Below are positions 1 through 64,000 of a stretch of DNA of 64,000 nt, in pieces. Source of the DNA: a virus. Numbering within the stretch: position 1 is the first letter of the stretch; every line of letters begins with the position of its first letter. A model generated the notes under the pieces. That model saw only the letters and a program-made list of their open reading frames with translations. It did no database searches and was not told the DNA's origin. The position numbers were made by a program, and so were the translations under genes. The DNA lies in the IMG/VR virus record IMGVR_UViG_3300033148_007251, positions 1 to 64,000 of that record; one strand, written 5' to 3'.

Positions 1-686
1 GTTATCATAACTGACCATGATGCCATCCAAGACCAAAAAATATTTTCTTTTACGTGCCCCTTAAGACGCCAAGTCCCTGTATTGGCAGTGTCATTAATGA
101 AAAAAGTTGAAAGCATTTGAACTCTGGACATAACACCCAAGAATTCACAAGTGTTCCCTAATTCCGGAAAATCGTTAGGCGCCGGAGTAGCTGATGCTGC
201 CAATCTATATTTTGTTTTTGCAAAAGAACCGATAATCATGTTTCTTGTTTGTCCAGCGAAGTTTTTTAAAATTGAACTCTCATCACAAATCACAGCCACA
301 AATACACTTGCATCAAATAAATGTAACCGCTCATAGTTTGTAATATTTATTCCGTTAACAACCTCTTCTTGAGAAGAACAATAATTAACCTTGATCCCAA
401 ACTTTTCACCTTCTAAAATAGTTTGTTTAGCAACAGCCAAGGGTGCAAGGATAAGAATCGGTTTATTTTCTCGTTTGTGGATTTCATCAGCCCATGAGAG
501 TTGCATGATGGTCTTTCCTAACCCACATTCACAGAACAGCGCCGCTCGACCACGTGCCAATGCCCATCGCACAAGTACCGCCTGCCAATCAAAAAGATTT
601 TTATTAAGGTCTTTTAGTTCGATTTCAAATCCTGATTTCTCGTCAGCAATATTTTTAGATTTTAAAAAATCCTTATAATTATTCAT
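1..686 (-). CDS. SF2/SNF2-like DNA helicase (N-terminal part; runs off the window edge)
   Basis: Hand translation of the minus strand from ATG at 686: MNNYKDFLKSK...LFDWQ...AALFCECGLGKT (Walker A)...ILILAPLAV...VICDESS (Walker B)...AASATPAPND. Absent from the ORF track because it is open at the edge. The start overlaps the upstream stop (TAATG). Confidence 0.85.
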   Translation of the reverse strand, partial: MNNYKDFLKSKNIADEKSGFEIELKDLNKNLFDWQAVLVRWALARGRAALFCECGLGKTIMQLSWADEIHKRENKPILILAPLAVAKQTILEGEKFGIKVNYCSSQEEVVNGINITNYERLHLFDASVFVAVICDESSILKNFAGQTRNMIIGSFAKTKYRLAASATPAPNDFPELGNTCEFLGVMSRVQMLSTFFINDTANTGTWRLKGHVKENIFWSWMASWSVMI

Positions 687-1477
687 TATTTAGTTCCCTG
701 TTCTGGCAATTGTATATCTTCGTAATATTTATTATTTTTAATTTTTGAAATTATCCCTCTGTCAACACTAAATTTTTTAGCGATAATATTTTGCGTTATA
801 CTATTAGATAACATTTTTTTTACTTCTAAAATTTGTTTGCCACAAAGTTTACCGGGACGTAACGGTAATTTGTTAAGATCTATTTTATCACTTTGAACAT
901 CAAAATAGTGTTTTCCGGTTTTAATATTTGAAATCGTCATTTGCTGAACACCAAATTGTTTAGCGATATCTTTTTGATAAATACCATCAACTAATAATTT
1001 TCTAATTTCTAAAATTTGATTATCTGTAAATACCCTTGATGATTCTGACATTTTTCTGCGTGTTTTAATAGATATGTTTTGTTTTATTTTCGACATTTTT
1101 TCTTTTGATTTCACAGTATGATTCATGCCTATGTGTGACTTAGATATTTTTTTACGTATTTCTTCAGATGGATTCGATAAACCTTCTCCACCATCAGTAA
1201 GATTATAACCATTTGGCCTTTTCGTATTAAATGCTTTAACGTATTCAATTTCTTCTTTACATGCATCTTCCCAACTACTGCATCCAAATATTATTTCATG
1301 CTTAAATTCTTTTTTGCCATACTTTCGGATAGCTCTATGTAAATAACAATCATCATAACAACCAAAATGATCCCTCATCCGCCGCTTATAATCACCAGTT
1401 ATTCCAATATAACTCATACTATTAATGGTATTAGTAATCTTATAAACAACAAATTCTTTGTATTTTTCTTTCTTCAT
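686..1477 (-). CDS. GIY-YIG homing endonuclease (NUMOD3 + 2 C-terminal HTH repeats), paralog 1
   Basis: VVYKITN...YIGIT...KRRM...KEEIE...GYNLTDGGEG, then SEEIRKKIS-type NUMOD3 motifs and two QILE(I/V)..LL....Q..IAK.F.V....IS.IK repeats. Confidence 0.9.
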   Translation of the reverse strand: MKKEKYKEFVVYKITNTINSMSYIGITGDYKRRMRDHFGCYDDCYLHRAIRKYGKKEFKHEIIFGCSSWEDACKEEIEYVKAFNTKRPNGYNLTDGGEGLSNPSEEIRKKISKSHIGMNHTVKSKEKMSKIKQNISIKTRRKMSESSRVFTDNQILEIRKLLVDGIYQKDIAKQFGVQQMTISNIKTGKHYFDVQSDKIDLNKLPLRPGKLCGKQILEVKKMLSNSITQNIIAKKFSVDRGIISKIKNNKYYEDIQLPEQGTK

Positions 1478-1607
1478 ACTCTATGATACAAGATTTTTTA
1501 CTTTTTTAAAATTATTTTAAAACATTTGTGACAATACCACTTTCTACGATATCCGTCCGTTTCAATCCAATCCATTTTTACTTTACAATTTTTACAAATT
1601 TCTTTCA

Positions 1608-1808
1608 TTATTTCCTCTTTGCAACATAAAGGCAATCTTTTGCATCAATTAATCCAATATCAATAAGAGCCTCTTGAGCCCTCATATAAATTGGTGTATA
1701 GTGATGAGAATAAAACCCTCTGTCGTCATTAAGCGTTATAAAACACTTTTTATGGAACATATCGAGAACTAAAGTTTGCAACACATTTATTTTAAGATTT
1801 GTGCCCAT
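1608..1808 (-). CDS. hypothetical protein
   Basis: Small ORF tightly packed in the minus-strand operon. Confidence 0.5.
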   Translation of the reverse strand: MGTNLKINVLQTLVLDMFHKKCFITLNDDRGFYSHHYTPIYMRAQEALIDIGLIDAKDCLYVAKRK

Positions 1809-1814
1809 AATTAT

Positions 1815-2024
1815 TTACCTCTTTTTATTTAATTCTTCTCGTTTTTTATTTATTCTTTTAGTGATAATATTTCTTATTAATATAAGCCGTAATCTTGCAC
1901 CACATTTGCCTGAATCAACATCTGCTATAGCATTCTCAAGAAGATCAAACATTTCTATTTGTTCGTTTAATATAACCTGATTGACGATTTTTTCTTTATT
2001 TTTTATCATTATAAATTCTCCCAA
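1815..2024 (-). CDS. hypothetical protein
   Basis: Small ORF in the operon; the true start is probably the second Met. Confidence 0.5.
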   Translation of the reverse strand: MGEFIMIKNKEKIVNQVILNEQIEMFDLLENAIADVDSGKCGARLRLILIRNIITKRINKKREELNKKR

Positions 2025-2194
2025 CTATTATATAATATTTTATCAGAAAATATATTATATTTCTTAAAAAAATTCACAAAATATTCAGCAGATTCTTCGG
2101 TAAACATCGCAGCGATCAAAGATTCTTTGGCTGTGATGTTGAATGATTTTATTTTTATGATATTATAAGCGAGTGAACAATCTCGAAAGTTCAT
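2009..2194 (-). CDS. hypothetical protein
   Basis: Small ORF with AAGGA SD. Confidence 0.5.
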   Translation of the reverse strand: MNFRDCSLAYNIIKIKSFNITAKESLIAAMFTEESAEYFVNFFKKYNIFSDKILYNSWENL

Positions 2195-2410
2195 ATTGTT
2201 TATCCTTTTTTTTGATAATTGATTTCTTTATAAATTTACTTTGTCACGGGACAACGATACAAGGGTAGCCTCTTATTGGTTGGTTTTTAGCATTAAATAT
2301 ATCAGTATCATGTATTTTAATTGTAGGTACTGAATCACCTGCCACAACACTAAGTAATTTTTTATTCATAATGTCTTTTTCGTTTTCGCTCTCTTTAGAA
2401 GTCATATTAT

Positions 2411-3442
2411 TTATCCTCTTTTTGGTAGTTGAATTTCTGAATAACTTTCATTTCTTTTAATGCGTGAAACAGTATCAAGTGAAACATCAAATTTTTTAGC
2501 TATTGTTTTTTGAAAAATACCATCATTTAACATTTGTCTTATTTTTAAAATTTGGTTTTTTGTAAATTTACGATTATATTTTGACAACAAACTTAAATCT
2601 ACATTAGGTATTTGGATATTTGCATATATTTGATCTCTTTTAATAAGACCAATAGTTTCCTGAGCAACACCAAATTTTTTAGCTATTCTGGAATAAATTA
2701 TTCCATTTGATAATAATTGTTTAATTTCTAAAATTTGACTATCTGTAAACTTGCAACCACCTTTTGGCAGCAAACTTAAATCTGTGTTTTGTAATTGAAT
2801 ATTTTCATAACATTCGTTTCTTTTAATGCGACCAATAGTTGAAGTTACAACATTAAATTTCTTTGCAATTTTACATTGGGACACTCTGTTTAATAACAAT
2901 TGTTTAATTTCCAAAATCTGATCTTTAGAGAATATCTTTCTTGCTTCAGATCTCGCTTTGCAAATTTCAGCAGAAAGTACTTTTCCTTTGTGTATTTCGG
3001 ACAATTTTTTGCGAGTTTCAGCAGAAGGATTTTTACATGCTTCAGATATTTTCTTTTTGTGTTCTTTTGAATGTTTTTTCCCTTTATTTCCATTCCCTAT
3101 CTTTTTGCGTGTTTCTTTAGATGGAGTCCACCCTAAATTTCCTTCCCCTCCATCAGTTAGATTGTATCCATTTGGTATTTTAGTATTAAGAAATTTAATA
3201 CATTCAATTTCTTTTTTACATAACTCTTCCCAACTATTACATTCATATATTATTTTATATTTAAATTGTTTTTTGCTATATTTTTTTATTGCCCTATGTA
3301 AATATGAGTTCTCATATTTATTGGAATTGAAATGTTGCTTCATTCGTCGTTTATAATCAACAGTTATACCAATATAGGATTTACCACTATTAATATTAGT
3401 GATTTTATAAACAACAAATTTTTTATATTTTTTGGTCTTCAT
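2411..3442 (-). CDS. GIY-YIG homing endonuclease (NUMOD3 + 3 HTH repeats), paralog 2
   Basis: Same GIY-YIG motifs as paralog 1. Start reassigned to ATG 3442 (MKTKKYKKFVVY) by alignment with the paralogs. Confidence 0.9.
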   Translation of the reverse strand: MKTKKYKKFVVYKITNINSGKSYIGITVDYKRRMKQHFNSNKYENSYLHRAIKKYSKKQFKYKIIYECNSWEELCKKEIECIKFLNTKIPNGYNLTDGGEGNLGWTPSKETRKKIGNGNKGKKHSKEHKKKISEACKNPSAETRKKLSEIHKGKVLSAEICKARSEARKIFSKDQILEIKQLLLNRVSQCKIAKKFNVVTSTIGRIKRNECYENIQLQNTDLSLLPKGGCKFTDSQILEIKQLLSNGIIYSRIAKKFGVAQETIGLIKRDQIYANIQIPNVDLSLLSKYNRKFTKNQILKIRQMLNDGIFQKTIAKKFDVSLDTVSRIKRNESYSEIQLPKRG

Positions 3443-3503
3443 ATCTGTATGATACAAGATTATGACAAAAGTTTATTATTTTTCATTATTATTTTCTTCT
3501 TTT

Positions 3504-4976
3504 TCAGTTTTTTTTCATGATGGCTGAACCTAAATACGGGCGGCCTATTCGGTAATTATGCAAAACTGTTATTTCAGTATTCAAGGAAAAATCGTCGTGT
3601 CTTTGCTTTAGCATAACCGCTTTCATACAACCTTTCTTCTTATCATCTGGAGACATATTTATAGCCATACCTGCATCAAGCAATTCGAGCTTAGCGATCG
3701 ACTCCGCCCAATCGCCTTGCTTTATCTTTTTTCCTGTCCTGGCGGTGTTAGATTGTGACGCCGTTATTACCAGACAATTCTTTTCAAGTGCTAAGGCCTT
3801 GTGTTCTTCCCAGATACTTGCTATTTGATGGCGATTATCCGTCCTGTTATTGGCCGGGGCAAACTTATCAGCATAATCAGTGACTATAACATCCGGTGAA
3901 AATCCCTCCATTTTTTCTAAGTTATTAAGGTATGACCTTAATCCTTCCATATTAACTGATTTCGAAGGAAACGTAACAAGTTTAAATTTATTACCCCTTA
4001 GCAAAGCTGATTTTTTTATTGCATTACTTTTTTTTGCCGCTTGTTCAAATGTCATTTCCTTTTTACTACTTTTTTTGTATAAAATAACAGGCGTGTAACT
4101 TTTACAAATATCACATTTTGCTTTTTTCTTTTTGAAGTGATTACAACTTTGTATATTTTCACATTCAAAATAAGGTATGTCAACAACTCCTTCATATTTC
4201 TTGGATGGCAAACCAGTAATATAATGTTGGATTCTTTTTACCATTTGCTTTTCTGACATTTCTAAACTAACAAAAAGAACATTAAGTCCTGAAAATAATG
4301 CTTTTAATGCAGCGTACATTAGCCACCATGTTTTACCTGTTCCGGATGATCCTACAAAACTAAATAGCCACCCTCTCTCTAAATAGCCCATTGTTTGTCC
4401 AAGAACTCCAGGGAATGAAAATAATCTATCTGATGTATCTAAATCAAGGGCATCATTAATGATATTCAAATCAAAAATGGGATCGACGCCTTTGATTTTA
4501 GTTTTTGTTATATTTGTATAGTTTTTAATTAATGATTCTGCGTCATCTATATTATCATTAACAAGATGGTGTTGAATATCTGACATTAAGCATTTTAATG
4601 ATCTGTTTCTAAAATATTCTTCCGCCTTATCAAGTATATACGGTTCATCAAATTTATCAGAATTAACATATTGTTCCGATATCCCTTCAAAGAATTCCTT
4701 TATCATATCAGATTCATCAGCATCAAGAAAAGCCTCTTTCTCGTAAAAAATACGTTCAATATGTTTTCCTGGAGCTTTTTGATATTTGTCAAAATATTCA
4801 AAACACCATTGAGTAATAGTTTTCGCAAAAGGTATTTTAAAAGAATCATTAATATAAATTTGCTGAATATCTCTTATGAATTCAGATGATGTAATAAGCC
4901 CTATAACTATTTGTCTTTCTAATGATCCGCCAGAACTAATATTTTTACGGCCTATAATTTTTCCGATCACACTCAT
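3504..4976 (-). CDS. DnaB-like replicative helicase
   Basis: Walker A GSSGTGKT, FVSLEMSE, VIVTDYAD, VITASQ, LKQRH (SF4 helicase motifs). Confidence 0.88.
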   Translation of the reverse strand: MSVIGKIIGRKNISSGGSLERQIVIGLITSSEFIRDIQQIYINDSFKIPFAKTITQWCFEYFDKYQKAPGKHIERIFYEKEAFLDADESDMIKEFFEGISEQYVNSDKFDEPYILDKAEEYFRNRSLKCLMSDIQHHLVNDNIDDAESLIKNYTNITKTKIKGVDPIFDLNIINDALDLDTSDRLFSFPGVLGQTMGYLERGWLFSFVGSSGTGKTWWLMYAALKALFSGLNVLFVSLEMSEKQMVKRIQHYITGLPSKKYEGVVDIPYFECENIQSCNHFKKKKAKCDICKSYTPVILYKKSSKKEMTFEQAAKKSNAIKKSALLRGNKFKLVTFPSKSVNMEGLRSYLNNLEKMEGFSPDVIVTDYADKFAPANNRTDNRHQIASIWEEHKALALEKNCLVITASQSNTARTGKKIKQGDWAESIAKLELLDAGMAINMSPDDKKKGCMKAVMLKQRHDDFSLNTEITVLHNYRIGRPYLGSAIMKKN

Positions 4977-5022
4977 TGTCTATCCTTTTTTTGTTTTTAA
5001 AAAAGCTCTGATTTATTCTCTT

Positions 5023-5805
5023 TTATTGTGATATAATATTTATTGTTTTTTGTAAATCCAAAACAGCGTTTTTTAAATGTTTAATTACATTTTTTTCTGG
5101 AAATCCTTCATTTATTTCGGTTACTCGATCTATTATTTTTTGTTTATAATTATAACCCAAGCAATTAGGGTTGAACCCAATTTCTTTTAATGTTTTTTTA
5201 ACATTTTCAAGTTTTTCAATTCTATATTCAAGTTGGTCTTGTTTTGTTTTAACAGATTTTACATTTTTATTATACAGTTGTCTAATTTTTCTTGAAACAT
5301 TATGTCCGAGATCTTGATTTTCATTTTGATTAATGAACCACATTTCCCAGTATTTTTTCGGAGAATAACTTTCATTGGATAATCCATTTATTATTTTTGA
5401 ACGGCTCATAAGTATGTATTTTAAAACATTATCCGAAATGTCTACGTGTCTATGAGGTGCTTTTTTCTTACAATATAATCTAGTTCCGTTTTTAGATGAT
5501 AATAATAATCCTGCCTGTTCTGGTACTTCTGTAACGTCTATAACTCCAATAGGGGCAACGAAATAAAAATCAGTACAATACGGAAGGTATTTTTGCCATT
5601 TGTTATCATTTATAAAATCACTACGAGAAACCTTTATTTCATATATCCATGTCATGGGCCTTGTATAAGATTTTTTCATTACCCAAAGATCAAATCTAAG
5701 AATATTATTTGAAGACCAAGTGCTACCATTTTTACACTCAGGGACAGCGATATCATTTTTATGTCGTTGTAAAAGCAATTTAAGAATATCGTTTGCTTTA
5801 ATCAT
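5023..5805 (-). CDS. MmcB-like PD-(D/E)XK nuclease family protein
   Basis: RFDLW...YEIKVSRSDF..D.KWQKYLPYC..FYFVAP......E.PE.AGL signature. Confidence 0.75.
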   Translation of the reverse strand: MIKANDILKLLLQRHKNDIAVPECKNGSTWSSNNILRFDLWVMKKSYTRPMTWIYEIKVSRSDFINDNKWQKYLPYCTDFYFVAPIGVIDVTEVPEQAGLLLSSKNGTRLYCKKKAPHRHVDISDNVLKYILMSRSKIINGLSNESYSPKKYWEMWFINQNENQDLGHNVSRKIRQLYNKNVKSVKTKQDQLEYRIEKLENVKKTLKEIGFNPNCLGYNYKQKIIDRVTEINEGFPEKNVIKHLKNAVLDLQKTINIISQ

Positions 5806-5940
5806 ATTGTTTTATCCTTCCTTATTTGTAATACAAGGCGTTTTGTTTTAAAACCCTTATACTGGTATATTTTTTGATTTATCTATGACTATTTCAATAT
5901 ATTCGTTTGAAATTTGGCATACCCTAACTATGTTTATTGA

Positions 5941-7659
5941 TTAAAAATTATCTTCGTCATCTTTAACGGTATTAAGTTCATATATTTTGCGTCGATCCGG
6001 CAAATCAAAATAACATTTTTCATATGGAATAAAAGTCGGTTTTAATATTTCCTGGATTGTATCTTTTGATAAATTATAAAATGATGACAAATAACCATTT
6101 TTACGCATTGTTGGATCGAGTTGATATTTGTTTTCAATATCAACAAATATTTTTTTAAATTTTATTTTCCAATCACCATTATTTTTACGACCGCCGATAA
6201 AGTCAGAGATGTGTTCATTGAACCAGTTTATATTTATATTGTTAATCTTTATTTCATAATCAGTCAACACCTCCATTATACAATTTTCTGCCCATTTTAT
6301 ATTTTCTTTTGTGTTATCTTCGATAAGTTCTTTGATTATATATTTTTTTTCTAATTCTTCTGCATTATCTATACACCTTTGTATCTTTTCATGTGGTGTT
6401 TCTATACACAGATGTTCATGTTCTCCCCATCCTCTACTTTGGATATCAACACCTAAGATATCGCTTTCAATAAGCATAAACCTTTTGAATGTTTTGGAAT
6501 CGGGGAATAATACCTGTTCGTTATTCAATGAGATTCCTGCACCTTCACCATCGATCCACTCAAAATAATGATTTGATAATTGAGTCAGTGTCCCAAGATT
6601 CCGTCGAGCAGTTGAATTAAAGACTCGATTTTCCCAATCATCTACAAGGTGCAAATTATCACCCGTCATTAAGTTATTAAGCCAGACCTTCTGTTTTAAT
6701 AATGCTTCATAAATTTTGGATTTAGAAGGCTTATATCCATGCTCCCAACATTCAAGATTCATCCACTTATTGGCAACCGTTTTTATTTCTTCTAAAAATA
6801 AGTCAATTTTTTCTTTTGGAAATAAATGTAATGATTTGTGAGTAGGGTTATTCAATGGGTTATTTAATGGATTATCATTTTTATTTGTTTTGGAAGATGT
6901 TTGATTGTTATTGACTTTAAAAACCTCTAACGGAAGTGATTCATCAACAAACCTGTCCAAACCTCTCACAAGGAATTCCTCGATCGACCATTTGTGATCC
7001 CAGTAATAATCCGGAGAATTTAGAACTATAGAGTAATTTTTGAAGGCCTGAAATATTTCTTCATTGGAGTAATCATTGTTCTTTAAAATTTTGTCTATAA
7101 CCTTCTTTCTTTTGGAAGTGATCTTAGAATGAACAATTATATTTTGTTTGTTCCAAAATTCCAAAAAATGTATATAAATTGTTTTATTAGTATTTAAAGA
7201 ATTTAAGTTATTAGTACTTAAAGCATTTGTCTCCTTGCTTTCCACAGTGTGGCCTTTCCCACACTGTGGAATATCCAGGGTGTGGATATCTGTAACTTGA
7301 TCTATTTTATTTTTATCCCACCAAATAAATTTTATGTAAATATAATGGCCAGTTATTAAATTTGTCTCTTTATTTCTGGTCGTAATGTTTTCTATTAACC
7401 CAAGTTTAACGAGTTCTTTCTTCGCTTCTCGCACTCGTTGTTTTCCCCATTTTAACCCTTGAGCTACATATGACGTTGTCGCTCTTACTTGTTCTGTTTT
7501 TTGCCATTTTGCAGTTTGGTAATAAAACCAATATAAAGCCATGAGATCAGCAGGCCTGTCTTGTTTTAATATGATGTCAGATGTAACCTTGGAAATAACT
7601 ATTGGTTCTTGCGATTTATCATAATTAATTTTTTCTTGTATTTTCCTTTTCCGTTCCAT
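5941..7659 (-). CDS. putative replication initiator protein
   Basis: N-terminal winged-HTH-like segment (YVAQGLKWGKQRVREAKKELVKLGLIE), low-complexity linker, then FLEFWN...FKNY...YYW..KWSIEEFL, a domain typical of phage replisome organisers; near the DnaB gene. Confidence 0.6.
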   Translation of the reverse strand: MERKRKIQEKINYDKSQEPIVISKVTSDIILKQDRPADLMALYWFYYQTAKWQKTEQVRATTSYVAQGLKWGKQRVREAKKELVKLGLIENITTRNKETNLITGHYIYIKFIWWDKNKIDQVTDIHTLDIPQCGKGHTVESKETNALSTNNLNSLNTNKTIYIHFLEFWNKQNIIVHSKITSKRKKVIDKILKNNDYSNEEIFQAFKNYSIVLNSPDYYWDHKWSIEEFLVRGLDRFVDESLPLEVFKVNNNQTSSKTNKNDNPLNNPLNNPTHKSLHLFPKEKIDLFLEEIKTVANKWMNLECWEHGYKPSKSKIYEALLKQKVWLNNLMTGDNLHLVDDWENRVFNSTARRNLGTLTQLSNHYFEWIDGEGAGISLNNEQVLFPDSKTFKRFMLIESDILGVDIQSRGWGEHEHLCIETPHEKIQRCIDNAEELEKKYIIKELIEDNTKENIKWAENCIMEVLTDYEIKINNININWFNEHISDFIGGRKNNGDWKIKFKKIFVDIENKYQLDPTMRKNGYLSSFYNLSKDTIQEILKPTFIPYEKCYFDLPDRRKIYELNTVKDDEDNF

Positions 7660-7674
7660 TTTATATTTTTTCCT

Positions 7675-8583
7675 TTATGGTAATTGGATATTTGTGTATG
7701 TTTTATTTCTTTTGATTCGTGAAATAGTTTGCTGAACAGTATTAAATCTTTTTGCTATTTTATATTGTGATATCTTATTTAATAACATTTTGCGTATTTC
7801 TAAAATTTGATCATTAGAAAGTTTGTGACTTCCTTTTGGTAAATTATTTAAATCTATTCCTGATAGTTTGATATTTGCGTAAGTTTTGTTTCGTTTAATA
7901 CAACTAATAGTTGAAACAACAACATTAAATTGTTTTGCTATTAAACATTGTGATATTCCATTTGATAATAATTGTTTTATTTCTATAATTTGATTTGTTG
8001 AAAATTTATGATCACTTCTTAAGTTTTTAAGTTTTTCTTCTTGGTGCTTAATATTAAAATAAGTTTTACCACGTTTAATGCATCCTATAGTTCCTTGAGC
8101 GACATTAAATATTTTTGCAATTGCATGTTGTGATATTCCATTTGATAATAATTGTTTTATTTCTATAATTTGATTTGTTGAAAAAATTTTCCCAGCATCT
8201 GATATTTTTCGTTTGGCTTCAGTAGATCTGTTTTTAGCAGCAAGGGACATCTTTTTACGAGTTTCTTTAGAGCGTTTTAACCCAATGACCCCTTCTCCTC
8301 CATCTGTAAGATTATAACCGTTAGGTACCTTAGTATTAAAGATTTTAATATATCCAATCTCTTCTTTACATAACTCTTCCCATGAATTACATTCAAATAC
8401 TATTTCATGTTTAAATTTGTCTTTACCGTATTTTTGAATAGACCTATGCAAATAAGTATTATCATAATTAGAATGAAAGTGTTCTTTCATTCGTTTTTTA
8501 TAATCACCGGTCATGCCAATATAACATCGCCCAGTTATGGTGTTAGTAATTTTATAAATAACAAATTCTTTAGTTTTGTTCAT
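7675..8583 (-). CDS. GIY-YIG homing endonuclease (NUMOD3 + 3 HTH repeats), paralog 3
   Basis: GIY-YIG motifs; two near-identical FSTNQIIEIKQLLSNGISQ repeats plus a third copy. Confidence 0.9.
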   Translation of the reverse strand: MNKTKEFVIYKITNTITGRCYIGMTGDYKKRMKEHFHSNYDNTYLHRSIQKYGKDKFKHEIVFECNSWEELCKEEIGYIKIFNTKVPNGYNLTDGGEGVIGLKRSKETRKKMSLAAKNRSTEAKRKISDAGKIFSTNQIIEIKQLLSNGISQHAIAKIFNVAQGTIGCIKRGKTYFNIKHQEEKLKNLRSDHKFSTNQIIEIKQLLSNGISQCLIAKQFNVVVSTISCIKRNKTYANIKLSGIDLNNLPKGSHKLSNDQILEIRKMLLNKISQYKIAKRFNTVQQTISRIKRNKTYTNIQLP

Positions 8584-8700
8584 TTGGGATACCCCCGTTT
8601 AAGGTCAAAAGAATAACAATGGTGGGATCAGTGTAAACGGCACCGACCCCGGGAACCATTGCTTCGAGATTAACAAGGGGGTAGCTAACCGCACTTGTTA
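8584..8700 (-). promoter_or_regulatory. structured 5' leader with two hairpins whose loops complement the translation-initiation region of paralog 3
   Basis: Minus strand: TAACAAG-(loop containing TACCCC)-CTTGTTA and GCAATGGT..GGGTCGGTG-(loop CCGTTTA)-CACTGATCCC-ACCATTGT; target TAAACGGGGGTA lies 6 nt before the ATG. Confidence 0.65.
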
Positions 8701-8722
8701 TATATAATATACAAATTTTTTG

Positions 8723-8977
8723 TTAAAAGTCAAATTTTATTTTACATATACTACATTTAAATTCTTTGGCACTAATGGATTTACTGTCATACCAAGGGCA
8801 GTCCTCAAAGTCACAGATATTTTTAATAGAGGGAACGTAATTTTTTTCTTTATGTTTTGCTGTTATTTTACTATCACTATATTTTTGAGGTTTAAGAACT
8901 GTTACCTTGTGCGTTTTCAGCCAGTCTTCTTGCATTTTAATTTCTGTTTTTCTATTCATTTTTATCTCACCGTGCAT
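8723..8977 (-). CDS. hypothetical protein with four Cys (possible Zn ribbon)
   Basis: C-x4-C...C-x2-C near the C-terminus. Confidence 0.5.
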   Translation of the reverse strand: MHGEIKMNRKTEIKMQEDWLKTHKVTVLKPQKYSDSKITAKHKEKNYVPSIKNICDFEDCPWYDSKSISAKEFKCSICKIKFDF

Positions 8978-9666
8978 TTTTTTACGTATTGTTGAGCGAT
9001 TTTTTGTAACTCTAAAATTTCATTGTCTGTATAAATTTCTTTTTCATCCCCGAATAATTCGGGATTTAGAACATTGTTATTTTTAAATTGCTGTAAAATA
9101 TATAATTCAGCTTCACCAATTATATATTTCATGTTATTCAATGTCTCTTTGTTTATAAAAGATCGAATACAAGTTGTCCTTAGTTCATAATCTATACCTG
9201 ACCTTTTGATTATATCTGCCGTTAAAGACACTTGAGAGGCACTGTGTTTGAATTTTGTTAGAAAAGCATAGTTGGAACTGTCCGTTTTGATATCTAAAGC
9301 CACATAGTCAATAAGCTCCTTCTCAATAAGTTTTTCAACGACATCAGGCCGACTTCCATTCGTATCCAATTTAATTTGATATCCCATGTTTTTTATTTTT
9401 TTACAAAATGAGATCAAGTTTTTTTGGATCGTCGGCTCCCCGCCTGAAATCACAACTCCATCTAACAATGTTGTTCTGAGTGAGAGAAAATTTAATACAA
9501 ATTTTTCAGAAAGTGTTAGGTTTTCTTTCTTAAGTTTGTTTGATATAAGCCACTTATTGTGACAATATGGACATTGAAAGTTACATCCCTGGGTAAATAC
9601 GATACATGCTATTTTCCCAGGGTAGTCAATAAAACTATTTTTTATTAATCCTCCTGCTTTAATCAT
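8962..9666 (-). CDS. nrdG: anaerobic ribonucleotide reductase activating enzyme (radical SAM)
   Basis: SFIDYPG..ACIVFTQGCNFQCPYCHN (CxxxCxxC), GVVISGGEPT, IKLDTNGS, YELRTT; near nrdD. Confidence 0.93.
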   Translation of the reverse strand: MIKAGGLIKNSFIDYPGKIACIVFTQGCNFQCPYCHNKWLISNKLKKENLTLSEKFVLNFLSLRTTLLDGVVISGGEPTIQKNLISFCKKIKNMGYQIKLDTNGSRPDVVEKLIEKELIDYVALDIKTDSSNYAFLTKFKHSASQVSLTADIIKRSGIDYELRTTCIRSFINKETLNNMKYIIGEAELYILQQFKNNNVLNPELFGDEKEIYTDNEILELQKIAQQYVKKCTVR

Positions 9667-10370
9667 TTTTCCTCGCCTTTTGGTAGTTGAATGTCTGAAT
9701 AACGTTCATTTCGTTTGATTCTGGAAACAGTTCCTTGAGCGACATCAAATTTATCTGCTATTTTATATTGTGATATTCCATCTAATAGCATTTTTCGTAT
9801 TTCTAAAATTTGATTATTTGAAAAATGTCTTTGCCACATTGACAATTTTTTACGAGTTTCATCTGATATATTTTGTCGCATCATTGACATTTTTTTACGA
9901 GTTTCATCAGAAAACTTTCTTCCTATTTGCCAAGCTGACATCTTTTTGCGAGTTTCTAAAGAACGTTTTTGGCCTTTGTTTCCTTCAGATATTTTTTCTC
10001 TGTGTTCTTTTGAAAGTTTCTTTCCTATTTGTGATGCTCTCATTTTTTCACGAGTTTCTTTAGATGGGTTTGGTAATCCCTCGCCGCCATCCGTTAAATT
10101 AAAACCATTAGGAGCCTTTGTATTAAATTTTTTTATATATTCAATTTCTTTTTTGCATAACTCTTTCCAGTTATTACATTCAAATATTATTTTATGAGAA
10201 AAATTATCTTTACCATATTTTTGAATAGATCTGTGCAAAAAAGTGTTATCTTTTCTTTTAAAATGACTTCTCATTCGTTGTTTATAGTTTATAGTAATTC
10301 CAATATAAGATTTGTTAGATTTCATATGGGTTATTTTATAAACAATAAATTCTTTGTTTTTTTTAATCAT
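9663..10370 (-). CDS. GIY-YIG homing endonuclease (several NUMOD3 + 1 HTH), paralog 4
   Basis: IVYKITH...YIGIT...RM...KKEIE...GFNLTDGGEG; repeated SxETRKKMS. Confidence 0.9.
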   Translation of the reverse strand: MIKKNKEFIVYKITHMKSNKSYIGITINYKQRMRSHFKRKDNTFLHRSIQKYGKDNFSHKIIFECNNWKELCKKEIEYIKKFNTKAPNGFNLTDGGEGLPNPSKETREKMRASQIGKKLSKEHREKISEGNKGQKRSLETRKKMSAWQIGRKFSDETRKKMSMMRQNISDETRKKLSMWQRHFSNNQILEIRKMLLDGISQYKIADKFDVAQGTVSRIKRNERYSDIQLPKGEEK

Positions 10371-11232
10371 TCTTCCTCACTTGTCGTTGCATCCAGACCG
10401 ATTTAGAAAAAACATCAGGATATTTCTTTTGTACAAATTTACATAATGGCATTTTTTCATAACGCCGACACAGATAATCCAATGAGATCTCCATAAGTGA
10501 GTAATCTCCGTCTAAAACTTCATGGAAGATGAAAATGCCCCTCCACTCGTTGTTGCTTTGTGGCCCTCTGTAATCTTCATCGTGAAGGTAACAAGAGCCT
10601 TGTACCAGCCCACGAATTCTTTTGCCGTTACTCAATGATCTGACGCCAAGCAAATAAATTTGTTGATGCCCCATAACAAAGCTAATCCCTATATTTTTGA
10701 GTCGTATTCCGATATTCTCACCGCCAAAAGGCCGTCCCGACAAAGGATTTGAAAAGTAATGAGCGTAATTAATGCCGCCGGACTCAAACACTTCAAGAAA
10801 TGGGTGAACTTTCCAGCCAAAGGATTCATACTTTAAATCAGAGATGCTCATAAAACCCTCTAATTTCGGGTCACATTCCACAGCCCTGGTTATTCTGTGT
10901 TCATGATTACCAATAGTTAAATGCAAATCAGGGTTATATTGCTTCTTTTTGTTTTTTATCATTCTTTTGTTGTATGTAATCAAAGGTGACATCAATATTT
11001 TCATAGCATTATGTGATGCTTCGATATCCTTTTTATATCTTCTGCCTTCATACGCTGTTTTTCCTACGTCATATGATGAAAGGCTCTCCATATCCGCAAA
11101 ATCACCAATGTTTATTATTACATCTGGTTTTTTTTCAATGATATATTCACCAATCCATTTGAGGTGATCGGTTGGCGTATTCGGAGTAACCTGGCAATCT
11201 GGTATGACAAGATGTTTTTGTGTTTTATTCAT
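10363..11232 (-). CDS. calcineurin-like metallophosphoesterase
   Basis: IPDCQ, IGDFAD, IGNHE, YAHY, MGHQQ motifs. Confidence 0.85.
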   Translation of the reverse strand: MNKTQKHLVIPDCQVTPNTPTDHLKWIGEYIIEKKPDVIINIGDFADMESLSSYDVGKTAYEGRRYKKDIEASHNAMKILMSPLITYNKRMIKNKKKQYNPDLHLTIGNHEHRITRAVECDPKLEGFMSISDLKYESFGWKVHPFLEVFESGGINYAHYFSNPLSGRPFGGENIGIRLKNIGISFVMGHQQIYLLGVRSLSNGKRIRGLVQGSCYLHDEDYRGPQSNNEWRGIFIFHEVLDGDYSLMEISLDYLCRRYEKMPLCKFVQKKYPDVFSKSVWMQRQVRKND

Positions 11233-11234
11233 GG

Positions 11235-11495
11235 TTATTTTCCTTTTTGTGCAATTTTAAGAAGAATTAAATATCCAATTAAATCTTGTATGGTGTCTTC
11301 TTTGATATTTTTTGTGTTTTTGTTTCGGATTCGTGATAGTTTGTCATCAATTCTGACATAAATTTGCTCAATGTTATTACTTTCGCTAAAGATGCGCACT
11401 GGTTCAAGAGCTGAATTTCCATATTCTTTATTCTTCTTTAATAGTAATTCTTTAACTGCATTACATTCTTCTATAATCATTTTTTGTGTATTCAT
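11235..11495 (-). CDS. DUF1599 / nucleotide-modification-associated domain protein
   Basis: LLKKNKEYGNSA...VRIDDKLSRI...EDTIQDLIGYLIL signature. Confidence 0.75.
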   Translation of the reverse strand: MNTQKMIIEECNAVKELLLKKNKEYGNSALEPVRIFSESNNIEQIYVRIDDKLSRIRNKNTKNIKEDTIQDLIGYLILLKIAQKGK

Positions 11496-12334
11496 TATAT
11501 TTCCTTTTCTGGTAATTGAACATCTGCATAAACTTTATTTTGCTTGATGCTACTAATAGTTGTTTGATGGGTATTAAATTTTTTAGCTATAATTTTTTGA
11601 GAAAAGCCTTTTGATAACATTTTTCGCATTTCTAAAATTTGATTTTTGGAAAATTTATGATTTCCTTTTGGTAAATTTTTTAAATTTATTCTTGGTGTTT
11701 GCATCTCTGAATAATGCCTACCAGTTTTAATATCAGAGATAGTGGTTCTATGAACATTAAATTTTTTAGCAATATCTTTTTGAAGAAGTCCGTTTTTTAA
11801 TAATTTTCGTATTTCTAAAATTTGGTCAACAGAAAAAATTTTTTGTACATCTGACATTTTTTTACGAATTCTTTTAGATGGATTTTGATGAGCTATTGAT
11901 AATTTTTTGCGAGTTTCTTTAGAGACCATTTTGTTTTTGTGTACTTTTGATATTTTTTTACGAGTTTCTTCAGATGGATTTTTAAGAGCGATAGATATTT
12001 TTTTTCTTGCTTCTTTGGACATTTTATACCCATCTATTCCTTCTCCTCCGTCTGTAAGATTATAGCCATTAGTCACTTTGGTATTATATAATTTGATAAA
12101 CTCAATTTCCATTTTACATAACATATTCCATGAATTACAATAACAAATTATCTCATGCGTAAATTTTTCTTTACCATGTTTTTTGATAGATCGATGCAAA
12201 TATTGGCAACACTTATTAGCATTAAAATGATTTCTCATTCGGGATTTATAATCACCAGTAATACCAATATAGGCTTTTCCGCTATCAATATTGGTAATTT
12301 TATAAACAACGAATTCTTTAGTTTTATTTTTCAT
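11495..12334 (-). CDS. GIY-YIG homing endonuclease (NUMOD3 + 2 HTH repeats), paralog 5
   Basis: GIY-YIG motifs; start reassigned to ATG 12334 (MKNKTKEFVVY) by alignment with the paralogs. Confidence 0.9.
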   Translation of the reverse strand: MKNKTKEFVVYKITNIDSGKAYIGITGDYKSRMRNHFNANKCCQYLHRSIKKHGKEKFTHEIICYCNSWNMLCKMEIEFIKLYNTKVTNGYNLTDGGEGIDGYKMSKEARKKISIALKNPSEETRKKISKVHKNKMVSKETRKKLSIAHQNPSKRIRKKMSDVQKIFSVDQILEIRKLLKNGLLQKDIAKKFNVHRTTISDIKTGRHYSEMQTPRINLKNLPKGNHKFSKNQILEMRKMLSKGFSQKIIAKKFNTHQTTISSIKQNKVYADVQLPEKEI

Positions 12335-12355
12335 ATTGTTATTATACAAGATTTT

Positions 12356-14434
12356 TTATATTTTATATAATTTACGATTTTTAAATTCTTCTAATTTCCC
12401 TTTATTGAAATTTTTTACTGGCCTTATATATCCGACAACTCTGCTATAAACTTCTGTCTCTGCCCCGCATTTAGGGCAGGATGCCTTTTCTCCAGGAATG
12501 TATCCGTGAGATTGACAAACGCTAAAAGTCGGTGTTAATGAAAAATAAGGCAGCTTATAATTTGTCGCCACTGTCTGAATTAGGTTTTTAACGGTTGTTG
12601 TATCGGTGATTTGTTCACCAAGGAATAAATGCACCACAGTGCCTCCAGTATATTTTGTTTGGAGTTCATCTTGCAAACTCAACATTTCAAATACGTCATC
12701 CGTATAATTTACTGGAAGCTGGGTTGAGTTAGAATAAAATGGTTCAGCCCCATTTTTATAATCACTTTCATTTGCACAAATGATATCAGGATGTTGTTTC
12801 TTATCTTTTAAAGGCAAACTATAACTAATTCCTTCACCAGGTGTTGCCTCTAAGTTAAAAATATCACCTGTTTCTTTTTGTGTCTCTACAAGCAAAGTTC
12901 TTAGATGATCCATTATTTCAACAGCAAACTTTTGCCCTTGTTCACTTCCGATATCTTGTTGAAAAAGATTCAGGCACAATTCATTCATACCAATAATACC
13001 GATTGTTGAAAAATGGTTTTTCCAATAATAACCAGTTCTTTTTTTTGTATCACCCAAATAGAATTTCGAATACGGGTATAAATTGTTTTCTGTGAATTTT
13101 TCAAGTATTTTTCTTTTTATCATAAGTGATTTGACTGCCGTTTGATATGTTTTTTCTAATATATCAAAACAATCTTCTTTGTTTTTTGCAACGTATCCTA
13201 TTTTTGGAAGGTTAATTGTCACAACCCCGATTGAACCAGTCATCGGTGAACTGCCAAATAGGCCTCCGCCTCTGATATCAAGGTCTTTGTGTGACAATCG
13301 AAGCCTACAGCACATACTGGTAACTTGTTCAGGATCCATATTTGAATTTACAAAGTTACTAAAATAAGGAATTCCATATTTGCCTGTCATCTTCCATATC
13401 ATCTCAAGATTAGGGTTATCCCAGTCAAAATCCTTAGTGATGTTATATGTTGGTATGGGAAATGTAAAAACCCTGCCCCTTGCATCGCCTTCCATCATTA
13501 CTTCAGCAAATGCCTTGTTAATCATGTCCGCTTGATGTTGAAATTGAGAATATGTAAATTTTTTATAATCTCCACCAATAATTACTGGTTGATCTTTTAG
13601 TGTAGATGGTATTTGTAAGTCTATGGATATATTGCTAAAAACACTTTGAAAACCGACTCTTGTAGGAACATTCATGTTAAAAATAAATTCTTGAATTGCC
13701 TGTTTTACCTGATCATAACTTAAACTATCAAAATGTACAAATGGTGCTAAAAGAGTATCAAAATTAGACACAGCCATCGCTCCTGCAGACTCGCCCTGAA
13801 GTGTATAAAAAAAGTTTGTTAGCTGCCCTAATGCTGATCTCAAGTGTTTCGCTGGAGCACTTGCTACTTTGCCTTCAACTCCAGTAAATCCTTTCAATAA
13901 CAAGTCTTGTAAGCTCCAACCGCAGCAATAATTTGATAATAAGCCAAGATCATGAATATGAAAATCACCTCTTTTGTGAGTATTTCTAATTTCAGGCGGA
14001 TAAATTTTGTTTAGCCAGTATTCAGAGGTTATGCCGGATGAAATATAATTGTTTAACCCTTGCAAAGAATAGCTCATATTGCTATTTTCTTTAACTTTCC
14101 AGTCCGATTTAGAAATATAATTGTTCATGAAATCAATATTTGTTTTTGTTACAAGGCTTCTTATTTGTGAGTGTTGCTCTCTGTATATTATGTATGCTTT
14201 GGCTGTTTTTTTAAATGGTGAATCAAGCAATATATTTTCAATAATATTTTGAACATCTTCTACAGCAATATTATGATTGTTGTCTAAGAGTGATAATACC
14301 CTTAGTGTATATTTTTTTGCTATTATTTCTTTGAATTCACCAGTTGCTTTGCCAGCCTTAAGAATAGCATTTGTAATTTTTTCAGAATTAAAAGAGACTA
14401 CTTTGCCGTTTCTTTTTGTTATTTTGTTGATCAT
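12356..14434 (-). CDS. nrdD: class III (anaerobic) ribonucleoside-triphosphate reductase with ATP cone
   Basis: N-terminal ATP cone (ITKRNG...FNSEKI), GDFHIHDL, NYCCG, SMCCRL, EATPGE, CQSHG...CPKC, glycyl-radical loop YSRVVGY. Confidence 0.96.
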   Translation of the reverse strand: MINKITKRNGKVVSFNSEKITNAILKAGKATGEFKEIIAKKYTLRVLSLLDNNHNIAVEDVQNIIENILLDSPFKKTAKAYIIYREQHSQIRSLVTKTNIDFMNNYISKSDWKVKENSNMSYSLQGLNNYISSGITSEYWLNKIYPPEIRNTHKRGDFHIHDLGLLSNYCCGWSLQDLLLKGFTGVEGKVASAPAKHLRSALGQLTNFFYTLQGESAGAMAVSNFDTLLAPFVHFDSLSYDQVKQAIQEFIFNMNVPTRVGFQSVFSNISIDLQIPSTLKDQPVIIGGDYKKFTYSQFQHQADMINKAFAEVMMEGDARGRVFTFPIPTYNITKDFDWDNPNLEMIWKMTGKYGIPYFSNFVNSNMDPEQVTSMCCRLRLSHKDLDIRGGGLFGSSPMTGSIGVVTINLPKIGYVAKNKEDCFDILEKTYQTAVKSLMIKRKILEKFTENNLYPYSKFYLGDTKKRTGYYWKNHFSTIGIIGMNELCLNLFQQDIGSEQGQKFAVEIMDHLRTLLVETQKETGDIFNLEATPGEGISYSLPLKDKKQHPDIICANESDYKNGAEPFYSNSTQLPVNYTDDVFEMLSLQDELQTKYTGGTVVHLFLGEQITDTTTVKNLIQTVATNYKLPYFSLTPTFSVCQSHGYIPGEKASCPKCGAETEVYSRVVGYIRPVKNFNKGKLEEFKNRKLYKI

Positions 14435-14617
14435 TATTTGATTTTTCCTTTTTATGTTTAATTATTTGCCTTGCGGGAATAGACGTCATTTGTTCACCGA
14501 TACATATAGGACATTCGTGAATATGATCCATAAATAATATTTTATGTTTTTTGCAATAATTTTTCATATTTTTATTTTGTCTATGTAATATAAGGGTTTT
14601 TATGAAAGAGTCAATCT

Positions 14618-15538
14618 TTATAACCCTATTTCTTTCATGATTGCGTCAGCATCATCTTGTTTAAGATCTCCAGGGTCACTGTTTTCAATAAGAAATGGCA
14701 AAATTATTACTTTGACACTGTGCCTGAACCCATTTGATATCAAAAAACCTAATTCTTCCGCTTGCATTTGCGCTCTTTGTTCTGAATCAAACATAATAAA
14801 AACTTTTTTGAATGTTGATGCAATCAGCCTGGCTTGTTGTCTGGTGAAGGCTATTCCAAATGTTGCCACTGCACCAGTGCCTAATCTCCAGACATCCGTT
14901 ATACCTTCGACAATGATGCATGTATCATGATTAGTCTGGTCAAGTCCGTAAACACAATGTTGATGTTGAATAATTTCTTCGTTTTGAAAACAAGCGAGAT
15001 ACTTTTGGTCATGTTTACCAGTTATATCTCTGCACTGAAAAGAAACGAGTTTATTGTTTTGATATATAGGCGCACAAATACGATTTTTATAGAATCCATA
15101 ATGGGGCGTTGATAGTAGATTCCATTGCATGATTAATTTTTCAGGATTAAAATTTCTATTCAAAAGATATTTTTTTGCCTTCTGTGTCAATGAATTTGTT
15201 CCGCTCGGAAATATGAGTTCAGATGGAGTCTCAATTGTATATTTTTCCCGCTTAATAGGCTCTGTGGCAGTAGAATACTTTTTTAGAATACCATAGGCTT
15301 CCTTTTTGTTTATAAGGGCTGATATGATGCTATAGAGCGTGTGACTACCGCATCTATAGCACGTTACATATCCGTCTTTTGTATTAAACCCTAAATGATA
15401 GCCCGATGAACCTGACCCAGAACACATAGGGCATGCACAGTTCACCCATCCCTCTCGGTAATGCTTTCCGTTTTGGGCATAAGGGATATTGTAATCATTA
15501 CAAAATGAGGTAGCATTAAAATTTTGTATATTGCTCAT
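14618..15538 (-). CDS. DNA primase (Zn finger + TOPRIM)
   Basis: CPMC...CYRC zinc finger; IIVEGITD, FIMFDSE, DPGD TOPRIM motifs. Confidence 0.88.
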   Translation of the reverse strand: MSNIQNFNATSFCNDYNIPYAQNGKHYREGWVNCACPMCSGSGSSGYHLGFNTKDGYVTCYRCGSHTLYSIISALINKKEAYGILKKYSTATEPIKREKYTIETPSELIFPSGTNSLTQKAKKYLLNRNFNPEKLIMQWNLLSTPHYGFYKNRICAPIYQNNKLVSFQCRDITGKHDQKYLACFQNEEIIQHQHCVYGLDQTNHDTCIIVEGITDVWRLGTGAVATFGIAFTRQQARLIASTFKKVFIMFDSEQRAQMQAEELGFLISNGFRHSVKVIILPFLIENSDPGDLKQDDADAIMKEIGL

Positions 15539-15553
15539 TACATTCTCCCTTTT

Positions 15554-16354
15554 TTAAAGTCGTATTTCTGCATAACGTTCGTTTCGTTTGATGATACCAA
15601 TAGTTGAATGAGCAACACCAAATTTTTTAGCTATTTTACGTTGTGGTATTTTATCTAATAACATTTTTCTTATTTCTAAAATTTGTTTATTTGTAAATAT
15701 TAATTTTGCTTCTGATATTTTTTTACAATGTTCTTTAGATTTTTTTTTGCCTTTATGCGATTCGGATATTTTCTTGCGAGCTTCAGCAGTGTGTTTTTTA
15801 CCTTTCCCCGCTTCAGATATTTTTTTACGAGTTTCTTCAGAAATTATTTTTCCTTTATTTGCTTTGGATATTTTTCGCTTTGTTATTTTAGAGAGATGCT
15901 TGCCATAATTAGGATGTTTTTCGCCTTGTAGTGCATCAGATATTTTTTTACAAGATTCAGGTGTGTGCTTTTGTTTATAAAAGGGATTATTTTCTCCCTT
16001 ATGTGATTCAGACATCTTTAGACGTGTTTCTTTAGAAACTATAACCCCTAATTGACCCTCCCCGCCATCAGTAAGATTATAACCATTAGGCCTTTTGGTA
16101 TTAAATTGTTTTATGTATATAATTTCTTTTTTACAAAGTTCTTCCCATGAATTACACTCAAATATAATTTCAGATATAAATTTACTTTTCCCATATTTTT
16201 TAATAGTATTATGTAAATAAGTGTCATCATAATTATAATTAAAATGTCCCCTCATTCTTTTTTTATAATTAGTAGTAATACCAATATAACACATACCATT
16301 GGTAATATTGGTAATTTTATACACAACAAATTCTTTTTTGTTCTTTGACATCAT
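15554..16354 (-). CDS. GIY-YIG homing endonuclease (many NUMOD3 + 1 HTH), paralog 6
   Basis: GIY-YIG motifs; GENNPFY / GEKHPNYGK / SEETRKKIS NUMOD3 repeats. Confidence 0.9.
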   Translation of the reverse strand: MMSKNKKEFVVYKITNITNGMCYIGITTNYKKRMRGHFNYNYDDTYLHNTIKKYGKSKFISEIIFECNSWEELCKKEIIYIKQFNTKRPNGYNLTDGGEGQLGVIVSKETRLKMSESHKGENNPFYKQKHTPESCKKISDALQGEKHPNYGKHLSKITKRKISKANKGKIISEETRKKISEAGKGKKHTAEARKKISESHKGKKKSKEHCKKISEAKLIFTNKQILEIRKMLLDKIPQRKIAKKFGVAHSTIGIIKRNERYAEIRL

Positions 16355-16358
16355 GTTT

Positions 16359-16709
16359 TTATCCTATAACTTCTCTTTCGATAACAAATGATGATTGGTT
16401 ATTTGTTTTTCTCATAAATTTTCCAGGCATATAAATTTCACCCCTTGAATCAATTCTTTCATTATTAGGGCCAATCACATCAGAATTTGACATCCAAGAA
16501 GAATATTTAAAACACCTAATCATATTTATAGCAATATAAAAACTTGCTATTTCTTGATCTCTTTGGGATCCTTTTGGTATTTTTGTTTTGTCACTCCTTA
16601 ATGGCTCAAAATTTGGATCATTAAGGAGTTGTCCCCTCTCTTTCTTTTTCTTTTTTTTATTTATTGCTATTTCCCTCATTAATTCTTTTAATATGGCTTT
16701 TTTCTTCAT
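16359..16709 (-). CDS. hypothetical protein
   Basis: ORF with AGGAG SD in the operon. Confidence 0.55.
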   Translation of the reverse strand: MKKKAILKELMREIAINKKKKKKERGQLLNDPNFEPLRSDKTKIPKGSQRDQEIASFYIAINMIRCFKYSSWMSNSDVIGPNNERIDSRGEIYMPGKFMRKTNNQSSFVIEREVIG

Positions 16710-16832
16710 AACTCTCCTTATTTAAACATTTCATAATCATAATAAATTGTTGATTGGTAAAACATAACTTTATTCATCCAGGTTGGACAGCTATAATAAT
16801 TGTATTTTTTAAATATTCGTTTAAATCTTTGG

Positions 16833-17330
16833 TTATATATTTCCATTTTTTATCTCCTTTTTTTGTTTTGAATACATAATACAAGTTTTCATTATTTTTT
16901 CGTTTAAATATTGATAGTTTTTAAAATTATTTGTTCGTAATCTGTAGGTTATTGTGTATTTTTTTATATTGAGTGTTTCTGAAGCATTTTTAACGGTATC
17001 AAAATGTTGGTTATCAATAATAATAGCACGTGCCATTGGATGGTTTTGCCTCTTTGTGATAAATGAGGCTTGTCTTTTAATGCATCTGATAATTTTTTAC
17101 GAGTTTCTTTTGAAATATTTTGTTTAGAAATCGATAGTTTTTCACGGGTTTTTAAAGACATTGTTCTACCTTTTGATGCTTCTGACATTTTTTTACGAGT
17201 TTCTTTAGATGGATTTTTGGTTTTGTTAATTCTTTTTTAATAGTCTTTAATGATTGTTTTTTGTCAGTTAATGAGTCACTAATTTTTTTACGTGTTTTTT
17301 CAGAAAGTTTTTTGCCCTTATGTGCATCAT
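16833..17330 (-). pseudogene. decayed homing-endonuclease DNA-binding region (NUMOD3 + NUMOD1-like), no catalytic domain
   Basis: HKGKKLSEKTRKKIS, NPSKETRKKMS and ISKETRKKLS motifs, then NHPMARAIIIDNQHFDTVKNASETLNI; spread over frames separated by two frameshifts. Confidence 0.7.
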
Positions 17331-19277
17331 TTATTTTTCTCTTTTATTTTTTAAAATGTTTATTAAATCATTAAATATATTTGTTGATTTTGTTATTTTA
17401 CCATCTAAAATTTGATCAACAACGATGGCTTTTTCTTTTAATAGTGACATAATATCTTCTTCAATTGTATTTTGGCTAACAAGATAATGAATATTAACGT
17501 TTTTTTTTTGGCCAATTCTATGGCAGCGATCTTCAGCTTGAGAAAGGGTTCCGGGTTCCCATGGATATTCCAAAAAACAAACATTTGATGAAGCGTTCAA
17601 CGTAAGGCCTGTTCCAGCGGATTTGATATTTCCAACAAATAACTTGATTTTAGGGTCAGTTTGAAATTTATCAACGGCGGTTTGTCTTTTATTTGATGGA
17701 GTTGATCCATCAATTTTGACAGTCATTTTAGGAAACTCTTTGATTAATAAATTAATTGTTTTTTTGTGAATAGCAAATATAACCAATTTTTGATCACTTT
17801 CTAAAAAATTATTTATCCATTTGATACATTGTTTAAACTTTCCATTGATAGAAAGTTGTTTAAGCTTTTCAAGGGATGTCAATGCCTCTGCTTTTTTTGC
17901 CTTTTTTGCTTTTTCTTCTCCTTCGTGTTCTTTAATCCAATCGATGATATTGTTTTCTGCCTTTTTGTATTCTTTAAAATTATCAATTTTAATTGGTATG
18001 ATTGATTTGGTTTTTGGCGGTAGTTCTTTTAATACATCTTCTTTTTTGCGTCGGATCATAATAGACTTTGTTAAGATTTTATGCAATTCGAGAATATTGC
18101 TTGAGCCAGAAAAATCCCATCCCCAAGAATTATGTTTTAAATCGCAATATTTTTTTGCGAAATTCCATCTATTTGGGAATAATCCTGGGTGGATGATCCT
18201 GATAATATTAAAGAACTCAATCGGTCTGTTTATAATTGGAGTCCCGGATAAAGCGATAACCCGCTTTATCTTTTTACACAAAGATATTGTTGTTTTGGTT
18301 CGTAAAGCTCCGTTGGTCTTAATATAATGAAACTCATCTAAAATAATTATTTCTGCTCTTAGTGCCTTAAGTGTAGGTGTCCACGTTGATAAGATGTCAT
18401 AATTAATAATATAGATGTCAACGTGAGGGATCGGATACATTTTTTTACCGCTGATTATATGAATAGTTTCTTTTTCCATCCACGCCTTGATTTCATTTGC
18501 CCAGTTTTGCTTGAGAGAGGAAGGGCAAACAATTATAACCGGTCTTAATTTTTTATTAAGTTGAGCATATCCAAGGGCTTGAACGGTTTTACCAAGTCCC
18601 ATCTCATCAACTATAAGTGCTCTCCCTTTATTGTTTTTAATAAAAGAAACACCTTCTTTTTGAAATTGATATAGTTTCTTTTTTAAACCGGGTATTGAAA
18701 AATTTGTAATCAGTTTTTTTTCAGAGGTGATATCCTCATACCAATTATTTAGATTTTCACAAAGGTTAAATTTAAATTCTTTGAGTTTTTTGACAGCTTC
18801 AACAGACACAGGGCATTTCCAGCACTGTTCTTTTTTTACAAATTTATATCCTGGAAGTGTTTTGATTTTAAGGATTGTTTTTTTGAATCTTTCATCGCCA
18901 TAAGGATATTTAAACTTGATAATAATAGAATTTTTCTGCCTCTCAGCGATTTTAATAATATTCAGCTCCTCTTGTTTAGTACCATCGAATCCAAGGTCTT
19001 TGATTTTTTCTAATGTTATTCCAACCTTTAATAATTGATTTACATATTTTGGCATTGCTTTTCGTAAATACCATTTTTGTCTGTCGTCGAGTTCAAGCCC
19101 CTCCATGTCTTTTTTGGCAATAGCGAATAGAAAGCCAGAGTCTTGATTGTTAAAAGTTACCTTATTGTCACCATTGGTTTGTAGGGCATGCATAGCCATA
19201 AGCGCGCCCAGTGCCATGCATTCATCATTTTTGATTAAGTCCATTAACTTTCGTGTGTTTTTATCCATTGAAATCAC
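17331..19277 (-). CDS. SNF2-family helicase (HARP/SMARCAL1-like)
   Basis: LYQFQKEG, DEMGLGKT, CPSSLK.NW, ILDEFH, LSGTP, GTGLTL, QAEDRCHRIGQ. Confidence 0.92.
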   Translation of the reverse strand: MISMDKNTRKLMDLIKNDECMALGALMAMHALQTNGDNKVTFNNQDSGFLFAIAKKDMEGLELDDRQKWYLRKAMPKYVNQLLKVGITLEKIKDLGFDGTKQEELNIIKIAERQKNSIIIKFKYPYGDERFKKTILKIKTLPGYKFVKKEQCWKCPVSVEAVKKLKEFKFNLCENLNNWYEDITSEKKLITNFSIPGLKKKLYQFQKEGVSFIKNNKGRALIVDEMGLGKTVQALGYAQLNKKLRPVIIVCPSSLKQNWANEIKAWMEKETIHIISGKKMYPIPHVDIYIINYDILSTWTPTLKALRAEIIILDEFHYIKTNGALRTKTTISLCKKIKRVIALSGTPIINRPIEFFNIIRIIHPGLFPNRWNFAKKYCDLKHNSWGWDFSGSSNILELHKILTKSIMIRRKKEDVLKELPPKTKSIIPIKIDNFKEYKKAENNIIDWIKEHEGEEKAKKAKKAEALTSLEKLKQLSINGKFKQCIKWINNFLESDQKLVIFAIHKKTINLLIKEFPKMTVKIDGSTPSNKRQTAVDKFQTDPKIKLFVGNIKSAGTGLTLNASSNVCFLEYPWEPGTLSQAEDRCHRIGQKKNVNIHYLVSQNTIEEDIMSLLKEKAIVVDQILDGKITKSTNIFNDLINILKNKREK

Positions 19278-19534
19278 CGTCCTTTCTACGTATTAAATAA
19301 GCTCTAATAATTTTTCACGTAAACCCTCGTATCCGCAAATATAAGCGTATATCTCTTTGTTACTTAGATAAAGGGGCGCACAATACCCTTCATATTCATT
19401 CAAGACTATACGCTCTATTATTTCCAGTTTTTTTGTTAGTTCCTTTTCTAACTTTGTCATTTTATTTTATCCCCTTTTGTTATAATTTTGCTATGATTTA
19501 TTCAATTTATTATTTTTTAAATGATCCAAAGGTG

Positions 19535-20311
19535 TTATTTAAATTTAGCTCTACTAAGATTAGCTCCACTAAGATTAGCTCTACTAAGGTTAGCTTCACT
19601 AAGGTTAGCTCTACTAAGGTTAGCTTCACTAAGGTTAGCTTCACTAAGGTTAGTCCAACTAAGATCAGCCCAACTAAGATCAACTCTACCAAGGTTAGCT
19701 TCACTAAGATCAGTCCCACTAAGATCAGTCCCACTAAGATCAGCTCTATGAAGATCAGCTCCACTAAGATCAGCTTCACTAAGATCAGTCCCACTAAGAT
19801 CAGCTCTATGAAGATCAGCTCTATGAAGATCAGCTCCACTAAGATCAGCTCTATGAAGATCAGCTCCACTAAGATCGGCTCTATGAAGATCAGCTCCACT
19901 AAGATCGGCTCTATGAAGATCAGCTCCACTAAGATCGGCTCCACTAAGATCGGCCCAACTAAGATCACCCCAACTAAGATCAGTTTCACTAAGGTTAGCC
20001 TTATCAAGGTTAGCCCTACTAAGATCACCCCAACTAAGATCAGTTTCACTAAGGTTAGCCTTATCAAGGTTAGCTTCGTTAAGGTTAATCTTACTAAGAT
20101 CAGCTCTACCAAGGTTAGCTTCACTAAGATCAGTCCCACTAAGATCCGCCCCACTAAGATCCGCCCCACTAAGATCCGTCCCACGAAGATCAGCCCCACT
20201 AAGATCAGCTCTTATTTTAATAGCATTTCTTAGAGTTTTTCTTATTGTTTTTAAATTATCTTCGAATATTATTTTTTGAGTTTTTTTATGTATTATTTTC
20301 ATAATTTTCAT
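19535..20311 (-). CDS. pentapeptide repeat protein
   Basis: About 44 A(D/N)LxX repeats (ADLSG, ADLHR, ANLSE) after a short basic N-terminus; SD AAAGG. Confidence 0.9.
   Translation of the reverse strand: MKIMKIIHKKTQKIIFEDNLKTIRKTLRNAIKIRADLSGADLRGTDLSGADLSGADLSGTDLSEANLGRADLSKINLNEANLDKANLSETDLSWGDLSRANLDKANLSETDLSWGDLSWADLSGADLSGADLHRADLSGADLHRADLSGADLHRADLSGADLHRADLHRADLSGTDLSEADLSGADLHRADLSGTDLSGTDLSEANLGRVDLSWADLSWTNLSEANLSEANLSRANLSEANLSRANLSGANLSRAKFK
19545..20210. repeat. 15-bp tandem repeat array encoding the pentapeptides
   Basis: Degenerate unit ACTAAG(A/G)T(C/T)AGCTCC repeated throughout. Confidence 0.9.
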
Positions 20312-20318
20312 TTTACCT

Positions 20319-20816
20319 TTATGAGTTTATGGTAAATTTAATTTCATTCAAAGTTTTGTCAATAATTTTCTTCTTCCATCCTATTTTGACTAAGTATTTG
20401 GATAATTGATATACACTTAGTTTGGATTTAGGAATCATATTTATCAAATCTTTTGGGGCATCAAAAATAATAGCAACTATATCTTTCGCTTCATTTGTCA
20501 TTTTGTTTAGGGAGTCTTTAAAGATACATCTCTTTTCCTGGTTACCGCCATCAGTACTGTTAGTTTCTTCTATAAACTCACAAGAGATATGCTTATTTTT
20601 ATTTTGATTATTCTTTGTGATAATATTTTTGAATCTATTTTCTACTGATGAAAACAATAATGTTGAGAATTGTCCTTTTTTTGAATCATGTAGGGGAAAG
20701 CATTCTGCAAATAAAAGATTACATTCCCCCACAGCATCATCAAGTTCCGTATGAGACCTGGTGTGCCATTTCCATGCCTGCTTTTGTATCATTTTTGAAT
20801 AATCTTGATATTCCAT
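20319..20816 (-). CDS. RNA polymerase sigma-70-like factor
   Basis: Region-2-like YSKMIQKQAWKW...ELDDAVGE....F......HDSKKGQFST.L...VEN; start placed at MEYQDY after SD AAGGGAG. Confidence 0.6.
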   Translation of the reverse strand: MEYQDYSKMIQKQAWKWHTRSHTELDDAVGECNLLFAECFPLHDSKKGQFSTLLFSSVENRFKNIITKNNQNKNKHISCEFIEETNSTDGGNQEKRCIFKDSLNKMTNEAKDIVAIIFDAPKDLINMIPKSKLSVYQLSKYLVKIGWKKKIIDKTLNEIKFTINS

Positions 20817-20841
20817 TTTTGTTGCTCCCTTTTTGTTTAGT

Positions 20842-21078
20842 TTAATGTAATGTCTGTCCTTCATTATTAACTTCGCAAAAATCCTTTGATGTAACAGCAT
20901 ATGCGTATTCTTGTTCAGACACTACATCTATTAATGCATTCCAGTCAATTTCCCCATAATTAAGAGGGATATTATGCAAAACTATATATTTGGCTCGTAT
21001 TCTATCTTGCCCATAAACATCATCATCATAATAAGGGTTTTCATAAAATTTAAAACTTTTTGTTATGTTGTATTTCAT
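20842..21078 (-). CDS. hypothetical protein
   Basis: Small ORF with SD in the small-gene cluster. Confidence 0.5.
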   Translation of the reverse strand: MKYNITKSFKFYENPYYDDDVYGQDRIRAKYIVLHNIPLNYGEIDWNALIDVVSEQEYAYAVTSKDFCEVNNEGQTLH

Positions 21079-21100
21079 TTGTTGCCATCCTTTTTAATGA

Positions 21101-21304
21101 TTATATTGTTTCTATTTCGCAGCCATCACCCCAAGTATCAGCAAGAGCCCAATTAACAGCGTGGCGAAGTTCGTTTTTATTTGCATTTGGAAAATAATGA
21201 ATGAGGTATTCAGTACAATCATTAATAATATTTCCTGAATAATGTTTCATGTCTTGCAGTGCTTTGGCTGCAGCGTTATAATATTTTTTGTTATAATTTT
21301 TCAT
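21101..21304 (-). CDS. hypothetical protein
   Basis: Small ORF in the small-gene cluster. Confidence 0.5.
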   Translation of the reverse strand: MKNYNKKYYNAAAKALQDMKHYSGNIINDCTEYLIHYFPNANKNELRHAVNWALADTWGDGCEIETI

Positions 21305-21646
21305 ATTATTTTCTCTTTTTTAATTATATTTTTTATCTAATGTTTTTAAAAATGCCTTTAAAGATGCCTTTGATAATTTATTTTCACTTTTATCTTTTTC
21401 TATTATTAATTCCTGGTTAAAGACTTCATCATAGGCTTCGGCCATTGATTCAATATATTGTTTATAATTTTTCATTTTTTTATATCCTCTTGAAGATATT
21501 ATTGAGTTTGCGCGCTGCTTTTTTTCTTAATACCTCATTTATCATTCGTTTGTGTTCACTCTGACTAAAATATAATTTTTTTTCTTTTAGGTTTGTTAAT
21601 TTTTTTTGTCTTTTCATTTTTTATTTACCTCCTTAAGGTTTATGGT

Positions 21647-21850
21647 TCAAACAAACAGAATTGGTATCCAAGCTATAACTATTGCCAGAACTAAAATTAT
21701 GCAAAATGTCACAAAACAGATTGCCGAAATATCATAAAGTTTAGCCGATTTTTTCTTTTTGTAGGTTTTCGTCTTTTTGGGGTTAGGATACCTATTTAAA
21801 TAATCAGATGTTTTTTTTACAGCGATATTAAGATTTTGTTGATTTACCAT
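21647..21850 (-). CDS. small membrane protein
   Basis: C-terminal hydrophobic stretch ISAICFVTFCIILVLAIVIAWIPILFV; SD AGGAG. Confidence 0.55.
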   Translation of the reverse strand: MVNQQNLNIAVKKTSDYLNRYPNPKKTKTYKKKKSAKLYDISAICFVTFCIILVLAIVIAWIPILFV

Positions 21851-22071
21851 GAACTATCTCCTTTTTATATAATGTAGATTATTTTTTTGTTCTGTAAAAA
21901 TTTTATATAGCCCGGGGCGTAAATCTTCCATAAGTTGTTTTTCTTTTTCCGTGTACGTGATCCCGAATTTCTGTTCGGTAGAGAACATCATTCTTATATT
22001 GTTTTCTGCCATCACTGTTCTTGCATCATGTGTTTTTTTGTAATGTGTTATTTTTCATGTCGTCCTCTTTC

Positions 22072-22284
22072 TTACGATGTATAGTTTCGCTCATCATCGA
22101 CATTGTGCGTTAATACATATTCACAATCACGAAAGTATATCCATGCCTTCCATCGAGCAAAAAAACTTAATTTATATTTGACTGAACATCCAATAGTTAT
22201 TGCCAGCCGTTCCATTTCTTTAATACTTGGCAAATTGTTAATGTAAGTGTTTTCAATTTTTGTTATTAATTCTAATAAATTCAT
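22072..22284 (-). CDS. hypothetical protein
   Basis: SD AGGAGG. Confidence 0.55.
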   Translation of the reverse strand: MNLLELITKIENTYINNLPSIKEMERLAITIGCSVKYKLSFFARWKAWIYFRDCEYVLTHNVDDERNYTS

Positions 22285-22468
22285 GATTCCTCCTATACCA
22301 GTTTTACAAGTTTATAGAAGAGCTTTACGATATTTCCATCATCATCCCTAATCATAACGTGCTCACTTTGCACGTCTATTTCGAGTAAATGTCCCATTTT
22401 GCCAGTATCTACATTCTGACCAAAACCTTTATTGTCATATATTCGTACCCTTTGTCCGTAATAATTCT

Positions 22469-22702
22469 TCATTTTATGCCTCCATCTATGCCTTTAAAAT
22501 TGTCTTTTCTAAAATAGATACTGTTTTGTAGGTCATACTTTACTGGATTTTTACGGTATAACTCCCAAACCTCTATACCGTCCATGGTGCTATTCCTTAC
22601 GCCATAGTTTTTAATAGTATCCCCAAAAAAATGCATATTTGATCTTGTAAAATGATAAGGTGCCGTGTGTCTTGTCTGATATTTTAATTCTAACGGGGTC
22701 AT
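22469..22702 (-). CDS. hypothetical phage protein
   Basis: Start at MTPLELKY after SD GGGAGG; HFTRSNMHFFGDTIKNYGV. Confidence 0.6.
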   Translation of the reverse strand: MTPLELKYQTRHTAPYHFTRSNMHFFGDTIKNYGVRNSTMDGIEVWELYRKNPVKYDLQNSIYFRKDNFKGIDGGIK

Positions 22703-22703
22703 A

Positions 22704-22895
22704 TTAATCCCTCCCTTTGTTGTCGATTTCTTTAAGCTCGCATAGTTCAAAAACATAATCAGGTACCCATGTGTTGCCTATAAGTGCCTCCCCATCCTTA
22801 AATTCTTTCACGTCATAGACCATGCCGGTCATAAATGCCATTACGTTTTCTTGGCCAAGTTCTACAACATACAATTGTTTACATAGTCTTTTCAT
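22704..22895 (-). CDS. hypothetical protein
   Basis: Start at MKRLCK after SD AAGGAGG. Confidence 0.55.
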   Translation of the reverse strand: MKRLCKQLYVVELGQENVMAFMTGMVYDVKEFKDGEALIGNTWVPDYVFELCELKEIDNKGRD

Positions 22896-23047
22896 AATGC
22901 CTCCTTTATATTCATTTTTTGTAATTCTATTATTCGTTTTGTTAATTCCACAATAGTGAATGGATACCATTCACCGTTTGGTTTGAATCTACGACATAAA
23001 ACATTATTAATTACTTTTTCTTCATAATACATAATATCTCCCCTCCT

Positions 23048-23413
23048 TTATGCCATGAAGTAGTTGTCTTCTTGCACAACCCTGTTATAAATTGTTAGAA
23101 AATCCAATGTATCAATGATATTTACATTTGATTGTTTAATAGGTTTCTCATTCAGGCATTTAAAAACACCTGGATGTAAGTCTTCAAGCATGTTTATTTC
23201 GGCTTGAGTGTATGTCCCGCCAAATCCTGCCATAAGCTTTTCATTTGTGACTATATTCTTTTTTGCTTTCTTTGTACAGGAACTGTGTATTTTTGCCATG
23301 TTGATTTGTTTCTTAATTTCTTGCATTGTCATTTTATCACCTTTATTAATGAGTTTAAAATTTATTATATGATTTATCCTTTTTGCCATTATTATTTTCT
23401 TTGATTTTGTCAT
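23048..23413 (-). CDS. hypothetical protein
   Basis: SD AGGAG; an internal start is also possible. Confidence 0.5.
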   Translation of the reverse strand: MTKSKKIIMAKRINHIINFKLINKGDKMTMQEIKKQINMAKIHSSCTKKAKKNIVTNEKLMAGFGGTYTQAEINMLEDLHPGVFKCLNEKPIKQSNVNIIDTLDFLTIYNRVVQEDNYFMA

Positions 23414-23996
23414 GTTATATCTCCTTTTAATTAAATTACAAACTCCAATATGGTTTTTTATTTCAAATTATCCCATAATGTTTTTACCGATATATAATGC
23501 TAACTTATTTAGTGCAAGTAATAGTTGTTTTTTTGTAATTTTATTCCCATTTTTAATACGTTTCATTAACAGCGTCTAATTTATCCATAAGCATTTCGAT
23601 ATGTTTTGTTTTCTGTACTCCTAATATAGATTCAATTGATACGTTTCCATGTAACAGTTGAACTTTATACACTTTATTTTGGGCTAACCATATTTCTTTT
23701 TTTTCGTTTATCATAGCATCCATATTATTTTGTCTCCTTTTTAAGGGTGTTTCGATTTCAAAAATCTATTGCCTGTTTTTATGATTTCAAAAATCTACTT
23801 AATGTTCCGTTTTAGGTACGTATTACAATTCTTACAATGAAAACCCAACATATTCTTTTTGATAGCCATAGATAAACAATCATCATACTTTCCACAGCAT
23901 ATGTATCTGTTATTAGCGACATCACGTGCATACATAATACCACATTCTGTTATTGTTTTAATTGCTTTGGTCATTGTTTTTTTCTCCTTATATTTA

Positions 23997-24269
23997 TTAT
24001 ATATATGGGATGTTTTGAGTTAACCATTTTTTGAGTTTTTTTTTACCCGTAAACGTTAGGTCTAATGTATTATATAACATTATTACATCTTCATATGATG
24101 CAATGATCATTTCATGTACCGCATCATAATAATGGGGTTCATTATCATATCTTTGATATCTCACTCTATAAAATAGAGGGTTTGGAATTATTTTTAATCT
24201 AATTTGGAAGTTGTCACCTTTTAATTTTGTGTTGTGTATACTTTTGTTTTGCAATATCAATATTTCCAT
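23997..24269 (-). CDS. hypothetical protein directly downstream of hammerhead 1
   Basis: SD GGGAGGTGA right after the ribozyme. Confidence 0.6.
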   Translation of the reverse strand: MEILILQNKSIHNTKLKGDNFQIRLKIIPNPLFYRVRYQRYDNEPHYYDAVHEMIIASYEDVIMLYNTLDLTFTGKKKLKKWLTQNIPYI

Positions 24270-24290
24270 TTTAATATCACCTCCCTATAA

Positions 24291-24344
24291 AGTGTTTCGA
24301 TCTTTAAGATCTCATCAGTGACAGTCACATAACAGCCAGACACT
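24291..24344 (-). ncRNA. hammerhead ribozyme, type III (copy 1)
   Basis: RNA reads AGUGUC^UGGCUGUUAUGUGACUGUCA-CUGAUGA-GAUCU(UAA)AGAUC-GAA-ACACU. Full catalytic core, stems I/II/III and a GUC cleavage triplet; predicted cut between 24339 and 24338. Confidence 0.9.
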
Positions 24345-24391
24345 AAGAGCAGTTTAATGACTTGCTGAGGTCATTATATTAGATTGTAATG

Positions 24392-24559
24392 TTACTGAAT
24401 AATTTTTGCTGCCCAATCTGGAACATCCACTTCTTTGCCAGATTTATTTGTAATTTTATAATATCTACCATTATTGCCAATCTCAATGGTAGCACTATAA
24501 ATTTCTTTTTTTGTAATTCCCAACCAGCTTATTAATGTATCTGTTATTATGATTTTCAT
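24392..24559 (-). CDS. 55-aa hypothetical protein between the two hammerheads
   Basis: MKIIITDTLISWLGITKKEIYSATIEIGNNGRYYKITNKSGKEVDVPDWAAKIIQ; SD AAGGAGGAG; below the ORF-track cutoff. Confidence 0.7.
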   Translation of the reverse strand: MKIIITDTLISWLGITKKEIYSATIEIGNNGRYYKITNKSGKEVDVPDWAAKIIQ

Positions 24560-24578
24560 AATGCTCCTCCTTTTTAAT

Positions 24579-24632
24579 AATGTTTCGATTTATAAAATCT
24601 CATCAGTAACAGTAATATAACTGTTAGACACT
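24579..24632 (-). ncRNA. hammerhead ribozyme, type III (copy 2)
   Basis: RNA reads AGUGUC^UAACAGU(UAUAUU)ACUGUUA-CUGAUGA-GAUUU(UAU)AAAUC-GAA-ACAUU; predicted cut between 24627 and 24626. Confidence 0.92.
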
Positions 24633-24852
24633 AAGAGCATCCATTAGCTTGCCTTATATAATAAGGTAGAGGCATCCTGGTATGTCCATTCGGTTCTCAA
24701 TGCTGTTAGGTTTTTAGTAACCCTGCATGATGGAGTCCTTGACTATTTGTCGAGGCGTCTATTTTTTTATTTCAAACAAGATGTTTTTTAATGGGTTTAC
24801 TTGCTGGCACCGTTTCCCGTGTGCCTCTTGTTTGTTCTTGTTTATATAGTAC

Positions 24853-24868
24853 TGCAAACCGTGTGCCA
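24853..24868 (-). promoter_or_regulatory. sigma-54 (-24/-12) promoter
   Basis: TGGCAC-ACGGT-TTGCA matches the TGGCAC-N5-TTGCW consensus; intergenic and pointing into the hammerhead operon. Confidence 0.8.
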
Positions 24869-25010
24869 TGTTGTTAAATAAATCGTAATAAATATTAAAA
24901 GTAATGTAAGTTACTTAAATTATTATGTATATATTTTATCAAGATAATTTAAATACCTTTTGTTTATTGTAAATTTAGCTATTTTAGATACATTTAAAAT
25001 TGGACTGGAC

Positions 25011-25107
25011 TGGACAGTCATACACTTTTGTAAATATTTATAATAGAATCAATATATTATAAGATGAATACTCTAAATCATACACTCCTGGACAGTCGTA
25101 CACTTTT
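25011..25107. repeat. 19-bp direct repeat pair (candidate enhancer/UAS)
   Basis: TGGACAGTCATACACTTTT at 25011-25029 and TGGACAGTCGTACACTTTT at 25089-25107, plus partial copies. Confidence 0.6.
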
Positions 25108-25115
25108 TAACCCTA

Positions 25116-25487
25116 TTATAGATCCTCAAACCATATAATTTTTTTCTTATCTACTATGTTAGGTTTAATATCTTGTTTTGACTTAGGTTTAAATATTGGT
25201 GTTTCAATAGGCTGTGTGTCAATAATGGCCCGTGGTATATATTCTACATAATCATTAATATATTCTTTTATTTGATTTACTGGCCAAAACCACTCCCCTC
25301 TAATGTGATATGTGGCAAAGCTTCTGTGCAACTCTTGTTCAAATCCTATATCTCCATCAATAGCTTTGATTATAGTTAATTGTTCCCATGAACCCGTTTG
25401 TAATTGTTTTAGTCTATCATTTATATCTCTACTTGTGTACCCGATTTTAATTGGCCCTGATGTCCCACTTTGTATAAAGTATATCAT
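25116..25487 (-). CDS. GIY-YIG T5orf172/MUG113-like protein
   Basis: MIYFIQ....GPIKIGYT.....RLKQLQTG...EQELH..F....IRGEWF. Confidence 0.82.
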   Translation of the reverse strand: MIYFIQSGTSGPIKIGYTSRDINDRLKQLQTGSWEQLTIIKAIDGDIGFEQELHRSFATYHIRGEWFWPVNQIKEYINDYVEYIPRAIIDTQPIETPIFKPKSKQDIKPNIVDKKKIIWFEDL

Positions 25488-25536
25488 GTTATTTTTCCCT
25501 TTTATTTGTTTTGATGCCTTTTTTATTAATTAAAGG

Positions 25537-25662
25537 TTATTCGTTAACTATTCCGGGATATACTACGATGTATCCTTGTTGGGCGTAAGAATCAGCCTTA
25601 CTTGGAACTCCATAATCGACGTGAACCCAACGGCCATTTATTTCCTTATAAAGTTTTACCAT
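25537..25662 (-). CDS. 41-aa hypothetical protein
   Basis: MVKLYKEINGRWVHVDYG... after SD AAGGAG, just downstream of a sigma-54 site. Confidence 0.6.
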   Translation of the reverse strand: MVKLYKEINGRWVHVDYGVPSKADSYAQQGYIVVYPGIVNE

Positions 25663-25714
25663 TTTGTTTTCTCCTTTGTTTTGTTGGTTTGTTTTGTTGT
25701 TATCTATATGTAGA

Positions 25715-25730
25715 AGCAAGATTAATGCCA
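25715..25730 (-). promoter_or_regulatory. sigma-54 (-24/-12) promoter (second)
   Basis: TGGCAT-TAATC-TTGCT with correct GG-N10-GC spacing, about 50 nt before an SD/ATG. Confidence 0.7.
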
Positions 25731-25909
25731 GGTGTTATAATATTTGTTATTTAGTTTGTAACATTTGGATATTATAGTGTAAAAGTTGATGAATGTTCAA
25801 AACGACGTCAGGTTGAAAATTGTGTAATTGTGGCATCGACTACCAAAATTTGTCATATTTTTGCCATATTTTGTTATTGATGATTATTTTGAAATTAAAA
25901 ATTTACAGC

Positions 25910-25944
25910 CCTTGACAACTGAAATTTATGCTTTATTATATAGT
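25910..25944 (+). promoter_or_regulatory. sigma-70-type promoter A
   Basis: CCTTGACAACTGAAATTTATGCTTTATTATATAG: TTGACA-N17-TATTAT; near-duplicate at 26542. Confidence 0.65.
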
Positions 25945-25964
25945 TATAACCAATATATAAAATT

Positions 25965-26322
25965 ATATGTGATCCGGTAAAATTTCTATTTAAGACCTGT
26001 ATACCGGCTATCAAAGTAACAACAGGCATCGGTTGGCTAACCGGTACAATAAATTCAAGCTATCCAATTTCAAATGGCATTTGTATCCGTCCATTTGGCC
26101 CCGTTCCTGCAACCCAGGGGATCATTGTGAATAAAGAGATTATTTGGAATCTCTTTGCCTCAGTTAAGACAGAACTGGATGAGGGCAATCGTTTTGTAAA
26201 AAGCGATTCAAACACAATGCGTTTTTTATATGAACTTATGACACGAAGTTGACGACACATACGGCAAAAACAATATCCCCCTATTTTAAATTTATTTTTT
26301 TTAAATTTAAAATAGGGGGATA
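25965..26322 (+). ncRNA. candidate structured non-coding RNA
   Basis: Lies between promoter A and a 21-bp inverted repeat; many short hairpins and a four-way junction; no credible ORF. Confidence 0.45.
26274..26322. terminator. perfect 21-bp inverted repeat (terminator-like hairpin)
   Basis: TATCCCCCTATTTTAAATTTA ... TAAATTTAAAATAGGGGGATA. Confidence 0.65.
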
Positions 26323-26352
26323 ACTATCTTCAAAATTAACTTCTCCAATGGC

Positions 26353-26402
26353 AATATTAATTATTAAATATTAATTATTAAATATTAATTATTAAATATT
26401 AA
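26353..26402. repeat. 14-bp pure-AT tandem repeat (about 3.5 copies)
   Basis: AATATTAATTATTA repeated. Confidence 0.8.
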
Positions 26403-26541
26403 AAATGCACGCTTATATAATAAGGTATATCGATAATCATACCAAGGTAACAATAATTATTTAATAGCTAAAATTAAATAAAAAAAATTTACATTTAATT
26501 CAACTCATTATGGATAAAAATAAAAATATTTTGCCGTTGCC

Positions 26542-26576
26542 CCTTGACAACTAAAATCTATGTATTATATTATAGA
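26542..26576 (+). promoter_or_regulatory. sigma-70-type promoter B for the virion operon
   Basis: CCTTGACAACTAAAATCTATGTATTATATTATAG, upstream of terS. Confidence 0.65.
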
Positions 26577-26770
26577 AATGAAAGTGTTTTATATAAATTA
26601 AGTCTTTACAAGCAACAAGAATAAGCCAAACTTAAACCTTAAACCTTATCAGGATTGCTTTAAAGACTTGTAAAAACTGTAAAAACGGCTTAAAAGGTTT
26701 TTACAGTTTTTAATGTTTCTTTGAGTTTATTAAAAAAAACGTTAATTTTATTAAAAATTATATATATATT

Positions 26771-27406
26771 ATGGCGACATTTATAAGAAAAAACAGCGGA
26801 GACAGTATGGAAAAGAAAAAATCCTCTCCTGTTACGAGCAACAAAAAGAAGGTGACTGTAAAAAAACCGAAAATCACCAAAGATTCCCCAATGACCCGTA
26901 ATATGAAGCTGTTTGCCGATAGGTGGTTGGTTGATCGTAATGCCACAAAAGCGTATAAAATAGCATTTCCTAATACCAAGAACGATCAGTCAGCAGGTGC
27001 TCAGGGTTGCGTTATGTTAAAGGATCCAAGGGTACAGAAACACATCAAGGAGAAAATGGCGAATATTGCCAAGAAGATTGATATCGACATCGAGTGGGTG
27101 CTTCGAAGGTTCAAGTTGCTCGTCGATTATAATGTGGATGATTTCTTTGATGAGGACGGTAATGTGAGACCGCTTGAACAAATCTCGCCTGATAAGCTTT
27201 ATGCTGTCTGTGGCCTAAAATCAGTAACAACGATTACAAATAAGAAGAAGAAGCAGATAAAGAGAACGATTATAAAAGACCTCAAGTTCCCAGATAAAAA
27301 AGGAGTGTTGGATTCTCTCGCTAAATACTTGGGGATGTTTGCCGAAGACAATAAACAAAAAGTTGCAACTGTGCCTGAAGTACTGAATATCAGGCTGGTA
27401 GATTAA
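26771..27406 (+). CDS. terS: terminase small subunit
   Basis: F...WLVDRNATKAYKIAF...SAGAQG..MLKDPRV; K..DK...LDSLAKYLGMF; upstream of TerL (start may be 26808). Confidence 0.88.
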   Translation: MATFIRKNSGDSMEKKKSSPVTSNKKKVTVKKPKITKDSPMTRNMKLFADRWLVDRNATKAYKIAFPNTKNDQSAGAQGCVMLKDPRVQKHIKEKMANIAKKIDIDIEWVLRRFKLLVDYNVDDFFDEDGNVRPLEQISPDKLYAVCGLKSVTTITNKKKKQIKRTIIKDLKFPDKKGVLDSLAKYLGMFAEDNKQKVATVPEVLNIRLVD

Positions 27407-27419
27407 ATAAAATGATTAT

Positions 27420-28673
27420 GTGAGTGCAATTATTATGGATATAAATATCAGCAGGAAGCTTTTTAATCCAGCATATTTGCCTTACTTAGACGATCAGTCC
27501 AGAACTCAAATTTTTTTCGGAGGAGCATCCTCAGGTAAATCTATTTTTGTCGTTGGGCAAAGAGTTGTTTATGATCTCATAAAAGGTGACAGAAACTATT
27601 TAATTATCCGAAACGTTGCCGATACTTCTCGAAAATCGACATTCAAGGAAGTTAGAAAAATCATTTTTGATTGGAAATTAGACGAATATTTTAACATAAA
27701 TAAATCAGACATGGTAATTACATGCCTGGTTAACGGTCACCAGGCAATGTTTGCTGGGTTGGATAATGTAGAAAAGCTTAAATCAATTACTGCAGATAAG
27801 GGCGTTATAACAGATATAGTAGTGGAAGAAGCGACGGAGACGAAAGAAGATGACCTGAGACAGTTACAAAAAAGACTCAGGGGGAAATCCAAAGTTAAAA
27901 AAAGAATGACCTTAGTATTTAATCCGATCGCCAAGGTGCACTGGATACACAAAATTTATTTTGTCGGTAATTTTTATGATGGAGAAACGCTTTATCATAA
28001 AGACAATCTCCTTATCTTAAAGACTACCTATAAAGATAATTTGCGGTTTCTCGAAAAAGATGATATCGATGCTCTGGAAAATGAGACAAACAAATACTTT
28101 CGGGAAGTATACACTTTAGGCAACTGGGGCGTTTTTGGAGACGTAATATTTACAAATTGGACAGTAAAAGATTTGTCCGAAATGATACCCACTTTCGACA
28201 ATAATAGGAACGGCTTGGACTTTGGTTATGCATCGGATCCTGCAGCTTACAATAGAATGCACTTCGACAAAAAGAGAAAAACTATTTATATTTATAAAGA
28301 ATTTCATGAAAAGGGCCTCACAAATCCAGAATTAGCAGCAATGTTACGCCCCGTTGTCGGTAATGATGTACTGGTGTGTGATTGTTCAGAACCGAAAAGT
28401 ATACAAGAATTGAAAGACGAAGGAATAAACGCTATTGGTGCTCGAAAAGGCCCCGACTCAGTGACATTTGGTATTCAATGGCTCCAGGGTAATAAGATCG
28501 TTATCCATAAAGAGTGTCAAGAAACGATTAATGAGTTTCAATTGTATCAATGGAAAAAGGATAAATACGGCGAGACGATGCCGAGGCCGATAGATAAGTA
28601 CAATCATCACCTGGATTGTATTCGTTATAGCTTAGAAGATGACATGGAAAAAGCGGCCATATTCATAGCTTAA
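27420..28673 (+). CDS. terL: terminase large subunit, PBSX family
   Basis: GGASSGKS, EKLKS, VVEEATE, FNP, GLDFGYASDP, NHHLDCIRY. Confidence 0.95.
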   Translation: MSAIIMDINISRKLFNPAYLPYLDDQSRTQIFFGGASSGKSIFVVGQRVVYDLIKGDRNYLIIRNVADTSRKSTFKEVRKIIFDWKLDEYFNINKSDMVITCLVNGHQAMFAGLDNVEKLKSITADKGVITDIVVEEATETKEDDLRQLQKRLRGKSKVKKRMTLVFNPIAKVHWIHKIYFVGNFYDGETLYHKDNLLILKTTYKDNLRFLEKDDIDALENETNKYFREVYTLGNWGVFGDVIFTNWTVKDLSEMIPTFDNNRNGLDFGYASDPAAYNRMHFDKKRKTIYIYKEFHEKGLTNPELAAMLRPVVGNDVLVCDCSEPKSIQELKDEGINAIGARKGPDSVTFGIQWLQGNKIVIHKECQETINEFQLYQWKKDKYGETMPRPIDKYNHHLDCIRYSLEDDMEKAAIFIA

Positions 28674-28684
28674 GGAAATTAGAC

Positions 28685-30664
28685 ATGCAAATTACAAACG
28701 CAATAAAGAATTTCTTTTCTCGCAATCTGGCTTTTTCTAATTCGTTTGCCATTAAAACAGGCACACCAATTTATAAAGATTGGACTGTGCAAAAAGCGGT
28801 CAAAGACGGATACAAAGTTAATAGTTGGGTCTATAGGGCGGTTAGTTTAATTACCAAATCTGCATCAAGTGTCCCCTGGATCGTAGTGAACGAAGATGGT
28901 GAATCAGTAGATCATTATCTGAGTAATCTCATGAAACATCCAAATAATGCCGTTTCGAGACAAGATATGTTCGAGCTCCTTGTGGCATGGCTTGAATTAA
29001 GCGGGAATGCTTATGTGAAAACAGTTAAGGTTGCTGGAAAAACAATTGAGCTATGGCCTGTGTCTCCGGATCGCTTAAAACCAGTTTTGTCCAAAAACAT
29101 CTCCGAATGGATTAGCGGTTATGCTTTGGATGAATCAACTAAGGCGGATTTTGAGTCTGATGAAATTATTCATTTTAAGTATTTTGATCCAGCTAATCCT
29201 TATGAAGGGATTGGCTCCTTGCAGGCGGTTTGCAAAACGGTTGATGTAGACGTAGATCAGTTAAATTGGAATAAGTCATCTATGCAGAATAGAGGCGTAC
29301 TTGACGGAGTGTTTTCATTCAAGAAAGAGTTTCGCTCCCAGGAACAAGCGGATGCTATCTCTACGAAGCTTAATGAGAAGCATGCAGGGGGGTTCAACGC
29401 ACATAAATTAGGTGTTGTAGGGAGCGAGGCAAAATATATAAGAACAGCTCTTACCCCAGTTCAAATGGATTTTATTAGTTCCAGAAAGTTTAACAGAGAT
29501 GAGATATTCATTGTTTTTGGCGTGCCTCCGCAATATGCAGGGACGCAAGAGTCTTCGACATATAATAATTATCAAACATCAGAATTGATTTTCTGGTTCC
29601 AAAAAATTATTCCTTTGCTTGATGATTTAAGAGACACCTTAAATTTCTTTTTTAGAGATGAACTTGGAGAAGGCCTTAAGCTCACTTTTGACCTAAGTAG
29701 AATTCCGGCAATTAGACGAGCGCTTCTGGAAAGATCAAAAACGGCAAAAATATTATTTGACATGGGAGTCCCCGTAAATCAACTGAATCGGATATTTGAA
29801 TTTGGCATTGAAGAATTTGAAGGTTGGAAAGTATCTCGTGTTGGTAACAATTCCACGGCTGAAAAGGTAGAGACAAAATCAACAAGTAAAAATATCGAGA
29901 CACGTAAAACATTGTTGTCACAGAGAGACATAGAATCTGAAGTGAAAACCAGGATGGACTTCGCTGATAGTAAAGTTAAAAGCATAGAGATTTTGCTGGG
30001 AGACCAACAAGAAGTTATATTCGATGCTATTGAAGCGAAGGCGAATAATAAAGGTATAGTTAATTGGATCGATGTTGAGCGGTTATTGTCAAGCACTTGG
30101 TCTGATTGGATAAATGTATATACCAGTTTAACGAGTGAATATGCCGAAATAGCGGCAGGACAAGTAGTGATTGTAAAAAGAGCCACAGTTGAAGCTGAAA
30201 TTAAAGATTTAATCAATTTGTACCTTGTGGAAGAAAAAACGGTTTTAACGGAGATAAGCTTGATTTCCAAATCAACAGTTGGCAAGTTGATCGATCAAGT
30301 TGAAGAAGGAATCGAAAACGCATGGACAGTCTCAGCGCTACAGCAGGCAATAGTAGATATAGGGGTCTTCTCCCCGGCAAGAGCATTGACATTATCCAGA
30401 ACCATAACGGGTACAGCGGGTAGCATCGGTCAGTTTGTTAGTGCTCGACACTCAGGAGCGACGCATAAAAAATGGATCAATTCCGTGTTTGATGTCAGAG
30501 ACTTACATGTTACCAGAGCGGCTCAGCCAGCAGTAAAGATTAACGATAGATTTAGCGCTATGGACGGAGCTTTTCAGGGGCCGCTGTATCCTTTAGATAA
30601 TGTATTAACTCCAGGAGATCGAATAAATTGTAGATGTTCAATAAGTTTTGAGATTCGGAAGTAA
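28685..30664 (+). CDS. HK97-type portal fused to a Mu gpF/SPP1 gp7-like head morphogenesis domain
   Basis: VYRAV..I....SSVP, HPN, LELSGNAY, EIIHFK, FGVPP, TYNN portal motifs; C-terminal KKWI.....VRD.H...YP.D....PGDRINCRC. Confidence 0.9.
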   Translation: MQITNAIKNFFSRNLAFSNSFAIKTGTPIYKDWTVQKAVKDGYKVNSWVYRAVSLITKSASSVPWIVVNEDGESVDHYLSNLMKHPNNAVSRQDMFELLVAWLELSGNAYVKTVKVAGKTIELWPVSPDRLKPVLSKNISEWISGYALDESTKADFESDEIIHFKYFDPANPYEGIGSLQAVCKTVDVDVDQLNWNKSSMQNRGVLDGVFSFKKEFRSQEQADAISTKLNEKHAGGFNAHKLGVVGSEAKYIRTALTPVQMDFISSRKFNRDEIFIVFGVPPQYAGTQESSTYNNYQTSELIFWFQKIIPLLDDLRDTLNFFFRDELGEGLKLTFDLSRIPAIRRALLERSKTAKILFDMGVPVNQLNRIFEFGIEEFEGWKVSRVGNNSTAEKVETKSTSKNIETRKTLLSQRDIESEVKTRMDFADSKVKSIEILLGDQQEVIFDAIEAKANNKGIVNWIDVERLLSSTWSDWINVYTSLTSEYAEIAAGQVVIVKRATVEAEIKDLINLYLVEEKTVLTEISLISKSTVGKLIDQVEEGIENAWTVSALQQAIVDIGVFSPARALTLSRTITGTAGSIGQFVSARHSGATHKKWINSVFDVRDLHVTRAAQPAVKINDRFSAMDGAFQGPLYPLDNVLTPGDRINCRCSISFEIRK

Positions 30665-30698
30665 CAAATAACTTGATGTAAAAAAATGGAGACACAAT

Positions 30699-31820
30699 AT
30701 GAAAATGAAAACACTTGAATATAGGGGTTTTAACTCGACCCTGGATCTGAGAACAGCAGACGGTAATGAATGGATCTTTGAAGGGTATGCAGTAACATGG
30801 AATACCATAGATGATTACAGAACGACTTTTAAAAGAGGCGCATTCAAGAAGACGATTTCGGAGCGAGGCAAGCACATAAAGATTTTGTGGAATCATGACT
30901 CGGACGAACCAATTGGCAAGATTGTTGAGTTGAGAGAAGACGACATCGGCCTGTTTATTAGAGGACTTTTAACAGAGGGGGTAACAAAGGCAGCAGACGT
31001 TTATCACAATCTTAAGGCTGGCGTTATTGACACTTTGTCATTTGGATTTATCCCCCTGCAGAAAAAAGCAGCGGATAAAGATGGAGTCGTTTGCATAACT
31101 GAAGTAAAGTTGTACGAGATTTCTCCTGTAACATTTGAGGCGAACTCAACAGCCGTTATTACGGACGTAAGAACCAAAGAAGATTCTTCAAATCAAGAAA
31201 ACAAAGAAGGGCGTTCCGAAGATTTCGGGGAGACAGTAAATGAATCACTTCTGGCCAAAGAGGGGTATTTGTTATTTGATGCTTTGTGTGAGACTCTACA
31301 AGATATATGGTGGAATAATGATGATAAAGAGGATATAGTATCGAAACAAGATAAAGTGATTGCAGAGTTCCATGCAGCTTATCTTAAATGGTCTTCTGGA
31401 TATATAGACAAGTTTTGGAGCGAAAGAAAAACGGCCTTGGCGAGAAATGATCTTGCTAAAGCATTTGTTCTTGAATTGAAGGATTCACTTGAAGTGATGT
31501 CGAGTAACACTTCCTTCACTATCAAGGAGATTAAAGCACTTTCTTCAGGAAAGATACTTACTAAAGAGAGTCGCAAGAAATTGGTCGAGCTTCCTGAGCC
31601 TATCAGGGCTGCACACCAAAAAGAGAGATGCAAAGTCGTTGAGTCACTTTGTGATGAATTGAGAGTTGGTGGATTTAGTGTTGCCGAAAGTCAAAGGTTT
31701 AGTTCTTTGCTGAGACTAAGAGATATCCAGAAAAGGGAAGATGTATTAAGTTTTCCAAATATTTCAAACAATATTATTTCTGAATTGGTGAAGATTAGAG
31801 GCAGCATTAATCAAGAGTAA
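30699..31820 (+). CDS. HK97-family prohead protease with long C-terminal extension
   Basis: FEGYA..W...D...F.RGAF, LWNHD...PIG, LSFGF, LYEISPVTFEAN. Confidence 0.92.
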   Translation: MKMKTLEYRGFNSTLDLRTADGNEWIFEGYAVTWNTIDDYRTTFKRGAFKKTISERGKHIKILWNHDSDEPIGKIVELREDDIGLFIRGLLTEGVTKAADVYHNLKAGVIDTLSFGFIPLQKKAADKDGVVCITEVKLYEISPVTFEANSTAVITDVRTKEDSSNQENKEGRSEDFGETVNESLLAKEGYLLFDALCETLQDIWWNNDDKEDIVSKQDKVIAEFHAAYLKWSSGYIDKFWSERKTALARNDLAKAFVLELKDSLEVMSSNTSFTIKEIKALSSGKILTKESRKKLVELPEPIRAAHQKERCKVVESLCDELRVGGFSVAESQRFSSLLRLRDIQKREDVLSFPNISNNIISELVKIRGSINQE

Positions 31821-31855
31821 ACAAAATTTATAAAAATACAAAAAAGGAGTATAGC

Positions 31856-33067
31856 ATGTCAAAAGATTTAAAAGAATTTAATGAAGAATTGAACAAAACA
31901 TTCGACGAATTTAAGAAAAGAAATGACCTGGCAATCGAAGAGGCTGAGAAAAGATCCGGAATTGCGACAGCAGAGACTTCTGCTATTGTCGAAAAGGTAA
32001 ATGCTGATATTACTGAAATCAGAGCATCTATGAAAGAAATTGAAACTCGCATGAGCCGACCTAATTTCAATCCTGAAGGCAAAAACGAGGTTAATGCCGA
32101 TGTAGAGCTTAGAAAAGCATCTTTTAATAAATGGTTGCGATTTGGATTCGATGGAGAAAAAACTTCTTGGACACCTGAAGAGAAGCGATCTTTATCTTCA
32201 GCATCTGATGGTACTGGCGGTTTTCTTGTGCCAGTTGAATGGGAATCGGGCATCATAATGAACGCTTATGATCTTGCTGAATTGCGTCCTATTTGTCAGG
32301 TTGGAACCACTGGAAGAGACACTGTGCAGCTCGGTGCGTTGTCTAAGCCGACTGTAGCATGGGGTAGGTCAGATATTGCAATTTCTACTCAATCATTAAC
32401 AGCCGGAGGAGAAAGGATAACGATCTATCCGTTAAGAGCAATTGCTCTTGTTCATAATGATACTCTTGAGGACGCAGATGCTGATCTCAATTCTGAGATT
32501 AACAATGCTTTTGGTAGAGCTGTTGCTGAGGCCGAAGATGATGCTTTTGCTATTGGTGCAGGAGATGATTCTCCAAGGGGTGTATCATCTGATTCAAGGG
32601 TTCAGGCAAATTATGTTTTCTCTGGTGTTTCTGATGCTTTGTCAGATTCTACTCATAACGGCGTTGATGTACTAACTGACTGTATGTACAAACCAAAGAA
32701 GGCTTATCGTAAAAACGGTACATGGGCATTCAATTCAACAACTGAAGCAGCTATTCGTAAGTTAAAAGACGGAGAAGGTCGTTATCTGTGGCAGCCTCCA
32801 GTTCAGGAAGGACGACCGGCTTTATTGCTTGGTAAACCTATTGTTAATCCTGAAGGTATGGCTGATATTGCAGCCAATGCTTATGTTGTTGTATTTGGTG
32901 ATTTCATGGCCGGTTACAAAATTAGAGATCGTAAAGGGATTACAGTTACTCGGCTTGTTGAGCGTTACGCAGAGTACGAGCAAACTGGTTTCAAGATTGT
33001 CGCCCGAGTTGGTGGACAAGTAACTTTGGCAGAGGCCTTTGGTTGCCTTAAAATCGCTACATCATAG
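31856..33067 (+). CDS. major capsid protein, HK97 fold
   Basis: N-terminal coiled delta domain, GGFLVP, IRKLKDGEGRYLWQP, LLGKP, VVFGDF, RVGG. Confidence 0.95.
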   Translation: MSKDLKEFNEELNKTFDEFKKRNDLAIEEAEKRSGIATAETSAIVEKVNADITEIRASMKEIETRMSRPNFNPEGKNEVNADVELRKASFNKWLRFGFDGEKTSWTPEEKRSLSSASDGTGGFLVPVEWESGIIMNAYDLAELRPICQVGTTGRDTVQLGALSKPTVAWGRSDIAISTQSLTAGGERITIYPLRAIALVHNDTLEDADADLNSEINNAFGRAVAEAEDDAFAIGAGDDSPRGVSSDSRVQANYVFSGVSDALSDSTHNGVDVLTDCMYKPKKAYRKNGTWAFNSTTEAAIRKLKDGEGRYLWQPPVQEGRPALLLGKPIVNPEGMADIAANAYVVVFGDFMAGYKIRDRKGITVTRLVERYAEYEQTGFKIVARVGGQVTLAEAFGCLKIATS

Positions 33068-33082
33068 TAAGGAGGATAAAAT

Positions 33083-33556
33083 ATGGCTTATAACAAACCT
33101 TACGTGAAAGCACAAAAACTTTATGTCAATGATGTAGAGGTTACTGCTACGGCGCCAGAGCTTAATACTTTGGATGGTGCAATAGCTTCTGCTGTGCCGG
33201 TACTTACTGCAGGAGCCGCTACTGATGAGATGGATATTACCATCACCGTAAAAGATGCCGCTGGAGTTACAATCGCATCTCCGGCCATACTTGAAGTGTG
33301 GATAACTGATAGCGATACTAATTTCACACTTACAGGAACAAGTGCATCTGGCGCTTTGACCGCTATAGATGGGGCAGTTTTGCAAGAGATTACAGCCAAG
33401 AAACACATTGTTTGTCTTACACCAGCCACAGGAGTTATCAATTTGTCTCTTGTAGATAGTGCAAACACTGCCGGTGAAATAGTATGTGTTAGGCTTCCTA
33501 ATGGATTGTTTTCTCAGAGCGAAGCGTCTGTAGCCGGTAGTTACGAGGGCGGTTAA
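33083..33556 (+). CDS. putative head decoration/fibre protein
   Basis: Follows the capsid gene; VTATAPELNTLDG motif; Ala/Thr-rich. Confidence 0.55.
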   Translation: MAYNKPYVKAQKLYVNDVEVTATAPELNTLDGAIASAVPVLTAGAATDEMDITITVKDAAGVTIASPAILEVWITDSDTNFTLTGTSASGALTAIDGAVLQEITAKKHIVCLTPATGVINLSLVDSANTAGEIVCVRLPNGLFSQSEASVAGSYEGG

Positions 33557-33575
33557 ACAAACTTAACAATAGACT

Positions 33576-33644
33576 TTTGCGGGATAGAGTTCCATACAAA
33601 CTCGATAAGCTGACGATTCCCCTTTTTCATCAGCTTCCCGCAAA
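33576..33644 (+). ncRNA. three-way-junction RNA motif (C4-like), copy 1
   Basis: TTTGCGGGA...TCCCGCAAA closing stem enclosing TA-GAGTT(..)AACTC-GATA-AGCTGA(..)TCAGCT. Confidence 0.5.
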
Positions 33645-33698
33645 TAATGATATTAAATAAAAGGGATATTAAGTTATCGAAAATAGGAGATTATAATT

Positions 33699-34076
33699 AT
33701 GAAAGGTGATGCAAAAAGCAATTTCACAATAGATGATTTGGGAATGCCAGCATTGAGCAGGTCTGCGGACACATATGTTTCGGAGTCAGTTGATCATAGT
33801 CTGGCCCCGTCATGTGAGTTTTTCATTTCATGTGGGACATATGCGACTTCATTTGTTGCTACCCTGCAGTACAGCGACGATGATTCAACCTGGACAGATG
33901 AGCCAGATACTACAGCAGGTAATACCGTTTCTCTTACTTTGACAGTGGCCGGTAACGGTTCTATATCTTGCCCAAATCCAAGGGGAAGGTATAGCCGTAT
34001 CAGCACAGTTCTGGGTGGGACATGCGTCCATAGTATTACAAGCGTTCTTGGGCCTTTGCGTTCAGTTGCTGTTTAG
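33699..34076 (+). CDS. putative capsid cement/minor head protein
   Basis: Beta-rich; ATLQYSDDDSTWTD ... GRYSRI pattern typical of small jelly-roll head proteins. Confidence 0.55.
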   Translation: MKGDAKSNFTIDDLGMPALSRSADTYVSESVDHSLAPSCEFFISCGTYATSFVATLQYSDDDSTWTDEPDTTAGNTVSLTLTVAGNGSISCPNPRGRYSRISTVLGGTCVHSITSVLGPLRSVAV

Positions 34077-34092
34077 AAACAGTAACCTAAAT

Positions 34093-34152
34093 AGTTACGG
34101 GATAGAGTTTCGCACTCGAAAACGGGCATCCCTAAGTCCTATTCCCGTAACT
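34093..34152 (+). ncRNA. three-way-junction RNA motif (C4-like), copy 2
   Basis: AGTTACGGGA...TCCCGTAACT closing stem enclosing TA-GAGT(TTCGC)ACTC-GAAAA and a second hairpin; shares CGGGATAGAGTT...ACTCGA with copy 1. Confidence 0.5.
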
Positions 34153-34175
34153 TAATCATTAGGAGATAGACGGTT

Positions 34176-34463
34176 ATGAAAACAAAAATAAAAATGACAG
34201 AATCCAAAAAAGGGAGTCCGAACGGAACAACAGTAATTAATTATATTGCTGGAAAAGAGTACGATCTTCCAGAAGGCTTAGCAAACGTTTTTGTTAATAA
34301 GCTTTTAGTTGCGGTAGAGATAAAAAATCAGGTTGATCAGGTAAAGGAAATTGAAATATCAGAGAAAGATCTCAATATTGAAACCCCTGAAAAGAAGCTT
34401 CACATTGAAATACCGATGAAAAAAGTAAAGAAACAAAGGAAAAAGAAGTCCAAAAAGGTATAA
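34176..34463 (+). CDS. hypothetical head-region protein
   Basis: SD AGGAG; basic C-terminal tail; position between head and adaptor genes. Confidence 0.6.
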   Translation: MKTKIKMTESKKGSPNGTTVINYIAGKEYDLPEGLANVFVNKLLVAVEIKNQVDQVKEIEISEKDLNIETPEKKLHIEIPMKKVKKQRKKKSKKV

Positions 34464-34474
34464 TAAGGTAAACT

Positions 34475-35029
34475 ATGGCAATTGAATTAGTATCATATGC
34501 GTCTTTAAAAGCACTTTTAACTTTGGAAGATGCTTTGATAACAGACTATCCGGCATTGAATCTCATTAGAACATCTGTAACGTCTGCTATCGAGGAATAC
34601 CTAGATCGGTCACTGGAGGAGATAGAGCGCACAGAAACAGTTTACATTGGCGGTTTCGCAACAAAGATGATTAGGTTACCTGGCATACCTGTAGCAAGTG
34701 TCTCATCTGTTACTGTAACTATAGCCGGAGAATCCGAGACTTATGATGAAAATGAGGAGTTTGAAATAACCGAATACGGAATCAGATTATTGGTGGCTTT
34801 GAGTAACGCTAAAGTAGTAATTGTTTATACGGGTGGAATTTCGGTTGTACCCGGCGTAATTGAAAGGGCAGCATTATTGCAAACAGCGTATGAATTTCAG
34901 TCAAAAGACCAGATCGGAGCCGAATCTGTTACGACTTCGGGTGGCAGCGTAAGCAGACCAGCACTGGGGTTACTTAAAGAGGTAAAAAGGATGCTTAATA
35001 ACGAGAAACATCCATTGTTACTGGTATAG
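34475..35029 (+). CDS. head-tail adaptor (gp6/gp15-like)
   Basis: LVS...LK..L, AIEEYLDR, PV.SVSSV, IVYTGG..VPGVIERAAL. Confidence 0.75.
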   Translation: MAIELVSYASLKALLTLEDALITDYPALNLIRTSVTSAIEEYLDRSLEEIERTETVYIGGFATKMIRLPGIPVASVSSVTVTIAGESETYDENEEFEITEYGIRLLVALSNAKVVIVYTGGISVVPGVIERAALLQTAYEFQSKDQIGAESVTTSGGSVSRPALGLLKEVKRMLNNEKHPLLLV

Positions 35030-35032
35030 ATT

Positions 35033-35623
35033 ATGCAAATTGAAGTAAAAAAATTTGTTGAGATTGATCAATATCTCAAAGATATGCCAGAGACGATGTT
35101 TGATGATGCTAAGCCTTTATTCCAAAAGGCAGTTATTGACGCTGACAAAAGAGTAAAAAGGCTTTTTGGAATTCGGATACAGTCTCGAACAGGAAACCTT
35201 CGTAGGTCTTTGAGAACAAGCGTAAAGGGAATGAGCCTTGATAGTTTACAGGCATCGTTTTATAGTGCTGCAAATGTCGCTGGAACACCGATTGTTCATG
35301 CTCCGATTCAGGAATTTGGAGGGACAATCAACGCTATTGATAAATACAAAAAAGTACCTGGTGGGCCTTATCTGAATGTTCCGACCGAAGCCAATCAGAC
35401 GGCAGCGGGTGTTATGAGGAAGACTGCAAGAATGGTTTTTAATAAGGGCGGGTATATTCAAAAAACAAAGAAGGGCAGATGGGGAGTATTTTTGGGAAAT
35501 AAAATGATGTTTGCCTTGGTAAAAAGAGTTCACGTTACTCCAAAATTAAGCATGCGCTCATCGGCAGAAAGACAAGTATCTCGTTTATTATCAAGCTTAT
35601 CTAAAATAATAGGGAACGATTAA
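35033..35623 (+). CDS. neck / tail completion protein (HK97 gp10-like)
   Basis: RTGNLRRSL and HAPIQEFGGTI motifs. Confidence 0.7.
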   Translation: MQIEVKKFVEIDQYLKDMPETMFDDAKPLFQKAVIDADKRVKRLFGIRIQSRTGNLRRSLRTSVKGMSLDSLQASFYSAANVAGTPIVHAPIQEFGGTINAIDKYKKVPGGPYLNVPTEANQTAAGVMRKTARMVFNKGGYIQKTKKGRWGVFLGNKMMFALVKRVHVTPKLSMRSSAERQVSRLLSSLSKIIGND

Positions 35624-35625
35624 TT

Positions 35626-36114
35626 ATGGCCACTGCGATAAATACAATATTGGCAAAAATTGGTGCAAGGCTTGCTAATATAACAATCACAAACGAATAC
35701 AATTACACGTTCAAAAAAATACAAGAAGGTATGCTCAAGCCCTTTGCTGGCTATGATTTACCAGCCATAAACTATTGGTGCACAAGTTTGGCCAATGAAC
35801 GAACTGTGTACGATGATGATAATAGAGTCCTTGATTTAGTGATAGAGGCTTTTTCTATGACTCGTGACGAACCGTTTACCCGAGTTGTTAGTAAGCTCGC
35901 CGCTGATATTGTAACAGGGCTAAATAGGGCGACAGGTTCTCCAGCAGTATCCGACTCGCCTAGTTATGATCTGGGAGAAACGGTTACAGAGTTAATTTTT
36001 GACAGTTATGATTATGAGATTGGAGAAGGGCAAGACCCTTGGTGCGGGGCATTATTAAGATTTACTATTAAATATAGAACGAATCCAAACGAGATGGTAC
36101 TGTATGGGGTTTAA
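35626..36114 (+). CDS. tail terminator protein
   Basis: IL..I..RL..I...N.Y, LPAI, C-terminal F.IKY; position before the tail genes. Confidence 0.6.
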   Translation: MATAINTILAKIGARLANITITNEYNYTFKKIQEGMLKPFAGYDLPAINYWCTSLANERTVYDDDNRVLDLVIEAFSMTRDEPFTRVVSKLAADIVTGLNRATGSPAVSDSPSYDLGETVTELIFDSYDYEIGEGQDPWCGALLRFTIKYRTNPNEMVLYGV

Positions 36115-36141
36115 AACAATCTAAAAAGGGGGTAGATTGAC

Positions 36142-38250
36142 ATGAAAAAAGTAGCTATAATATGTAGTCCAGGTATGGACAATCATTTACAGGAGATAAT
36201 ACAATATCTGGGAGAGAATTATGAAACAAAGATTTGTGTTACTAATGATCAGGAAGCTATATATAATGTTTCAAAATGGGCGGATGTAATTTGGATAGAA
36301 TGGGGAGATCAGGCAGCAATTAATGTGACGAGGCAGGGTCAATTACTTTTTGGAAAACAGGTTATCTTAAGGATACACAGTTACGAAGTATTTACCAATT
36401 ATCTTGATTACATTAAATGGTCTGCAGTAACAGATTTAGTTTTTGTAGCTGAACATATTAGGAACCTTGCTATACAAAAATTTCCTCGTATTAGAAGAGA
36501 AGTTGATCGGATCCATGTAATACCAAACGGAATTGACGTAAAGAGGTTTAAAGGCATTTGTCCGGAGAACAATAAACAACTTGCATATCTTGGGTTCATC
36601 AATTTTAAGAAGGCACCGTTACTTTTGTTTACAGCTTTCGCCGAATTATTAAAAATGGACGCCAGCTATAAACTTCACATAGGCGGGACATTTCAAGAAG
36701 AGAGATATGCTTTATATTTAAGGCAAATGAGCGAAGATCTTGACATCAAAGATAATATAATTATTTATGACTGGGTGGAGAAACCGGAAGATTGGCTACA
36801 AGATAAAAGCCATATACTTTGTACCTCTGTTTTGGAGAGTCAAGGAAAAGGCATAATGGAAGCCATGGCGATGGGTCTAAAGCCTATTATACATAATTTT
36901 GTAGGGGCAAAAAATATCTATCCAAAGAAATATTTGTGGAATACGGTTTCTGAATTCTGTAATATGATCGTTATGTCGTCTCAATATGATCCGGAAGAAT
37001 ACAGAGAGTATGTTGTCGACAATTATGAAATGGAAGAGCAACATACTAAGATCAAAAACATAATTGACATTAACAAAAAACCGATTAGTGTTTTTATGGC
37101 AGACAATAAAGTTAAACCGATAACTTTATCCGTTACAATGATAATGAGGGACGAGGAAAAGAATATCGGGAGGTGCTTGGAATCAGTAAAAGGTATCGCT
37201 GACGAGATAGTTATTGTAGATACAGGATCAATAGATAATAGTGTGGCTATAGCAGAGGCGCACGGAGCTAAAGTCTATCATCATCCATGGGAGGACGACT
37301 TCTCACTCCACAGAAACCAAGTTATTGGTTATGCAAGCGGAGATTGGATGTTGCAAATAGACGCTGATGAAGAGTTGGTTATTAATGATAAGGGAAATTT
37401 AAAAGCGATTTTAGCTAAAATAAATCCAGAATATAACGGAGTGTCTATAGTTTTAAGAGATACGTGTATAGAATCAGGAACTCAATTTAATGCGTCAAGG
37501 ATATTCAGGCGGGGATTCGTTGAGTATCATAGAGCTGTGCATAATAAACCGATTTATGAAGGAGCAAGCAAATTCGGTTCCGTGTTAATCCAGGGCGTCG
37601 AGATAGTTCATTATGGTTCTCATTATCAAATATCAAAAGAAGAATCCAAAAAAAAGGGAGATAGAACTCGTAAATTATTAATCAAATCTCTTCGCAATGA
37701 TCCAGACGATTATGAATTGCTTTTTTATTTTATGCAATTGGAAGGAACCGTAGGGAATATCGAAAAGGCAGTTGAGTACGGAGAGAAATATCTGGCATGC
37801 AAAAATAAATGCGACGGTTTTAATGATTCTGTTTATTATTCAATAATAAGATTGAATATGGAAATAGGGAACATTGAAAAGGCTCGGCATTGGTTGAGGG
37901 AAGCGCAAATACTACTTCCTGGGGATTTAGACATAGCATTTGTAACGACTGAGCTGGGAGTTATTACTGGCAACGGTCAATTGTTACTTGAAGGCGCTAG
38001 AAATTACATAAAGCAATATAAGAGATTTCAGGAGAGCCCGGATCTTACGGGATGTCGTTTTATCTTTTCCCTTAAACCGGATAGCCTTTATTTTGTGCTA
38101 AAACACATGACTGCGTATTTATTGGGCGACGGAGTTTCTTGTTTAGACCTTTTAAAAGGTTCGATTGGAAATCTTTCCGTAGAACAGCAGGCAATCGCAG
38201 TTAAAGAAATAGAAGAAATATTGAGTCCAATTGGCGTAAAGACAAACTGA
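36142..38250 (+). CDS. double glycosyltransferase (GT-B/GT4-like + GT2) with TPR-like C-terminus
   Basis: VIPNGID, TSVLESQG..IMEAMAMG; then LSVTMIMRDEE..I.RCL.SV..IADEIVIVDTGS.D, W.DDFS..RN, LQIDADE; helical C-terminus. Confidence 0.88.
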   Translation: MKKVAIICSPGMDNHLQEIIQYLGENYETKICVTNDQEAIYNVSKWADVIWIEWGDQAAINVTRQGQLLFGKQVILRIHSYEVFTNYLDYIKWSAVTDLVFVAEHIRNLAIQKFPRIRREVDRIHVIPNGIDVKRFKGICPENNKQLAYLGFINFKKAPLLLFTAFAELLKMDASYKLHIGGTFQEERYALYLRQMSEDLDIKDNIIIYDWVEKPEDWLQDKSHILCTSVLESQGKGIMEAMAMGLKPIIHNFVGAKNIYPKKYLWNTVSEFCNMIVMSSQYDPEEYREYVVDNYEMEEQHTKIKNIIDINKKPISVFMADNKVKPITLSVTMIMRDEEKNIGRCLESVKGIADEIVIVDTGSIDNSVAIAEAHGAKVYHHPWEDDFSLHRNQVIGYASGDWMLQIDADEELVINDKGNLKAILAKINPEYNGVSIVLRDTCIESGTQFNASRIFRRGFVEYHRAVHNKPIYEGASKFGSVLIQGVEIVHYGSHYQISKEESKKKGDRTRKLLIKSLRNDPDDYELLFYFMQLEGTVGNIEKAVEYGEKYLACKNKCDGFNDSVYYSIIRLNMEIGNIEKARHWLREAQILLPGDLDIAFVTTELGVITGNGQLLLEGARNYIKQYKRFQESPDLTGCRFIFSLKPDSLYFVLKHMTAYLLGDGVSCLDLLKGSIGNLSVEQQAIAVKEIEEILSPIGVKTN

Positions 38251-38269
38251 AAAAAGAGGAGATATAATT

Positions 38270-39286
38270 ATGGCGACAAGTTCAAAAGCAAAAATTAGTA
38301 TAGAAACCGGTCAGACATTAGCACCTTATGCCGTGATGACTGATGGTGGTGATCATCAGATTTATAATCTTGGTACTATCTGGAGTGGAAAAACAGATTT
38401 TACTCCTTCTGTCCGTCCTAATGGCATGGTTTCTGGCAGAAATGTATTGTCCGTAAGTGCTGTTAATGATACGGTAACTGTAGCCGGATTTACTGCATAT
38501 GCAAAGGGCATAGAGAAGACTGTGTCAGCAACAACCGATACGTTTACAAGAGGTACTGGCCCTGGGAAAGCCAAAATTATTTCTGTGGTTATGGATTCTT
38601 CTGGATCAATCGCTGTAGTCCATGGAGAAGAAGGAGCGGACACTACTTTCAGCGAAGTAAGAGATGCTGCTGGCGGCCCTCCATATATTCCTGCCAATGA
38701 CGTAGAATTAGGGCAGATACGAACCACGGGCTCTACTGCAGCTGTAATAACAGCAGCAGAGATATTTCAGGTGGTTGGTACTCATACAGAGCGGTTTGAT
38801 TATCCAACATGGGATGAATTTAATGTTGGCAAAGGCATGTTGGCAAGTATTTCTGCAGAATCTCAATCACATATAAAGTTCGCTTCTGTTCTTACTCCTA
38901 TTCATACAGCAGCAGCATATAAGTTAACTTTTGTTGAGTACTATACACCTATTTTTTCTGAGCTTTCTAAAACAATGGATTTTACGCCAGTAGAGAATTC
39001 TCCAAGTGTAACATCTACTCAGTATTATAACGGTACAATTGCAGCCGCATCCAGATCGCTTGGAACAGGTAGTTTTACGGCTTTGATGAGCGATAATATT
39101 TCTGATGCTCTACTTAATGAACAAGATGAAGTTATCACAGTTAAGTTCTGGGCTGATCGAAATAAGAATCCGTTTATCTTGACTCAAGGAGAAATAGGAA
39201 TCACAAGAACTTTTCCGGTCGCTGCTCAAAATCAAGCTGCCGTAACGATAGCGGCTGAAAACGCAAGCGTATCATTTTTGAGTTAA
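38270..39286 (+). CDS. major tail (tube) protein
   Basis: Position before the chaperone and TMP; 338 aa, Thr/Ser/Gly-rich. Confidence 0.65.
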   Translation: MATSSKAKISIETGQTLAPYAVMTDGGDHQIYNLGTIWSGKTDFTPSVRPNGMVSGRNVLSVSAVNDTVTVAGFTAYAKGIEKTVSATTDTFTRGTGPGKAKIISVVMDSSGSIAVVHGEEGADTTFSEVRDAAGGPPYIPANDVELGQIRTTGSTAAVITAAEIFQVVGTHTERFDYPTWDEFNVGKGMLASISAESQSHIKFASVLTPIHTAAAYKLTFVEYYTPIFSELSKTMDFTPVENSPSVTSTQYYNGTIAAASRSLGTGSFTALMSDNISDALLNEQDEVITVKFWADRNKNPFILTQGEIGITRTFPVAAQNQAAVTIAAENASVSFLS

Positions 39287-39320
39287 CCATTTAGTGTGAT
39301 TAATAAAAAGGGGAAAACAA

Positions 39321-39755
39321 ATGGCATTTAATGAAGAGGCATTTAACAATGCTCATTTTGATGAAAGAACGGTAGAGGTTAAGGTTCCCGAACTGTCTAA
39401 ATTTTACGATGAAGGAGACAAGTTGATTTGGATAGTTCGGGGACTAACAGGGCATGAATTAGCAAAGGTTAACGAAGCCGTCAGGCTGAACAAAGATATT
39501 GATTCCATTCTTAGTGGGATTACATCTGAGACGCAAAGCAAGAAGATAGACGCCGTAAAAGAAGCTTTGGGCATTACAGATAGTTCTCCTGGAGATTTGG
39601 TTCGTAGAATAGCAGCGTTGCGTATGGCTTCTGTAAACCCTGTCTGTACCCAGGAAATGGTAGTGAAATTAGCTGATGCTTTTCCAACAACTTTTTATTT
39701 ATTAACGAATAAAGTTTTTGGGTTGACGGGGGAGGGTAAACAAGTGGGGGAATAG
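39321..39755 (+). CDS. tail assembly chaperone (gpG-like)
   Basis: Position; ends in GTG GGG GAA TAG with an open -1 frame beyond. Confidence 0.75.
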   Translation: MAFNEEAFNNAHFDERTVEVKVPELSKFYDEGDKLIWIVRGLTGHELAKVNEAVRLNKDIDSILSGITSETQSKKIDAVKEALGITDSSPGDLVRRIAALRMASVNPVCTQEMVVKLADAFPTTFYLLTNKVFGLTGEGKQVGE

Positions 39756-39916
39756 ATAGCCTCTGGAGAAACGTAGAAATTAGAAATATTCTTTCTCTTT
39801 GTTACGAGAAAAAGAAGTTTCTTTATGAGGCACGTCCTGATTTATTTCCGCAGGGGTTTGTAACGCAAGTTGAAATGGAACTCTGGTCAAGATTTTATGA
39901 AGATTTAGGATCGTGA
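39746..39916 (+). CDS. -1 frameshift extension of the tail assembly chaperone (gpGT-like)
   Basis: GGGGGAA at 39746-39752; -1 frame reads GIDSLWRNVEIRNILSLCYEKKKFLYEARPDLFPQGFVTQVEMELWSRFYEDLGS*. Confidence 0.7.
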   Translation, partial: GGIDSLWRNVEIRNILSLCYEKKKFLYEARPDLFPQGFVTQVEMELWSRFYEDLGS

Positions 39917-40063
39917 AAAAATAAGTTTAAAATTGATTACATACAGTTTAAGCTGTCCAGCTATACACTGGTATTGCTTTTTTATAAATCCTTAAGCAAT
40001 CGCTATATGGTTTAGTGGAATTGTAAAAAATAGCGACTATTAAAGATATGGATAAGTAGAAAC

Positions 40064-42631
40064 ATGGCTGATATTAAAAAAACTATTGATATAATTTTTC
40101 GGGGCACTGACCAACTTAGTGGCACTATTGACGTTGTGTCTGGTCAAATATCTGATCTTGGCACAAAAATTGAAGGTATAGCTACGCCATTATCTGAGGT
40201 TACCGACACCATTTTAAAAATTGATTTGGCTTTAACTGCTCTGGGGGGCGCAGGATTGGCATTTGCTTTTTCTGAATCATCTAAGTTTGAAGATGCATCT
40301 ATTGAACTACAGAAAGTTTTAGGGAATCAACCAGGTGCACTAAAAGTAGCAGAGGAGGCAGCGTTTGATTTATCTGCTCAATATGGAGAAAGCGGTTCCT
40401 CTATTTTATTATCAACGGCCGATTTCAAACAAGCTGGGTTTACCATACAAGATTCTCTTTTGTTAACCAAAGCAGCAATGGATTTGTCCATCGCTGGGTC
40501 TCTAGATGGTGCCGAGGCGAGCAGCATATTGATTTCAATATTGAAAGGTTTTAAGACTCCGGCTTCTGAGGCTGCACGATTAGTAGACATATTGAATGAA
40601 GTATCAAATAATTATGCAACCGATGTTAGAGAACTCGGTGTAGGCATGGCAGCGCTTTCGCCAATTGCTAAATTGATGGGGTTTTCATTTGAAGAAACGG
40701 CAGGAATATTAACCCCCGTTATTGAAGTTTTTCGTTCTGGAGATGAGGCATCAACTGCTTTGAAGATGGGTTTGTTGAAATTAATTGATGATTCAAAACC
40801 TGTCGCTGATGCTCTTGCAGGTATTGGAGTGGCTCAAAGAGATGCTAACGGTGACCTTAGGTCTGGAAAAGACATATTGTTTGATGTCGCTAGGGCATTT
40901 GAAACAGCCGACGAGAACGACAAGTTATTTTTAGCCTCTCAGTTAGTAGGAATTAGACAAGCGGCAAAGATGGTAGAGGTATTTGATGGTTTGGCCAAAT
41001 CAACCACAATTACCAACATTGCGATGGGAGCTGCAGGATCCGCAAGCGATGAGGTTGCAGTCAGACTTAAAAGTGGAACGGTTGTCGTTGATAAATTTAA
41101 ACAAGGCTTTTCTAATCTTGCAGTTGTTGTTGGTGATCAGTTTGGAGAAACGGCAAAAACGTCTATTGACGGGGCAACTGATGTAGAAAACGCTTTGCGG
41201 CAGATAGTTGGAGATGGAACTTTTGCTCCTATTTTTGCTGCTTTAAATGAGTTTGCTGAAGACATTGGCAAATATTTGTCCGGGATTGCATTGGCTATGC
41301 CAGAAGCCTTTGAGAAGATTGATTGGAGCGGGCTCTTAGACGGTATTTCCGATTTAACTGGCGGCCTAAGTGATTTATTTGAAGATATTGATTTAACAAA
41401 TCCAGAAGACTTGGCTGAAGTTATCCAGTTTATTGTTGATTCTTTAGAATCTTTAGTTCGGGTTACCAAAGGAATGGTGGATGTTTTTAAGCCGTTAATT
41501 ATAGACATTATTGAATCTGCAAAAGGGTTCAATGCTATGAATGACGAGACAAAAGAAACTTCCGGAAATATATTAGGAATCGCGAAAGCGATTACTGGAC
41601 TTGGCGTGGCGATGTCTATTGCGTTGGTTACGCTTGGTCAGAATGCAGATACTATTAAAACCGTTTTTAGCGTTGTAATAAACTCTGTAAAATTTATGTG
41701 GGATTCGACAGTTCTTACAGTTGAAGGTATTTTGTTATTTACCGCTGAGGCCGTTCAGGATTTACTAAAGGTTTTGAGGGGTGTTTCATTTGGCGATCTT
41801 GCAAAGGCTTTAGACGAAGCTTCTTCAGAGGTGCAAATATTTCAGGATAGCCTTAAAGAAGACATCGGTAAGCGGGCGCAATCAAATTTAGATATATTGG
41901 CAGGAGCATTTGGGGAAACCACAAAAGCTATAAAAGAAACATCCAAGGCAATTGAAGAAATTCCGGATGAAGTTGATTCTGAAATTGTCATAGCTGCAAA
42001 TTTGGCAGAATTGGAGGCTGAGCTTGACAAGGCAGGAGTCTTGATTAGAGAACAGGACTCAACAGTTGTAATTGATGCGGATACAACTCAGGCAACGGAA
42101 AGTATAGCCGTGGTCGCAGAAGAGATTCCCAACGTACTACTTGAGGTCAAACTTCAAGGTGATATAGATAAGGAAATAGAAAGGATAAAGGCTACTGCTG
42201 ATTTGGCCCAAACTTCTGTTGAGTGGACTGCAAAATTGAATATCGCAGAAGCGAAAAGCAATGCTAAAGTTCTTGAGTCAATATTTGATGCGATGTCGAA
42301 TACTATCACCAGTACAGGTAATGTCTTAGCTGGCCTTTTCGAGTTATTGACAGGTGATAATCTTGCAACTTTGACAAAATGGAATATAGAAGACCAAATT
42401 AAAAAAGAAAGTAAAATGCGTGAAGAAGCACATAAAGAAATAATGAAGCTCAATGAAGCTCAGAGAGAGTATATGGATGCAAAGACGGCAGCTCTCGAAT
42501 CAGGAGAAGGCCTCATTACGATTACAGCGGATGGTCTTGAACCCGAAATAGAAGCCTTCATGTGGAAGATACTTGAAAAAATACAGATTAGAGCAACAGC
42601 AGATCAAGCGGAATTTTTATTAGGTATGTAG
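40064..42631 (+). CDS. tape measure protein (TP901-like)
   Basis: 855 aa, helical and Ala-rich; FE.....L.KV, LVDILNEVSNNYATDV..LG, G.EASTALK. Confidence 0.9.
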   Translation: MADIKKTIDIIFRGTDQLSGTIDVVSGQISDLGTKIEGIATPLSEVTDTILKIDLALTALGGAGLAFAFSESSKFEDASIELQKVLGNQPGALKVAEEAAFDLSAQYGESGSSILLSTADFKQAGFTIQDSLLLTKAAMDLSIAGSLDGAEASSILISILKGFKTPASEAARLVDILNEVSNNYATDVRELGVGMAALSPIAKLMGFSFEETAGILTPVIEVFRSGDEASTALKMGLLKLIDDSKPVADALAGIGVAQRDANGDLRSGKDILFDVARAFETADENDKLFLASQLVGIRQAAKMVEVFDGLAKSTTITNIAMGAAGSASDEVAVRLKSGTVVVDKFKQGFSNLAVVVGDQFGETAKTSIDGATDVENALRQIVGDGTFAPIFAALNEFAEDIGKYLSGIALAMPEAFEKIDWSGLLDGISDLTGGLSDLFEDIDLTNPEDLAEVIQFIVDSLESLVRVTKGMVDVFKPLIIDIIESAKGFNAMNDETKETSGNILGIAKAITGLGVAMSIALVTLGQNADTIKTVFSVVINSVKFMWDSTVLTVEGILLFTAEAVQDLLKVLRGVSFGDLAKALDEASSEVQIFQDSLKEDIGKRAQSNLDILAGAFGETTKAIKETSKAIEEIPDEVDSEIVIAANLAELEAELDKAGVLIREQDSTVVIDADTTQATESIAVVAEEIPNVLLEVKLQGDIDKEIERIKATADLAQTSVEWTAKLNIAEAKSNAKVLESIFDAMSNTITSTGNVLAGLFELLTGDNLATLTKWNIEDQIKKESKMREEAHKEIMKLNEAQREYMDAKTAALESGEGLITITADGLEPEIEAFMWKILEKIQIRATADQAEFLLGM

Positions 42632-42712
42632 CATCTTAAAGTTTAATTTTAACGTAAATAATAACTTGACTTTTGTAAATTAAGTATTATCTTATGAAAA
42701 GGAAATACGGAT

Positions 42713-43060
42713 ATGGTATCCATAACAACTTCTACTCCTGTTACTAACGGCAAATTGTTGATTCGAAAGTATAGATTGGGTTCGCAGATAAAAAATGGGA
42801 CTGCCAGGATTAGCAAAGTTAAGACTCTTGATGGCGGAGTATCGGTGAATCACAATGGTTTTGCTGATGGAGACAGAAGTATAGATGTCAATGCCACATT
42901 AAGTGAATCTGATGCTGATATTTTGTGGGATATATTTACGGGTGAAACCTTTGTGACTGTTGCAATAGAAGATGGAGTTTATAATGCTGTGATAAAAACA
43001 GTTAATATAAAAGACAAAGTTAAAATAATCATAGAATTTGAGTCAAAGCTTAGTTGTTAG
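42713..43060 (+). CDS. distal tail-like protein
   Basis: Immediately after TMP; RISKVKTLDGG. Confidence 0.55.
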   Translation: MVSITTSTPVTNGKLLIRKYRLGSQIKNGTARISKVKTLDGGVSVNHNGFADGDRSIDVNATLSESDADILWDIFTGETFVTVAIEDGVYNAVIKTVNIKDKVKIIIEFESKLSC

Positions 43061-43072
43061 GAGGAACAAAAA

Positions 43073-43909
43073 ATGGCCGTAACGTTAACATTATCCAATC
43101 ATTACAAATACCAACTGATGAAAAAGAAAATTGATCTGTCGGCAGATACCTTGATAATGATTTTGATGAACAATACATATGCTTTTGATAAGGACACTGA
43201 TGCTACTCTCGCTAATATTGCAGCAGATCAATTGGCTACTGATCATGGATATACCCAAAATGCAAAAGAGTTGGCGAATAAAGTATTAGCTGAAGATGAT
43301 GCGAACGACAAAGGGAAAATGACCTGTGACGACGTATCGTGGACAGCTTCAGGAGGAAGCATAGGGGCAACTGGGGCAGCAGTTTTATTGGATTTTTCAG
43401 CGCTCGATGATACTGAGTTTTTTACAACTCAAAAAGATCAGGATTTTGTTGGAGGGTCTACGCATTGGGCGAACGGTGACCTTGGAACGACTTTTGACGA
43501 TACCGACAATTTAAGTCTTGTGTCATCCAGTACTGGTCAATATTGTAAAATCACCTTTACCGATATCGGCACAGCGCTTGTTGCAGGCGGAAGATATAGG
43601 TTACAATATGATTATTCTGAATCGCTTGCCGGCTATGAGTTTAAGATCAACGGTGTGAGTCTTCAGGTGCTCGGTGATGCAGTGGCTGGAACATCACAGA
43701 CAATAGATTTTGTGGCTGATGAATCGTTTACTGGTGCACATGAACTGAGAATTTATTCGAAAACAAACGCAGCCGCAGCCGGTGATTTTGATAATTTTTC
43801 ACTTAAAGAAATCGCCACGGTTATTGGTTGTATTGATTACGGTGGTGATTATACAATTACAGATGGATTAAGCTTTGCAATTAAAGATATCCAAATAGAT
43901 ACCGTGTAG
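43073..43909 (+). CDS. tail protein with inserted carbohydrate-binding-like domain
   Basis: N-part (IDLSADT...SWTASGGSIG) and C-part (IGCIDYGGD.T...G..F.I) of a small tail protein flank a roughly 135-aa beta insert ending FDNFSLKEI. Confidence 0.55.
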   Translation: MAVTLTLSNHYKYQLMKKKIDLSADTLIMILMNNTYAFDKDTDATLANIAADQLATDHGYTQNAKELANKVLAEDDANDKGKMTCDDVSWTASGGSIGATGAAVLLDFSALDDTEFFTTQKDQDFVGGSTHWANGDLGTTFDDTDNLSLVSSSTGQYCKITFTDIGTALVAGGRYRLQYDYSESLAGYEFKINGVSLQVLGDAVAGTSQTIDFVADESFTGAHELRIYSKTNAAAAGDFDNFSLKEIATVIGCIDYGGDYTITDGLSFAIKDIQIDTV

Positions 43910-43919
43910 GAGAATTGAT

Positions 43920-45839
43920 ATGGGATGGCTTTCGGATTGGCAGAATAGAAGAAAAATTACCATTAGCAATATTAATGTTGATGCTGTTTTGTCTGATTTC
44001 CCTATCCTTGTAAAAATTTCAGCAAGTTCAGGTACTGGCAGCACGGATATCACAGATATTTTTACTGAATTGGCTGGAGATGCCAATCGGAAGAAAATAG
44101 CCGTTACAGTTTCTGATGGGACTACTCAGTGTTATGTTGAGATTGAGAGATGGGATCATACAAATTCAGCAGCATGGTTATGGGTGAAAGTCCCATCTGT
44201 AGCTTCTGGTTCTGCAACCGATTTGTATATTTATTACGATTCGGCTCAAGCTGATAATACAACTTATATTGGAGATACAGGAGACACCCCAGCTCAATCT
44301 GTTTGGGACAGTAATTTCCAACTTGTTGCGCACATGGCTCAAGATCCAAATGGAGACATTGCTGATGCAATAAAAGATTCTACTGTTAATGCCAATCATG
44401 GAACTCCTGGCGGTTCTATGACGTCCGCTGATCTGGTTGACGGTAAGGTTGGAAAAGCAATAGATTTTGATGGTAATGATTTTCTTACCGTTACAGCGGA
44501 TGCAAGTTTAAAGTTTGGTACCGGCGATTTTACTATAGAAAGTCTGTTTAAAACAACCTCTGCCGATGCAATAGCTATGTTGAGCTATGGGGATAGAGCG
44601 AACAATCCTGGATGGACATCTTATGTCGGCGCAGATGGGCACGCAAAATTTATTATAGATGATGCTACAAACCAAGTAGTTATTGAAGATGCTGCAAACC
44701 ATGCAGATGGTTCTCTTCATTATTACTCTGCTGTCTTAGATAGGAATGGTAATTGTGTAATTAATATTGATAATGCTCCTGTCGCATCTGAAGATATTTC
44801 TGGGGTTAATTTAACATTAGATACTACAGATCATGATGAAATTAATATAGCACGGGCATGGTATGGAACCAGCTATACGGTATATTATACTGGCTTAATA
44901 GATGAAGTCCGTATTTCCGATACAGCCCGTTCAGTTGCTTGGGTAAAGGCAACTTATTACAGCAATTGGGATGGTCTGGTTTTATATAGTAGTCAGGAGG
45001 CTTTGGCAGAGATATTTTTTCCAAGCCCTATGGCTGTCACTGCATCTATACAATCGAATATACAAGTTGAATTGTCATCGAACTTATTGACGGTTACAAC
45101 GTCGATGCCGGTAATCGATATATATTACGGAGGTCTTGTTAATTGTCCTTCTTCTTTAGGCGCAGCAAGTTCTTTACAAGCGGATATCGAATTACTTATT
45201 CCTTCTGTTCGATTTACATCTGTAGGGACATTACAATCACAATCTGAGCTCCAAATATTTACAGGAGATGTTTTAGCCGCTACAGGTTCAATATTGGCAA
45301 CAGTAGAAGAACCTTTTTCTGTGGCTATTCTTCCACGTATTTATACATTTACATTAACCGGTGCGGCTGATGGTATCGCAGATATAGTGATACCAATAAG
45401 TTCATTCCAAAGTAGAATTAAAAGTGGAACCCCTACATATTTAAGCGTGGTTATTCCTGGAACCGATTATTCTTCCGAGATAAATTTGAGGCTTAACGGA
45501 AAGCTTGTTATTCGTATGGGGTATTTAAGTAACGACGAATTTATTTTATCGGAAATTATAGCGTCTGTTGATTTTGAAAGCATTATAATCAACGAAGGGG
45601 GCGTAAACAAATCTATTACGCTCGACGGTCATAAAACAGAAACATGGATACCAAAAGAAGTTGATTTGGTTGGTGCGAGTTATATGAATTTAGATAACGG
45701 AGAATTGAGATATCGCTGTACTCCAAACATATATGTGCGTCCAGGTGATACAGTAAGCATAAACGGGGACTCATTTATTGTTGAAAATATTACTTATTCT
45801 GTCTCTGCTGAATTAGAGACTTTTGAGGTGTCTGAATAA
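43920..45839 (+). CDS. tail protein with DUF2341 and LamG-like domains
   Basis: W..RRKITI, LSDFPILV, WLWVKVP, LYIYY; AIDFDG; GLIDEVRISDTARS..W. Confidence 0.8.
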   Translation: MGWLSDWQNRRKITISNINVDAVLSDFPILVKISASSGTGSTDITDIFTELAGDANRKKIAVTVSDGTTQCYVEIERWDHTNSAAWLWVKVPSVASGSATDLYIYYDSAQADNTTYIGDTGDTPAQSVWDSNFQLVAHMAQDPNGDIADAIKDSTVNANHGTPGGSMTSADLVDGKVGKAIDFDGNDFLTVTADASLKFGTGDFTIESLFKTTSADAIAMLSYGDRANNPGWTSYVGADGHAKFIIDDATNQVVIEDAANHADGSLHYYSAVLDRNGNCVINIDNAPVASEDISGVNLTLDTTDHDEINIARAWYGTSYTVYYTGLIDEVRISDTARSVAWVKATYYSNWDGLVLYSSQEALAEIFFPSPMAVTASIQSNIQVELSSNLLTVTTSMPVIDIYYGGLVNCPSSLGAASSLQADIELLIPSVRFTSVGTLQSQSELQIFTGDVLAATGSILATVEEPFSVAILPRIYTFTLTGAADGIADIVIPISSFQSRIKSGTPTYLSVVIPGTDYSSEINLRLNGKLVIRMGYLSNDEFILSEIIASVDFESIIINEGGVNKSITLDGHKTETWIPKEVDLVGASYMNLDNGELRYRCTPNIYVRPGDTVSINGDSFIVENITYSVSAELETFEVSE

Positions 45840-47494
45840 TGGGAAAAGGCGTCATAAAATCAGGCGGTGAAAACGGTTTGTATAATGTCAAATTGACCTT
45901 CAATAGAGATAGGGTAAATAACCTTATCTCTATTATGGATACGCAGATAACAGCACTCAACGCAGAGATAGATATGATGGAGGCAGGAGATGCCAAAGAG
46001 TTAAAAAAACTTCAGCGTAATTCATATCAAAAGAAAAAAGAATATCTGCAAAACAATATGCCGGAAGATCCAACTGTTTCTGCATGGTGTGCAGACTTTA
46101 CGGAAGATATGAGTGGGACAGTTGGAACGGTTGAAATACCTGGGGAGAGGGGTGTATTGCAAATACAGCCAGGATATGAAAGTAATGCTGCCTACAATAC
46201 AACGAGAGACGGGCAGTTACAACTACCTGTTGCGGGAACTCCAGAAAGCGTATTTTACAATCTTGCGATGTTACCTGGCTGGCAAAAATGGATGCCTACG
46301 TATAGATATGGAATAATTTCAAACATTGATACGGATAATGATACTTGTAACGTAACGCTTGATAAAGTAGAAAGTAGTCAACAAAATTTAGATATCAATC
46401 AAATTAATAAATTAACAGGCGTTGCGATTGAATATATGTCTTGTAATGCAGTTGCTTTTGAAGATGGTGATTCGGTTTTAGTTGAGTTTGCAAGCCAGGA
46501 CTGGGCTGGAGCAAAGGTTGTAGGGTTTAAAGACAACCCTGTAGCTTGCGAATATGAGTTTTATATCAGGCCTACATTCAATGGATATTCACCAACCTAT
46601 GGTGGAGAAGGTATTAGATTAGAAAACGATGAATATGACGAAAGAGCAAGCACAACGGTTACAGGTGATTTTGCCGGTCTTTGCGGCCCATTCACGCAAG
46701 ATGTTGACACCGGAGACGAAGATATTTTTCTTAATACATCTGTGGCTGCAGGTGTAAATCCTAACTATGCCGGAGTTAATAATATATTTGCTCATTTTGT
46801 TGAGGTCGAGGAAGGGGAAGCGGCTTTTCATTATGGGTATACTTTTAGTGCTTTAAATTGGTTTGATGCGGGCAAGAAGGAGTTCAAAATCGGCGACGGT
46901 ATCGGGGCTTCTATTTTGCATGTTAATCGAGTAAGTTGGTTGAGATATAGAAACGTTTTGAAGGGTTGTGCGAAAACAATTGAAACTATTAACGATGTAA
47001 AATATAGCGTGTATACCGTAGATTTTACAGGCTTATATTTTCCAGCATTAACATACACACTTAAAAAATATCTATCAACTTGGCCGTGTAGTGGTTGCGG
47101 AGCTCAAGACACATCTCAAGAAGCTCCAATTCGCTATGGTTTAACAGTTGAAAATATCGATGCAGATCAGGTGAATAATTCCGGTATTTGTATCGGATAT
47201 GAAACGGAATGCGCATATGAAGAGGGTGAATGTAAAGCTTGGTTAGCGAGAGCGATAACAAGCCACACTCCTGAATTTGTAATGACCAAAGATCAAATAT
47301 GTGTGTTGTCGGATGAGTATGGTTGTAATACTTCTTACGCTTCGATTACCATAGACACAAATCTTTATATTCATGAACAACAGATTATCCATCCATATGG
47401 CAGTGGAATAATATGTGAGGTGTTAACCACAGACTGTTCTGATGACGAGGAATATAAATATGAAATAACATTAGCTCCAGAAAATAAATTCTAA
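45839..47494 (+). CDS. tail tip/baseplate-hub-like protein
   Basis: AWCAD, AMLPGWQKWMPTYRYG, YMSCNA.AFE.GD.VLV.F.......KVVGF (OB-like); Cys-rich variable C-terminus. Confidence 0.6.
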   Translation: MGKGVIKSGGENGLYNVKLTFNRDRVNNLISIMDTQITALNAEIDMMEAGDAKELKKLQRNSYQKKKEYLQNNMPEDPTVSAWCADFTEDMSGTVGTVEIPGERGVLQIQPGYESNAAYNTTRDGQLQLPVAGTPESVFYNLAMLPGWQKWMPTYRYGIISNIDTDNDTCNVTLDKVESSQQNLDINQINKLTGVAIEYMSCNAVAFEDGDSVLVEFASQDWAGAKVVGFKDNPVACEYEFYIRPTFNGYSPTYGGEGIRLENDEYDERASTTVTGDFAGLCGPFTQDVDTGDEDIFLNTSVAAGVNPNYAGVNNIFAHFVEVEEGEAAFHYGYTFSALNWFDAGKKEFKIGDGIGASILHVNRVSWLRYRNVLKGCAKTIETINDVKYSVYTVDFTGLYFPALTYTLKKYLSTWPCSGCGAQDTSQEAPIRYGLTVENIDADQVNNSGICIGYETECAYEEGECKAWLARAITSHTPEFVMTKDQICVLSDEYGCNTSYASITIDTNLYIHEQQIIHPYGSGIICEVLTTDCSDDEEYKYEITLAPENKF

Positions 47495-47510
47495 ATAAGG
47501 AGAAAGAGCT

Positions 47511-47672
47511 ATGATGCTTAAAGAAACAAAAGAAAAGATTGAAGATACACTTGAAATGAAAGACATCAACATATTTTTGAAAGTTTTAGATATGTGTTCA
47601 AAAGAAAAAATAGGTATTCCTGATTTGAGGGCATATGTCCAAGATAACAAGAAAAGACGGAAGGAGAAATAA
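47511..47672 (+). CDS. 53-aa hypothetical protein
   Basis: MMLKETKEKIEDTLEMKD...; SD AAGGAG; fills the intergenic gap. Confidence 0.5.
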   Translation: MMLKETKEKIEDTLEMKDINIFLKVLDMCSKEKIGIPDLRAYVQDNKKRRKEK

Positions 47673-47674
47673 TT

Positions 47675-47992
47675 ATGGCATTTTTAGAAAGAACAGGAAG
47701 ATTTCTTGGCTTCACCAACTTTGTAACTGTTGCGACTGGCGAAACCAACATATTGGCAATTCCGCCTTTGGATGCTGGTCATCAAATATCTGTAACGGCT
47801 ATTCCTGGTGCTAATACAGCTAAGGTTGAGCATACAACTTCACCTGATGCCGATGTTGCTGCCTCGGCAGTTTGGCAAGACTGGCCTTCTGGTTCGGTGA
47901 CGATTACTACAAGTGATATAGTTGAAGGCCCTATAACTGGATTAAGGTTCTCTGCTACGGGCGGACAATGCAAATTCGAAGTTGTGATATAA
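47675..47992 (+). CDS. small virion-associated protein
   Basis: SD AAGGAG; beta-rich. Confidence 0.55.
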   Translation: MAFLERTGRFLGFTNFVTVATGETNILAIPPLDAGHQISVTAIPGANTAKVEHTTSPDADVAASAVWQDWPSGSVTITTSDIVEGPITGLRFSATGGQCKFEVVI

Positions 47993-48003
47993 GGAGATGA
48001 ACT

Positions 48004-49329
48004 ATGGCTTCAGGAATATGGAAAAACAGCAAGATCCCATACGTGTTAAAAGCAGTTGCGCCTACCACTTCGGATATCAGTTATTCTGTGCCGACAATGT
48101 GGGTCAATACAGCAACAAATAGAATTTACTTTCTCGTTGATATTACCGCCGGTTCTGCGACTTGGTATGAATCTGCAACCTCAGCTTTACCAATGGCAAC
48201 ATCGACCGATCCTGCTGGAGATGCCGCTGTGTCAACTGCTATTGTTAATGCTTATAGCGGCGTTATTATCACTCTTACGGGCGCAGGCAATGCCCAAACG
48301 ATTCAAGCTCCAACCGATACTACGGCAGGCAAACCTTTCACGGTTGTCACGAATGACAGTAACGGAGCATACACGATAGAAGTAAATGGAATAACAATGT
48401 CTGCAGGAGAAGCTCAAAGATTTCTTTGGGATGGCTCTGCATGGATAATGGTATCTGCAGTTGATGCTGATGATATTGCTTTTACTCCCGCCGGTGATAT
48501 AGTTGCAACAAATGTTCAGGATGCGATTGAAGAGCTTGATGATGAAAAGATGAAGCGCATCACCTCTGTTGATAATGAGATTGCCAGATTTGATTCCACT
48601 GGTGGAGACGTACAAGGGTATACCTCCAATCCTCCTACAGTTTCTGATGATGGTGAAGTTCTTATTCCTGGAAGCATGGGTGTCGGTACAGATTCCCCGG
48701 ACACAATACTTACTTTGAAGAATGATAACTGGGTTTCTGGTAAAAACTTTGCTGGTACTGATTCAGTTAATCTACTCAAAGTAAATGTTGATGATGAAAT
48801 AGATGTCGGTGGTACGCTAAACCTGGGTACAATTGAGGGCCCCGAAGATGGTGGAGCCATCACGCTTTATGATATGTCGGTGTCAGCAACGCCTACTTCT
48901 GGCGATGAAATGTCATTTACTCATAAGATTGACGGTGATAGTATACTTACAGTAGGAGCATTTGCTGATTCTGCAGGCGGAGTAGGCGGCCATTTTGTAC
49001 AGAATCACGGTGCACACTTTGATAAGAAAACCAATGCAGGTGCAGCTGATTATAATCCTTCGGCCTTAACCAGTGACTATATAATTACAGTAGATACAAC
49101 TGCAGCGGCCAGAGCAGTAATAATTTCAACTGAAGATAGAGATACGGGAAGTGCAGATAAAGTTAGAACATTCATAATTCAAGATATAGCGGGGAACGCT
49201 GGAGCAAATAATATCACAATATCATTAGAGACAAGTGGTAATATTAGCGGGGCAGCAACAGCAGTTATAAATGCAAATTACAATTCCGTTACTCTTATAG
49301 TAGATGGAACAAACGGTGCGGTGATTTAA
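48004..49329 (+). CDS. tail fibre-like protein
   Basis: APT......MWVNT, ATNVQDAIEELD, MGVGTDSPDT fibre-type motifs. Confidence 0.65.
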   Translation: MASGIWKNSKIPYVLKAVAPTTSDISYSVPTMWVNTATNRIYFLVDITAGSATWYESATSALPMATSTDPAGDAAVSTAIVNAYSGVIITLTGAGNAQTIQAPTDTTAGKPFTVVTNDSNGAYTIEVNGITMSAGEAQRFLWDGSAWIMVSAVDADDIAFTPAGDIVATNVQDAIEELDDEKMKRITSVDNEIARFDSTGGDVQGYTSNPPTVSDDGEVLIPGSMGVGTDSPDTILTLKNDNWVSGKNFAGTDSVNLLKVNVDDEIDVGGTLNLGTIEGPEDGGAITLYDMSVSATPTSGDEMSFTHKIDGDSILTVGAFADSAGGVGGHFVQNHGAHFDKKTNAGAADYNPSALTSDYIITVDTTAAARAVIISTEDRDTGSADKVRTFIIQDIAGNAGANNITISLETSGNISGAATAVINANYNSVTLIVDGTNGAVI

Positions 49330-50018
49330 TGATAGATAATGAAAAAGTAAGATATTGTGAATGTGGTTGTGGTGCCATAATAAACAGCTTTGATAATCAA
49401 GGAAGACAGCGAAGATATTTACATGGTCATTATAATAAGGGTAGACAGGTATTAGATGAAACAAGAAAAAAGATATCAGAAGCAAAGAAAGGAAAAATGA
49501 TTGGTGAATTAAATCCAATGTTTGGAAAAAAGCGTCCGGATTTAGCAGAAAGAAATCGTCAAAGCAAAGGGGAAAAACATTCGGAAGAAACAAAGAAAAA
49601 AATAAGTGAATCTGGTAAAGGTAGAAAACACACTGAAGAGACAAAAAAGAAGATGTCTATAAACAATGCTATGCATAGACCTGAGATTGTATCTAAATTG
49701 TCTGGTGAGAATAGTAATTTATGGCAGGGTGGGAAATCATATGCAGGATATACACCGGAATTTAATAACAATTTAAAAGAACAAATTCGCAAACGAGACA
49801 ACTATCGTTGTCAGGAATGTTTTAAGCACCAAGATGAACTTTATGGTAAAACCGGAAAAAAATATAAATTACATATCCATCATATTGATTTTGATAAGAA
49901 AAATAGTGACCAATCAAATTTGATTAGTTTGTGTATAAGTTGTCATATGAAAACTAATTATAATCGAGAACACTGGACAGATTATTATAAAGGCAAGATA
50001 GAACAAATGGAGATTTAA
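49329..50018 (+). CDS. HNH homing endonuclease with NUMOD3
   Basis: CECGCG, NUMOD3 (HSEETKKKIS), IRKRDNYRCQEC...LHIHHIDFDKKN....NLISLCISCH. Confidence 0.9.
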   Translation: MIDNEKVRYCECGCGAIINSFDNQGRQRRYLHGHYNKGRQVLDETRKKISEAKKGKMIGELNPMFGKKRPDLAERNRQSKGEKHSEETKKKISESGKGRKHTEETKKKMSINNAMHRPEIVSKLSGENSNLWQGGKSYAGYTPEFNNNLKEQIRKRDNYRCQECFKHQDELYGKTGKKYKLHIHHIDFDKKNSDQSNLISLCISCHMKTNYNREHWTDYYKGKIEQMEI

Positions 50019-50019
50019 T

Positions 50020-50556
50020 ATGAGTTATACAAACAGAGGTTTCTGGAAATCAGTAAGTCCGTTTCTTGATGAAAACACTTCTAATGTTGCCAATAAGCCT
50101 ACCCTTGTTTGTAGGGGGGTGTTCTGTGGGTATTCGCTTCCAGAATATGCTGTGGGTGAAGAATTATTATTTAAAATGCGTGTTCCTCATAGTTGGGACG
50201 GAACAACCAATCCTTACTTTGTGGTAATAACAAGCATTTCGGCAACCGAAGATATTGGCGATAAATATAAATTACAATTAGAATGGCAATCAGAAGATAT
50301 ATTGCATGTGATACCGGATACAATTGCCGAAACTTTAACTGATGAAATAACAGTTGCTGACGGCACTGCTTTTTACGCTGAAATAGTAACATTTGAGCTT
50401 GATGGGTCTTTTTTAGTGTCAGGTCAAACATTACACATGAAACTTAAAAGAGTAGCAGCATCTTCAAGTTCCGTATCCAATGAGATAATCATATGGCATT
50501 GGGACACACGATGGAAGTTTAATAAATTTGGAACAGACTCGATACAGGGGTATTAA
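50020..50556 (+). CDS. virion-associated protein
   Basis: Tail region; RVPHSWDG motif resembles NVPRNYNG of the next ORF. Confidence 0.55.
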   Translation: MSYTNRGFWKSVSPFLDENTSNVANKPTLVCRGVFCGYSLPEYAVGEELLFKMRVPHSWDGTTNPYFVVITSISATEDIGDKYKLQLEWQSEDILHVIPDTIAETLTDEITVADGTAFYAEIVTFELDGSFLVSGQTLHMKLKRVAASSSSVSNEIIIWHWDTRWKFNKFGTDSIQGY

Positions 50557-50557
50557 A

Positions 50558-51085
50558 ATGTCATATGAAAGGATAAGATTAGATACATACACACATATAG
50601 AAAAGATAGATGCCGGGCAATTAGGTAAAAACCCTTCAAATCCTCCGGCATTGCATCTTGCCGGGATTACAGTAGGCCAGAAATATACCGTTGATACAGA
50701 TAAGTCTAATGTGTTGTTTAACGTGCCAAGAAATTACAATGGTGGTGATGCTACTTTATGGTTTAACTGGACTAAGTCAGCAGTTGGTGCAGATGAATCT
50801 ACTAAAACAGTCAGATGGCAGGTTAAATATCTGATGGTTTCCCCTGGCGTGAATTGCAATACTGGCGAGGTTACATTGGTCACCCAAGATTCATATGACG
50901 ATTCCGACCTTACAAGCCAGATTATATATAGCACGCCAGTTATTCCGATCCCAGAGGCGTCTCTTGTAGCCTCTGGGGGTTTAGCACTTGAAGTATCCGC
51001 TATTACTCCGACAGGCACAGCACTGGCCGATGAACCATTGTTGTTGGGTGTTGTATTTAGTTGTACCTGTAAATTTATAGCGTAA
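50558..51085 (+). CDS. virion-associated protein
   Basis: Start at MSYERI; similar architecture to the preceding ORF. Confidence 0.55.
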   Translation: MSYERIRLDTYTHIEKIDAGQLGKNPSNPPALHLAGITVGQKYTVDTDKSNVLFNVPRNYNGGDATLWFNWTKSAVGADESTKTVRWQVKYLMVSPGVNCNTGEVTLVTQDSYDDSDLTSQIIYSTPVIPIPEASLVASGGLALEVSAITPTGTALADEPLLLGVVFSCTCKFIA

Positions 51086-51107
51086 TAACAAATTGGGAGA
51101 TAAAATT

Positions 51108-51338
51108 ATGCCAGAAATAATAGAAATTGATCTAAATCCAGAAATTAAGACTTATAAAAAAACAGAAGGTTTTCTCGTTATTGAGAGAACTCATGACAAG
51201 CCCGTAGTGCATAGTGATTCGTATAACATTGAACAAGCGCAGGCAAAGCTTGACAAGATTGACGGTGTAATTGCTTTATGGGAAGCAAAGAAAGTCCCGC
51301 TTCAGGAAGTTATTGATAAATATAATGAGATAGCATAG
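51108..51338 (+). CDS. hypothetical protein
   Basis: Start at MPEII after SD GGGAG. Confidence 0.5.
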   Translation: MPEIIEIDLNPEIKTYKKTEGFLVIERTHDKPVVHSDSYNIEQAQAKLDKIDGVIALWEAKKVPLQEVIDKYNEIA

Positions 51339-51343
51339 GAGGC

Positions 51344-51562
51344 ATGATGAAACTATATGCATTTTTTCCAGATGGACATGGGCCTTTTTCTTTTTTTGTT
51401 ATGGCTGAAACAGAAGCGGAAGCTGTATTGGCGGTCGAGAAAGAAAGAAAAAAGTATGATGCCGAAGATTCCGATGGGTTTGGGTCTACTGACGTTACAC
51501 AGCCTCATTATATGAAGGCTGTAGTTGGGGCAAACGTGGTTTTGATCAATGCAAATGATTAA
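51344..51562 (+). CDS. hypothetical protein
   Basis: SD AGGAGG. Confidence 0.5.
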   Translation: MMKLYAFFPDGHGPFSFFVMAETEAEAVLAVEKERKKYDAEDSDGFGSTDVTQPHYMKAVVGANVVLINAND

Positions 51563-51577
51563 TAGGGAAATAAAATA

Positions 51578-52924
51578 ATGAAAACATCTTCATTAAATAA
51601 AGGATTAGTTGGTCACTGGCCATTAGATAAGCAGTCTTTTAATCCTGCTACAAAAAGATTTACAGACAAATCAGCACATTGTAACCATGGCACAGGTTAT
51701 GGAACTAAGCTTGGTTCCGCAGACCCTGGGTTCCAGGCTGATCATATGGGTCAGTTAGTTAGGAGTGCTCCGTTTAATGGGAGTGACGATTATGTTGATT
51801 TGCCCGCTATGACTTTAGGAACATCTTGGTCTGTCAGTTGTTGGTATAAACCCACAAATTTCATACAGTATACGCATTTATTGACCGCGGATAATCAAGG
51901 TTCATTTGCATTTAAGATATTTTCAAACTCAGGAGAAGTATATTTTTATACCAGTGCAAGTGGTAGCATTTTATCAAATTACACTTTGAGTACCGGAATT
52001 TGGTATCATTTAGTAGTGACTTATGACGGGACTGACGTCAAGATAATTATTGATAATGATGAGAAGGTTAGTTCATCAGAAACGTTGGATATTTCATCCT
52101 TTGGGTATAAAATTGGCAATCATAATACAGAATTTTCTTGCGGAACGCAAGAAAATACCCGAATCTACAATAGGGTACTATCACAACAAGAAATAACTTT
52201 ACTTTACGAATCGTACAGACCAAAACTCGCTATATCTTCATTACATAAAGGACTAGTCCTCGATATGCCTTTGACAAGTGAAAGGCATAACCCTGGAACA
52301 GACGTTTTTACTGACAGGACTCCATATAATAATCATGGTGCTAACAACGGAGCGGATGTAGACACAGACCATAGCACTTTTGTGGCTGCTAATAGCGATT
52401 ATGTGAGAATTCCTGATAGTGTTAGTCTTAGTCCAACGGTGGCAATGACGGCTATGATTTGGGTTAAGGGAACGGCGCAAGATTATATAGGAGTTTTAGA
52501 ACACTTTGACACAGGTGTAAATCAAAGAAGTTTTGCGTTATGGACATCATCTTCATCCCCATATGATGTTATTCGGGTTCTTGTTTCAGATGATGGAAAT
52601 TATGCAGGACATTCAAAAGACTATACTTCAAGCATCGTAGTCTTTAATAATACGTGGCATTTAATCGGTTTTATTTTTGATGCTGGAACTCTGAAATTAT
52701 TTGTTGACGGAGTAGAAGACACAAATCCGACAAAATCTTCTGATGATGCAATAACAACAATTCACAATTCAACAGCAGATATCGTGGTTGGATGTACTTT
52801 AAGCAACAACACACCAGCAAAATTCTTCAGCGGTGACTTAGCCCTACCAAAAATATACAATCGAGCACTCACGCCTGCAGAGTGGATGCTTGCCTATGAT
52901 CAAACAAAAGGATTATACTTGTAA
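51578..52924 (+). CDS. tandem LamG/concanavalin-like domain protein (candidate receptor binding)
   Basis: Two repeats, each starting SSL(N/H)KGLV and ending IYNR.L...E...Y; WYHLVVTYDG. Confidence 0.8.
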   Translation: MKTSSLNKGLVGHWPLDKQSFNPATKRFTDKSAHCNHGTGYGTKLGSADPGFQADHMGQLVRSAPFNGSDDYVDLPAMTLGTSWSVSCWYKPTNFIQYTHLLTADNQGSFAFKIFSNSGEVYFYTSASGSILSNYTLSTGIWYHLVVTYDGTDVKIIIDNDEKVSSSETLDISSFGYKIGNHNTEFSCGTQENTRIYNRVLSQQEITLLYESYRPKLAISSLHKGLVLDMPLTSERHNPGTDVFTDRTPYNNHGANNGADVDTDHSTFVAANSDYVRIPDSVSLSPTVAMTAMIWVKGTAQDYIGVLEHFDTGVNQRSFALWTSSSSPYDVIRVLVSDDGNYAGHSKDYTSSIVVFNNTWHLIGFIFDAGTLKLFVDGVEDTNPTKSSDDAITTIHNSTADIVVGCTLSNNTPAKFFSGDLALPKIYNRALTPAEWMLAYDQTKGLYL

Positions 52925-52991
52925 AAAAAATTCTTATTAAGCATATAATATTAACAATTTAAAAACAGGACGTTGACGGGAATTGCATATC

Positions 52992-53318
52992 ATGGCCGCT
53001 CATTTTGAAAATAGACTGGACAATATTGAATCCAAATTGGATAATGTAAGTGACGCTATCACTAAGATAGCTGTGCAAAAACAAAGAATTGACACTTTGG
53101 AATTCAAGGTTAATTCTCTTTATATAAAATGGGATCAATTAATAAGCCCCGACGAGGGCATTTTACAAAAAATTCAATCTAAAATGGTTTTTTATGATAG
53201 TCAAATTAAAATTACGAAATGGGTAATGATTTTATTTAGTACAACTGTTATTGGTTGTACTGTGTCTTTATTTGCTATGGCGAATTATCTTTTTAAACTA
53301 CCAGTAACTATACCATAA
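52992..53318 (+). CDS. holin-like/coiled-coil membrane protein
   Basis: N-terminal coiled coil and C-terminal TM helix; directly before the endolysin. Confidence 0.55.
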   Translation: MAAHFENRLDNIESKLDNVSDAITKIAVQKQRIDTLEFKVNSLYIKWDQLISPDEGILQKIQSKMVFYDSQIKITKWVMILFSTTVIGCTVSLFAMANYLFKLPVTIP

Positions 53319-53737
53319 TGGTGAATATTATGAATTACAAATTAATAGAAATGCTTAAAAGGCACGAAGGACTTAGATTAAAACCGTATTATTGTACTGC
53401 CGGGAAATTAACAATTGGTTATGGCCGCAATCTGGAGGATGTTGGCATATCGGAACATGAAGCGTCATTATTGTTATCCGGTGATGTTATTGAGACGGAA
53501 CAAGATATCAAGTCTATATTTTTAAATTTCAATGATTTTACAGAAAATAGACAAATCGCCTTAATGAATATGTTGTTTAATCTTGGTAAAACGAAATTTT
53601 TAAAGTTTAAAAAAATGATAAAAGCAATAAAAAATAACGATTGGAATGAAGTTGCAATCCAAGCAAAAGATAGTAAATGGTATACTGATGTTAAGGATAG
53701 AGCGATAGAAGTTGTGCAATTACTTAAAAACGGGTAA
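53318..53737 (+). CDS. endolysin, T4-lysozyme-like (GH24)
   Basis: LKRHEGLRLKPYYCTAGKLTIGYGRNL, ALMNMLFNLG, DSKWY..V..RA. Confidence 0.92.
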   Translation: MVNIMNYKLIEMLKRHEGLRLKPYYCTAGKLTIGYGRNLEDVGISEHEASLLLSGDVIETEQDIKSIFLNFNDFTENRQIALMNMLFNLGKTKFLKFKKMIKAIKNNDWNEVAIQAKDSKWYTDVKDRAIEVVQLLKNG

Positions 53738-53748
53738 TAGGAAATAAA

Positions 53749-54240
53749 ATGAATAAAAAAAAGAAAACAGGCACAATAGGGACAATTAATAATAATGATA
53801 ATGTAGGCATCAAAAATATATTAAATATAGGAGATACAATTTCCCCTAAGTTTGGATATGAATTATGTGGGTATTTTGGGTTAGATTATCTTATGAATCG
53901 TATGAGAAAATTTGGACCTGATAATTTTTTAGATTTTAAATTTGATGGAATGTCAATGCTTCCTGACACACTGGTGGCCTTTATTGGTTGTTTAGACAAG
54001 GATAAATTGATTTACGAGTGTGCCCTACCTCATGATCTTGCATACGCTTATACTGAGTTTGGCGTTCATAATGACATTGAGAGACAAAGAGCTGATTTAA
54101 AATTAAAATCAAATCTAATTCTTAAAGCAGAAATGAGTTCTTGGTTAGCTGAAATTTTTTATAGAGCAGTTAGGATAGGTGGGGCAGAAAATCTTGCCGC
54201 CAATTTTAGTTGGGGATTTGCCACCGTTAACAAAATATAA
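53749..54240 (+). CDS. phospholipase A2-like / DUF1353-like protein
   Basis: FDGMS..PD ... CALPHDLAY ... RQRAD..L ... FYRAVRIGG. Confidence 0.55.
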   Translation: MNKKKKTGTIGTINNNDNVGIKNILNIGDTISPKFGYELCGYFGLDYLMNRMRKFGPDNFLDFKFDGMSMLPDTLVAFIGCLDKDKLIYECALPHDLAYAYTEFGVHNDIERQRADLKLKSNLILKAEMSSWLAEIFYRAVRIGGAENLAANFSWGFATVNKI

Positions 54241-54261
54241 AAAAACAATAAAGGTAAAAAT

Positions 54262-54711
54262 ATGTGGAATATATTATCAAAAATAAGCGGTGGGGCAGTT
54301 AAAGAGGTTCTTAATGGTGCAGGCAAGGGAATCGGTTCAGTAATGAACAGATTCGGATTTACTGAAAAACTTTCTGAATCAGAAAAGATCGATAAATATT
54401 CAACTTTGTTTAAAATTTCTGAAGATTCGACTGATTCTGCTCGGCAAATGTTTATGGTGGAAATGAAAACGCAGAAACAGCCATGGGTAATTCGAATATT
54501 AAATGGGCTTGTGAGGCCTTTAGGGGGGCTTGGTGCTTTATCTGTAGAATTCTATGCTATTATGGGAGCTAATTTTGGGCAATGGTTTGGTTTTCCATAT
54601 ATTGAGGTTAAAATAGAAACGGAACAGCATCTTGTTTTAGGAGCGATTATCGCTTTTTATTTTGGAAGTCGTCTTAAAGAAACATTAAGCGGTTCATCAA
54701 CCAAAAGATAA
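54262..54711 (+). CDS. holin-like membrane protein
   Basis: VRP motif, two TM segments, IIAFYFGSR C-terminus. Confidence 0.7.
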   Translation: MWNILSKISGGAVKEVLNGAGKGIGSVMNRFGFTEKLSESEKIDKYSTLFKISEDSTDSARQMFMVEMKTQKQPWVIRILNGLVRPLGGLGALSVEFYAIMGANFGQWFGFPYIEVKIETEQHLVLGAIIAFYFGSRLKETLSGSSTKR

Positions 54712-54720
54712 ACGTTTATA

Positions 54721-54770
54721 TATAGGCAAAATACTTATTAAGTAACTATTCAATAAGTATTTTGCCTATA
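54721..54770. terminator. bidirectional terminator-like inverted repeat between convergent operons
   Basis: TATAGGCAAAATACTTATT ... AATAAGTATTTTGCCTATA. Confidence 0.75.
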
Positions 54771-54794
54771 AGCTATACAAGTTTTTATAATTTT

Positions 54795-55010
54795 TTACCA
54801 ATGTTTTCCTTGATCTGTGATATTAGAAACGAAATTATAAAGGTTTTTCATAGCGTCCTTTTTTGTTTTCCCAAATCTTGATACTATACCAATCATAGGT
54901 GCATAACCAACTGCTCGCCATTCTTTATTCGCCTTACTATATGTGATTGAAAAAGTGTTTTGTTTAGTCATATTAAATTTATCCTTTCCAGTGTAAATGT
55001 TTTCCGGCAT
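54795..55010 (-). CDS. HicB-like (RNase H-like N-domain) small protein
   Basis: FSITYS....WRA........SRFGKTKKDAMKNL pattern. Confidence 0.4.
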   Translation of the reverse strand: MPENIYTGKDKFNMTKQNTFSITYSKANKEWRAVGYAPMIGIVSRFGKTKKDAMKNLYNFVSNITDQGKHW

Positions 55011-55068
55011 TTCTTATTATAGAAAGCCCTGCATAAGGGCCCGGATATTATTCAATTTTGCTTACCTT

Positions 55069-55434
55069 CTATTTATCACAAATAACTTTTTCGAGTGTTC
55101 GAATAAGATTATGAAGCTCTTCGTCAATTTCGCTATCGGTAATAAATCTTGATGCAGCGATTGTTCTAATCCTTGAAAATAAAACTTCAAGAACTTCATG
55201 AAAAGCAGTTTTATTAAGTTCTTTATCAGTTATTTCTTGATTCCATTCATAGCCTAATTCAATGTCTGCCCGGCGATTAAGGATATCAAAATAAGTAACA
55301 GCCATATTATGTTCATCATTATCCTCTTTGTCTTGCAAATTAACATTAACCTCCCACCCATAAATGCCAAAATATTCAATCCAATAGCCTACGTACCCTT
55401 TAAATTTTTTAATATCTAATTTGGTCATTTTCAT
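55069..55434 (-). CDS. putative metallopeptidase-like protein
   Basis: TAFHEVLE followed by EELH; zincin-like layout with a non-canonical HExxE. Confidence 0.45.
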   Translation of the reverse strand: MKMTKLDIKKFKGYVGYWIEYFGIYGWEVNVNLQDKEDNDEHNMAVTYFDILNRRADIELGYEWNQEITDKELNKTAFHEVLEVLFSRIRTIAASRFITDSEIDEELHNLIRTLEKVICDK

Positions 55435-55445
55435 TCAGTTCACCT

Positions 55446-56111
55446 TTATTTTCTTAGCGTATCAAATATTTTTTTCATATCTGGTAAAATAACGGTTTTG
55501 ATTCCTGCATTATCCTTGTAATAATTATACAATTTTTCTCTGGTTTTTATATCATATATTTTTATCTTGTAATATAATTCTCTGGCTATTTCTTCATCAG
55601 TCATATCTTCAGGGAACACAGTACATAGTTCTTTATTTTGATATAAAAGCTTAGAGTGCTGCCTGGTATTACCAATAATTGTGGAACATCCGCATCGCAT
55701 TGCTTCTATGGGACACCTATCACCCCTACCACCTCTGCCAAGATAAACAAGAATCTTGCTTTGATTATAAATTATATTAAGATTTTTTCTATCGACCATC
55801 CCCGGCATAAATACGTTTAGTTTTTCTCTTTTTAATATATCTATCGCCTTGTTTGTTTCGACACCTCTATGAACAGACTCGGGCATAATACAAGCCGGAT
55901 CTTCATTAAATATCTCCCTGTACTTAACAAGGGCATCAACAGTTTTCCGTGTGCCTTTCTTATCATGAATATGAGATCCACCAATACAGAGATCGTATTT
56001 CATTTCTGTATTTGGGATGTAATAGAATAAGTTGGGATTAGTCGGTTTTTTAAAACCAAACCGAAAACTACCAAAATCAAAACTCTGGTCAAAATTAATC
56101 TCGTTTGCCAT
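55446..56111 (-). CDS. glycosyltransferase (GT-B C-terminal domain only)
   Basis: KKGT...DAL, GMV....L..IYNQSKI.V, IEAMRCGC. Confidence 0.6.
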   Translation of the reverse strand: MANEINFDQSFDFGSFRFGFKKPTNPNLFYYIPNTEMKYDLCIGGSHIHDKKGTRKTVDALVKYREIFNEDPACIMPESVHRGVETNKAIDILKREKLNVFMPGMVDRKNLNIIYNQSKILVYLGRGGRGDRCPIEAMRCGCSTIIGNTRQHSKLLYQNKELCTVFPEDMTDEEIARELYYKIKIYDIKTREKLYNYYKDNAGIKTVILPDMKKIFDTLRK

Positions 56112-56455
56112 ATTTGTTATTCTCCTATTTTGTTATGTGAAATTTTAATCTTTTTTCTCGAATTCACATTTACAAAACGGACATGTTTCATTGCTATTTG
56201 AATTATCAGTCGCCCATGTATATCCACATTTAAGACATTTTGTTTCTTTTTTCATTTTATTAATTTCCTGTTTTTTAGTCTGTTTAATTATATGTATGAT
56301 CAATAGCGCCTGGCGCTATAATCCCCTTCCTGCTTTTTTCTATGTTGGCCATATTTGCAAATATTTCATCGTGATGAAAATAAATATCACTAGCCTTGAT
56401 ATTATTATTTAATAAAAAAACACATATTTTTTCTATAAGAGTTTTATCCATTTTA

Positions 56456-56638
56456 TTAATTCTCCTTGTATTGACATTTTGGGCAACGTTTAAATCCCAA
56501 ATTATAAATTTCTGTTGGCAATAAATATTTGTGTTTACATTTTGGACACGACATTTGTCTAACGCAATCAGGCATTTTGTTACGTTCAGGAAACATTATT
56601 TGTTCAAGCATTTTAAGTGGATCATTATATTTAGTCAT
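56456..56638 (-). CDS. small zinc-ribbon protein
   Basis: CPKC...CPKC. Confidence 0.55.
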   Translation of the reverse strand: MTKYNDPLKMLEQIMFPERNKMPDCVRQMSCPKCKHKYLLPTEIYNLGFKRCPKCQYKEN

Positions 56639-56672
56639 TTTATCATCCTTTTTGTTAATATTTTATTTATTA

Positions 56673-56735
56673 TGGCTGAGGCGCAAGGACTTGAACCTTG
56701 ATTGACATGTTATCCTACCATTGAATGACGCCCCA
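56673..56735 (-). tRNA. tRNA-like gene (Gln-type acceptor) lacking the anticodon arm
   Basis: TGGGGCG/CGCCTCA acceptor + G-CCA, D loop AATGGT, T arm CAAGG-TTCAAGT-CCTTG; only 11 nt between the D and T arms; 63 nt. Confidence 0.75.
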
Positions 56736-56758
56736 TTTATTTATATTATACAAAGTTT

Positions 56759-57412
56759 TTATAAATTTTCATCATTTTTTATAATCTCCTGTATTTTTGA
56801 TACCCTATTTTCAAGGCTCACATAAAAAACCTTATCTGCACCATCTTGAATATCTTGAATTGCTGCCCTTTCATCACTTACCATAATGATTTGGATACCC
56901 ATTTGTTTGGATATTGTTTTTATCATTTGAATTGCTTTTTTATTCGCTTCTTCCCCCTTTAAATGTTGAAATGGCTCATCTAAAATTAACACGTTTCTTG
57001 GAGAAGGGATGATTAATCTCCAAATAGCAATTCTTAATGCTATTGCAGCGACATCGATCACCCCTCCACCGCTATCAAAAAAAGGATTAAACAATTTACC
57101 ATTTTGTTCAAATAAAAGATTACATTCTGTTTTCCCACGATTAATTATAAATGAAACACTAAGTTTATACGGGTCATCAAATATCGCTGCCAATGCCGGT
57201 GAAACGATATTAGAAAGCTGACACTCTAATTCCTTTAATGTCTGTTTTGCTACATTTTGTATAATTAATTGAGCCTTTTCAATATTATTAATCTTTTCTT
57301 CAAGTATTTCAATCTGATTATTTGCTTTATTTTGATCAGATTTGAGTTGAGAAACAATCCCAATTTTTTGATTTAATATTTGTTTGTATTTTTGAATATC
57401 CATAATGACCAT
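56759..57412 (-). CDS. Rad50/SbcC C-terminal half
   Basis: Coiled coil, ABC signature DSGG, Walker B LILDEP, IIMVS. Confidence 0.8.
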   Translation of the reverse strand: MVIMDIQKYKQILNQKIGIVSQLKSDQNKANNQIEILEEKINNIEKAQLIIQNVAKQTLKELECQLSNIVSPALAAIFDDPYKLSVSFIINRGKTECNLLFEQNGKLFNPFFDSGGGVIDVAAIALRIAIWRLIIPSPRNVLILDEPFQHLKGEEANKKAIQMIKTISKQMGIQIIMVSDERAAIQDIQDGADKVFYVSLENRVSKIQEIIKNDENL

Positions 57413-57687
57413 TATATTTTAGGAAGAGTTATTATATTAGATTGCTTAATTGTATTATTATTATCCAAATCATTAGTTTTTGCTTTTTCAATAAATAAAT
57501 TAACTATAGCGCTAGTTACATTTGACATTAATTGTAACGCTGCATTAAGATTGGCCGGAAAACCAGTTAAATTAACTGTTCCGTTATCCATTTGTTTAAT
57601 CACCATTTGAAACATAACCCTTGGGGCAATTGGAACAGATGGAGATTCTTTTAATGACGAAGGGTCTATTTTAATAACGTTAGACAT
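57412..57687 (-). CDS. hypothetical protein
   Basis: Start at MSNVIK after SD GAGG. Confidence 0.55.
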   Translation of the reverse strand: MSNVIKIDPSSLKESPSVPIAPRVMFQMVIKQMDNGTVNLTGFPANLNAALQLMSNVTSAIVNLFIEKAKTNDLDNNNTIKQSNIITLPKI

Positions 57688-57724
57688 TTTTATACCTCTA
57701 TTTTTTTTGTTATACAAATTTTTA

Positions 57725-57967
57725 TTAAATTTCCCAATTATATTTTTTCTCTAATTCTAATAAACCGTTATTTAATTCTTTTTCTTTTTTGTCTAATTCA
57801 ATTTCTGTTTTTCGTAATTTTTGTTCAGCATCTTCAATTGTTTTGCAATCAAAATCCTTATTAAGAGAATCAATTAATTGTTCTTGCTTTCCTTCAAGCT
57901 TGGATAATTCGTTTTTTGCTTCATCTATTTTTGTCTTCATTTTTAATAATTTTTCACTGTTTGTCAT
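57725..57967 (-). CDS. small coiled-coil protein
   Basis: Heptad pattern throughout; inside the Mre11/Rad50 cluster. Confidence 0.6.
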   Translation of the reverse strand: MTNSEKLLKMKTKIDEAKNELSKLEGKQEQLIDSLNKDFDCKTIEDAEQKLRKTEIELDKKEKELNNGLLELEKKYNWEI

Positions 57968-57980
57968 TATTTTGCTCCCA

Positions 57981-58907
57981 TCACGCCATAGATTTGTTAA
58001 TTATTTCTTCAATGGCCTTATCAACATTATTGATATTAATATATTTTTTTATATTAGTCCTAAAACACATTTTGGTTTCAATACTATTTGATAAACTTTG
58101 CATATATGTAGCCATACGAATATCTTTTTCTTGTTTATTGTCAATATGATCTCTGTTTATTACATTTTGTTCAATAGGTAAATAAACATCTTCTACTATA
58201 TTGGTGTCTATAAACCACTTATACACCTTTGGTTTATAATTAATTTGATCCGCTGTTGTTCTCATCATTGAGCCTGGATTTACAAGCAATCTATTTTTAT
58301 ATTTAGAAACAAAAGGCAAATGATTATCACCGGAAAGAATTAAATTATATTTTGGAAAACCCTTAAGAAGTTCGTGCCCTTTTGGAGCCTTTTGATCTTT
58401 CCACAAAGGTTTATTTTCGATAATCATTTGATGAGTTATAGCAATTTGCGGCAATATGTTGCGCTTAGCGTTACAAACTTTAATGCCATAAGAAAAAGGG
58501 TTTAATATAAATTTATCATTTATATTTTGTGACTCTTCGATTACAAAAATAGTAAACCCACTATGTAAAACGCCACATCCACTTTCGTGCCAAGAATCAA
58601 TACGATGATTAGGTAAGTCATGCTGCCCTAAAATAGTTATTATGTCTATATCATATTTAGCTACCAAAGACATAAATCGTTCTAATAATTTATTTGGCCA
58701 TTGACTTTTGTGTCCAAAATCGCCGGCAACAAGCAATGGGCAATTGTTTTCTTTACATAAATCGAAAATAAAATTTAATTTTCTAAATTGAGCTTCAATA
58801 AAATCATCTGTTCTACATCTTGGAACATCATGTCTAATGTGTAAATCAGCACACAATATTGCATCAGCCTTTTTAATTGTTTGTTTTTTTCTTTTGAAAT
58901 TATTCAT
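57981..58907 (-). CDS. Mre11/SbcD-like nuclease
   Basis: ADLH, VAGD, LGQHD, ITH, SGDNH, VNPGS. Confidence 0.88.
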   Translation of the reverse strand: MNNFKRKKQTIKKADAILCADLHIRHDVPRCRTDDFIEAQFRKLNFIFDLCKENNCPLLVAGDFGHKSQWPNKLLERFMSLVAKYDIDIITILGQHDLPNHRIDSWHESGCGVLHSGFTIFVIEESQNINDKFILNPFSYGIKVCNAKRNILPQIAITHQMIIENKPLWKDQKAPKGHELLKGFPKYNLILSGDNHLPFVSKYKNRLLVNPGSMMRTTADQINYKPKVYKWFIDTNIVEDVYLPIEQNVINRDHIDNKQEKDIRMATYMQSLSNSIETKMCFRTNIKKYININNVDKAIEEIINKSMA

Positions 58908-60109
58908 TATTTTATTTCCTGTTCACATAATGGGCACGTAGAAGGCATTTCTTTAGCCAATTCTATTTGTAAATCATTTATATTTTTAGTTTCTTTTTTA
59001 ATTTTATGTTCTATTGATTTGGCATCATTTATAATAATACATAATAATTTTTTGTGTTTTTGTAAATTATCAAAATCAATTTGATATTGAATCAATTCGT
59101 TTATTTGTTTTTTTGCTTTTATTAACTCGATGAATAGCACTCTTTGTTCATTGTTTTCATTCAAATTAAAAACAGTTTCATTTAAAATATTCCAATAACC
59201 ATTTTTAATATCAATTGTTTTATCAAGATTAATTAAATCTTGAATTTTTTCATTATGTATACAAATTAAATTGTTTTTATTTAATTTATCTTGGTTTTTA
59301 TTTAAATCATTTACTAATTTATTTAAATTGGTAAATGATTGATTTTGAGATCCTATGCTCTTTTTAAATATAATTAATTTTTTAATATCATCTTCATATT
59401 TTAATATTAAATTGATCTTATTTAAATTAGCATCATTAATGTGAAATTGATATATATTCTTATTTAAATTGTCGAATAACATCGTTAAATTAGATATATC
59501 AAATTCGATGCTTTCTATTTCTTTAATTTTAATGCCGGCTTCAGTTAACCATGAATATTCTTTTAACTTTTCTTGTTTATTTAATTTAATACCCTGTTGA
59601 ATTAACAAATCTCTGTTTTTTTGCTTTAAAACCTTGGTGATATTTGTTTGCGTTACATCTATAATGTCTAATTTAACAGCCTTATTAATTTGTTTTCCAA
59701 CTTCACCCGGTGTCAATTTTAAAAGAAAAGGTGTATCAAATTGTTTTTGTATATTTGTTTCAGGTATGTTTAATAAATTAGATATCTCTTCCGGAACCTT
59801 TGTCCCGAACCCTTCAAAAACATCTGTCTGTTTTGATTCTTTATTATCAACGCAATATATATTTTTTTTACCCTTTTCTCTAATAATTGTTTTTTGGTTA
59901 TCAATATCAACGCTTACGGAAGTATCCCCTCCCCAATGCGAACGAAAACGATCACCTGTTGGCTTATTGGAGATTACCCAGTTCAACGCTCTTATGATGC
60001 TACTTTTTCCCTTACTAGATTCTCCAATTATAATATTGACGCCTGGATCAAAATCTAATTTTGTATTTTTATGACTTTGAAAATTTTTTATTTTGATTGA
60101 TTTTATCAT
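58907..60109 (-). CDS. Rad50/SbcC N-terminal half ending at the zinc hook
   Basis: IKNFQSH, Walker A GESSKGKS, Q-loop, long coiled coil, terminal CPLC. Confidence 0.85.
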   Translation of the reverse strand: MIKSIKIKNFQSHKNTKLDFDPGVNIIIGESSKGKSSIIRALNWVISNKPTGDRFRSHWGGDTSVSVDIDNQKTIIREKGKKNIYCVDNKESKQTDVFEGFGTKVPEEISNLLNIPETNIQKQFDTPFLLKLTPGEVGKQINKAVKLDIIDVTQTNITKVLKQKNRDLLIQQGIKLNKQEKLKEYSWLTEAGIKIKEIESIEFDISNLTMLFDNLNKNIYQFHINDANLNKINLILKYEDDIKKLIIFKKSIGSQNQSFTNLNKLVNDLNKNQDKLNKNNLICIHNEKIQDLINLDKTIDIKNGYWNILNETVFNLNENNEQRVLFIELIKAKKQINELIQYQIDFDNLQKHKKLLCIIINDAKSIEHKIKKETKNINDLQIELAKEMPSTCPLCEQEIK

Positions 60110-60113
60110 AATT

Positions 60114-60311
60114 TTATAACCATTCTAACATGGATATACCGTGAATGTTGAGACTTTCCCAAAAGGTATTCCTCATCTTGCAATCTTTTTCATTTTCATA
60201 TTTTAAACTTTGGCCGTAAAGCGGATGTCGCATTATCCCCTTAAGCCATAATATCTCTTTGTTATTTAAAGATAGCGTAGTTGTTGATCCATTTTTTATT
60301 TCCACTTTCAT
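60114..60311 (-). CDS. hypothetical protein
   Basis: Packed in the operon. Confidence 0.5.
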   Translation of the reverse strand: MKVEIKNGSTTTLSLNNKEILWLKGIMRHPLYGQSLKYENEKDCKMRNTFWESLNIHGISMLEWL

Positions 60312-60316
60312 GTTAA

Positions 60317-60826
60317 TTACCTCTTTATTTCATCAATAATATTAAGTATTGCTTTAAAAGATTTATTCATTTTTCCACTTTTAGGATACACAGGAAGTTT
60401 CTTTCTATTTGGATATATTTGAAAGTAATATTTACAAATTTTGTTAAAATCACGTTTATTTATTTTCTCTGCTTTGGGTCGCTCATTTGGGTGAATGTAC
60501 TTTGGATCAAGGGGCGGGGCCTCTAAATAATCAGCTAAATTCCTCAGGAACTCCGGTAATTGTATTAATTTGGTTAACCCATACCTTTTAAATGAGTTTG
60601 TTACTTTTCCCTCTACAACATTAGCATTTTTATGAATCACGCCTCTTAATAGCCCTTTTCCATCTTTTCCAAGCATATCCTTTTTTCTTTTGTGCTTATG
60701 GTCAAAAACGGCGTCTTTATAATCAATGGGTAATTTTAATATTGGACAGGTGCCCTTTTGTTTTACCCATTGATTATATCGCAGTTCTTTTAATTGAGCA
60801 TGGGTTAATGATATTAATTTAATCAT
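60317..60826 (-). CDS. recombination endonuclease VII-like
   Basis: Q...CPI.......FDHKH......G.LRGVI...AN..EG ... L.NLADYL.......IHP. Confidence 0.8.
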   Translation of the reverse strand: MIKLISLTHAQLKELRYNQWVKQKGTCPILKLPIDYKDAVFDHKHKRKKDMLGKDGKGLLRGVIHKNANVVEGKVTNSFKRYGLTKLIQLPEFLRNLADYLEAPPLDPKYIHPNERPKAEKINKRDFNKICKYYFQIYPNRKKLPVYPKSGKMNKSFKAILNIIDEIKR

Positions 60827-60860
60827 TTTTTATTCCACTATTATATTATACAAGATTTTA

Positions 60861-61964
60861 CTAATATTTTCTTGTTCTTTTTAATTCTACACTCTCTTCG
60901 ATTTCATTCCAAACGCAACCGGTAATATCTTGTAATTTTTTTTGTAATTTTTCATTTTCTATTTTTTCAATTAAAGACGCTTTTGTTTCTTCTATATTAA
61001 ATTCTACAGCCTTTATATTTTGGCCCGCTTTTTTCCAATGTCCTGAATTAACAAGAAAGTCAATACAACTAGAAACATCATCAATTCCATAACTGGCAAA
61101 AATATCAAATTCCACGTCTCTTAGTTTGCCGGTAATTTTGTTCTTGGTCACCTTAGCTATTATTGAATTTCCAATTTTTCTTTTTTGTTTTCTAACTTCT
61201 TTTACAAGGGTTTTTTTCTTATTTAACCACACTTGATGCGAGCTATAGAAAAAAGGGGCCAATCCACCGGAAGTCGTTTTCTTTGAACCGAACACAACAC
61301 CAATCTTTGCTCTCTCTTGTTGAATGATAAACAAAACGCTTTTAGTATGGCTCATTTTTCCATTTATCATCCTTAAGGCTTCCCCTATGCCCTTGGCCTT
61401 TTCTGTTTTGAAACTGCCCTTGATTTCTTGAATAGCATCTGGATTTTTTGCTTTAATTAAAGCTTGCTGATATTCCCTTTGTAATTCTTCACTACTCGTA
61501 AGACTATCTAAGCTATCAAGAATATAAATAAATGGTTTTTCTTGTTTTGTAAAATTTAAAATATTACTTTTGAAATCTTGAATTGTTTCACTATGCAACG
61601 GTTCATCATCGTTATGTAAAGGTGACGTGATTCTCTCCGCTAATTTATTACCAAATAAATATTTAATATCAAATCCGTTACAAGTCTCTTCGCTGTCATC
61701 ATAAATAAATTCGTAATTATCAAATCGCTCATCTTGAGCGCATTCAGCTAACATTGTTAACATAAGCATTGTTTTTCCACTGGCCGATCCCCCTGGCAAA
61801 GTAATAATTCGACCAAGGGCAAATGCACCAAACGGATTATCAGAACACGCAAGGTTCAACATGGTGCTTCCTGACGGTATTAAAATAGATGTATCTATTC
61901 TCTTTCTTTTAATTTTTATATTAGCCGATTCTTCTACTTGACCTAATATTTTTCTTTTTATCAT
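60861..61964 (-). CDS. RecA/UvsX-like recombinase
   Basis: SGS..LNLA, GGSASGKT, ILDSL, IIQQ.R, TTSGG.A..FYSS, VTKNK, GID. Confidence 0.9.
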   Translation of the reverse strand: MIKRKILGQVEESANIKIKRKRIDTSILIPSGSTMLNLACSDNPFGAFALGRIITLPGGSASGKTMLMLTMLAECAQDERFDNYEFIYDDSEETCNGFDIKYLFGNKLAERITSPLHNDDEPLHSETIQDFKSNILNFTKQEKPFIYILDSLDSLTSSEELQREYQQALIKAKNPDAIQEIKGSFKTEKAKGIGEALRMINGKMSHTKSVLFIIQQERAKIGVVFGSKKTTSGGLAPFFYSSHQVWLNKKKTLVKEVRKQKRKIGNSIIAKVTKNKITGKLRDVEFDIFASYGIDDVSSCIDFLVNSGHWKKAGQNIKAVEFNIEETKASLIEKIENEKLQKKLQDITGCVWNEIEESVELKRTRKY

Positions 61965-61988
61965 TTTTTTAGTCTTTGTTTTATTTTT

Positions 61989-62020
61989 AATAAAGGGGAA
62001 TATTTCTATCCCCCTTTATT
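61989..62020 (-). terminator. intrinsic terminator hairpin
   Basis: AATAAAGGGGA ... TCCCCTTTATT between SSB and RecA. Confidence 0.6.
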
Positions 62021-62043
62021 ATTGTTTTTGATTAAAAATCATA

Positions 62044-63207
62044 CTAAAACGGAACATCTTCCTCGTTTGCAACCGGTGTTCTTGGCCGCCTGCGTGGCCT
62101 TGATGGCTTATCTTCTTTTTCTTTCTTTAATTCCTCTTGCCTTGTAATACACTTCTGAAAAATATCCTCTTCACATTCTTCACATTCTTCACCGGTGTTA
62201 CAATCAATTCCAAACTTTTTCCCTTCAGGGCATTCATTTTTGGGATTATTGCTGAATCTTTTTCTTGATGTTGCTGTTGGTGTTTTATCCTTAACATCGT
62301 CCTTAACATCGTCCTTAACATCGTCCTTAACATCGTCCTTAACATCGTCATTAACATCGTCCTTAACATCGTCCTTAACATCGTCATTAACATCGTCCTG
62401 AATCTTTTCTTCCTTTTGGGTAACATCATCGTCGAGGCCAAAATGAGCGTTGGCAACTTGTTCATAAGTCGGTATAATAAGCATTTTGTCAAGAGAGAAA
62501 ACCTTATCCAGTGTATCTTCTGAATAAGATTCTCTTTCTTCAAATGAAATAGAATGCGGCTTGAGATAGTCTTTACCCCTAAATGTTTCTGTGCCACCTT
62601 TGAATTTAATTGACGCCCCCATTTCTAAATCACTAAAAGTTATGGTTTCTTCTTCATCCTCTAATGCTTCTTGTAGAATTTTTTCAAACCAATGCCATGA
62701 AAAATTATCCCATAGTTGTATCCCCTTTTCCTCATCATTATGATCATAAATATTATAAAATGTTCTCCAACTCCATTTAAGAGATTGTATTTTCTTTTTG
62801 TCCTGTTCATCTTCATCCTTGCCCCACTCTTCATATAATTCTTCACAAATAGGACACTTCTTACCAAACGCATGCTTTAAACAAAGGAACATATCATTGC
62901 CTTCTCCGATATTACGATGAATAGGGACTTCAAGTTTATAATCCAAGAATCCAACTTCACTATATTCACCTAAAGTGCTTCCTGATACACTTTTAAGCAT
63001 TTTGTATTTTTGGTTTGTAATTTCAAATGGCAAAATATCAATATGATTTTTACGACCAATCTTAAATCTTTTTATTTCTGTTCCATTAGCCTTAGAATAA
63101 TCTAAAACCGATTTTATTCCAAAGGTTTTATTATCCTTTTCCTTAACTGATCTCTTTGTCCTGTTAGCTAATGCGGCCCTTCTTTGTTCTGGTGTAATTC
63201 TTGGCAT
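62044..63207 (-). CDS. single-stranded DNA-binding protein (T4 gp32-like)
   Basis: ILPF, H...C......CPIC zinc site, acidic tail ending EEDVPF; between UvsY and RecA; start at MPRITP after SD AGGAGG. Confidence 0.75.
   Translation of the reverse strand: MPRITPEQRRAALANRTKRSVKEKDNKTFGIKSVLDYSKANGTEIKRFKIGRKNHIDILPFEITNQKYKMLKSVSGSTLGEYSEVGFLDYKLEVPIHRNIGEGNDMFLCLKHAFGKKCPICEELYEEWGKDEDEQDKKKIQSLKWSWRTFYNIYDHNDEEKGIQLWDNFSWHWFEKILQEALEDEEETITFSDLEMGASIKFKGGTETFRGKDYLKPHSISFEERESYSEDTLDKVFSLDKMLIIPTYEQVANAHFGLDDDVTQKEEKIQDDVNDDVKDDVKDDVNDDVKDDVKDDVKDDVKDDVKDKTPTATSRKRFSNNPKNECPEGKKFGIDCNTGEECEECEEDIFQKCITRQEELKKEKEDKPSRPRRRPRTPVANEEDVPF
62288..62398. repeat. 12-bp tandem repeat (nine DDV(K/N) units) in SSB
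   Basis: TTAACATCGTC(C/A) x9. Confidence 0.9.
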
Positions 63208-63369
63208 CTTATTTCGCCTCCTTTTTGTTTTCGTTTTTGTTATTTGTTTTCTCTTCAAAAAAAGTTAAAAAAATTATTTTTGAAGCGACCCTTATTGAAA
63301 TTCCAAAAAAAATAAATGCAAAAAATATTTTAAGCATTGTTTTTAATAATTCATATAATAATTCCATGA

Positions 63370-63861
63370 TTATTTCCGCACCCTTTTGTTTAAGCTAGAT
63401 CTTTCTTTACTGGACGATTCATCACTAATTCTTACCTCGATTGATTCACCTTGATTTTTTTGTAACTCTTCAATTGGTGAAGCAAAATAATTACCTATCC
63501 ATAATTTAACTTCATTTTCAAGTGCTGATTTGCGATCATCAAATGCACGTAAAGCATTTTTAATCATATTCAGCTCATATTCTGCATCAATTTGTTCATT
63601 TTTTGCCTCGATATAATCATTATTTTCACAACAAAAAGCTTCGATTTGCTGCACCGTAATCTTTGGATTTTCAGTCTTACATTGTTTAATTAATTTTGCC
63701 TTAACAACAGCTACAGCTTCATTTATTTTTTTTGTAACTCTATCTAAATGAGATACCTCGGATGCATATTTATAACGTAAATTTGCATGATTTTTCCATT
63801 CGTTATGCAAATTGTTTAAATCTATTTTTAAATCTTTTTTAAAATTAAATTCTTTATCCAT
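63370..63861 (-). CDS. UvsY-like recombination mediator
   Basis: DLKID..NL..EW....L...Y ... A...RK.AL pattern; adjacent to SSB and RecA. Confidence 0.7.
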   Translation of the reverse strand: MDKEFNFKKDLKIDLNNLHNEWKNHANLRYKYASEVSHLDRVTKKINEAVAVVKAKLIKQCKTENPKITVQQIEAFCCENNDYIEAKNEQIDAEYELNMIKNALRAFDDRKSALENEVKLWIGNYFASPIEELQKNQGESIEVRISDESSSKERSSLNKRVRK

Positions 63862-64000
63862 TTATTAATATTTCCTTTATCTTATTATACAATATTTTTC
63901 TGTTTTTTATCTACTTTTTATTTTTTTCTTTTCCGCAAACAGTACATCTATATGTTGTTCTATCAACCTTTTGGTTATGAACCCTTATTGATTTTCCATA

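Follow-up and report, generated by a model that had tools for sequence, protein, structure and literature searches.

At the head of the leftward gene train of the phage analysed here, a sigma-54-type promoter box, an apparently structured leader and two type III hammerhead motifs follow one another on the minus strand, each hammerhead lying just before the Shine-Dalgarno sequence (SD) of a small ORF. The corresponding operon of a related phage carries one hammerhead, and therefore the tandem pair is not the conserved feature of the locus, which, judged from the two genomes, is a hammerhead at the junction between leader and first gene. The explanation that we consider best, and hold with slightly more than even confidence, is that an early operon driven by the promoter box P1 is cut by its hammerheads into separate RNAs. 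The original prediction had offered the locus as an undescribed system, which is wrong, as hammerhead clusters, their cleavage and the idea of single-gene mRNAs were all published by Perreault et al. (2011, PMC3088659). We therefore regard the locus as a good further instance of what was described in phages in 2011 and not as a system of a new kind.

The window, which is the whole stretch of DNA analysed, comprises bases 1-64000 of a 75,279-bp IMG/VR virus record (G000) that is complete and has direct terminal repeats. Genes for terminase, portal, major head and tape-measure proteins occupy the plus strand from about 26.8 kb, and the leftward train encodes small ORFans, a pentapeptide-repeat protein, an SF2 helicase, NrdD, DnaB, and gp32-like and RecA-like proteins. 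G000 is a siphovirus-like phage, and its leftward small-gene operon is of early type. The sole true relative found was G001 (IMG/VR contig 3300033144_004508, 24 kb), whose structural proteins are 60-85% identical to those of G000. When viral contigs were searched with leader and promoter patterns, no relative besides G001 was obtained and the remaining matches were chance ones in coding DNA, while two pattern scans of metagenomes for relatives returned nothing, or unrelated bacterial sigma-54-like promoters only. No such hammerhead and no intergenic box was found in 68 viral loci related through TerL, or in L007, a 74-kb contig related through its helicase; the plus-strand boxes in these loci sit at a fixed position inside a structural gene. 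TerL relatives were found in metagenome-assembled genomes from several phyla, the capsid protein is at most 32% identical to those of isolated phages, and NrdD look-alikes were also examined for host assignment; neither the NrdD nor the capsid comparison settles the host. The strong SDs, a G+C content of about 30% in the early region and the presence of an anaerobic ribonucleotide reductase hint at a host that is anaerobic, AT-rich and reliant on SD sequences.

All elements named by the original prediction (promoter, repeats, leader, two hammerheads, SDs, ORFs and a hammerhead remnant) were recovered on the minus strand where it had placed them (Table 1). The small ORFs gave no match in Pfam or PHROGs. 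For ORF55 a few homologues were found elsewhere, all small and without known function, and an alignment of these gave no match in a scan of viral contigs; ORF90 had no homologue in a set of 5.8 billion proteins, and a search with the ORF70 protein returned one 1.7-kb contig.

Table 1. Elements of the hammerhead locus, listed in the direction of transcription (window coordinates).
Feature	Position	Strand	Remarks
P2, second sigma-54-type box TGGCATTAATCTTGCT	25715..25730	-	one consensus mismatch; 53 nt upstream of SD+ATG of the 41-aa ORF
41-aa ORF (MVKLYK...)	25537..25662	-	homologue within the G001 hammerhead operon
T5orf172/MUG113-domain gene	25116..25487	-	between P2 and the 20-nt repeats
20-nt direct repeat copy 1, candidate activator site	25088..25107	-	contains AGTGTA; another AGTGTA directly after
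20-nt direct repeat copy 2	25010..25029	-	same sequence as copy 1, AAAAGTGTAYGACTGTCCAG
P1, sigma-54-type -24/-12 box TGGCACACGGTTTGCA	24853..24868	-	putative transcription start near 24842
Leader, 216 nt, several hairpins	24627..24842	-	conserved in G001
Hammerhead 2 (HH2), type III	24579..24632	-	GUC, predicted cut after 24627; stems I 7, II 5, III 5-6 bp
55-aa ORF (ORF55)	24392..24559	-	SD AGGAGG
Hammerhead 1 (HH1), type III	24291..24344	-	GUC, predicted cut after 24339
90-aa ORF (ORF90)	23997..24269	-	SD GGGAGG
59-aa Cys-rich ORF	23795..23974	-	
Decayed third hammerhead-plus-SD cassette	23734..23767	-	stem II, GAAAC and SD kept; CUGAUGA core and stem I lost
56-aa ORF	23553..23723	-	after the decayed cassette

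The succession GUGUC, stem-loop I, CUGAUGA, stem-loop II, GAAA and stem III, which is the type III layout, occurs twice on the minus strand, and CUGAUGA-N-GAAAC has only two matches in the window (24294-24318 and 24582-24606). In HH1 and HH2 alike, the invariant core is intact (C3-A9 as CUGAUGA, G12-A14 as GAA, A15.1-U16.1 and C17), and so are the core-adjacent pairs G10.1-C11.1, U1.1-A2.1 and A15.1-U16.1, with no mispair; sequence and alignment thus bear out the full core (CUGAUGA, GAAA, GUC) that had been claimed for both. Stem I measures 7-8 bp, with one internal U·U mismatch in HH1, and stem II has 5 bp; stem III, open as in type III, has 5-6 bp. On their sequences, HH1 and HH2 have the structure by which Perreault et al. 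(2011) define a type III hammerhead. Because C17 is column 10 of the hammerhead alignment, cleavage is predicted at 24627/24626 in HH2 and at 24339/24338 in HH1, 288 nt apart and just where the original prediction had drawn the cuts.

The Rfam model Hammerhead_3 (RF00008), proposed earlier as a check, matched both motifs, with 35.5 bits for HH1 (E = 1.8e-7 for the genome) and 28.6 bits for HH2 (E = 1.5e-5 for the genome), but both scores lie below the gathering score of 48.5 bits, which is the curators' cut-off for automatic annotation and not a structural criterion. Consequently, both motifs are absent from the Rfam output at the gathering threshold, and they are absent from the whole-window E-value scan too. 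Other ribozyme classes or known RNAs from Rfam were found neither in the window nor in G001. HH1 and HH2 are 85% identical over 59 nt, and their differences include a change from U-A to C-G in stem II and one from A-U to G-C in stem I. The remnant with a further SD that had been reported downstream is present as well: it shares 85% identity with HH2 over the 3' part of that motif, which comprises stem II, GAAAC and SD, and a covariance model built from HH1, HH2 and the G001 copy did not detect it.

In G001 the order of elements is kept: a box (TGGCACATGGTTTGCA) is followed by a leader in which long blocks are identical, then by a single type III hammerhead and by an ORF with its SD. A unit of promoter, hammerhead, SD and ORF, for which the original prediction had proposed to search, thus exists in a relative, but its tandem layout does not. 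The G001 hammerhead has GUA at its cut site and a stem I rebuilt with compensatory changes, and its invariant core positions are intact. Across HH1, HH2 and this orthologue, 94% of cells in the stems pair, compared to 31-50% when the partners are slid, and four stem pairs differ on both sides with pairing retained, in agreement with the earlier remark that the stems differ in sequence yet keep their pairing. As there is only one true relative, this covariation comes from three sequences and lends the helices modest support. The covariance model recovered no further copy in G001, including the 2.7 kb downstream of its single hammerhead, nor in the 74-kb helicase-related contig or the 68 TerL-related loci. 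It did match an unrelated phage (G003), in which a type III hammerhead likewise stands between a leader of about 170 nt and the SD of the first ORF. Furthermore, two type I hammerheads in other viral contigs share stem II with HH1 and HH2.

The copies of G001 and G003 are predicted to adopt the hammerhead as their fold of minimum energy. For HH1 and HH2 taken in isolation, the most stable predicted fold is not the hammerhead but a core-hiding helix of UCUUAGUG with CACUGAUGAGA, at -10.7 versus -9.8 kcal/mol for the hammerhead in HH1 and -9.8 versus -7.5 kcal/mol in HH2, and cutting may therefore be slow or conditional. Within a 142-nt context HH1 is predicted to fold as a hammerhead, extended by an upstream CUCUU that pairs with the ORF90 SD, and in the context of HH2 a CCUCU of the leader is predicted to pair with the ORF55 SD. 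Since these anti-SD pairings are not kept in G001, nor in G003, we treat them as leads only.

P1 is the only perfect match to TGGCAC-N5-TTGCW in the window and has GG at -24 and GC at -12, upstream of and co-oriented with a gene. It is conserved base for base in G001, identity extending over the box and the 17 nt that follow it, and the similarity between the two phages starts exactly at the -24 element TGGCAC, the sequence upstream of it having diverged. There are two matches to the pattern TGG[CT]A[CT]-N5-TTGC[AT] in G000, against 0.25 expected, and five in G001, against 0.08 expected; in G001 the pattern recurs before other early gene blocks. All seven boxes are intergenic, lie in AT-rich DNA and are co-oriented with an SD and ATG at a distance of 45-60 nt or one leader length, and they keep the hexamers and GG-N10-GC while their spacers vary. 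Given five intergenic boxes in G001 where 0.08 were expected, we consider it likely that the boxes are promoters of the sigma-54 type. The consensus sigma-54 promoter of the original prediction has thus gained a conserved counterpart and recurrent companions.

The enhancer-like repeats announced upstream of P1 are real and 20 nt long each; shuffled sequences gave 0 matches to them. They are not palindromic and are not conserved in G001, in which only the hexamer AGTGTA/TACACT recurs, with three occurrences upstream of P1 in each phage. In addition, AATTGTCA occurs upstream of all five G001 boxes. The 20-nt repeats, the hexamer and AATTGTCA are candidate upstream activator words. Sigma-54 needs an ATP-dependent activator. 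The complete G000 genome was found to encode no Sigma54_activat domain, no enhancer-binding ATPase and no sigma-54, so that activation would have to come from the host or from a phage factor that was not recognised; a phage-encoded activator was rejected, the only AAA+ match, single and weak, being a clamp loader. The idea that the promoter is gated by a host signal is unsupported. No good sigma-70-type site was found just upstream of the leader; farther upstream, at 25800-25771, there is a sigma-70-like TTGAAC-18-TATAAT, and no terminator was found in the stretch from this site to the leader.

Between the putative start and the predicted HH2 cut lies the leader, which shares conserved blocks with G001; one of them, ACGGGAAACGG, is the top of a hairpin whose stem covaries. 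In the two leaders 31 pairs are predicted, 8 of them changed on both sides, and all cells pair compared to 23-39% with the partners slid, the structure having been predicted from the same two sequences. Moreover, both leaders fold better than their shuffles (z = -2.5 for G000 and -2.1 for G001). No Rfam family matched the leader, and a search for antisense targets in the phage genome gave none that was convincing, its only hit being the second copy of the leader's own palindromic hairpin at 26412-26427. Together, these data on two sequences are suggestive of a conserved, structured RNA, and this leader, released by HH2 according to our model, is the less ordinary part of the locus and hard to place.

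Under the explanation we prefer, the leftward early-type operon is most likely transcribed from P1, and its primary transcript would contain, in order, the structured leader, HH2, the SD and ORF55, HH1, the SD and ORF90, and further small ORFs. In type III hammerheads the cut falls at the 5' edge of the ribozyme, which remains on the downstream mRNA; products of hammerhead cleavage carry 5'-OH and 2',3'-cyclic-phosphate ends, and RNases stimulated by a 5'-monophosphate act poorly on 5'-OH ends. Each hammerhead would cut itself just past its GUC. The cut at HH2 would remove the leader and leave it with a 2',3'-cyclic phosphate, and at each cut the upstream RNA would end in this group a few nucleotides beyond a small hairpin, while the downstream mRNA would carry a 5'-OH and open with the folded body of the ribozyme, from which 7-10 nt lead to the ribosome-binding site (RBS). 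Thus, a leader RNA, an ORF55 mRNA and an mRNA for ORF90 and onward would be produced, with the translation and decay of each independent of the sequence that had preceded it. Transcription from P1, cleavage in the cell and altered stability or translation of the mRNAs are what we infer from the motifs; stabilisation and insulation of the mRNAs by the hammerheads belong in the same category. The mechanism put forward in the original prediction is, from the sequence, a reasonable one, but it is the hypothesis already published for such arrangements.

Two other explanations concern what the conserved elements do. The boxes could be sites for another DNA-binding factor, or part of an RNA, with the operon read through from an upstream sigma-70-type promoter such as the site at 25800-25771, from which no terminator separates the leader. 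The phage genome encodes neither sigma-54 nor an activator, and conservation also covers the 10 nt that follow the -12 element, more than a promoter by itself would require. We nevertheless regard this as rather unlikely: P1 is the exact textbook consensus, all seven boxes keep hexamers and GG-N10-GC across variable spacers and stand at regular distances before an SD and ATG in AT-rich intergenic DNA, conservation between the two phages begins precisely at the -24 element, and phage YuA provides a precedent. It is also possible, if somewhat less probable again, that the conserved role of the hammerhead lies in releasing the structured leader, in unmasking the RBS of the first gene, or in both, which would make it a regulatory device and not a passive insulator. 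That the two phages share the leader and one hammerhead at its junction with the first ORF, and not the tandem pair, speaks for leader release, as do the conserved blocks, the double-sided changes with full pairing and the better-than-shuffled folding in both; these come from two sequences only, from which the structure was itself predicted, and neither an Rfam family nor a convincing antisense target points the same way. Unmasking would fit the G000 pairings of CCUCU in the leader with the ORF55 SD and of CUCUU before HH1, which extends stem III, with the ORF90 SD, but these are the pairings that G001 and G003 have not kept.

The remaining two explanations concern the hammerheads as a pair. 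If the motifs were inactive or decaying relics of a duplicated intergenic cassette of hammerhead and SD, with no present role, the decay of one cassette out of three, the alternative folds that compete with the hammerhead in HH1 and HH2, and the Rfam scores under the cut-off would all be understandable. An intact set of invariant core positions in HH1, HH2 and G001, compensatory substitutions in the stems and a position relative to the SD that is kept across unrelated phages argue against this, and we consider it improbable. Finally, the hammerheads could excise the 288-nt ORF55 RNA for circularisation, yielding a circular mRNA or a mobile RNA cassette. The cut sites flank a complete SD and ORF, and the same 12 nt (GCUCUUAGUGUC) precede both of them; because of this identity the 3' end of the excised RNA could re-pair with stem III of HH2 and join the ends. 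However, the hammerhead of G001 is single, with no second one within 2.7 kb downstream, the third cassette in G000 is decayed, and tandem prophage hammerheads gave no circular or spliced products when these were sought (Perreault et al. 2011, PMC3088659). A circle is thus unlikely as the conserved function, and excision for circularisation seems to us the most improbable account of the locus.

Prophages often have single genes or short runs of genes that are flanked by several hammerheads; for such clusters cleavage was shown in vitro and in vivo, and processing into single-gene mRNAs was proposed (Perreault et al. 2011, PLoS Comput Biol, PMC3088659). In halovirus HF1/HF2, 13 nt separate a hammerhead from the first ORF of an early transcript, whose mapped 5' end coincides with the cut site (PMC3088659). 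The function of prophage and bacterial hammerheads has been described as suggested but not established (2019 review, PMC6765202). Like the prophage clusters, the G000 hammerheads are close together and flank single small genes, which vary in identity, in phage DNA, and HH2 resembles the halovirus hammerhead in its place shortly before the first ORF of an early-type transcript. Different from the reported clusters, the G000 pair is of type III in both copies, very AU-rich and below the Rfam cut-off, it follows a sigma-54-type box and a conserved 216-nt leader, and it is carried by a lytic-type phage with direct terminal repeats and not by a prophage. The reported clusters were shown to cleave, whereas the G000 copies are known from their sequence.

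Pseudomonas phage YuA is reported to use a sigma-54-dependent promoter (Ceyssens et al. 2008, as cited in bioRxiv 10.1101/2023.10.13.562163). By that account YuA, too, is a virulent phage of siphovirus type, and one of its promoters for host RNA polymerase is sigma-54-like; its promoter is backed by a promoter trap and transcription start site mapping, whereas the G000 boxes come from sequence and comparison, and, unlike YuA as described there, G000 has an AT-rich genome and a relative, G001, with several boxes. With bacterial enhancer-dependent sigma-54 promoters P1 shares the exact -24/-12 consensus and repeats 140-240 nt upstream; unlike in those promoters, the repeats are non-palindromic and not conserved as such in G001, and no activator protein was identified.

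RiboJ, reportedly made by Lou and colleagues in 2012, is said to be a synthetic insulator consisting of the sTRSV type III hammerhead plus a hairpin. The likeness to RiboJ drawn in the original prediction fits the geometry of the G000 locus, in which a type III hammerhead between promoter and leader on one side and RBS on the other would cut at its own 5' edge and stay just before the SD. With such a cut, the mRNA would always start with the same 5'-OH ribozyme body. RiboJ differs in being engineered, with a hairpin of its own that exposes the RBS, whereas an effect on expression in G000 is inferred and the flanking sequences may instead mask the SD before cleavage.

A broader interpretation, which we find quite unlikely and grade a little below leader release or unmasking taken by itself, is that this phage group runs its early blocks on host sigma-54 polymerase without an activator of its own, and that in one of these blocks the hammerhead releases the conserved, structured 216-nt leader as a non-coding RNA ending in a 2',3'-cyclic phosphate and at once unmasks the RBS of the first gene. 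If that were true, the ribozyme would serve in the maturation of a phage non-coding RNA and would switch translation, besides separating cistrons. On the reading we prefer, the locus adds a compact case in which a ribozyme stands at a conserved junction of leader and first gene, 7-10 nt before the RBS, and G001 tells the parts that are kept (promoter box, leader and one hammerhead) from the one that is not (the tandem copy). Routine Rfam annotation misses such AU-rich hammerhead copies. Moreover, the recurrent sigma-54-type boxes, in a group whose complete genome encodes no recognised activator, would as a prediction add to the thin published record of sigma-54 use by phages.

Both predicted type III hammerheads, HH1 and HH2, carry directly 5' of the cut site the sequence UCUUAGUG, which is able to pair with the catalytic strand CACUGAUGAGA, and the resulting alternative fold is predicted to be about as stable as the hammerhead fold itself. 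This pairing is missing from the hammerhead copies of G001, the sole true relative, or G003, an unrelated phage.

Read on the strand opposite the leader, leader hairpin 2 resembles a terminator, being a hairpin with a U-tract directly after it (24737-24755, +), and such an element is present at the matching place in G001 (locus L006). From the sequence, an antisense RNA of ~300 nt could start at the sigma-70-like site within ORF55, run across HH2 and end at this hairpin.

In G001, each of the five sigma-54-type boxes stands at the head of its own block of small early genes, and for three of them the SD is preceded by a common short leader, ...TATAGGCATGA(T)GACGAAAACAA....

In the divergent intergenic region of the window, the inverted repeat, read on the minus strand, forms a 20-pair terminator-like hairpin and is adjoined by AT-rich tandem TAATATTTAATAAT repeats (~26350-26400). 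On the minus strand, the 16 nt of the leader hairpin, TACCTTATTATATAAG, are present twice, around 24652-24667 and at 26412-26427 in the intergenic region near 26.4 kb. Each copy of the 35-nt repeat contains a near-consensus sigma-70 promoter (TTGACA-16-TATTAT and TTGACA-16-TATATT, respectively), directed rightward to the terminase and structural genes.

Coordinates of the features (window unless a locus is named)
Feature	Position	Strand	Remark
Alternative pairing, pre-cut sequence with catalytic strand	24636-24600 (HH2); 24348-24312 (HH1)	-	Predicted fold
Sigma-70-like site TTGCCA-16-TATAAT	24435-24462	+	Within ORF55
Five sigma-54-type boxes	L028 (G001) 3000, 8121, 9006, 11766; 12032	-; + (12032)	
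Perfect inverted repeat, 21 bp	26274-26322		Divergent intergenic region
35-nt repeat, two copies	25909-25943; 26541-26575	+	
Pentapeptide-repeat protein gene	19535-20311	-	At least 8 repeats
193-aa ORF	20319-20900	-	Far end of small-gene block

The pentapeptide-repeat protein is encoded by a DNA repeat with a 15-nt period. The 193-aa ORF gave a weak match to Sigma-70 region 2 (E 0.004, below the cut-off), and it may encode a sigma factor of the phage that serves later genes.

Follow-up and report, generated by a model that had tools for sequence, protein, structure and literature searches.

Two predicted type III hammerhead ribozymes bracket a single small gene in a phage operon

Here we describe two apparently intact, co-oriented type III hammerheads, A and B, which are predicted from their sequence to cleave themselves and which enclose one 55-aa gene in a leftward phage operon made up of small genes. 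The predicted cuts fall after C24627 and after C24339, exactly 288 nt apart, in agreement with the preliminary description of this DNA, where two hammerheads were said to bracket a 288-nt unit with a single 55-aa gene. We consider it probable that A and B are cis-acting type III hammerheads that work as 5'-UTR processing modules of this operon.

The locus comes from an uncultured phage whose IMG/VR record is 75,279 bp long and has direct terminal repeats (DTR). The stretch analysed here (hereafter, the window) is the initial 64 kb of it, with a GC content of 33.6%. A terminase is present, and its large subunit is about 53% identical to the counterparts of Marinitoga and Clostridium phages. The closest relatives of this large terminase (TerL) were just 55% identical, and the loci of those relatives carried no hammerhead. 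Blastn of the locus against the INPHARED phages gave no match, and no related locus was found when viral and metagenome contigs were searched with the 55-aa protein, the 90-aa protein encoded after it, alignment A1 and the homologue P0003. A tRNA search of the window found none. On the minus strand, a run of small ORFs extends from about 25700 down to about 20800. Further along the same strand we observed a gene for a 258-aa pentapeptide-repeat protein (19535-20311) made of A/T-D-L-S-G units and encoded by 44 copies of a 15-nt repeat; it could be a protein of the DNA-mimic type.

Hammerhead A occupies 54 nt of the minus strand (24632..24579), with the predicted cut between 24627 and 24626. It opens with the 5' strand of stem III, AGUGU (24632..24628), and the cleavage-site nucleotide C24627, which are followed by a stem I of seven perfect base pairs with a 6-nt loop, the core CUGAUGA, a stem II formed by GAUUU and AAAUC, the GAAA element and the 3' strand of stem III, ACAUU (24583..24579). 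Hammerhead B, also 54 nt on the minus strand (24344..24291) and with the predicted cut between 24339 and 24338, repeats this order: AGUGU (24344..24340), C24339, a stem I in which six of seven positions pair and the remaining one is a U-U mismatch, CUGAUGA, a stem II of GAUCU and AGAUC, GAAA, and ACACU (24295..24291). Stem II consists of 5 bp and a 3-nt loop in both copies, and stem III of 5 bp in both, one of them G-U in A. In each case loops cap stems I and II and stem III is left open, which is the type III architecture. The invariant core is complete in A and in B (C3 U4 G5 A6 N7 G8 A9, G12 A13 A14, the A15.1-U16.1 pair and a non-G at position 17), and both copies read GUC/...CUGAUGA G...C GAAA C, where the slash marks the cut. 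The preliminary description had pointed out that the same sequence precedes both ribozymes; indeed, the window contains TGCTCTTAGTGTC at the two cut sites and nowhere else.

Several searches support the assignment. The pattern CTGATGAG-N(6-30)-CGAAAC matched twice, against no match in 100 shuffles, and these two matches are the only ones in the whole 75,279-bp genome. The Rfam model RF00008 (Hammerhead_3) scored A and B at 35.5 and 28.6 bits (E = 1.8e-7 and 1.5e-5 per genome), and neither copy reached its gathering threshold of 48.5 bits. At the gathering score, the well-formed phage type III hammerheads of the contigs L231, L245, L246, L202 and L203 also went unreported, which suggests that this threshold is conservative for the phage type III subclass; hence, we regard the sub-threshold scores as weak counter-evidence. 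For a covariance model (R1) we used 30 distinct hammerheads, all taken from other phage contigs and none from the window. It gave 43.5 bits for copy A (E = 7.6e-11) and 47.7 bits for copy B (E = 4.4e-12), similar to what other phage hammerheads reach. These scores are in part built in, because the training set was fished with a pattern derived from A and B, although the stems are not. Over the 64-kb window, R1 returned no further match at E <= 10. Loop I of the two copies starts with UAU, as in the R1 consensus, loop II has just 3 nt and the stems are AU-rich; no contact between loops I and II, of the tertiary kind on which activity at physiological Mg2+ and fast cleavage in vivo depend, could be derived from two sequences.

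The differences between the two copies are informative. Nine of 59 positions differ, and all nine lie outside the core and outside the 5' strand of stem III. Two base pairs have changed in a compensatory manner, A-U becoming G-C in stem I and U-A becoming C-G in stem II; of the single changes, one creates a G-U pair, one a U-U mismatch and three fall in loops. Pairing is preserved by five of the six stem substitutions; expressed as helix covariation, and from two sequences only, there are two double changes and one G-U against one disruptive change. As the differences mostly keep the pairing, the fold has been maintained since the duplication. The repeat that A and B have in common is the 59-nt ribozyme module alone, between unrelated flanks. 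Plain minimum free energy (MFE) folding favours a competing helix of CUCUUAGUG with (C/U)ACUGAUGAG (-11.2 and -10.9 kcal/mol, versus -7.5 and -8.6 kcal/mol for the hammerhead). We take this predicted pairing of CUCUUAGUG with the core as a caution about activity and as no evidence of regulation.

A decayed third copy lies further downstream on the minus strand (23734..23767; repeat family D2; blastn-short E = 0.019). It retains the stem II hairpin, CGAAAC and a Shine-Dalgarno (SD) sequence, is 85% identical to copy A, and is without CUGAUGAG and stem I. This remnant precedes a 56-aa ORF (23723..23553), two genes further along the operon. A second copy of its stem II hairpin, AGAUUUUUGAAAUC, was seen 29 nt upstream of it (23734-23806, minus strand).

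Upstream of hammerhead A we identified a sigma-54-type promoter sequence, TGGCACACGGTTTGCA (24853..24868, minus strand), which is the sole exact match to TGGCAC-N5-TTGCW in the window. Judging from this motif, the operon transcript probably starts here, near 24842. The putative transcript would then begin with a non-coding leader of about 216 nt (24627..24842, minus strand), its start being placed from the promoter position and its end reading ...UGCUCUUAGUGUC>p, with the cyclic phosphate at the cut. No ORF was found inside this leader (24627..24842), and its predicted fold reaches an MFE of -46.5 kcal/mol (z = -2.3). If the sigma-54 promoter is used, hammerhead A would trim a structured 216-nt leader and would not cut between two genes.

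Other elements were noticed around this promoter. Two 20-nt direct repeats, CTGGACAGTC[A/G]TACACTTTT, lie 150–250 nt further upstream of the sigma-54 site (25010-25029 and 25088-25107) and could be an enhancer site. A further sigma-54 site with one mismatch is found at 25715-25730 (minus strand), and directly upstream of the promoter region a gene on the same strand (25116-25487) encodes a 123-aa protein with a T5orf172 / MUG113 (GIY-YIG-like) domain. In addition, a near-consensus sigma-70-like promoter, TTGCCA-16-TATAAT (11 of 12 positions), is located antisense inside the 55-aa ORF (24435-24462, plus strand), and about 300 nt downstream of it there is a terminator-like site (24737-24770, plus strand), one of only two in 3.5 kb. 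Together these could give rise to an antisense RNA of about 300 nt over the gene start, the SD and hammerhead A; the fold of this candidate RNA has a z of -2.3.

Since A and B both look intact and are co-oriented, release of a single-gene RNA of 288 nt (24626..24339, between the predicted cuts) is expected. That an SD, an intact ORF and a small hairpin lie inside this unit, as had been noted before, was confirmed. The SD is GGAGG (24566..24570, minus strand), and the 55-aa gene, with its stop codon, covers 24392..24559 on the minus strand, with the ATG at 24559 and the start codon 19 nt after stem III. The hairpin, AAUGAC-CUCAGCAA-GUCAUU (24375..24356, minus strand), has 6 bp and lies 17 nt from the 3' terminus of the released RNA, which it probably protects from exonucleases as a cap; a hairpin of similar kind, CCUUAU-UAU-AUAAGG, is found before hammerhead A. 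Downstream of hammerhead B follows the 90-aa gene (23997..24269, minus strand), with the SD GGGAGG (24285..24280) and a start codon 21 nt after stem III. No family match was obtained for the 90-aa protein in Pfam or PHROG.

The 55-aa protein had no Pfam or PHROG match either, and a word-indexed search found no near relative. An exhaustive HMMER search recovered four short homologues (P0002, P0003, P0006 and P0010; from Logan, JGI and ENA) at 62, 61, 39 and 44% identity. The structure prediction that the preliminary description had suggested was run with AlphaFold2 on the alignment of these homologues, and returned a small SH3-like beta-barrel with a pLDDT of 94.1. Foldseek aligned the model to the Abl SH3 domain with a TM of about 0.72, at a non-significant E of about 0.2. 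Weak matches of the protein to large repeat proteins can be traced to a beta-hairpin motif, local in extent, that it shares with Lamin Tail Domain (LTD) repeats. Because of the homologues and the confident SH3-like model, we take the 55-aa gene as real; the ORF encodes a genuine small protein, with a predicted SH3-like fold.

Our model starts from the observed integrity, position and context of the motifs, and from these we infer cleavage in vivo, the promoter and an effect on stability or translation. Transcription would begin at the sigma-54-type promoter (24868..24853), hammerhead A would cut off the leader of about 216 nt, and hammerhead B would place the 55-aa gene on one RNA and the 90-aa gene, with those that follow, on another. 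After either cut, nearly the whole ribozyme would stay on the downstream RNA, as a compact 5'-hydroxyl leader directly before the ribosome-binding site (RBS), while the upstream RNA would end as a short 2',3'-cyclic-phosphate tail behind a small hairpin. Since cleavage removes the upstream part, the 5' UTR would be standardised. The outcome would be linear single-gene messages whose translation and stability are independent of upstream sequence. This benefit to stability and translation is suggested by analogy with RiboJ, a hammerhead derived from sTRSV that is placed before an RBS as a synthetic insulator.

The position of such hammerheads relative to genes could be compared across a set of 68 viral contigs found by pattern. 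In 43 of 49 distinct phage hammerheads, an ORF of 35 aa or longer, with an SD in front, begins 11–25 nt after stem III (median 18), and the distances of 19 and 21 nt seen after A and B, each with an SD before the start codon, lie within this range. The preliminary description had proposed to compare the ORFs that follow the hammerhead in relatives; in other phages, an SD and a start codon nearly always come straight after it. Tandem pairs detected with R1 are 280–332 nt apart in L054, L050, L017/L034, L018 and L008, and each of them brackets one ORF, of 58–97 aa. In a pattern search, 65 viral loci had two hammerhead cores with a closed stem II 255–285 nt apart, and among these loci there are arrays of type II hammerheads and of twister ribozymes at similar spacing. 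In bacterial genome contigs, the pattern matches were mostly due to chance, with five R1 matches in 80 loci.

Some features of individual contigs deserve mention. L216 carries four type II hammerheads about 300 nt apart, and L224 two twister-P5 ribozymes about 490 nt apart. In the upstream member of the tandem pairs of L017 (376-439, plus strand) and L034 (4388-4451, plus strand), the core UUGAUAAG replaces CUGAUGAG, with U3/A8 in place of the C3-G8 pair; from its sequence, this core looks like a covarying variant and not like decay. We also often saw phage hammerheads of this class coincide with exact gene-swap boundaries.

Previous work has described related arrangements. In prophages, single genes are flanked by clusters of hammerheads, and in the three clusters that were tested every ribozyme cleaves in vitro (Perreault et al. 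2011, PMC3088659). Phage hammerheads have been suggested to process polycistronic transcripts (PMC6765202), and the role of many hammerheads in phage genomes has been described as open (PMC6155905, PMC6765202).

Other explanations of the locus have to be weighed against processing by A and B. One or both motifs might be inactive relics that no longer cleave usefully in vivo, in which case the 288-nt species would be absent. The Rfam scores under the gathering threshold, the U-U mismatch in stem I of copy B, the competing helix that is stabler in silico and the decayed third copy, which indicates that such modules do die in this operon, all point in this direction; however, every invariant core position is intact in A and in B, five of six stem substitutions keep the pairing, and the R1 scores are on a par with those of other phage hammerheads, so that we find this decidedly unlikely. 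Alternatively, the conserved UGCUCUU upstream of each cut might mask the RBS or the core until cleavage, which would make translation dependent on the ribozyme. When its flanks are included, copy A folds best with GAUGCUCUU paired to AGGAGCAUU over the SD, in a duplex of -11.5 kcal/mol that is stronger than 96% of the cross-pairings with unrelated loci, and similar pairing is seen in the L021 family (CCCCCCU with AGGGG) and in L064. For copy B, however, the value is only -5.5 kcal/mol (52nd percentile), and in an excised RNA the identical 3' tail could mask the SD again. Over 57 hammerheads, moreover, a motif's own pairing averages -6.8 kcal/mol against -5.9 kcal/mol for unrelated pairings. 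Masking of this kind is very hard to credit at this locus, and anti-SD masking as a property of the class was rejected, given that no general effect appears across the 57 hammerheads. A further reading, which is unlikely though it deserves attention, is that the hammerhead and the SD form a conserved linker at which homologous recombination swaps, duplicates and deletes small genes, RNA cleavage being secondary. In one variant, cleavage would simply keep each newly inserted gene expressible; this reading as a whole is compatible with the processing model. The marine/environmental contigs L054 (3560-4200, plus strand) and L050 (5080-5720, minus strand) are about 98% identical through both hammerheads, and the identity takes in the SD and the first codons on one side and the stop, 3' hairpin and following gene on the other. 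Between the hammerheads, the 58/59-aa ORF has been exchanged with precision, the replaced part beginning right behind the start codon and reaching the stop, and the encoded proteins are not related to each other. The pairs L015/L016, L019/L055, L021/L028 and L023/L030 share the upstream DNA and the hammerhead (identity 0.92–1.0) and have unrelated ORFs downstream, while L043/L046 is the converse case. With such ORF-precise swaps in several contig pairs, hammerhead modules are often found precisely where mosaic joints lie. Within the window, only the 59-nt module is repeated, between unrelated flanks, and the decayed third copy shares its stem II–GAAAC–SD part. Against recombination as the main role, the compensatory changes argue that the RNA fold itself is under selection, and 59 nt at 85% identity are a poor substrate for recombination. 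Moreover, since mosaic joints fall at gene borders in phages generally, their coincidence with any conserved intergenic element is expected. The modular cassette of hammerhead and gene that had been proposed for this DNA gains comparative support from the ORF-precise swaps in other phages and, in the window itself, from the decayed third copy.

The preliminary description had also proposed a circular RNA, and this idea requires separate consideration. According to it, the 288-nt RNA would close into an exonuclease-resistant circular message for the 55-aa protein, through the reverse reaction of a hammerhead or through host RtcB, after its 3' tail has paired with stem III, and with the SD, of the copy A body. 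Retrozymes and viroid-like RNAs form circles in this way (PMC4918200, PMC7229834). The predicted ends, a 5'-OH and a 2',3'-cyclic phosphate, are chemically right, and the SD and the AUG would stay intact. The geometry is right as well, for the claim that joining the ends rebuilds a complete hammerhead agrees with our prediction: at the junction, ...AGTCATTAAACTGCTCTTAGTGTC would be joined to TAACAGTTATATT, the last 13 nt being identical to unprocessed copy A. The copy B end reads ...AGTCATTAAAC before TGCTCTTAGTGTC, which at the junction meets TAACAGTT. The resulting chimera equals copy A, and the copy B-derived tail ...AGUGUC>p can pair with ACAUU of A. In the predicted fold, GCUCUU of the tail is base-paired to the SD region close to the 5' end, so that the two ends come together. 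Furthermore, stem III is identical between tandem copies with diverged stems I and II in L231, L245, L246 and L054. Yet the shared 13-mer can be explained by the duplication, as ten free positions would be identical in a module about 21% diverged elsewhere with an estimated p of about 0.1, and a predicted hairpin, ACAUUA/UAGUGU, can sequester the 3' tail. The compatibility of stem III within tandem type III pairs is mixed. Both copies have the same stem III in L054/L050, L231/L245 and L246, and cross-pairing reaches 4 of 5 bp in L018, but amounts to only 2–3 bp in L017/L034, L008, L203 and both pairs of L206; about 5 of 10 independent tandem pairs are compatible, against 27% for random pairings, and about half of the pairs in other phages are therefore incompatible. 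A search of the phage genome for RtcB and Rnl2-type ligases found none, and Perreault et al. 2011 (PMC3088659), who considered circular or spliced products of the clusters, detected none. Apart from its geometry, the circular mini-RNA finds no backing here, and we regard it as very unlikely; that a host RtcB-type ligase or the rebuilt hammerhead closes a translatable circle with the UGCUCUU tail on the RBS, and thus a protein-coding circular RNA of a dsDNA phage, seems to us highly improbable. An endless ORF on the circle, the length of which is a multiple of three, was also considered and rejected, since all three frames carry stops; hence, there would be no rolling translation, and the circular topology brings no translational novelty. 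The hammerhead-bounded unit might also be the thing that is exchanged between phages, as the ORF-precise swaps of L054/L050 hint.

Processing of a linear operon transcript by A and B is thus the reading that we prefer, and with a putative promoter, a leader, two apparently intact ribozymes, a decayed copy and tiny genes, the locus is a minimal example and a convenient test case. It could be used to ask whether phage hammerheads act as natural insulators or processing sites, and whether any excised piece circularises. The locus alone adds no new principle, and the comparative by-products, namely the start-codon spacing and the gene-swap boundaries, may be the more useful leads.

Among known systems, RiboJ insulators share with this locus a hammerhead directly upstream of an RBS (here with start codons 19 and 21 nt after stem III) and, on the processing model, the removal of upstream context by cleavage and a structured 5'-OH leader. 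In contrast to them, the hammerheads described here are natural, phage-encoded and repeated in an operon, and have no extra 3' hairpin exposing the SD. Retrozymes and viroid-like RNAs (PMC4918200, PMC7229834, PMC7761336) resemble our unit in having tandem hammerheads, a viroid-like size and ends that an RtcB or tRNA-ligase type enzyme could join, with a hammerhead rebuilt at the junction. Here, however, the unit codes for a protein in a dsDNA phage operon, and the repeat is a 59-nt ribozyme, not a long terminal repeat; there are no long direct repeats, the interior is coding, and there is no context of reverse transcription or RNA replication. Small self-cleaving ribozymes conserved directly before coding regions are also found upstream of ORFs in RNA viruses, where they are used for translation initiation (PMC13725137). 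The closest likeness is with the clustered phage hammerheads (Perreault et al. 2011; PMC6155905, PMC6765202), which share one orientation within a phage or prophage operon and enclose a single small ORF that is not conserved, or in other cases a short gene block, each hammerhead lying immediately before the gene that follows. Polycistronic processing has been proposed as their role, and the idea of circular or spliced products had already been raised for them. The same layout is found here, in a DTR phage with a terminase, two minus-strand hammerheads and one ORFan-like 55-aa gene. The present pair differs in that both members are type III, while type II is commoner in bacteria, in that the first hammerhead would trim the leader of a putative sigma-54 transcript, and in the presence of a decayed third copy. 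Hammerheads flanking single phage genes have been known as a layout since Perreault et al. 2011, and this locus is a further example of it.
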